Origin: an uncultured Eggerthellaceae bacterium
GTDB lineage: Bacteria > Actinomycetota > Coriobacteriia > Coriobacteriales > Eggerthellaceae
NCBI GenBank assembly: GCA_964469815.1
Contig: CAYXZC010000051.1
Coordinates: forward strand, 1-13,851
Length of the DNA stretch: 13,851 bases
Reading direction: 5' to 3'
Shown here: positions 1 through 13,851 of the stretch, one piece after another
Layout of the letters: the number at the start of each line of letters is the position of its first letter
Numbering within the stretch: position 1 is the first letter of the stretch
The notes under the pieces: generated by a model
Database searches by the model: none
What the model saw: the letters and a program-made list of their open reading frames with translations, nothing else
Told to the model about the DNA's origin: nothing
Position numbers and translations under genes: made by a program

Positions 1-2375
<2,375 letters not shown>

Positions 2376-2778
2376 GAAGCTTTTCCTCCTTTATGATCGA
2401 TTGATGATCGAGGTGATTTTGCGAAAAAGTCGCAAGGTACAAAAGCCTATTAAAGAAGTCGGGCTAAGTCAAGGATTTTTTTTACGAGTTGTGGAGATTT
2501 TATGGAGTTTTGATATCTCGCGTAGGTCTGTAAGGCTTGCCGAAATATCAAAACAAAGAACGTCTCCATGCCATGTTTCGAATTCTCATTATTGTCGATA
2601 GATAGAAAGCAGGATCGAAGTCTATAAGCCTTCGATACAAGATATATGCGCCTGATGTGCTTGAGTCGAGGTTCAAGCCAAAGGAGTCGTGAGATCCACT
2701 CGTGCCGGGTTTGCACGAGTTAGCTCACGACGACGACGCGTCGAGACGAAAGCGCATTCGGCGCATTTCATCAGTACG

Positions 2779-2807
2779 AAAAAGGGGCAGGATCGAGATC
2801 CTGCCCC
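2779..2807 (-). terminator. Rho-independent terminator of the LytTR regulator gene. It insulates that gene from the rpoB leader.
   Basis: GC-rich perfect hairpin: GGGGCAGGATC (2784-2794) pairs with GATCCTGCCCC (2797-2807). On the plus strand it is preceded by AAAAA (2779-2783), which is a TTTTT run following the stem on the minus strand. It lies 34 nt past the stop codon at 2841-2843. Confidence 0.75.
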
Positions 2808-2840
2808 TACAGCTGGATATATGATGGATTATTACCTACG

Positions 2841-3566
2841 TTACAGTCCGAGAACCTTCTTAAGCGAAGAAGCCTTTCTACGGCTAACGTCGATCTTGCG
2901 ATCGACATTGTTGAGGGTGAGAAGCAGCTTGCCCCCTTCGACCGATTCGATCTCTTCCACAGTTGAAAGGTTAACGAGATAAGAACGATGCACGCGGAAG
3001 AACCCATGCCCATCGAGGCGCTTCTCGAGCTGCGCCAAGCTGGCCGTTGAGAAATAACGGTTCGTATCGGTCTGGATGTAGGAATAATCATCGCGAGCCT
3101 CGACGAAGCGGATCTTGTCGATCTCGATGAGGATCTTCTTCTGCGCCTTCTCCACAGGAATGCGCTCGCTCTTCTGAACCTGCGCTTGAAGGGCAACCTG
3201 CTCACGAACGCGAGACACAGCCTGCGCCAGACGCTCAGTCTCAACAGGCTTTTGCAAATAGTCGATCGCGTTCACGCGGAAAGCGTCCATCGCGTGTTCG
3301 CTGTAAGCTGTAACGAAGACAACCGCCGGTGGATACTTCAGATTCTGCAAAGCCTCCGCCAAACGCAGACCCGTAGCCTCCGGCATGTTGATATCCAAGA
3401 ACATCACATCACATGGATACTCTTTGAGCTTCTCGATGGCCTCGCGCACGCCTGCGGCCTCTGCCACGACCTCGACACCGCCGACCTCTCCTAGCAAGTA
3501 AGTGAGCTCTGAGCGCGCTGGTGCTTCATCATCAACAATGATCGCTTTGAGCACAATGTCCTCCAT
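2841..3566 (-). CDS. LytTR-family response regulator: REC receiver domain plus LytTR DNA-binding domain (AgrA/LytR/AlgR type).
   Basis: Translation MEDIVLKAIIVDDEAPARSEL...FLDINMP...VVFVTAYSEHA shows receiver-domain acidic and Thr/Lys motifs. C-terminal ...FFRVHRSYLVNLSTVEEI... is the LytTR signature. I prefer the ATG at 3566-3564 as start because it gives a canonical ~241-aa protein with the DD pair at residues 10-11. The ORF track extends to a TTG at 3647, and an ATG at 3626 preceded by GAGG is an alternative. Stop TAA at 2841-2843. Confidence 0.85.
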   Translation of the reverse strand: MEDIVLKAIIVDDEAPARSELTYLLGEVGGVEVVAEAAGVREAIEKLKEYPCDVMFLDINMPEATGLRLAEALQNLKYPPAVVFVTAYSEHAMDAFRVNAIDYLQKPVETERLAQAVSRVREQVALQAQVQKSERIPVEKAQKKILIEIDKIRFVEARDDYSYIQTDTNRYFSTASLAQLEKRLDGHGFFRVHRSYLVNLSTVEEIESVEGGKLLLTLNNVDRKIDVSRRKASSLKKVLGL

Positions 3567-3732
3567 ATCCTTCGGATGCAGATGACTCGAGAGCAGTTTC
3601 ACGACGTGAGACCGTACTCGAACCATGTGCGTTGACCTCGAAATCAACCGTCAGTCAACAACTGTAGCATCTTTATAGCACGACACGCCGTATTGGAGAT
3701 AGAGTAGATTTGGCGCGTATTTTACGTTTGGC

Positions 3733-3738
3733 TTATTA
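3733..3738 (-). promoter_or_regulatory. Candidate -10 box (TATAAT) for the response-regulator transcript.
   Basis: Perfect TATAAT on the minus strand (complement of 3733-3738). It is ~85 nt upstream of the TTG and ~165 nt upstream of the preferred ATG. No convincing -35. Speculative. Confidence 0.25.
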
Positions 3739-3845
3739 TAGCCCATTTTGCAACCGTTCGCCGAATAATCTTACCCGTGCACAAGGAAGTTCCATAGGGG
3801 ATTATCTGTCAACAACCGATCGAACAAGCTTCCGCAATGCACCGA

Positions 3846-4832
3846 CTATCTCTTAGGAATACCCTCCAAGACGATGAAACGGGTACCGGATGCCAACAAG
3901 AGCTCATCGCCAGGATGAATCGAAACCACCGTTTCTGTATCGGAGTTGATATCTCGCTGATCATATGGGGCCTCAACCACCGTCTCTGCATGGTCCACAC
4001 CGCTTATGAGCACTGTCCCATGCGTAGAACCAAGCCCCTTAACGAGCCATTCGCCCTCTTCTGAATGCCAGATCAAAAGATGATGACCGGATACATCCGG
4101 ATCCACATCGTTAATCGCCCCTTCACCCAGAGCAAGCGAACCGATCTCAATCCCATCGATATTCGGATCCAACCAGTGAGGATTTCCTGAAAGGAACCCA
4201 TCAACAAGACGCATCAAAGCGAATGTCGGCATCTGCACATGATCCGTAGTCCGCGAATTGGCAGAACAAGATGGTGTTTTCGGAGTGATAAGGGGCGTTG
4301 CCATACCGGCTCCATGAACCCTTTTCGCAAAATCGATGACCTGCGATGCGGCTCTGTTCGCATTGGCGGTGCAGCCAGCTGTGATCAAGAGCACCATCGC
4401 CATTTCCGCACGCTCATTGACAGTGAATCCGCTTTCGTTCGAGAGTCTATGCAGAACGTTCTTATATATGGATACGTCTTGATGGGCCTTGGCAAGTGCC
4501 CAGACCATCTCTTCGCCCTCTTCCCCGCAGATCATATCAAGTATACGCTGACTCGAGAATGCAGTACGCTTCTGTGCTTTCAACCTCGAAACCACCCTGA
4601 GTGCACTCGCAGAATAATCAGCGAAATAATTCTCCTGAATAGAGCCGATCGGAGCATGCACGACGAAGCGTGATAGCCACGTTTTATCGTCGGTGCGACT
4701 CACAGGACTGATACCATCGGAAAGCGGTCTTCCCGACAGGATCAAAGATGCCAGCTCTTTATTGATAATTCCCCCGTAACGCTTCATTATGTCGAAAAGC
4801 GCTTCACATGGGGTAAGATCATCTTTCATCAT
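3846..4832 (-). CDS. FHA-domain protein. C-terminal forkhead-associated phospho-Thr-binding domain, with an N-terminal ~210 aa region of unknown fold.
   Basis: 328-aa ORF. The C-terminus VSGHHLLIWHSEEGEWLVKGLGSTHGTVLISGVDHAETVV...IHPGDELLLASGTRFIV matches the FHA pattern (..SR.HA.I... D.GS.NGT.VN ... L..GD.I.LG...F.F). The tandem start codons ATGATG (4832-4827) overlap the kinase stop TGA (4821-4819) by 14 nt, consistent with translational coupling. Stop TAG at 3846-3848. Confidence 0.75.
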   Translation of the reverse strand: MMKDDLTPCEALFDIMKRYGGIINKELASLILSGRPLSDGISPVSRTDDKTWLSRFVVHAPIGSIQENYFADYSASALRVVSRLKAQKRTAFSSQRILDMICGEEGEEMVWALAKAHQDVSIYKNVLHRLSNESGFTVNERAEMAMVLLITAGCTANANRAASQVIDFAKRVHGAGMATPLITPKTPSCSANSRTTDHVQMPTFALMRLVDGFLSGNPHWLDPNIDGIEIGSLALGEGAINDVDPDVSGHHLLIWHSEEGEWLVKGLGSTHGTVLISGVDHAETVVEAPYDQRDINSDTETVVSIHPGDELLLASGTRFIVLEGIPKR

Positions 4833-6756
4833 CTATCTTTGCTCCTCGAGATGACGGAGTCGAAATATCATCGATTCCATCATACAGCTCGCCACCGGGA
4901 TCGGAGTCCGCATTCAGCTTCACATTCATGCTTTCCAACAATTCGGCCTTGATATTCGATGATCTTGACGGATCGCTCGATCCTGATGATCTCGGAAGAG
5001 CGCGGAATCTTTTACGCATACGTGGTGCATGTACAGGAAAAGCCGTATCTACGACGAACGGACACCATGACATCACCGACACCGCGAAGATCGCCCAACG
5101 ATACAAATCTCCATAAGCCTCCGGATCGAACGCAGCAACATTCGTCAGGAGTATAAGCATAGCGCCTCCCGCAGCGATACCAATACTTCCGCGAACCAAA
5201 CTCGCTACGCTATCCCTTCGTGTTCCACGCGCCAGAACACCCAGAACAACTGGCAAGAAAAGAAGTAGGACCAAAAGCTCGGATCCAAGCCCCTCCAACT
5301 CGATCGAACCGACTTCAACGGAGAGCGGCTCCATTTGGATCAGAAAGGCCATGGTCACCACAACAGCGGCTCCAAGACCTACAGAAAGGCTCTTCCCAAA
5401 AGCGCGGATAAGATTACGCGCATATAGTGAAAACCGTTTGACACCTTTATTGATGAATGGTGCCCGGCAAGGCTCAAGGATCTCTCCACACAATGCACGC
5501 CCGATATTGGATGCGTACGAAGCGCAGAACGAATCCAGCGCATCATGCATCTCTTCCGCTGAAGGACGCTTTTTGGGATCGTCAACAAGGCACGACCGCA
5601 TGAGAGCCATCAAAGGTGCATCCACCTGTGAAAGAGACTCCGATATCTCTTGAGCAGTAGGCGCCGACGCTAATTCGGATATCGTGCGATGCAGAATAAC
5701 AGCCACCTCGGGTTCTCGTCTGAGCACAACGAACAGATCGTCATCTCCATCGTGGGCCGTCTTCGGCCTTGATCCTACGAAGCGAGGGCTTGCGTCCCCA
5801 TATATAAGAAGGCACAGAATGCTCGCTACAGCATATACATCCGAAGCCTGTGTGCATTTAGGGCATTCAGATGCTTTGGTCGCTACATAAGCCGATGGGT
5901 CGACCCTTGTCTCAGGAGCGGCGAATTCGGGCGTAGCGGCACCAAGGAACCCGTGATCGATATCCTCCACCACATCGATTCGCCCATCCGACGATACATA
6001 AGCTGAACTCAGGTCGATCAACCTTATATCGAACATCCCCTCTTGGATCTGCTCTTCGATAGATTGGCGTGATGTGTCGATCATTATATTCCTGAGTGAG
6101 AGATCCCCATGACCTATCTCGCGATCAAGCACACCGCTACGAGCCAGCACATCAAATATATCGCGCCCCAGTCGCGCAGCAACAAGAGGCGAAAGACGTC
6201 CCGAATCATCGATGGACATACGCGCCATCGCCATCAGTAGATCCTCGCCTTCGATCCATTCCATCACAAGGACAGGACGATCTTCCAAGTACGCTCTTCC
6301 GTAAAGCTTTGGATACCCCTTGATCCCCGACAACATACGATGTACTTCATACTCGCGCTCAAAATGAGGGTCGGTCTTTCTGGATGCATCTGACGCAACA
6401 GCCTTGCCAAACGGTTCGGTATCCTCCACGATCTCCGCATCCATCGTTCGGTGCACATCAGCTTTCCTCACTTTCAAAGCGAAATGCTCCCCGAATACAT
6501 TCGTTGCGTGAATGATGCTGCCTGTGCTCCCCTCGCGAGTACGTGAGCGATCTATGAACAGAGTGCTGAATCTCCTACAATATGATTCTCTTTGACCATC
6601 GGAAAGGGTCATAGGAGCACAGAAATCTTCCAAGTAGATTCTTTCAAGGAAAGCAATGGGCTCCTCTTCGAATATCGCTAGAGAGTCGTCTTCCTCTTCG
6701 TCCGTCATCGTAACAGGAAAAGCTTCTACCTGGATGATATCAACATCACGCGCCAT
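4819..6756 (-). CDS. Hanks-type (eukaryotic-like) protein kinase with a 4-helix transmembrane module and a C-terminal tail. The catalytic loop and DFG motif are atypical.
   Basis: 645 aa. Kinase subdomains are recognisable: FALKVRK (beta3 Lys), E in EREYEVHRML (alphaC), catalytic loop GHGDLSLRNIMID (HGD in place of HRD; LSLRN resembles the Tyr-kinase HRDLAARN more than the Ser/Thr HRDLKPEN), IDLSS (DFG replaced by DLS), TPEFAAPE (APE), DVYAVASILCLL (DxWSxG-like), and KRPSAEEM (subdomain XI Arg). Four hydrophobic helices follow: LSVGLGAAVVVTMAFLIQ, LGSELLVLLLFLPVVLGVLA, SIGIAAGGAMLILLTNVAAF, LYRWAIFAVSVMSWCPFVV. The start ATG is 12 nt after the upstream gene's stop. Confidence 0.85.
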   Translation of the reverse strand: MARDVDIIQVEAFPVTMTDEEEDDSLAIFEEEPIAFLERIYLEDFCAPMTLSDGQRESYCRRFSTLFIDRSRTREGSTGSIIHATNVFGEHFALKVRKADVHRTMDAEIVEDTEPFGKAVASDASRKTDPHFEREYEVHRMLSGIKGYPKLYGRAYLEDRPVLVMEWIEGEDLLMAMARMSIDDSGRLSPLVAARLGRDIFDVLARSGVLDREIGHGDLSLRNIMIDTSRQSIEEQIQEGMFDIRLIDLSSAYVSSDGRIDVVEDIDHGFLGAATPEFAAPETRVDPSAYVATKASECPKCTQASDVYAVASILCLLIYGDASPRFVGSRPKTAHDGDDDLFVVLRREPEVAVILHRTISELASAPTAQEISESLSQVDAPLMALMRSCLVDDPKKRPSAEEMHDALDSFCASYASNIGRALCGEILEPCRAPFINKGVKRFSLYARNLIRAFGKSLSVGLGAAVVVTMAFLIQMEPLSVEVGSIELEGLGSELLVLLLFLPVVLGVLARGTRRDSVASLVRGSIGIAAGGAMLILLTNVAAFDPEAYGDLYRWAIFAVSVMSWCPFVVDTAFPVHAPRMRKRFRALPRSSGSSDPSRSSNIKAELLESMNVKLNADSDPGGELYDGIDDISTPSSRGAKIDDER

Positions 6757-6768
6757 ATCGATATGCGC

Positions 6769-7680
6769 CTAAAGCTTGATGGTGGCTGCACGCGCCCGGC
6801 ATTCAGCAAGATAACGTACTTCTCCGTTTGAATTCAGATGAGGCCTTAGGATTCCTGGAGCATTCTGCTTCAGAAAACCATTGACGGTTCGCATCGTCGA
6901 ACATGAATTCGTAAGATCGTTGAAACATGTACTTAGCTTTTGAGCCTGGTCATACCACTTGGACTTATTCAGTACATAGTTTCCGTTATACCTGTAAGAA
7001 CTGACCCTGATACGGGCTTGGTCACACTTATGAAGCAATGCTGCCGCATCCGTTGGAGCACAACTAGCATGCGTTATATTGGGATCGGTCGAATTCATCG
7101 TAGAGTAAAGATGTTCGAAACCCTCGCAAACTTCGTTGTAGTAAGGCTCAAGGTCTGCATAGCATGCAACCAGATGAGCGTGAATTTCCTCTTCTACCTC
7201 AGGGGGTAACGCATCCGATGTCGAAGAGGATCCCGCGCTTCCTCCCGGCTGAGATGGATAACCGCCTGTGTTATCAGGAAGAGCAACGGAGTCAGTTGGA
7301 CCCTGCGAGGTTGAATCCGAACCGGATCCGGATGAATCACCAAGAATGGATTGTATAGATGAGAAAGCAGGGCCGCCTATAAGGGGCGAAAGTCCGAGCG
7401 TACCCCCTTCGCTGACAGCCGAACTGCCATTCGTTGTCTCAAGAGCGTCAGGAGAACTTGCATCCGTGTGCGATTCGGAGGTTTCGGGGGTTTCCTGGTC
7501 GGAGTTGAAGAACGAATCAGCCACAGAAGCCACTTCGAACGGACTAGTTAAGACCGCAGGGATGCTAACGGCATAAGCGATCGCGCTGAACCCAACGAGT
7601 GTCAACGAGAAAACGGCTAACGAGAACAGCACATGGGAAGAAGCTGTCCTGGAGAACTTCAGCTTGTTTGCTCGTTTCAT
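6769..7680 (-). CDS. Secreted or membrane-anchored protein. It has an N-terminal signal/anchor, a Ser/Gly/Thr/Asp/Pro-rich low-complexity linker and a C-terminal 8-Cys domain of unknown function.
   Basis: Start re-assigned to the ATG at 7680-7678 (MKRANKLKFSRTASSHVLFSLAVFSLTLVGFSAIAYA...). It has AGGAG 9 nt upstream and a classic n/h-region signal peptide with AYA-V. The ORF-track extension to 7851 adds 57 non-signal residues across the promoter region and is probably spurious. Linker: ...DSSGSGSDSTSQGPTDS...GGSAGSSSTSD.... The C-terminal ~140 aa carry 8 Cys. Stop TAG at 6769-6771, 12 nt before the kinase ATG, so this is the first gene of the operon. Confidence 0.65.
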   Translation of the reverse strand: MKRANKLKFSRTASSHVLFSLAVFSLTLVGFSAIAYAVSIPAVLTSPFEVASVADSFFNSDQETPETSESHTDASSPDALETTNGSSAVSEGGTLGLSPLIGGPAFSSIQSILGDSSGSGSDSTSQGPTDSVALPDNTGGYPSQPGGSAGSSSTSDALPPEVEEEIHAHLVACYADLEPYYNEVCEGFEHLYSTMNSTDPNITHASCAPTDAAALLHKCDQARIRVSSYRYNGNYVLNKSKWYDQAQKLSTCFNDLTNSCSTMRTVNGFLKQNAPGILRPHLNSNGEVRYLAECRARAATIKL

Positions 7681-7981
7681 AGCTTCGCACTCCTTTTGAA
7701 ATCCATCAAAATAGTTGCACAACCACGCGAAGCTCTCAGCCCCTATAATCTCAAAACGATCTACATCCCGAAAAGAGGGCGTTCGCGCAGTTACCACACT
7801 GTCTTTCAGGATGCATGCAAGCAAACCAACAAAGAAAGCAAACGCCCTCATATCGGTTGGTTATATACATGCTGTCCTATCAAACCTGACCGGATCAGGC
7901 CATCAGTGTGGTACCCATGATTCTATCAAATCAGATGCTGGCGCGCGATGTTGATGCATGAAGATATCGCCGCTCATTCAA

Positions 7982-8043
7982 ATTCGGATTTTGGTAAATA
8001 TTCATTCGGATTTTTGCAGATCTCTATTCGGATTTTGGTAAAA
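7982..8043. repeat. Three direct repeats [A/T]ATTCGGATTTT[G/T]G with exact 22-bp periodicity. Candidate direct-repeat operator, of the kind bound by LytTR-type regulators.
   Basis: Copy 1 ATTCGGATTTTGGTAAA at 7982-7998, copy 2 ATTCGGATTTTTGCAGA at 8004-8020, copy 3 ATTCGGATTTTGGTAAA at 8026-8042. Copies 1 and 3 are 17/17 identical. The phasing of 22 bp is about two helical turns. They lie in the divergent intergenic region between the minus-strand kinase operon (start 7680) and the plus-strand lipoprotein gene (start 8240). Confidence 0.6.
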
Positions 8044-8129
8044 GCTTATCTGTGCATGAGTTTAGCGTGTGAGCTTAGGACGGTTTTAAACTCACGCTTT
8101 TTGTTTCCCAACTCTCTATGTTCCTGCAA

Positions 8130-8183
8130 TCTATGCGCCCTATGAGCCTTTGCCCCCCATCTCCATTCCAAAAGTTGTACAAC
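8130..8183 (+). promoter_or_regulatory. Promoter/operator element A. A conserved ~55-bp segment ending in the perfect palindrome GTTGTACAAC (8174-8183), 57 bp upstream of the lipoprotein gene.
   Basis: TCTATGCGCCCTATGAGCCTTTGCCCCCCATCTCCATTCCAAAAGTTGTACAAC aligns with 9761-9811 (element B), differing by a few substitutions and a 3-bp indel. GTTGTACAAC is its own reverse complement. Confidence 0.45.
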
Positions 8184-8239
8184 CGCATGATCTAATCTAA
8201 GGCGAAAATGCACCTTGCAAATCACAGAGAGGAGCATTG

Positions 8240-8980
8240 ATGAAAAGGATCATGTATATGATATTGGCTTCTTCCTTAGCCATCAGTTTTGGACTTTGCG
8301 GGTGTCAGAGTAACGAAGTAAACCAAGAAACATCGAAGCAAACTCAAGAAGAGCAAACGTCACCCGATGAAGAAACTCAATCCGTCATTGATGAGATCAA
8401 CTCTATAGGAGATGTAACTTTAGAGAAAAAAGAGTTGATCGATTCAACGCGCCAAGCATATGGCTCCTTAAATTCAGAACAAAAGAATCTCGTTGACAAC
8501 TATGATGTCTTAAAAGCCGCCATATCTTCTCTTGATGAGCTTGAAAGAGCCGAAGAAGAGAAAGCAAAGGCTTTTGCAGTGGGAGAAACTGTCGAAGATG
8601 AAGACTTCAGAGTCACGTTAACAAGCGCACAGCTTGATTCGATACTTGAAAGCCCGAATTCACGTACCTCTTGGGAACCAGACAGCAATGCAACATTTGT
8701 GATATTGGAGTTTGACATAGAAGCATTGAATTCGAATCAAATAGCTGTCGATTCGGGTGCGGTATCGAATGTCGTTGCAACCTACAATGGCAACACATAC
8801 AAGGGCTGGGATTACAAATACGTCGTAAGCGAATTATGGCTTTCAGCAAAACGTACGTATTTTGAGGCAAATATGCCGGTACACGTTTATGTATACACCT
8901 CAATCCCTTCGTCAGCTACATCCGGGTCTGTAACGGTGGATATGGATATTGCTGGGCAAGATAAACAGATCGTAATTTGA
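8240..8980 (+). CDS. Lipoprotein of unknown function: lipobox signal peptide, acidic linker, and a C-terminal beta-rich domain. Tentatively DUF4352/DUF5067-like.
   Basis: ATG at 8240 preceded by GGAG 5 nt upstream; the track's TTG at 8237 is disfavoured. N-terminus MKRIMYMILASSLAISFGLCGCQS has positive n-region, hydrophobic core and Cys, giving a lipobox-like LCGC. An E/Q/T-rich linker is followed by ...ATFVILEFDIEALNSNQIAVD... Stop TGA at 8978-8980. Confidence 0.8.
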   Translation: MKRIMYMILASSLAISFGLCGCQSNEVNQETSKQTQEEQTSPDEETQSVIDEINSIGDVTLEKKELIDSTRQAYGSLNSEQKNLVDNYDVLKAAISSLDELERAEEEKAKAFAVGETVEDEDFRVTLTSAQLDSILESPNSRTSWEPDSNATFVILEFDIEALNSNQIAVDSGAVSNVVATYNGNTYKGWDYKYVVSELWLSAKRTYFEANMPVHVYVYTSIPSSATSGSVTVDMDIAGQDKQIVI

Positions 8981-9079
8981 TAAGGACTTATGACCTGAAG
9001 ATTTTTAAGCCACCAACTCAACGCATTGGACAAAAGTTCATGGATTCATGGTATTTGTAGGAAAAGGAAAGGTAGAAAA

Positions 9080-9634
9080 ATGAAGAGAATAACAAAAGCG
9101 GTCGTAGCTGCAGCATGTACGGCACTACTATCCCTGTCGCTATATGCTTGTGGAACGAATTCCAATAATCAATCCGCTTCTGATAATTCCAACAGTTCCA
9201 GTAGCACACAAGCAGAAAACAACTACGATCCAAAAGTTGAAAGCATCGATTATTCCACCGAGCGTGGCAATATCAAATATGAATACGTAGAAAAAGCGAA
9301 TAGCGAGCTCACAAAGAGCGACAATGCTTTGTTGTTCGTGTTCGACTTCACAAACGAGCAAGATGAACCATCTCCTGCTATCTCACCATTCATTATCGAG
9401 TTCTATCAGAATGGAGTAGAACTGAGCGACTCCCCTTCCTATAGCTCTTCCGGCGGAGATCAATATGAACTACTACGTGCCTCTTCTGACAGCGTTATGA
9501 AAGGCAGCACCATTCAGTTCGGACAGCTCGTTGTACCAAAGGATGACAGCCCTATCACCATCACGGTCAAGCCAAATGGGTATTTCTCAGACAATGAATA
9601 CCAAACCATGGAAGTCGCCATTGATTCTTTGTAG
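9080..9634 (+). CDS. Lipoprotein of unknown function, paralogous in architecture to 8240-8980.
   Basis: ATG at 9080 with GGAAAGG 8 nt upstream; the track extension to 9026 is disfavoured. N-terminus MKRITKAVVAAACTALLSLSLYACGTNSNNQSAS is a signal peptide plus Cys. An S/N-rich linker is followed by ...ALLFVFDFTNEQDEPSPAIS...ITITVKPNGYF, which parallels the ATFVILEFD... segment of the upstream lipoprotein. Stop TAG at 9632-9634. Confidence 0.8.
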   Translation: MKRITKAVVAAACTALLSLSLYACGTNSNNQSASDNSNSSSSTQAENNYDPKVESIDYSTERGNIKYEYVEKANSELTKSDNALLFVFDFTNEQDEPSPAISPFIIEFYQNGVELSDSPSYSSSGGDQYELLRASSDSVMKGSTIQFGQLVVPKDDSPITITVKPNGYFSDNEYQTMEVAIDSL

Positions 9635-9703
9635 GATGATAGATGTAACGCCCTTTGGATAAACGCCACCTGCATAAAACGTAAGCATGAATGCATGAAT
9701 TTA

Positions 9704-9741
9704 GTGTGAGGCTGGGGCAGTCCCAGCCTCACACTTTTTTA
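9704..9741 (+). terminator. Strong rho-independent terminator after the second lipoprotein gene.
   Basis: GTGTGAGGCTGGGG (9704-9717), loop CAGT, then CCCAGCCTCACAC (9722-9734), followed by TTTTTT (9735-9740). Confidence 0.85.
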
Positions 9742-9760
9742 TCTTCCTATCCTCCCGCCC

Positions 9761-9811
9761 TCTATGCACCCTACAAGCTTTTGCTCCCCACCCTTCAAAA
9801 AGTTGTACAAC
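9761..9811 (+). promoter_or_regulatory. Promoter/operator element B. A second copy of the ~55-bp element with the palindrome GTTGTACAAC (9802-9811), 60 bp upstream of the SPFH gene start.
   Basis: TCTATGCACCCTACAAGCTTTTGCTCCCCACCCTTCAAAAAGTTGTACAAC. It is followed by the -10-like TAATAT (9812-9817). Confidence 0.45.
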
Positions 9812-9870
9812 TAATATGAGAAATTCGAGGATATGCTTCTCCCAAAAAGTCACCTTTGGAAGAAGCGATA

Positions 9871-11037
9871 ATGAGTCTGATCGATGTCATCAAATATGAG
9901 GGAGATAACCAGACCTTCGTTTGGAAACACCCTAAAGAAGACTTCAACACCGGATCCCAGCTCATAGTTCACGAAGCTCAAGAAGCGATCTTCTTCCTTA
10001 ATGGCCAAGCTCTAGATTCATTTCAACCGGGACGATATGAGCTCGAGACCCAAAACATCCCACTTCTCAATAAAGCAATAAACCTTCCTTCTGGTGGAGA
10101 AAGCCCTTTTCATGCAGAAGTGTATTTCATCAATCTTGTTGAACAGATGGGAATAAGTTGGGGCACGAACTCCAAGATCCAATTCATGGATCCTGAGTTC
10201 AACTTCCCTCTTTCGATCGGCGCTTCAGGAGAAATGGCCTTGGCAGTCCGCGAGCCGAAAAAACTTCTTCTGAAGATAGTGGGAACCGAGGCGATCCTTT
10301 CACAAGATAGTCTGATCAGATACTTCAAATCTTTTCTGCAAACAAGGATCAAGACCGCTATCGCACAGGCGATCCCTGAGAACAACCTATCCATCTTTCA
10401 AATGGATGCGCACCTTGTTGAGCTTTCCAACGAAGTGAAGAAACGCCTTCAATCTGATTTCAATGAATATGGCCTTGAGCTCACTCAGATGATGGTCACC
10501 ACAGTGGTCAAACCTGAAGGGGATCCGATATACGAACAATTCAAAGAGCTTTATTTCCGCCAATATGCAGATGTGAAAGATGCACAGATCAATCAGCAAG
10601 TTGGCGTCATCAATCAGGAGACCATTGCTAAGCAGACTGTTATAGAGGCAAAAGGAATTGCCGAGAAACGACAAGTCGAAGGTTACACCTATCAACAAGA
10701 GCGCGGCTTTGATGTTGCAGAACAAATGGCGCAAAACGAAGCCGTAGGCGAATTCGCGAATATGGGTATCGGTCTTGGAATGATGTCAGGTATTGGGGGC
10801 ACCATGGGCACTGTGGTTGGTGGAGCAGTGTCTGAAGCTATGGGAGATCCAGCGCTGTTCGGAGGAGTCGCTCAAAACGTTCAGAATCAAACCTCTAGTG
10901 CCATGTCTGATTCGAAGCAGCCAATAGCTGTTTCAGGCAACAATGAAGATAAGGCTTTTCGTTTTTGCTCTGGCTGCGGACATCAATTCGCCGATAACGA
11001 TAGATTCTGCCCTCAATGCGGGAAACGGAGGGAATAG
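9871..11037 (+). CDS. SPFH/Band-7 (stomatin-prohibitin-flotillin-HflKC) superfamily protein of the COG4260 type (B. subtilis YdjI-like; 'virion core protein' misnomer family). It carries a C-terminal C4 zinc ribbon.
   Basis: ATG at 9871 (MSLIDVIKYEGDNQTFVWKHP...) has GGAAGAAG 5 nt upstream; the track's TTG at 9856 is disfavoured. N-terminus IDVIKYEGDNQTFVWKHPKEDFNTGSQLIVHEAQEAIFFLNGQALDSFQPGRYELETQNIPLL matches the conserved COG4260 opening (IDVIEW.....L.WR.P.....I.NGA.L.VRESQ.AVFV.EGQ..D.F.PG.H.L.T.N.P.L). A Gly/Met-rich segment follows. The C-terminus FRFCSGCGHQFADNDRFCPQCGKRRE gives CxxC-x10-CxxC. Stop TAG at 11035-11037. Confidence 0.85.
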   Translation: MSLIDVIKYEGDNQTFVWKHPKEDFNTGSQLIVHEAQEAIFFLNGQALDSFQPGRYELETQNIPLLNKAINLPSGGESPFHAEVYFINLVEQMGISWGTNSKIQFMDPEFNFPLSIGASGEMALAVREPKKLLLKIVGTEAILSQDSLIRYFKSFLQTRIKTAIAQAIPENNLSIFQMDAHLVELSNEVKKRLQSDFNEYGLELTQMMVTTVVKPEGDPIYEQFKELYFRQYADVKDAQINQQVGVINQETIAKQTVIEAKGIAEKRQVEGYTYQQERGFDVAEQMAQNEAVGEFANMGIGLGMMSGIGGTMGTVVGGAVSEAMGDPALFGGVAQNVQNQTSSAMSDSKQPIAVSGNNEDKAFRFCSGCGHQFADNDRFCPQCGKRRE

Positions 11038-11043
11038 ATCATT

Positions 11044-11709
11044 ATGGACATCAAAAAGCAACACATTGCTGTTATTGTTCTAGCTATCGGCTTCATTGCA
11101 TACGCATGCATTTGCCTCCTTTTATTCGAAAAAGGTATCGTCTTTTGGGCTGAACTTGGTTTCACCTTTGTAGCCTTTTTGCTCACTGCTTACACAACAC
11201 AACGGCCTGAAAGCAAGAAGCTCTTTTTAAACCTCCCTCTTTATGTGATCGCATCGGTATATCTCACGATTCAGTTGATCATAAGCATCGTTTTCATGGC
11301 GGTGCAAACAGCATGCGAACCATGGTGTTATGTGGTCAGCGTCGCTCTTCTAGCTTTTTATCTATGCATTTTGTTAGCCACTCGGGCAACCGTTCAGCAT
11401 ATTGGTGAAGTTGATAAGAGCATCCAACAGAATACAGCTTTCATCAAGAATCTGATCTTGAAGCTGGAAGCATTGAGGGATGAAGTCGACGGATCGCGAC
11501 AGGAAGAAATCGAAGATTTGATCTCTCTTGCCCGCTATTCGAATTTGCAATCCTGTGAAGCTTCACGAGAGATCGAAATAAGCATCACAGAATCTGTGGA
11601 AGAACTTGATTCGGCTATTCAAAACAACGATCGCGATGCCATATCCGAGGCAGTAGATCAGATATCAAAACAGCTCAGACAACGCGACCGAGTTTGTAAG
11701 GTGAAGTAG
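11044..11709 (+). CDS. Integral membrane protein with 4 predicted TM helices and a C-terminal acidic coiled-coil cytoplasmic tail. No recognisable family.
   Basis: ATG 6 nt after the SPFH stop; GGAGGG upstream. Hydrophobic helices: IAVIVLAIGFIAYACICLLLF, LGFTFVAFLLTAYTT, LPLYVIASVYLTIQLIISIVFMAV, VVSVALLAFYLCILLA. The tail has heptad-like charged character (...LKLEALRDEVDGSRQEEIEDLISLAR...). Stop TAG at 11707-11709. Confidence 0.75.
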   Translation: MDIKKQHIAVIVLAIGFIAYACICLLLFEKGIVFWAELGFTFVAFLLTAYTTQRPESKKLFLNLPLYVIASVYLTIQLIISIVFMAVQTACEPWCYVVSVALLAFYLCILLATRATVQHIGEVDKSIQQNTAFIKNLILKLEALRDEVDGSRQEEIEDLISLARYSNLQSCEASREIEISITESVEELDSAIQNNDRDAISEAVDQISKQLRQRDRVCKVK

Positions 11710-11715
11710 CGATTA

Positions 11716-12192
11716 ATGCCTCGGATTCCTGCACATAAAATCGAAGAAAAAGCGATTAACCTTATTCGCTCAAATGTTGCTTTATTTGATGCGTTATATC
11801 GTGAGGTATCTCATAGAGATTATGGTATAGATGCAGTTATTGAACTCTTCGACCATGACGAAATAACAGGTCGACTCATTCTATTACAAGTAAAAGGATC
11901 AGAGTCAAGATATACGATCGGCACAAGATCCGGTGTTGTATCCTGTCAAGTATCGCAAGGAACACTTAAGTATTTGAATCAAAACAACATACCTGTTGTT
12001 CTTGTTGCCGTAGACATAGCAAATCAATGTTTCTTTTACACGTGTCTTGCAGACACTGAAGTGGTTAATAGAAATGTCAATCAGCCAACCGTTCATTTAA
12101 TTGCGGAAAACGTATGTCAAAGAGAAGAATCTACTTTTACAGAATGGCTCAAAGAACTAGCAGAAGACTATTACGGAAGGCGGCAACAATGA
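11716..12192 (+). CDS. Small Mrr-like PD-(D/E)xK restriction-endonuclease-fold protein (DUF4365-like).
   Basis: 158 aa. The core HRDYGIDAVIELFDHDEITGRLILLQVKGSES matches the Mrr_cat/DUF4365 pattern (E..DyGiDg.iE ... h.vQvKs): Asp on the first strand, then an (E/Q)xK strand. ATG at 11716 is 6 nt after the upstream stop. Stop TGA at 12190-12192 overlaps the next ATG as ATGA. GC content is markedly lower than in the rest of the window. Confidence 0.7.
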   Translation: MPRIPAHKIEEKAINLIRSNVALFDALYREVSHRDYGIDAVIELFDHDEITGRLILLQVKGSESRYTIGTRSGVVSCQVSQGTLKYLNQNNIPVVLVAVDIANQCFFYTCLADTEVVNRNVNQPTVHLIAENVCQREESTFTEWLKELAEDYYGRRQQ

Positions 12193-13652
12193 AAGCAATG
12201 CAGTGCGAGCTTTGTGGTGCAACGGAGATTGTCAAAGATGGAGATTTTTTTGTCTGCCAGAGTTGTGGGATGAAATACACTCCTGAAAGCGCAAAAAAGA
12301 TGGTGATTGAAGGTGTTGTTCAGGTTGAGGGAACGATTTCTTTAGATGAAAGTTTAAAGCTTAAAAACTACATCGATCGCGCTGAATCATTACTAGATGA
12401 AAAAAGATATTTGGAAGCATACCAGGAATGCCGTGAAGGATTGCACATCGATTCCATGAACCCCTATCTAAGAATCATTGCTCTTTTTGCTGATTATGCG
12501 CCAATGTCTAAGGAACTCGATTGGTGTAAAAAAGGTGAAAAGATCGGAGAAGAAACAAGCTCTTGCCTGAAAGAGATTCATAATCAAATTGGCGACTGTG
12601 AAGATTTCGGTAAAGTGTGCGCGAAGTATTTATCTCTAATTAAAGCATTAGAAACAGAGAACTATTTCGCATGTAGAACTGCTGCAAAACAAGCTGATGT
12701 AGAATTGATCGCTGTTTTGGGCACGATCAACATAAATGGTAGTTACAGCGATTCTTCTCGAATGAAGGACAAATATGCGATAGAAGCCAAGAAAAAGGAT
12801 GCAGAGAACGGGCTTTTTGATGGATTCATAGGTACTGCAGAATTAGCTCAAACGATACTCGAATTAATTAAAGATCCAATTCAAATTGGACGACAAAATC
12901 TATGGACAATGCATGTCTATACAGAAGGTGCCAGCAAATTCGATGAACCACTATATCAATCTCGGTTAAAAAAGATACAACAGGAATTTTTTAAATACAC
13001 CAAAATGTGTGATGATTTCGAGGAAAAGCAGAAAAAGATCGAACAAGAAAAGAAAGCGAAAGAATACTGGGATAAACATCCAGATAAGAAGATAGCCATC
13101 AATAGTCTGATTGAAACCAAATCTAAAGAGCAAGAAGAGATAGATGAACAAATTCGACAACTGCAAGAAAAGATTGATAGAGTAAACCAAGAAGTTCCTC
13201 TACGGTTCGACGATGCTAATTGGGATATTAAAAAGAATTTGCTACAGAATGAATTAGAGGAAATAGCGCAAAAGATAAGCGGCCTCTCAGTATTTAGTTT
13301 TAAAGAAAAGAAGAAACTCGATGCATTGCATATTGAGAAAACTGAACAATTGGATCAATTAAACTCAGAAAAGAAGAAAGCGTTATCAATCGCAAAAAGA
13401 AAACAATCTGACGCAATAAAAGAACTCACTTCTCCTCTAGAAGAGGAGAAGGATCGATTGATTACTAAACGAAAATCTTTGGAAAAACTAATTAATAAGA
13501 AGACTGAAGAACTTGAAAACCCAATACCAACTCAAATACCCAAAAAAGAATATCATAGCGAAAACACTTCGGAACATGCGCCCTCAAATTTGAACGTAAA
13601 TGTCATTAATCAAAGATGTATCACAAAAAATGGCGGAAAAGATAAAGTGTGA
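12189..13652 (+). CDS. Zinc-ribbon protein with an alpha-helical (TPR-like?) middle region and a ~170-aa Lys/Glu-rich coiled coil. Unknown function.
   Basis: Preferred start ATG at 12189 (MKAMQCELCGATEIVKDGDFFVCQSCGMKY), 8 nt after GGAAGG and overlapping the upstream stop. The track extension to 12114 runs through the preceding gene and is unlikely. CxxC-x14-CxxC N-terminal zinc ribbon. Helical segment LDEKRYLEAYQECREGLHIDSMNPYLRIIALFADYA. Residues ~290-460 are dominated by E/K/Q heptads (EKQKKIEQEKKAKEYW...EQIRQLQEKIDRVNQE...). Stop TGA at 13650-13652. Confidence 0.75.
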   Translation: MKAMQCELCGATEIVKDGDFFVCQSCGMKYTPESAKKMVIEGVVQVEGTISLDESLKLKNYIDRAESLLDEKRYLEAYQECREGLHIDSMNPYLRIIALFADYAPMSKELDWCKKGEKIGEETSSCLKEIHNQIGDCEDFGKVCAKYLSLIKALETENYFACRTAAKQADVELIAVLGTININGSYSDSSRMKDKYAIEAKKKDAENGLFDGFIGTAELAQTILELIKDPIQIGRQNLWTMHVYTEGASKFDEPLYQSRLKKIQQEFFKYTKMCDDFEEKQKKIEQEKKAKEYWDKHPDKKIAINSLIETKSKEQEEIDEQIRQLQEKIDRVNQEVPLRFDDANWDIKKNLLQNELEEIAQKISGLSVFSFKEKKKLDALHIEKTEQLDQLNSEKKKALSIAKRKQSDAIKELTSPLEEEKDRLITKRKSLEKLINKKTEELENPIPTQIPKKEYHSENTSEHAPSNLNVNVINQRCITKNGGKDKV

Positions 13653-13851
13653 GCTTGAGGACGCAGGAGCCATTGTTTCTATTGAGTGATTAGTTATCTT
13701 TCACCGTTTCCAGCTATACATCTAGTACTTCAAAGAACCCAATTGCCTTTTATGTAAGCCACATTAATAGTTCGTTTAAGTTTTCACCATCCAAGTCACC
13801 TGATCGAGCACAGGCTTGACATTAGCAAATAGGAATGCCGGTTTTTGACCG

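Follow-up and report, generated by a model that had tools for sequence, protein, structure and literature searches.

Among the described systems, those closest to the present locus are the actinobacterial Hanks-type Ser/Thr kinases PknB and PknA with their FHA partners (FhaA, FhaB/FipA, GarA/OdhI and EmbR), in which a cytoplasmic kinase domain lies N-terminal to the membrane segment. The three-gene locus was analysed in a window of 13,851 nucleotides (contig CAYXZC010000051.1) from an uncultured Eggerthellaceae bacterium. The kinase encoded by gene 2 shared this fold (E about 1e-13 for PknB) and the N-terminal placement of the catalytic domain. However, it had four TM helices and neither PASTA repeats nor another ectodomain, Ser had replaced the catalytic-loop Lys across its family, and a conserved 12-residue insert separated the catalytic loop from the DFG motif. 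The FHA domain of the gene 3 protein lacked the canonical Arg, and the N-domain of this protein was unrelated to that of FhaA or to any Pfam family. Moreover, compared with the actinobacterial PknB/PknA systems, the cassette of Coriobacteriia had no PP2C phosphatase gene. The cassette is a lineage-restricted, new version of kinase–FHA signalling, and the balance of the evidence leans, somewhat beyond even, towards the three genes acting together as a self-contained cassette for transmembrane signalling that is confined to Coriobacteriia. The coordinates of the features are given in Table 1.

Table 1. Features of the three-gene cassette, in positions of the window.
Feature	Position	Strand	Description	Basis
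Gene 1	6769..7680	(-)	303-aa bitopic protein	ORF and RBS
Candidate signal-anchor/TM segment of gene 1	7564..7632	(-)	VLFSLAVFSLTLVGFSAIAYAVS; preceded by a K/R-rich N-terminus	translation
C-terminal domain of gene 1	6772..7230	(-)	predicted extracytoplasmic helical bundle, residues 151-303, with all 7 Cys	
Gene 2	4819..6756	(-)	645-aa Hanks-type kinase	Pfam Pkinase, family-alignment invariants
Catalytic loop of gene 2	6088..6111	(-)	HGDLSLRN, non-RD, Ser for Lys, Arg at D+4	translation
DFG position of gene 2	6004..6015	(-)	DLSS replaces DFG(S), metal-binding Asp kept	translation
P+1 loop and APE motif of gene 2	5911..5934	(-)	TPEFAAPE; T275, P281 and E282 invariant	translation
Four-TM block of gene 2	5038..5412	(-)	two short acidic outer loops, one basic inner loop	translation
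Gene 3	3846..4832	(-)	328-aa cytoplasmic two-domain protein	
N-domain of gene 3	4308..4832	(-)	ten helices (predicted), residues 1-175	
FHA domain of gene 3	3849..4226	(-)	residues 203-328, non-canonical	

The conservation of the trio was evaluated across genomes. The same order and strand were found in 25 of the 28 GTDB species-level loci, all of which belonged to Coriobacteriia and for the most part to Eggerthellaceae. They were also seen in five distinct metagenome loci (L001, L002, L004, L005 and L007); L003 and L006 duplicated two others and were left out of this count. The flanks of the cassette were unrelated between loci, and any other neighbouring gene recurred in at most five of them. 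Gene 3 lay downstream of the kinase in every kinase-bearing locus. The first-pass annotation had named a lack of conservation of the trio as a refuting observation, and this phyletic check gave the opposite result. A literature search retrieved no publication on the cassette. The trio is described here as a real, conserved and uncharacterised cassette of gut Coriobacteriia. Within the window, the proposed gene layout was re-derived exactly, with the gene 1 stop codon 12 nt from the ATG that opens gene 2 and a 14-nt overlap of genes 2 and 3; this close spacing suggests co-translation. The open reading frame of gene 1 extended over 6769–7851 on the reverse strand, and its real start was most likely the ATG at 7680, which follows an AAGGAG motif.

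In the product of gene 2, the catalytic domain was N-terminal and cytoplasmic; a conserved juxtamembrane segment led from it to the four TM helices, and the protein ended in a Ser-rich tail on the cytoplasmic side. It matched Pfam Pkinase at 42.4 bits (E 7e-11; gathering cut-off 31.7 bits). The motifs read at first pass (HGDLSLRN, DLSS, APE and the Lys, Asp and Arg residues) were confirmed in the translation and the family alignment, and the full Hanks-type set of core residues was found, namely the Gly-rich loop, the β3 Lys, the αC Glu, the catalytic Asp and Asn, the DFG Asp, the APE Glu and the subdomain XI Arg. In a family alignment of 33 sequences, G76, K95, E135, D218, N223, D248, P281/E282 and R397 were invariant, and the catalytic residues remained so in sequences with as little as about 25% identity. 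The core residues are thus under conservation, in agreement with the earlier claim that the catalytic machinery is kept. D306 was present alongside APE and R397. The Lys of the HRDxKxxN loop of Ser/Thr kinases, which corresponds to the Lys of HRDVKPAN in PknB, was replaced by Ser (Ser220 in the window) in 66 of 67 family members. Hence, the mechanism of phosphate transfer departs from the textbook one. At the DFG position, DFGS occurred in 45 family members, DLSS in 14 and DMGS in 6. The non-RD loop and DLSS of the window clade could indicate weakened catalysis. In the favoured reading, gene 2 encodes an active Hanks-type kinase that is most probably specific for Ser/Thr.

The specificity was explored further since the catalytic loop had first been read as resembling that of tyrosine kinases. 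In the Ser/Thr type, the P+1 loop follows the pattern G-T/S-x-x-Y/F-x-A-P-E, whereas the tyrosine-kinase type is P-I/V-K/R-W-T/M-A-P-E, with the signature PxxW (Hanks and Hunter). The corresponding loop of the family, A-T-P-E-F-A-A-P-E, had an invariant Thr and was of the Ser/Thr type, and TPEFAAPE was aligned to GTAQYLSPE of PknB. A Hanks-fold kinase with tyrosine or dual specificity, in which the Arg at D+4 takes the place of the Lys and shapes the tyrosine pocket, is considered quite unlikely for the clade; the P+1 loop, which does not follow the P-x-x-W pattern, counts against it. The motif HRDLAARN is an accepted hallmark of tyrosine kinases (PMC4771162). Compared with HRDLAARN and HRDLRAAN, HGDLSLRN of the window clade has the Arg exactly at the tyrosine-kinase position and likewise no Lys at D+2, but D+2 is Ser rather than Ala and the Arg of HRD is replaced by Gly. 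Furthermore, roughly 32 of the 67 members, those of the window clade included, had the D+4 Arg, and the partner proteins were unchanged across this division; since only about half of the family has this Arg and the change from Lys to Ser is a family signature, the tyrosine-kinase-like reading of the loop is weakened. RIO1 (LVHADLSEYN) and PRPK/Bud32 (HGDLTTSN) likewise have Ser or Thr where the Lys would be, and neither is a tyrosine kinase. The PK_Tyr_Ser-Thr model scored 23.5 bits over residues 118–229 only (N-lobe and catalytic loop), below the 42.4 bits of Pkinase. Among the best 60 PDB matches, the top solved relatives were PknB, PknA, Ire1, TTK and StkP; the dual-specificity TTK counts in favour of tyrosine or dual specificity, as does an FHA partner without the canonical phosphothreonine-binding Arg, but no tyrosine kinase was found among these 60. 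Most likely, the cassette uses serine/threonine rather than tyrosine phosphorylation for its signalling.

The membrane part of the kinase was consistent with what had been annotated, four TM helices after the kinase domain without an ectodomain, and this arrangement was typical of the family: a hydropathy scan gave four hydrophobic segments in most members. The loop charges obeyed the positive-inside rule, with loops 1 and 3 acidic and loop 2 and the tail basic. The catalytic domain would accordingly be expected to face the cytoplasm. A four-helix block with almost no exposed loops suggests that the kinase is unable to sense the outside alone.

The product of gene 1 comprised a basic N-terminus, a hydrophobic anchor of 23 residues, a disordered stalk of about 110–130 aa rich in Ser, Thr, Gly and Pro, and a C-terminal domain. 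This domain was predicted with confidence to be a helical bundle. In general type it may resemble the four-helix-bundle sensor domains (4HB_MCP-like), antiparallel bundles that serve chemoreceptors or His kinases as ligand-binding domains. Gene 1 had no Pfam or NCBIfam match. The protein had been called secreted, with eight Cys. However, no AxA site was kept among the orthologues, so that the product looks signal-anchored rather than cleaved, and the Cys count was seven. The description as Cys-rich held within the close clade and failed across the family, in which the orthologues had 0–8 Cys. The proposed role as an extracytoplasmic partner is plausible and received indirect support from a sister clade, in which the kinase had a single TM and a fused WG-repeat (WG_beta_rep) ectodomain, kept the same FHA partner and lacked gene 1. 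The absence of gene 1 where the kinase bears its own ectodomain suggests that gene 1 supplies this ectodomain in trans.

It is also conceivable, at a low probability, that gene 1 encodes a target or cargo, that is, a surface stalk protein under the control of the kinase–FHA pair, or a mere co-transcribed envelope protein. Surface proteins that span the cell wall typically have long stalks rich in Ser, Thr and Pro. The protein evolved much faster than the products of the other two genes (17–25% identity where the FHA protein retained 37–60%), and it belonged to no recognisable ligand-binding family. Nevertheless, gene 1 directly adjoined the upstream side of the kinase in 25 of the 28 loci from several families, frequently with a 4-nt overlap with the kinase start, and it was missing exactly where the kinase has an ectodomain of its own. 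Moreover, the C-terminal domain of its product is located on the outer side of the membrane, where a cytoplasmic kinase cannot reach it.

The AlphaFold model of the gene 3 protein (pLDDT 88.4) showed an N-domain made up entirely of helices, which a disordered linker connects to the FHA domain. The N-domain contained a near-invariant loop, LSG[RK]PLxDGxSPxSRxxDRxWxSRFVVHAP. It had no Pfam match in 101 members and no PDB match, and it was seen only in this architecture, paired with the FHA domain. The helical N-domain is novel. The C-terminal domain had the FHA β-sandwich fold and a Pfam FHA match, but departed from the canonical phosphothreonine-binding set G-R...S-x-x-H...N. In the window, G231-S232 replaced G-R, S248 and H251 were kept, and STHGT (His271) replaced STNGT. 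The phosphate-binding Arg was missing in 100 of the 101 family FHA domains, which had Ala or Ser instead, and the pocket Asn was kept in 71 of the 101. The first-pass view of this protein as a phospho-reader is accordingly uncertain; canonical phospho-reading is doubtful because the Arg is lost throughout the family and the Asn is lost as well in the window clade.

These losses bear on whether the kinase and FHA protein of the window clade have drifted to a phosphorylation-independent scaffold, in which a weak or dead kinase is bound constitutively by an FHA domain devoid of both Arg and Asn. Such binding would resemble the way in which type III secretion proteins bind their partners through FHA-like domains, and 17 members of the gene 3 family weakly matched the YscD-type FHA family. 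The kinases with a degenerate DFG (DLSS or DMGS) were found in exactly the loci where the FHA Asn had changed to His or Tyr; this co-variation, however, represents one or two phylogenetic events rather than independent evidence. The scaffold reading is judged unlikely. The pocket residues S248, H251 and S269 were invariant in the family, and K95, E135, D218, N223 and D248 were invariant in the window clade too, a pattern that one would not expect of a pseudokinase. In bacterial pseudokinase families, the residue lost is typically the VAIK Lys, the HRD Asp or the DFG Asp (bioRxiv 10.1101/2025.01.12.632604).

In the signalling cassette favoured here, gene 1 would be a type-II anchored protein whose long disordered stalk positions the helical bundle outside the membrane, held by up to three disulfides in the window clade. 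Its anchor may touch the membrane helices of the kinase and provide a sensing ectodomain in trans; this contact is proposed from the co-occurrence of the genes. An external signal would then pass inwards to the gene 3 protein, a probable dedicated cytoplasmic partner, either through docking of the FHA domain on the kinase or through phosphorylation of the gene 3 protein by the kinase, and the helical N-domain may convey the output. In this picture, the gene order, the conservation, the domain folds, the motif states and the topology pattern come from the data, and the physical contacts, the direction in which the signal flows, the Ser/Thr specificity and the nature of signal and output are inferred. 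A bolder version is that of a split receptor kinase, in which a polytopic kinase with Ser for Lys (and, in the clade, the additional Arg) works with the trans ectodomain, an Arg-less FHA domain of altered specificity reads, for example, pSer or pTyr instead of pThr, and the output is of a helical type not seen before. This version is rather improbable. If it holds, the window clade could contain a bona fide bacterial kinase of the Hanks fold with tyrosine or dual specificity, together with its own non-canonical reader.

Several further known systems were compared with the cassette. The kinase differed from the PASTA kinases (PknB/Stk1/PrkC), which have a single TM ahead of extracellular PASTA repeats, in its four TM helices and gave no PASTA match (PknB_PASTA, NF033483, 12.5 bits versus a cut-off of 450). 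In the GarA-OdhI type, an N-terminal ETTS-type phospho-acceptor tail binds the FHA domain of the same protein. Gene 3 was assigned neither to this type nor to that of FhaA, given its folded ten-helix N-domain without a Pfam match and its 16 bits for NCBIfam FhaB (cut-off 125). For the anti-phage kinases (MADS Mad6, MkoA and PD-T4-6), only generic kinase-domain PADLOC matches were obtained, the partner genes were absent, and NCBIfam MAD6 gave 25 bits against a cut-off of 460. The RIO and Bud32/PRPK kinases share with gene 2 the loop H-x-D-L-S/T-x-x-N, and weak NCBIfam matches to Bud32 and APH(3') covered the catalytic-loop stretch, far below the cut-offs (Bud32, 14 versus 372 bits); however, gene 2 has a full activation segment, APE and subdomains IX–XI, unlike the short kinase domains of these atypical kinases. 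Compared with intramembrane-sensing histidine kinases that have accessory proteins, the cassette uses Hanks-type chemistry, and its partner is a single-pass stalk protein rather than a transporter. By analogy, these systems may nonetheless share the same design, with short extracytoplasmic loops in the kinase and an exposed, co-encoded membrane partner.

The same three genes were found in the same order at loci whose kinases were 81%, 46%, 35%, 31% and 30% identical to that of the window, and the genomic neighbourhood was different at each of these five loci. With each species represented by one genome, the scan gave 28 loci, all from Coriobacteriia. Most belonged to Eggerthellaceae (Slackia, Cryptobacterium, Adlercreutzia, Enterorhabdus, Eggerthella and Candidatus Aphodovivens), and Collinsella and Paratractidigestivibacter were also represented. 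According to the ORF and profile analysis, the full trio was present in unchanged order in 25 of the 28, so the operon proposed in the first-pass annotation is a conserved unit in related genomes. The ORF upstream of the kinase gene was matched in 25 of the 28 loci by the gene 1 profile, which was built only from the C-terminal domains of five divergent members. The three loci without the full trio were one cut by a contig end, one second copy consisting of a one-TM kinase and an FHA gene, and one lone frameshifted FHA gene. All-against-all clustering of the flanking ORFs revealed no gene beyond the trio that was common to more than five loci. The second copy was that of Enterorhabdus sp. P55, with a 497-aa one-TM kinase and the FHA gene but without gene 1, and the lone frameshifted FHA gene was that of a Coriobacteriaceae genome (L029 and L036).

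No terminator-like site was found between the three genes of the trio, and the sole strong terminator-like hairpin came after the LytTR-type response-regulator gene. Hence, this gene may share a transcript with the trio. It was syntenic with the trio only in the four closest loci, and no histidine kinase gene to go with it was found within the window. The 303-aa form of gene 1 is likely, because an AAGGAG box lies 9 nt ahead of its ATG and the more distant gene 1 orthologues all begin at the corresponding MKR or MKK. The coordinates of the features are collected in the table.

Features of the window and of the sister loci
Feature	Locus	Position	Strand	Remark
rpoB, 5' part	window	1 to ~2350	-	runs off window end
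long ORFs	window	342-1148; 1167-2141	+	antisense artefacts of GC-rich rpoB
strong terminator-like hairpin	window	2783-2808	-	
LytTR-type response-regulator gene	window	2841-3647	-	adjoins trio past FHA gene
gene 3, FHA protein, 328 aa	window	3846-4832	-	14-nt overlap with gene 2; GGAG box
gene 2, kinase, 645 aa	window	4819-6756	-	start 12 nt past gene 1 stop
conserved kinase insert region	window	~6016-6087	-	kinase residues 224-247
RRFSTLF-x-D motif	window	~6550-6576	-	kinase residues 61-69
gene 1 ORF as listed	window	6769-7851	-	likely product 6769-7680 (ATG at 7680), 303 aa
three direct repeats	window	7982-8042		in intergenic 7681-8236, between trio operon and divergent gene at 8237
low-GC right flank	window	8237-13851	+	gene content in text
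sister system	L008	4609-9539		single-TM kinase with WG_beta_rep and N-domain-FHA protein
sister system	L037	162-4889		single-TM kinase with WG_beta_rep and N-domain-FHA protein
sister system	L038	3438-6951		single-TM kinase with WG_beta_rep and N-domain-FHA protein

The kinase was evaluated through its relatives. The gene 2 product matched Pfam Pkinase with 42.4 bits and PK_Tyr_Ser-Thr with 23.5 bits, the latter over residues 118-229 only. The database search returned 41 relatives, the closest of which was 86% identical, and 33 of them, with identity down to ~25%, were aligned. G76 of the Gly-rich loop, K95, E135, H216, D218, N223, D248, T275, P281, E282, D306 and R397 were invariant. All catalytic residues of a working Hanks kinase were thus retained, which counts against a pseudokinase; in the described bacterial pseudokinase families, it is the Lys of VAIK or the Asp of HRD or DFG that is missing (bioRxiv 10.1101/2025.01.12.632604). 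The motif positions claimed in the first-pass annotation were all confirmed in the translation. The catalytic loop read H-x-D-[LIV]-S-x-x-N in 66 of the 67 family members, indicating that the catalytic-loop Lys was replaced by Ser throughout the kinase family. In the PDB profile search, this Ser was aligned to the Lys of PknB HRDVKPAN, and the family A-T-P-E-F-A-A-P-E was paired with PknB G-T-A-Q-Y-L-S-P-E.

The catalytic loop of the window kinase had also been likened to that of eukaryotic tyrosine kinases, and HRDLAARN is a tyrosine-kinase mark (PMC4771162). However, the Arg at D+4 occurred in only ~32 of the 67 members, including the window clade. The P+1 loop is P-x-x-W-x-A-P-E in tyrosine kinases and G-T/S-x-x-Y/F-x-A-P-E in Ser/Thr kinases, and that of the window kinase was of the Ser/Thr type. 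The best solved relatives of the kinase profile were PknB, PknA, Ire1, TTK, StkP and RIPK1, and no tyrosine kinase occurred among the top 60 PDB matches of the family profile; a PDB sequence search with the single kinase gave no match, and PknB was reached only by the profile. A tyrosine kinase is accordingly quite improbable, and a Ser/Thr-specific enzyme is the preferred reading. The window clade was non-RD (HGD) and carried DLSS replacing DFGS; the family counts at the DFG position were 45 for DFGS, 14 for DLSS and 6 for DMGS. A conserved insert of ~12 residues, SRQSIEEQIQEGMF, with Q236 and F242 invariant, was observed between the catalytic loop and the DFG position, and PknB has no such insert. 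A nearly invariant RRFSTLF-x-D, directly ahead of the Gly-rich loop, resembles in its sequence a basophilic phospho-acceptor or pseudosubstrate site.

In the hydropathy scan, the kinase domain was followed by four segments, both in the window kinase and in most relatives. In the window kinase, the two odd loops were short and acidic (EPLSVEVGSIELEGLGSE and DPEAYGDLYRW), and the even loop RGTRRDS and the tail PRMRKRFR were basic. This charge pattern fits a cytoplasmic kinase domain and a cytoplasmic tail, with almost nothing exposed outside. Hence, the kinase would be a receptor without an ectodomain of its own.

Gene 1 had no match in Pfam and NCBIfam, and the search of the large database yielded no more than 12 sequence relatives. 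Its neighbourhood orthologues shared a common plan, with a basic N-terminus, one TM, a Ser/Thr/Gly/Pro-rich stalk and a C-terminal domain of ~140 aa. The latter had recurring motifs, often with DYE-x-RYPGARP at the end. The first-pass annotation had described a secreted protein with eight cysteines. The hydrophobic N-terminal stretch comprised 23 residues, and no cleavage motif was kept among the orthologues; a signal anchor is therefore likelier than secretion. Seven cysteines were counted rather than eight. Six of them were invariant within the close clade, where the description as Cys-rich stands, but the number ranged from 0 to 8 across the family and is thus not a family property.

The FHA domain of gene 3 was non-canonical. 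In the alignment to solved FHA domains, the family had G-[A/S] where KAPP and 1uht have G-R. Among 101 FHA relatives, the Arg position was occupied by Ala in 61, Ser in 39 and Asp in one, and never by Arg. The pocket residues S248, H251 and S269 were invariant in these relatives, and the FHA Asn was kept in 71 and was His in the window. Because the Arg was never present and the Asn was partly replaced, the phosphothreonine pocket of this FHA fold is incomplete. The N-domain contained a strikingly conserved loop, LSG[RK]PLxDGxSPxSRxxDRxWxSRFVVHAP. A profile of the N-domain only, searched against 1.84 billion representative proteins, gave 222 clusters. The full-length ones measured 308-403 aa, and nearly all of these fell within 308-350 aa, matching an N-domain joined to an FHA domain; no length pointing to another arrangement was seen. 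For this helical N-domain and the gene 1 bundle, the method was fold comparison against the PDB. Thr7 of gene 3 was considered as a GarA-like phospho-acceptor and set aside, as a helix N-cap (T-P-x-E) is just as possible.

The most distant kinase relatives carried HRD[IL]SPxN and DFGS, with one TM followed by WG_beta_rep repeats. Their gene was followed by that of the same N-domain-FHA protein, and gene 1 was absent. The kinase and the N-domain-FHA protein are therefore the constant pair. The outside-facing part was fused as WG repeats in the sister system, and we infer that gene 1 supplies it to the four-helix-anchored kinase. A gene for an AAA ATPase (AAA and AAA_lid_6) was upstream of the sister kinase in two of the three loci, and L038 had a second FHA gene and then another kinase with DUF6273. 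Moreover, a degenerate DFG (DLSS or DMGS) occurred only where the FHA Asn was His or Tyr (the window and the related loci L001, L009, L002 and L010). The DFGS loci all kept the Asn, except L016, in which the FHA signature was not picked up by the motif search. This co-occurrence, which represents one or two evolutionary events only, may reflect joint re-tuning or joint decay in the window clade.

The anatomy and conservation of the cassette were observed directly, and from them we infer every contact in the following mechanism. The anchor would keep gene 1 in the membrane, and the stalk would carry the helical bundle out past the wall. Through contacts between helices, changes at the bundle would reach the four-TM block of the kinase, which may then phosphorylate itself, the gene 3 protein or both on Ser or Thr. 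The FHA domain would serve for docking, and the N-domain of gene 3 would act on a target.

Three 17-nt direct repeats, ATTCGGATTTTGGTAAA, were observed with an exact 22-bp period, the middle copy being 82% identical. LytTR regulators bind to phased direct repeats of this type. The 11-mer core had one copy in L001, the closest orthologous locus, and zero copies in the other loci; a conserved LytTR operator of the cassette was rejected because the repeats were not kept in the closest orthologous loci. The GC content of the window dropped from ~0.60 on the rpoB side to 0.36 at the far right. The right flank encoded a probable lipoprotein, a DUF5067 protein, an SPFH/Band-7 protein with a C-terminal zinc ribbon, a membrane coiled-coil protein and a 512-aa zinc-ribbon coiled-coil protein. 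Its DUF4365 protein matched a PADLOC restriction-endonuclease-like model (E 2e-16). This flank may be an acquired islet, and the flank of the orthologous locus L001 was different.

Eggerthella, Slackia and Adlercreutzia of the Eggerthellaceae live in the gut and are known for their part in the metabolism of drugs and polyphenols, and to our knowledge almost nothing is known of environmental sensing by this family. The cassette is a conserved, compact and lineage-specific signalling unit of such bacteria. It deviates from the textbook in several respects: the catalytic-loop Lys is missing, the four-helix anchor has no ectodomain, an ectodomain is encoded by a gene of its own, the FHA domain lacks the phosphate-binding Arg, and two domains belong to no assigned family. 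Two questions could be tested on this natural system, namely whether, and with what specificity, a Hanks kinase can work with Ser for the catalytic-loop Lys, and whether an FHA domain can read phosphorylation when its Arg is absent. For more than a modest practical value, a signal or an output would have to be known.

In the literature that could be searched, nothing relevant was found on the cassette and its motifs. In a recent atlas of bacterial Ser/Thr kinases, the commonest layout has a transmembrane helix on the C-terminal side of the kinase domain. RIO1 (LVHADLSEYN) and PRPK/Bud32 (HGDLTTSN) have a hydroxyl residue at the Lys position as a rule and are not tyrosine kinases. In the membership tests, the cassette fell outside the PASTA kinases, tyrosine kinases, RIO/Bud32, FhaA/GarA and defence kinases; a place in a defence system was rejected because the PADLOC and NCBIfam matches were to the generic kinase domain only. 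By fold and by profile, the cassette belongs to the Hanks kinase and FHA superfamilies, and in the proposed mechanism it works like the actinobacterial Ser/Thr kinase-FHA pairs.

Follow-up and report, generated by a model that had tools for sequence, protein, structure and literature searches.

What does a short palindrome do when it stands in front of two gene groups of one locus and, in a variant form, beside a third? The locus is a 13,851-nt stretch of DNA from an uncultured Eggerthellaceae bacterium (contig CAYXZC010000051.1; hereafter the window), in which the palindrome precedes a pair of lipoprotein genes and an SPFH gene cassette and recurs next to a Ser/Thr kinase operon. A model reading of the letters (the sequence-only reading) had interpreted it as the operator of a dimeric helix-turn-helix (HTH) regulator. 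Eggerthellaceae (Eggerthella, Adlercreutzia, Enterorhabdus and Slackia) are important drug- and diet-metabolising Actinobacteria of the gut, and to our knowledge almost nothing is known about their promoters and regulons.

Palindromes and repeats in the window

The perfect palindrome GTTGTACAAC occurs twice in the window, exactly where the sequence-only reading had placed it (the cores of boxes 1 and 2, Table 1). The 9/10 variant GTTGCACAAC was likewise recovered, at 7714-7723 instead of 7713-7722. Three matches with at most one mismatch were found in the whole window, compared to 0.14 expected by chance, and three or more were obtained in 0/200 shuffles. The distances to the start codons are indeed similar, though the gaps count 56 nt to the ATG at 8240 and 59 nt to the ATG at 9871 rather than 57 and 60.

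Copies 1 and 2 share the 30-mer TCTATGCRCCCTAYRAGCYTTTGCYCCCCA (8130-8159 and 9761-9790; 0 expected), and their similarity spans ~150 bp, including a hairpin and T-run 5′ of each (8052-8105 and 9703-9740). The hairpin at 9703-9740 has the stable GC-rich stem and T-run of a rho-independent terminator, whereas the copy at 8052-8105 is weak; the latter reads as a decayed counterpart of the former, and it is possible that it forms the 3′ end of the RNA transcript described below. The upstream C-rich ~40 bp are common only to the lineage of the window, L001 and L014. The lipoprotein pair between the two copies is variable cargo, which is replaced in L001 by a different lipoprotein of 311 aa. The 55-150-bp similarity, consisting of terminator hairpin, C-rich spacer and box, is lineage-specific and looks like a duplicated terminator-promoter junction; it flanks variable lipoprotein cargo and is not an extended functional element.

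The GTTGTTGAC / GTCAACAAC motifs at 3654-3662 and 3808-3816, which had been regarded as relatives of the palindrome, lie on the same strand as a direct repeat and not as an inverted pair (0.06 expected). A second arm and a -10 hexamer at +20 are both missing, so these motifs do not represent further copies of the box; the GTCAACAAC motifs at 3654 and 3808 are a separate direct repeat unrelated to it.

Table 1. Coordinates of the predicted and annotated features of the window
Feature	Positions	Strand	Basis or remark
Signalling operon: membrane protein (6769-7680), Ser/Thr kinase (4819-6756), FHA protein (3846-4832)	3846..7680	-	Pfam
Box 3: AAATA-GTTGCACAAC-CACGC	7709..7728	+	Core 7714-7723, CA centre
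Putative -10 hexamer TATAAT	7744..7749	+	Exactly 20 nt after box 3; read from sequence
Candidate structured small RNA	7765..7947	+	Conservation, covariation
Three 17-nt repeats ATTCGGATTTTGGTAAA, 22 bp apart	7982..8042	+	Between RNA core and copy 1
Weak hairpin and T-run	8052..8105	+	Aligns with 9695-9745; -12.4 kcal/mol, z = -0.65
C-rich upstream segment, copy 1 (left part of 55-bp element)	8130..8168	+	Lineage-only
Box 1: CAAAA-GTTGTACAAC-CGCAT	8169..8188	+	Core 8174-8183
-10-like hexamer GAAAAT, weak	8204..8209	+	20 nt after box 1
Two lipoprotein genes	8240-8980 and 9080-9634 (DUF5067)	+	Lipobox N-termini; DUF5067 E = 3.6e-11
Strong intrinsic terminator of lipoprotein operon	9703..9740	+	15-bp stem, T-run; -29 kcal/mol, z = -7.2
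C-rich upstream segment, copy 2	9761..9796	+	Lineage-only
Box 2: AAAAA-GTTGTACAAC-TAATA	9797..9816	+	Core 9802-9811; identical in L001-L004
Putative -10 hexamer TATGCT	9832..9837	+	20 nt after box 2
SPFH cassette: SPFH/Band_7_1 with Zn ribbon (9871-11037), 221-aa protein, DUF4365 protein, 512-aa protein	9871..13652	+	Pfam

The box is spaced to the base pair from a -10 hexamer

We compared the sites in non-redundant related Coriobacteriia loci. The conserved unit is a quasi-palindrome of ~20 bp, aaAwT-GTTG-YR-CAAC-AawTt, followed exactly 20 nt on by a -10 hexamer, TAnnnT; as a search pattern the box promoter is AAWTGTTGYRCAACAWTT-N15-TANNNT. The hexamer lies at exactly this distance in 29 of the 41 distinct GTTGNNCAAC sites (~1.3 expected), and every other spacing from 5 to 40 nt holds 0-5 sites. 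Of the other 12 sites, most carry either a near-consensus hexamer (AATAAT, GAAAAT) at the 20-nt position or a -10 hexamer slightly closer to the box, at 18-19 nt. The GAAAAT hexamer of box 1 is found at the identical offset in L020, and in front of the SPFH genes of L005 and L017 the box 2 hexamer has its counterparts in TATGAT and TATCAT, respectively.

The flanks of the core are A/T-rich and roughly symmetric (AAAwT...AawTT), and several sites, such as those in L019, L043 and L048, are perfect 20-bp palindromes. The centre is YR in 31/35 oriented sites, and 17 of 23 pairs of sites from one genome share the same centre, where 6.05 would be expected (1/20000 shuffles). The invariance of the arms arises partly by construction, because the site collection required both of them. 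Variants with a mismatch in one arm were not enriched (33 relaxed matches, ~24 of them exact, versus 12.7 in shuffles), and both arms appear to be needed. Only the 20-bp box and the -10 hexamer are conserved across genera; the sequences around them diverge freely, and upstream of position -6 the genomes share no consensus. The similarity previously described as a ~55-bp shared element is real and longer than was thought, but the conserved unit within it is the box plus the hexamer. Literature searches with the three core variants as strings matched only primers, and those on Eggerthella, FHA and promoter motifs found nothing relevant.

A position-frequency table revealed neither a -35-like hexamer nor TGn at the expected positions, and AACAAA-like bases occupy the place of the -35 element. 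The sites combine a fixed distance to the -10 hexamer with a core promoter devoid of its own -35 or extended -10 element, as in promoters where a bound protein substitutes for the -35 element. They are predicted to be promoters, with transcription start sites (TSSs) near 7756 for box 3, near 8216 for box 1 (24 nt 5′ of the ATG at 8240) and near 9844 for box 2 (27 nt 5′ of the ATG at 9871); the predicted leaders of 24-27 nt carry Shine-Dalgarno sequences.

In our view the palindrome rather likely forms the core of an inverted repeat of 18-20 bp, to which a dimeric activator would bind in place of a -35 element. The box would occupy about -42 to -33, with its centre at ~-37.5 and TAnnnT 20 bp downstream, and the bound dimer would stand in for the -35 contact and recruit RNA polymerase in the manner of a class-II-type activator. 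Three promoters of the window would thereby be switched together, namely those of a structured small RNA (box 3), the two-gene lipoprotein operon (box 1) and the SPFH cassette (box 2). A symmetric, promoter-linked site was correctly recognized by the sequence-only reading, but an activator site or -35 substitute fits better than a generic operator because the spacing is fixed to the base pair and the -35 element is missing. On these grounds we infer activation rather than repression.

The box might instead be the operator of a dimeric repressor that blocks access to the -35 region, so that the envelope genes and the RNA stay silent in the absence of a signal; we regard this as unlikely. The palindromic site does overlap the polymerase contact region, and the divergent kinase operon of the window, L012 and L014 has the box 33-65 bp upstream, directly adjoining a TAT(T/A)T(T/A/G) hexamer on that side, where it could act as a repressor site. 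However, a repressor operator needs no constant distance to the -10 hexamer, whereas here the distance is kept to the base pair in unrelated genes and genomes (29 sites at 20 nt, 0-5 at other spacings), and these promoters have no -35 or extended -10 element for unaided activity.

Less probable still is recognition of the box by an alternative sigma factor as its -35 element, with the CAAC arm as an AAC-type core and the palindrome incidental. ECF sigma promoters have an AAC-type -35 core, and both the fixed distance to a downstream element and the missing housekeeping -35 element would suit such a factor. Yet the symmetry extends over both arms and the flanks, variants with a single half-site showed no enrichment, TAnnnT is a downstream element of the housekeeping type and not an ECF-type CGT motif, and the 20-nt gap after CAAC exceeds usual sigma spacers; no sigma or anti-sigma gene was seen in the loci.

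Box 3 precedes a conserved candidate structured RNA

The variant palindrome had been described as a degenerate third copy upstream of the kinase operon. It lies there, but in the window it faces the + strand, away from the operon and toward a structured RNA. Its centre is a perfect TA in the relatives L001-L004 and L014, and the same geometry of box and -10 hexamer is found in L001, L012, L013, L014, L043, L045, L047 and L048. Box 3 is best read as the promoter of this RNA.

Although non-coding, the RNA is 97-100% conserved compared to L001. A coding function of 7760-8110 was considered and rejected, as the ORFs are not conserved: in L001 the ATG is changed to ATA, or a stop codon arises. The RNA model R1 gave 15 matches. 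Its long-range helix pairs 7788-7801 with 7904-7913, a C/A-rich loop reads AAGCAAACCAACAAAGAAAGCAAAC, and a pseudoknot is possible between GAGGGC (7775-7780) and GCCCUC (7844-7849), which covary as CG/GC/UA. Double changes were counted in 61 cells; shuffles gave 24.7 ± 3.6 and slid controls no more than 12. Folded as a single sequence, 7758-8108 shows no unusual stability (z = -1.25), and the support for the structure comes from covariation only. Rfam 15 gave no match at E ≤ 1 in the window or in the homologous loci. The RNA is a new, previously undescribed candidate family with covariation support.

The triple repeat downstream of the RNA core is kept in L001 and absent from L012, L013 and L014. 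Its 22-bp period may fit the periodicity of LytTR operators.

Box sites cluster around the kinase/FHA operon

The signalling operon is conserved in 29 genome loci, and sites were surveyed within about ±10 kb around each operon. They cluster at or near the operon in the loci fetched with the FHA protein, and the clustering also holds in loci fetched independently via the RNA. Each of the 41 sites has the kinase/FHA operon or the RNA in its vicinity, and the majority point toward a gene start. Cultured strains among the carriers are Adlercreutzia agrestimuris DSM 109821 (L031), with four boxes, and Enterorhabdus sp. P55 (L025). The genes 3′ of the box encode lipoproteins, signal-peptide proteins, choline-binding repeat proteins, TM2 and Zn-ribbon/DUF4870 membrane proteins and SPFH proteins; in some genomes the box precedes the first gene of the kinase operon. 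No box was present in 87 kb of control loci (L006-L010) or at SPFH homologues (71-82% identity) without the kinase operon. The box is missing from about half of the FHA-operon loci (Slackia and others, L022-L039), and no recurrent alternative palindrome was detected in them.

Because the kinase operon is always adjacent, the box is probably the transcriptional output of the kinase module, controlling an envelope-related regulon. One regulon had been proposed for the lipoproteins, the cassette and perhaps the signalling operon. A common cis-element is present across many genomes, but no single regulator was confirmed. The synteny of the SPFH cassette is kept in L001-L005. PADLOC returned generic kinase matches and a DUF4365 nuclease match and no defined defence system, and an exact-protein look-up of the SPFH protein gave no record.

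A REP/MITE-type repeat had been named as the finding that would speak against a regulon. No such repeat emerged: the sites found are all at intergenic promoter positions around one locus type, with no gene-independent scatter among the surveyed loci, and the 150-bp repeat is confined to one lineage. A non-regulatory origin, as a duplication scar, a REP/MITE-like element or a recombination site exchanging lipoprotein or kinase cassettes, is the least plausible reading, for although the ~150-bp direct repeats flank cargo that differs between near-identical strains, the kinase operon is strongly divergent or swapped between such strains, and related SPFH cassettes lie behind a serine-recombinase gene in other genomes, cross-genus conservation stops at the box and hexamer, the polarity and distance of the sites to genes are strict, the window holds no terminal inverted repeats, target duplications or recombinase, and the resolvase-linked SPFH loci carry no box.

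Candidates for the regulator

No regulator gene was consistently adjacent to the box in the loci examined. The LytTR family binds direct repeats. A LytTR regulator was rejected as the binder. Most loci with a box have no LytTR gene within 10 kb, and the two arms of the box are inverted around a 2-bp centre, whereas LytTR operators consist of direct 9-10-bp repeats spaced 12-13 bp apart (about 21-22-bp period). The FHA protein contains the FHA domain expected of an SARP/EmbR-type regulator, and its all-helical N-terminal domain has no recognisable DNA-binding fold and no SARP/wHTH-BTAD match. Just 2 bp lie between the GTTG and CAAC half-site cores, an unusually small distance for a classical HTH dimer if the A/T flanks are not part of the half-sites.

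A wider scheme, which we offer as speculative, would have the sensor and kinase act on the FHA protein with its new helical N-terminal domain; this protein or an unlinked partner would bind GTTG-YR-CAAC as a -35 substitute and switch on the envelope regulon and the new pseudoknotted RNA. This would be an undescribed Eggerthellaceae pathway with a hypervariable membrane sensor, and the divergence of the kinase operon between near-identical strains hints at diversifying selection on the sensor. With its single-base-pair geometry, the box provides a handle to obtain the regulator by DNA pull-down and a route to a Ser/Thr-kinase-linked envelope response, and it could serve as a native inducible promoter.

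Comparison with known systems

The box resembles class II CRP/FNR-type promoters in its dimeric inverted repeat, its fixed distance to the -10 element, the replacement of a missing -35 element and its A/T-rich flanks. The CRP consensus is AAATGTGA-N6-TCACATTT, and the class II site is centred near -41.5, overlapping the -35 region. In contrast, the box is AAATGTTG-N2-CAACATTT, with arms 2 bp apart instead of 6 and a centre near -37.5; no CRP/FNR-family gene is linked to it, and activation is what we infer here.

In Mycobacterium tuberculosis, the Ser/Thr kinase PknH phosphorylates EmbR, an FHA-containing SARP activator of cell-envelope genes. The FHA protein described here differs from EmbR in its all-helical N-terminal domain, which does not match SARP/wHTH-BTAD, and the cis-element has inverted arms in place of direct heptamer repeats.

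Envelope-stress regulons with SPFH/PspA-type proteins or small RNAs include the sigma-W-dependent pspA-ydjGHI of B. subtilis and the sigma-E regulon of E. coli with MicA/RybB. As in these regulons, one promoter type is shared by genes for SPFH/Band_7_1 proteins, Zn-ribbon membrane proteins and lipoproteins and by a small RNA. Their promoters are recognized by ECF sigma factors through asymmetric -35/-10 elements, whereas here a palindrome is paired with a -10 hexamer of the housekeeping type, and a Ser/Thr kinase seems to provide the input.

A palindromic box at a fixed distance from predicted -10 hexamers

The perfect 10-bp palindrome described in the sequence-only reading, GTTGTACAAC, was found at both 8174-8183 and 9802-9811, the cores of boxes 1 and 2. 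Its 9/10 variant GTTGCACAAC, the core of box 3, is also present, but lies at 7714-7723, shifted rightwards by one base from the position first assigned to it. Three matches to the palindrome with at most one mismatch occur in the window against 0.14 expected, and none of 200 shuffles gave three. Upstream of the palindromes, the 30-mer TCTATGCRCCCTAYRAGCYTTTGCYCCCCA starts at 8130 and again at 9761, when zero copies would be expected.

At 29 of 41 distinct GTTGNNCAAC sites, one strand carries a TAnnnT motif whose distance from the palindrome is exactly 20 nt, when about 1.3 would be expected by chance; at any other spacing from 5 to 40 nt the count was 0-5. At most of the other GTTGNNCAAC sites, the 20-nt position is taken by AATAAT or GAAAAT, or a -10 hexamer lies at 18-19 nt. 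The box consensus is aaAwT-GTTG-YR-CAAC-AawTt with A/T-rich, roughly symmetric flanks, and several sites are perfect 20-bp palindromes. The box-site alignment revealed no consensus for a -35 hexamer or TGn extension at their expected positions, and one-arm-mismatch variants were not enriched over shuffles. The central step is YR in 31/35 oriented sites. Sites within a genome share the same centre in 17 of 23 pairs (6.05 expected; reached by 1 of 20,000 shuffles), which fits either copies evolving in concert or the need for a flexible central step together with a specificity that co-evolves. The similar distances of boxes 1 and 2 from their start codons are accounted for by short leaders of 24 nt and 27 nt between the predicted transcription start site (TSS) and ATG.

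The GTTGTTGAC/GTCAACAAC motifs that had been tied to the palindrome do exist at 3654 and 3808, but they form a same-strand direct repeat without a second arm and were therefore treated as unrelated to the box. GTCAACAAC occupies 3654-3662 and 3808-3816, 154 bp apart upstream of the LytTR gene (0.06 expected), and its second copy includes a perfect TTGACA on the minus strand.

Genes, predicted promoter elements and RNA homologues in the window and related loci
Feature	Position	Strand	Remark
rpoB 5' part	left end of window	-	
LytTR response regulator	2841-3647	-	
FHA protein	3846-4832	-	
Ser/Thr kinase	4819-6756	-	
Membrane protein	6769-7680	-	real start ATG 7680, good RBS
Intergenic region	7681-8239		560 bp
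Lipoprotein gene 1	8240-8980	+	
Lipoprotein gene 2 (DUF5067)	9080-9634	+	
SPFH/Band_7_1 Zn-ribbon protein	9871-11037	+	
221-aa, DUF4365 and 512-aa proteins	11044-13652	+	
Box 3 -10 hexamer TATAAT	7744-7749		predicted TSS ~7756, 9 nt before RNA model match (7765)
Box 1 -10 hexamer GAAAAT	8204-8209		predicted TSS ~8216, 24 nt before ATG 8240
Box 2 -10 hexamer TATGCT	9832-9837		predicted TSS ~9844, 27 nt before ATG 9871
RNA, window	7765-7947	+	
RNA, L001	8351-8533		
RNA, L012	6963-7151	-	
RNA, L013	7045-7232	-	
RNA, L014	6906-7101	-	

The box accompanies the kinase/FHA operon

In the related loci L001-L004 (SPFH 93-94% identical), all three palindromes are retained, the third as a perfect GTTGTACAAC, and the spacers flanking them have freely diverged. 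The core in L005 (SPFH 87% identical) is GTTGCGCAAC, which occurs three times, upstream of genes for a choline-binding-repeat protein, the SPFH protein and the membrane-protein/kinase/FHA operon. Such a palindrome is absent at the SPFH homologues of 71-82% identity (L006-L010), which lack the kinase operon; thus, the element travels with the kinase/FHA module and not with SPFH as such. In L006-L010, the SPFH cassette immediately follows a gene for a small serine recombinase (resolvase), frequently in integrase/Abi-rich islands, suggesting that it is mobile or invertible there.

Using the FHA protein alignment as a query, we obtained 29 genome loci, mostly from Eggerthellaceae, among which GTTGNNCAAC is frequent. 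Its typical position is the operon start, some 2.7-3 kb ahead of the FHA gene, with more copies within a few kb. Contigs with the operon in the set L033-L039 bear the labels Prevotella, Bacteroidaceae, Succinivibrio, Sphaerochaetaceae, Christensenellaceae or Subdoligranulum, probably owing to mis-binning, and all of them are devoid of the box.

The box-preceded genes are an envelope-type set, encoding lipoproteins (window, L001, L016, L025), signal-peptide proteins (L005, L013, L019, L045), small two-TM proteins (L014, L019, L043, L047), a TM2 protein and Zn-ribbon/DUF4870 proteins (L031), SPFH proteins (window, L001, L005, L017) and the first membrane protein of the kinase operon (L005, L018, L019, L037).

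Box 3 precedes a candidate structured RNA

The degenerate third copy had been noted ahead of the kinase-operon start and tentatively tied to that operon; box 3 points to the plus strand, away from it. The non-coding stretch downstream of its TATAAT is 97-100% identical to L001/L004, and comparison with these loci yielded no conserved ORF. Its first ~185 nt (7765-7947) are kept in L012, L013 and L014 at 83-86% DNA identity, where the adjacent kinase shows merely 35-57% protein identity.

The covariance model R1 built on this RNA matched the window, L001, L012, L013 and L014. Once further loci had been added by a metagenome pattern scan, it also matched L043, L045, L047 and L048, and more weakly L020, L041, L042, L044, L046 and L049. 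The search pattern was the long helix 7788-7801/7904-7913, the invariance of which is therefore by construction. Double-sided changes in the RNA helices amounted to 61 cells, where shuffles gave 24.7 ± 3.6 and slid controls no more than 12, and covariation supports several helices. GAGGGC (7775-7780) and GCCCUC (7844-7849) possibly form a pseudoknot, in which one pair covaries as CG/GC/UA. The RNA has no match in Rfam 15; a sub-threshold match to RF02864 (Enterococcus sRNA_0030; 41 bits, the gathering score being 123) was observed at L041 3458-3625 (+).

All nine strong homologues have a box and TATAAT ahead of the RNA, which is divergent from the adjoining membrane-protein/kinase/FHA operon wherever the contig reaches far enough. 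As in the window, a second box follows the RNA in L043 and L048. We regard the RNA that box 3 would drive as a new candidate structured small RNA, possibly with a pseudoknot.

The long repeat flanks exchangeable cargo

The window spans one entire 13,851-bp contig, whose nearest relatives are MAGs labelled Eggerthellaceae. Its GC content declines from 0.62 at rpoB to 0.34-0.45 rightwards (1-13851), consistent with an acquired island placed upstream of rpoB. In PADLOC, the DUF4365 protein (11716-12192) matched the Argonaute-associated REase model (E = 2e-16) and the kinase (4819-6756) weakly matched the defence kinases mad6, MkoA and PD-T4-6, so that the island may carry a defence flavour.

The two copies of the 55-bp duplicated element proposed earlier are real, but they align over about 150 bp, and no cross-genome consensus extends further than about 6 bp upstream of the core. 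Each copy consists of a hairpin with a T-run, a C-rich stretch and a terminal TTC(A)AAAAGTTGTACAAC. With -29 kcal/mol (z = -7.2), the hairpin preceding copy 2 (9703-9740) is a strong intrinsic terminator; its counterpart preceding copy 1 (8052-8105) has decayed and is weak, with -12.4 kcal/mol (z = -0.65). The C-rich segment and hairpin are common only to the window, L001 and, partly, L014. Between the copies, the window carries two lipoprotein genes whereas the near-identical strain of L001 carries one for an unrelated 311-aa lipoprotein. The preferred interpretation of the long repeat is a duplicated terminator-promoter junction around exchangeable cargo, and the repeat may supply homology for recombination.

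In the same strain pair, the LytTR, DUF4365 and 512-aa proteins are 99-100% identical, and the proteins of the kinase operon (window 3846-7680, L001 4479-8241) are 49% (FHA), 34% (kinase) and 30% (membrane protein) identical, a pattern suggestive of a hypervariable sensor module undergoing allelic replacement. Three copies of ATTCGGATTTTGGTAAA at 7982-8042, confined to the window and L001, recur with the 22-bp period of LytTR-type binding sites; the LytTR regulator gene is 4 kb away.

Possible modes of action of the box

The spacing exact to the base pair, the symmetric arms and flanks and the missing -35 element argue for a dimeric protein contacting the polymerase. We consider it reasonably probable that the box is the site of a dimeric class-II-type activator or -35 substitute, which would bind at a site centred near -37.5 and contact RNA polymerase stereospecifically. 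Binding of a repressor is rather unlikely, being most plausible at the divergent kinase promoter, which must overlap the box in the window, L012 and L014. The fixed spacing also agrees with a -35 element of an alternative sigma factor, but such an element is at odds with the symmetry and the housekeeping-type -10 hexamer, making this improbable. That the box is a non-regulatory repeat or recombination site is more improbable still.

As the binder of the box, the LytTR regulator was rejected: it is confined to the rpoB-linked form of the island, and regulators of its family recognise direct repeats. The neighbourhoods of the examined loci contain no other recurrent transcription-factor gene.

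No description of the box motif was found in the literature searched. Judged from sequence, it would be a new, well-defined promoter-proximal palindromic transcription-factor box marking a local regulon in a poorly studied clade, with an apparent link both to a Ser/Thr-kinase/FHA module and to what may be a new RNA family. The finding would be paradigm-changing only if the regulator were an FHA protein of a new DNA-binding or polymerase-recruiting type; otherwise, it is solid and useful.

Follow-up and report, generated by a model that had tools for sequence, protein, structure and literature searches.

To our knowledge, nucleases of the DREN (DUF4365) family have so far been understood only as Argonaute-coupled effectors that are turned on by filament-induced tetramerization. 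In the SPARDA systems (NbaSPARDA, XauSPARDA and TmuRE-Ago; PDB 9jsb, 9jt2, 9qcc, 9qbq and 9vx6) the isolated DREN domain is an inactive monomer, and filament-driven tetramerization converts it into a collateral DNase (and RNase) (PMC12205087). SPARDA DREN domains are fused to APAZ, in proteins of 420-460 aa, and act as one effector module beside swappable alternatives (TIR, SIR2, other nucleases). Short pAgo, Thoeris, CBASS and Avs systems likewise combine a conserved sensor or scaffold with a variable slot for a nuclease, TIR, SIR2 or HEPN effector.

Little is settled about what SPFH proteins do in bacteria; the PspA-YdjGHI membrane-stress module is the main known case. In Bacillus subtilis, YdjI (PspA-YdjGHI/SamGHI) is a soluble SPFH protein that is brought to the membrane by dedicated, co-encoded membrane proteins and forms part of a membrane-stress sensor (PMC8581546, PMC11237479). 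In the same module, YdjG carries N-terminal Zn ribbons and YdjH is a TPM-domain protein.

The window (the whole stretch of DNA that was analysed, 13,851 nt) encodes a DUF4365 protein, the product of gene 3, in a setting that resembles both kinds of system without matching either. The protein has the Pfam family and fold of SPARDA DREN, with ~19-23% identity over the domain, and like SPARDA DREN it belongs to a set of swappable effectors, but it ends at residue 158 and has no APAZ. No short Argonaute/PIWI gene was found among the ORFs of the window or in the 20-kb context (+/-10 kb) of locus L001 (MAG, GCA_965617865.1). Since the partners of gene 3 are SPFH, 4-TM and Zn-ribbon/TPR proteins, the guide-RNA/target-DNA trigger of SPARDA is inapplicable here.

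The neighboring gene 1 has the layout of YdjI, a likeness that consists of a shared Pfam family and the published architecture (PMC8581546, PMC11237479). As YdjI depends on its own membrane proteins, so gene 1 is followed 6 nt downstream by a gene for a protein with four transmembrane (TM) helices, and the proteins in the fourth position of the cassette share N-terminal Zn ribbons with YdjG. By contrast, there is no PspA gene near the cassette in the window, the membrane partner is a 4-TM protein unrelated to YdjH, and operons of this type bear immune-type effectors (DREN, TIR, SIR2, HEPN). The defining sensor proteins of short pAgo, Thoeris, CBASS and Avs are absent from the cassette. Our preferred reading, held with moderate confidence, is that gene 3 encodes a DREN nuclease effector, activated by assembly, in a swappable slot (slot 3) of a four-gene, membrane-associated and integrase-linked conflict cassette.

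Organization of the operon

The operon comprises the following features, all on the forward strand.

9703..9735, + strand: intrinsic-terminator-like hairpin with a 15-bp stem and a T-run, which ends the preceding lipoprotein genes and forms the upstream operon boundary
9791..9811, + strand: 21-nt motif with palindrome GTTGTACAAC, ~60 nt 5' of the SPFH start
9871..11037, + strand: gene 1, soluble SPFH/Band-7 protein (Band_7_1; PF13421, E=1.4e-43; Zn_Ribbon_1), 388 aa
11044..11709, + strand: gene 2, membrane protein, 221 aa, with four TM helices at the N-terminus
11716..12192, + strand: gene 3, stand-alone DUF4365/DREN-type PD-(D/E)xK nuclease, ATG start, 158 aa
12189..12192, + strand: ATGA start/stop overlap of genes 3 and 4 (TGA at 12190-12192 over ATG at 12189-12191)
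12189..13652, + strand: gene 4, soluble protein, 487 aa: a CxxC...CxxC Zn ribbon at the N-terminus, then a TPR-like unit, helices in the middle and a long coiled coil

The 21-nt motif has a 90% identical copy at 8163-8183, 5' of a lipoprotein gene, and may be a promoter or operator common to both sites. Intervals of 6, 6 and -4 nt separate the genes of the cassette, and a terminator search detected none inside the four-gene operon. In the L001 context the first strong terminator lies one gene past the operon of the window; the extra gene, which lies beyond the window, encodes a protein of 317 aa with no assigned function. The window contains no match to Rfam and no tRNAs, and a repeat search found nothing array-like near the operon.

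In the gene 1 product the Band_7_1 domain is connected through a low-complexity linker to a Zn ribbon at the C-terminus (residues 370-390), and there is no TM helix. The ORF list starts this gene at a TTG (9856), but homologues and the L001 gene call favor the ATG at 9871. The gene 2 product matches no Pfam family. Its C-terminus is a conserved helical domain of ~105 aa, which is predicted to be cytoplasmic by the positive-inside rule.

The gene 3 ORF was found as described in the initial annotation. Its Shine-Dalgarno sequence, AAGGTG, precedes it, and a Shine-Dalgarno-like run, GGAAGG, lies 8-13 nt 5' of the gene 4 ATG at 12189. In the ORF list the gene 4 frame extends to an in-frame ATG at 12114; position 12189 is preferred because homologues begin at the equivalent position. 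Slot-4 alignments show M1 to be invariant or nearly so, and C6 and C9 to be invariant. As the start at 12189 is supported by homologues, the ATGA coupling is real, and comparable overlaps or short gaps recur in relatives, which bears out the earlier suggestion that gene 3 is translationally coupled to a larger downstream gene. Gene 3 shares a transcript with its three partners and is probably co-translated with them.

No TIR, TM helix or DUF6273 was found in the gene 4 product, in which it differs from most of its slot-4 relatives, so that the version of the cassette in the window may be a reduced one. The Zn-ribbon cysteines are invariant across slot 4, gene 4 included. Over residues 45-114 the protein matches the TPR unit located after the TIR domain of TIR-type relatives (hhalign probability 95.9%), and the coiled coil bears YW(S/D)xHP and GLFxxKEKK motifs. 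A small slot-4 subfamily (L126, P0045, P0046, P0064) has the same YWxxHP and GLFKxKEKK motifs. The AlphaFold2 (AF2) model of the protein is all-alpha, with a Zn ribbon, TPR-like hairpins and very confident long helices at 254-443; a Foldseek search with it returned nothing below E=0.03 and TPR-like matches only.

A search for a hidden enzymatic or PspA/ESCRT-III-like domain in gene 4 yielded only the all-alpha model with its TPR-like Foldseek matches. Profile-profile comparison matched only the TPR unit of the TIR-type relatives, and a degenerate TIR was rejected. As gene 4 has neither a TIR nor any other recognizable enzymatic domain, the DUF4365 protein is the sole recognizable enzyme in the cassette of the window.

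The effector slot in related loci

Related loci were collected by anchoring on the 4-TM family, which gave 80 distinct loci; the metagenome scan favored 4-TM proteins of the L011/L012-like clade. SPFH and 4-TM genes are the most conserved members of the cassette: of 57 loci that extend far enough, 52 have the SPFH gene immediately 5' of the 4-TM gene, with -41 to +18 nt between the two. As to what comes next (slot 3, counted without the window and L126), 7 loci have DUF4365, 25 have another small protein and 20 have no gene there. Because slot 3 is empty in these 20 loci, the effector is accessory and not essential. The gene that follows slot 3 has a Zn-ribbon N-terminus in 27 of 28 cases, and a slot-3 gene is mostly separated from either neighbor by -19 to +15 nt.

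The four-gene cassette is also present in L007 (a metagenomic contig), L011-L013, L015, L016 and L018, the last with a truncated DUF4365 copy of 84 aa. Among the closest relatives of gene 3 with recoverable context is P0070 (44% identity), which sits inside an equivalent four-gene cassette in L126. There the SPFH protein is 61% identical to that of the window, the 4-TM protein 24% and the slot-4 Zn ribbon 51%, and the C-terminal coiled coil is similar. The initial annotation had paired gene 3 with a larger partner; the partner is indeed present, but the conserved unit is a cassette of four genes, not two.

Profile searches identified several families in slot 3 in place of DUF4365. These are SIR2_2 (36.9 bits against a cut-off of 24.5), TIR_2 (74.3 bits; PADLOC PDC-S66, E=1e-43, ThsB), a HEPN protein of the RiboL-PSP family (51.4 bits against a cut-off of 28.4) and DUF2971 (PADLOC PDC-S31, E=3e-25); the remainder comprise several families with Rx4H motifs and sub-threshold HEPN matches, and unknowns. 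Families of this kind make up the standard repertoire of swappable immune effectors, and their alternation with DUF4365 in slot 3 is the strongest argument that the DUF4365 protein acts as an effector here.

Slot 4 points the same way. Among 42 slot-4 proteins, TIR_2 was found in 32, TPR in 30 and DUF6273 in 26, and 12 of 13 TIR-type proteins have one strong TM helix before a C-terminal DUF6273. The part preceding this helix, Zn ribbon-TPR-TIR-TPR-coiled coil, is cytoplasmic. The suspicion in the initial annotation that gene 3 stands in a context of the defence-effector type is thus supported by SIR2, TIR, HEPN and DUF2971 in slot 3 and by TIR in slot 4.

Small DUF4365 genes are also found outside the cassette. 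In reference genomes the SPFH cassette accompanies 6 of 19 small-DUF4365 loci, all in Clostridia. As the other 13 do without it, a small DUF4365 protein can work, or at least persist, without SPFH partners. Two prophages, L014 (Pfam-verified) and L026, have a small DUF4365 gene between the large terminase and portal genes, a typical site of free-standing homing endonucleases or packaging-associated resolvases. Such loci would suit an autonomous selfish or phage-type nuclease, that is, a free-standing homing-like or Hjc-like resolving enzyme which is a chance neighbor of the cassette genes. For gene 3 we consider this unlikely. The TIR, SIR2, HEPN and DUF2971 families that also fill slot 3 are not homing enzymes, and gene 3, tightly joined to both neighbors (6 and -4 nt), has no promoter or terminator of its own. 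In addition, the window and L126 have kept the same four-gene order although their DUF4365 proteins are so divergent, and gene 3 encodes no DNA-recognition domain outside the catalytic core.

The variability of slot 3 could also mean that a conserved backbone of SPFH, 4-TM and Zn-ribbon genes, possibly the membrane-stress module of a mobile element, gathers independent single-gene defence or toxin functions, so that the DUF4365 protein would be a self-regulated defence nuclease carried as cargo. The slot is hypervariable and often empty, some of its families are stand-alone PADLOC candidates (PDC-S66, PDC-S31), and cassettes adjoin integrases and recombinases, as would be expected of a hotspot. 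This explanation too is improbable. The tight junctions favor co-translation within one operon over self-contained cassettes, and the frequent immune-type TIR in slot 4 argues that the backbone is not a neutral housekeeping module. Furthermore, a bare DREN domain of 158 aa has no sensor with which to regulate itself, and the isolated DREN domain is inactive (PMC12205087).

Fold and active site of the gene 3 product

The assignment of the gene 3 product to the DUF4365/DREN family and to the PD-(D/E)xK restriction fold is secure. Its sole Pfam match (maximum E=1) is DUF4365 (PF14280, E=9.4e-17, 61.8 bits against a gathering cut-off of 24.3, profile positions 4-130 of 139), and a search of PDB sequences returned nothing but SPARDA DREN-APAZ proteins, matched in their DREN (DUF4365) domains. 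When 36 stand-alone relatives were combined into a profile, it aligned with solved DREN chains at E=2.5e-11 and 2.3e-10 over almost the entire domain; helix alpha-1 is not covered in the alignment to the Nba chain. In PADLOC the hits are confined to Argonaute-associated models (Aga_REase), of which the protein covers the N-terminal 'REase' part, and searches of NCBIfam and PHROGs were uninformative for all four cassette proteins. DUF4365/DREN is already known as a nuclease family, of which the gene 3 product is a new member.

An AF2 model built on 30 homologues (pLDDT 88.3, pTM 0.85) has the secondary structure H6-21, E26-30, E40-46, E49-62, E74-78, H81-89, E94-100. This predicted alpha-beta-beta-beta-(beta)-alpha-beta order is that of the restriction-endonuclease core. 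The model is a single domain (residues 6-157), made up of the catalytic domain and a short C-terminal helix. When it was compared with the PDB using Foldseek, SPARDA DREN domains made up the whole of the top 15 (probability 1.0, lowest E 9e-9), ahead of I-Ssp6803I, Hjc and type II restriction enzymes. The initial annotation had described an essentially bare nuclease domain of the DUF4365-type PD-(D/E)xK class and had proposed profile-profile and AlphaFold comparisons; the Pfam match, the family profile, the order of the modeled core and the Foldseek matches all agree with it.

The archaeal Holliday-junction resolvases Hjc and the homing endonuclease I-Ssp6803I, although structural neighbors, are only 6-14% identical to the gene 3 product. 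They also differ in setting, as gene 3 lies in an effector slot and not in a recombination or intron context, and this analysis gave no sign of junction or site specificity.

Close homologues of the protein are rare. A word-indexed homology search yielded only three relatives, whereas an exhaustive search yielded 440 matches, 40 of them at <1e-10, and brought out a subfamily of DUF4365 proteins that are free-standing and 150-175 aa long. Phage and plasmid records contained only distant, unannotated DUF4365 proteins.

The active-site residues of the gene 3 product are E10 / D39 / E43 / Q58-x-K60, of which all except E10 lie within residues 35-64, DYGIDAVIE...GRLILLQVKGSES. They are encoded as follows.

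11743-11745, + strand: codon of E10 (helix alpha-1), read from the sequence
11830..11895, + strand: catalytic-core codons (D39 at 11830-11832, E43 at 11842-11844, Q58 at 11887-11889, K60 at 11893-11895)

In the 36 stand-alone relatives, which are 24-44% identical to the gene 3 product, D39, E43, G52, Q58, K60 and Y86 are invariant and H7, R29, D35, Y36 and G37 nearly so. The active-site pattern also holds in two further alignments, which include cassette-embedded copies. In a pairwise alignment to the NbaSPARDA chain, D39, E43, Q58 and K60 stand opposite D41, E45, Q60 and K62. D41 and Q60 of NbaSPARDA coordinate Mg2+; activity is lost in the D41A and Q60A mutants and impaired in K62A (PMC12205087). 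The triple mutant D41A/Q60A/K62A is dead, and Q62A/K64A was made as an inactive mutant of the TmuRE-Ago complex (PMC10810196).

Judged by this conservation, the active site of gene 3 is intact, in keeping with the D...QxK core that had been proposed. Two details of that proposal need correction. The catalytic aspartate is D39 and not D36, position 36 being a tyrosine (D35 is also near-invariant), and QxK is the canonical motif in DUF4365 rather than a variant. By comparison with SPARDA, the gene 3 product would be a metal-dependent nuclease with no sequence specificity.

Recruitment to other roles with loss of catalysis is common among PD-(D/E)xK domains, and the fold of the gene 3 product might in the same way serve DNA binding or assembly within an SPFH complex, as a catalytically silent adaptor. 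The lack of detectable in vitro activity of the isolated DREN domain (PMC12205087) would fit such a role. However, E10, D39, E43, Q58 and K60 are invariant or nearly so among relatives with as little as 25-45% identity to the gene 3 product, which is unexpected in a non-catalytic module, and we regard an adaptor role as very unlikely.

The motif chemistry D...QxK is common to the Mrr family, and the protein had accordingly been called Mrr-like. The PD-(D/E)xK part of this description stands; the Mrr part is loose. That gene 3 encodes an Mrr-type, modification-dependent restriction endonuclease is scarcely credible: the superfamily and motif are shared with Mrr (PF04471, type IV restriction) and the best PADLOC match is a model of an 'REase' N-terminal domain, but the Pfam scan found no Mrr_cat at E<=1, the protein has neither the N-terminal winged helix with which Mrr reads modified DNA nor any other DNA-reading domain, its structural neighbors are DREN, Hjc and I-Ssp6803I, and the SPARDA authors describe the DUF4365 topology as Hjc-like and unlike Mrr.

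Proposed mechanism and mobility

We suggest that the DREN protein of the cassette is regulated by assembly, because the isolated DREN domain of SPARDA is inactive and SPFH proteins of the YdjI type are recruited to the membrane. The SPFH/4-TM complex, with gene 2 as the 4-TM anchor, would form a sub-membrane platform together with the Zn-ribbon/TPR/coiled-coil protein of slot 4, which might be a scaffold or a sensor. This platform would keep the nuclease an inactive monomer. The trigger could be a perturbation of the envelope or membrane induced by phage, or the binding of a phage component to the TPR/coiled-coil protein. Higher-order assembly would then gather the DREN domains, as in SPARDA tetramerization, and the assembled nuclease might degrade DNA (possibly also RNA) indiscriminately, halting both the infected cell and the invader. 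Control through assembly, the nature of the trigger and a defence phenotype are all proposed by analogy, and the function of the system as a whole would be anti-phage or abortive infection.

A search of PADLOC-DB v2.0.0 gave no significant match for genes 1, 2 and 4 (the best for gene 4 was ZorA, E=0.75). No catalogued PADLOC system is complete in the cassette, gene 3 having a domain-level match only. The lack of PADLOC models for genes 1, 2 and 4 fits novelty, yet it gives a defence role no independent support. No description of the cassette (SPFH with anti-phage, TIR or HEPN) was found in the open-access literature. On these two grounds we reckon the cassette to be undescribed, although absence from these sources is not proof. 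The cassette, in which DREN is deployed on an SPFH anchor and without APAZ or Argonaute, has as a whole a substantial chance of being an undescribed defence system.

More tentatively, and at somewhat less than even odds, the arrangement SPFH-ZnR/4-TM/[variable effector]/ZnR-TPR(-TIR-TM-DUF6273) may be an undescribed mobile anti-phage family of gut and rumen Firmicutes, in which an SPFH scaffold controls the effectors, and which has moved into a high-GC host. If so, the window would hold the first use of DREN outside Argonaute systems, switched on by oligomerization of a membrane scaffold and not by guide-directed filaments; a free-standing DREN on an SPFH/Band-7 scaffold would mean that one effector has been plugged into quite different sensing apparatus. 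SPFH proteins would also be linked to immunity, and the commonest fourth protein would have the layout of a Toll-like receptor, with an extracellular, lectin-like DUF6273, one TM helix and a cytoplasmic TIR. With one backbone that carries a nuclease, NADase or RNase effector or none, the cassette is a natural experiment. It could reveal how membrane-proximal events become abortive-infection responses, and could yield a compact, assembly-activated nuclease.

The cassette is linked to mobile elements. Among 118 flanking proteins of the long loci, the commonest families were tyrosine integrases (9), serine recombinases (3) and relaxases (2), and known defence genes were few, comprising an AbiE pair, a reverse transcriptase and DUF2971/PDC-S31. 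In the window the cassette has a GC content of 34-47%, compared with ~60% in the nearby rpoB region. The L126 cassette is likewise a low-GC island in a high-GC genome (42-46% against 63-72% in the flanks), and its neighbors include homologous FHA and protein-kinase genes.

Slot-3 genes of related loci and DUF4365 genes of prophages

The position after the 4-TM gene (slot 3), which holds a DUF4365 gene in the window, is variable among related loci, and small DUF4365 genes are also found in prophages.

L014:1612-2091, small DUF4365 gene of a prophage, between large terminase and portal genes
L026:2695-3198, small DUF4365 gene of a prophage, in the same position
L018:7998-8252, DUF4365 ORF shortened to 84 aa in an otherwise intact cassette
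L068:7716-8399, L105:2369-2926 and L087:7702-8205, slot-3 genes of recurrent families

The catalytic residues are intact in both prophage genes; TerL and portal of L014 were confirmed by Pfam, those of L026 were called from sequence similarity by eye. The L018 ORF stops just past the QxK strand, suggesting effector decay in some cassette lineages. Several recurrent slot-3 families (L068, L105, L087 and relatives) have no Pfam assignment. One is of 228 aa, another of 179-186 aa with an RNDMMH motif, and a third of 168-211 aa with an IRNALAHG motif and sub-threshold HEPN matches only. These three families are candidate new effector domains.

Slot-4 proteins

A Toll-like-receptor layout is seen in most proteins encoded after slot 3 (L011, L013, L015, L018, L059, L068, L073 and others; e.g., L011:8497-11202). 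A cytoplasmic Zn ribbon-TPR-TIR-TPR-coiled coil order is followed by one TM helix, found singly in 12 of the 13 slot-4 proteins checked, and a C-terminal DUF6273. This domain has been linked in published papers to phage receptor-binding proteins diversified by DGRs. One protein flanking cassette loci matches reverse-transcriptase models.

Genes adjoining the cassette

Window 3846-7851 (-), cluster of an FHA-domain protein (328 aa), a Ser/Thr protein kinase (645 aa, TM region at the C-terminal end) and a 360-aa protein
L126:7361-11381 (-), cluster with FHA and kinase homologues, adjoining the cassette with a close DUF4365 relative
Window 8237-9634, two lipoprotein-like ORFs (247 and 202 aa, the latter with DUF5067)
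L001:12184-13137, 317-aa gene downstream of the window
L001:14166-19223, three paralogous AAA_14/DUF4143 ATPase genes beyond it

The L126 homologues (FHA protein 47%, kinase 39% identity) flank the cassette on the side opposite to that in the window, and in both hosts cassette GC is far below that of host DNA. The contigs L001 (6992-7927) and L002, otherwise near-identical to the window, have a single call of 311 or 296 aa in place of the two lipoprotein-like ORFs, which suggests an indel or frameshift between assemblies. Since the first strong terminator (L001 13160-13190) comes only after the 317-aa gene that follows the operon, this gene may be a fifth member, and it is not kept in L126.

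Candidate regulatory motifs

Window 8163-8183, first copy of a 21-nt motif, ahead of the lipoprotein gene that begins at 8237
Window 9791-9811, second copy, upstream of the SPFH operon
Window 7982-8042, three intergenic direct repeats of ATTCGGATTTTGGTAAA, 22 nt spacing
Window 2841-3647 (-), LytTR response regulator gene

The two 21-nt copies are 90% identical and include the perfect palindrome GTTGTACAAC. They may represent a shared promoter or operator, and the lipoprotein gene and SPFH operon would thus be co-regulated. The ATTCGGATTTTGGTAAA repeats sit between the divergent 360-aa and lipoprotein genes, with a spacing that resembles that of LytTR-type regulator sites.
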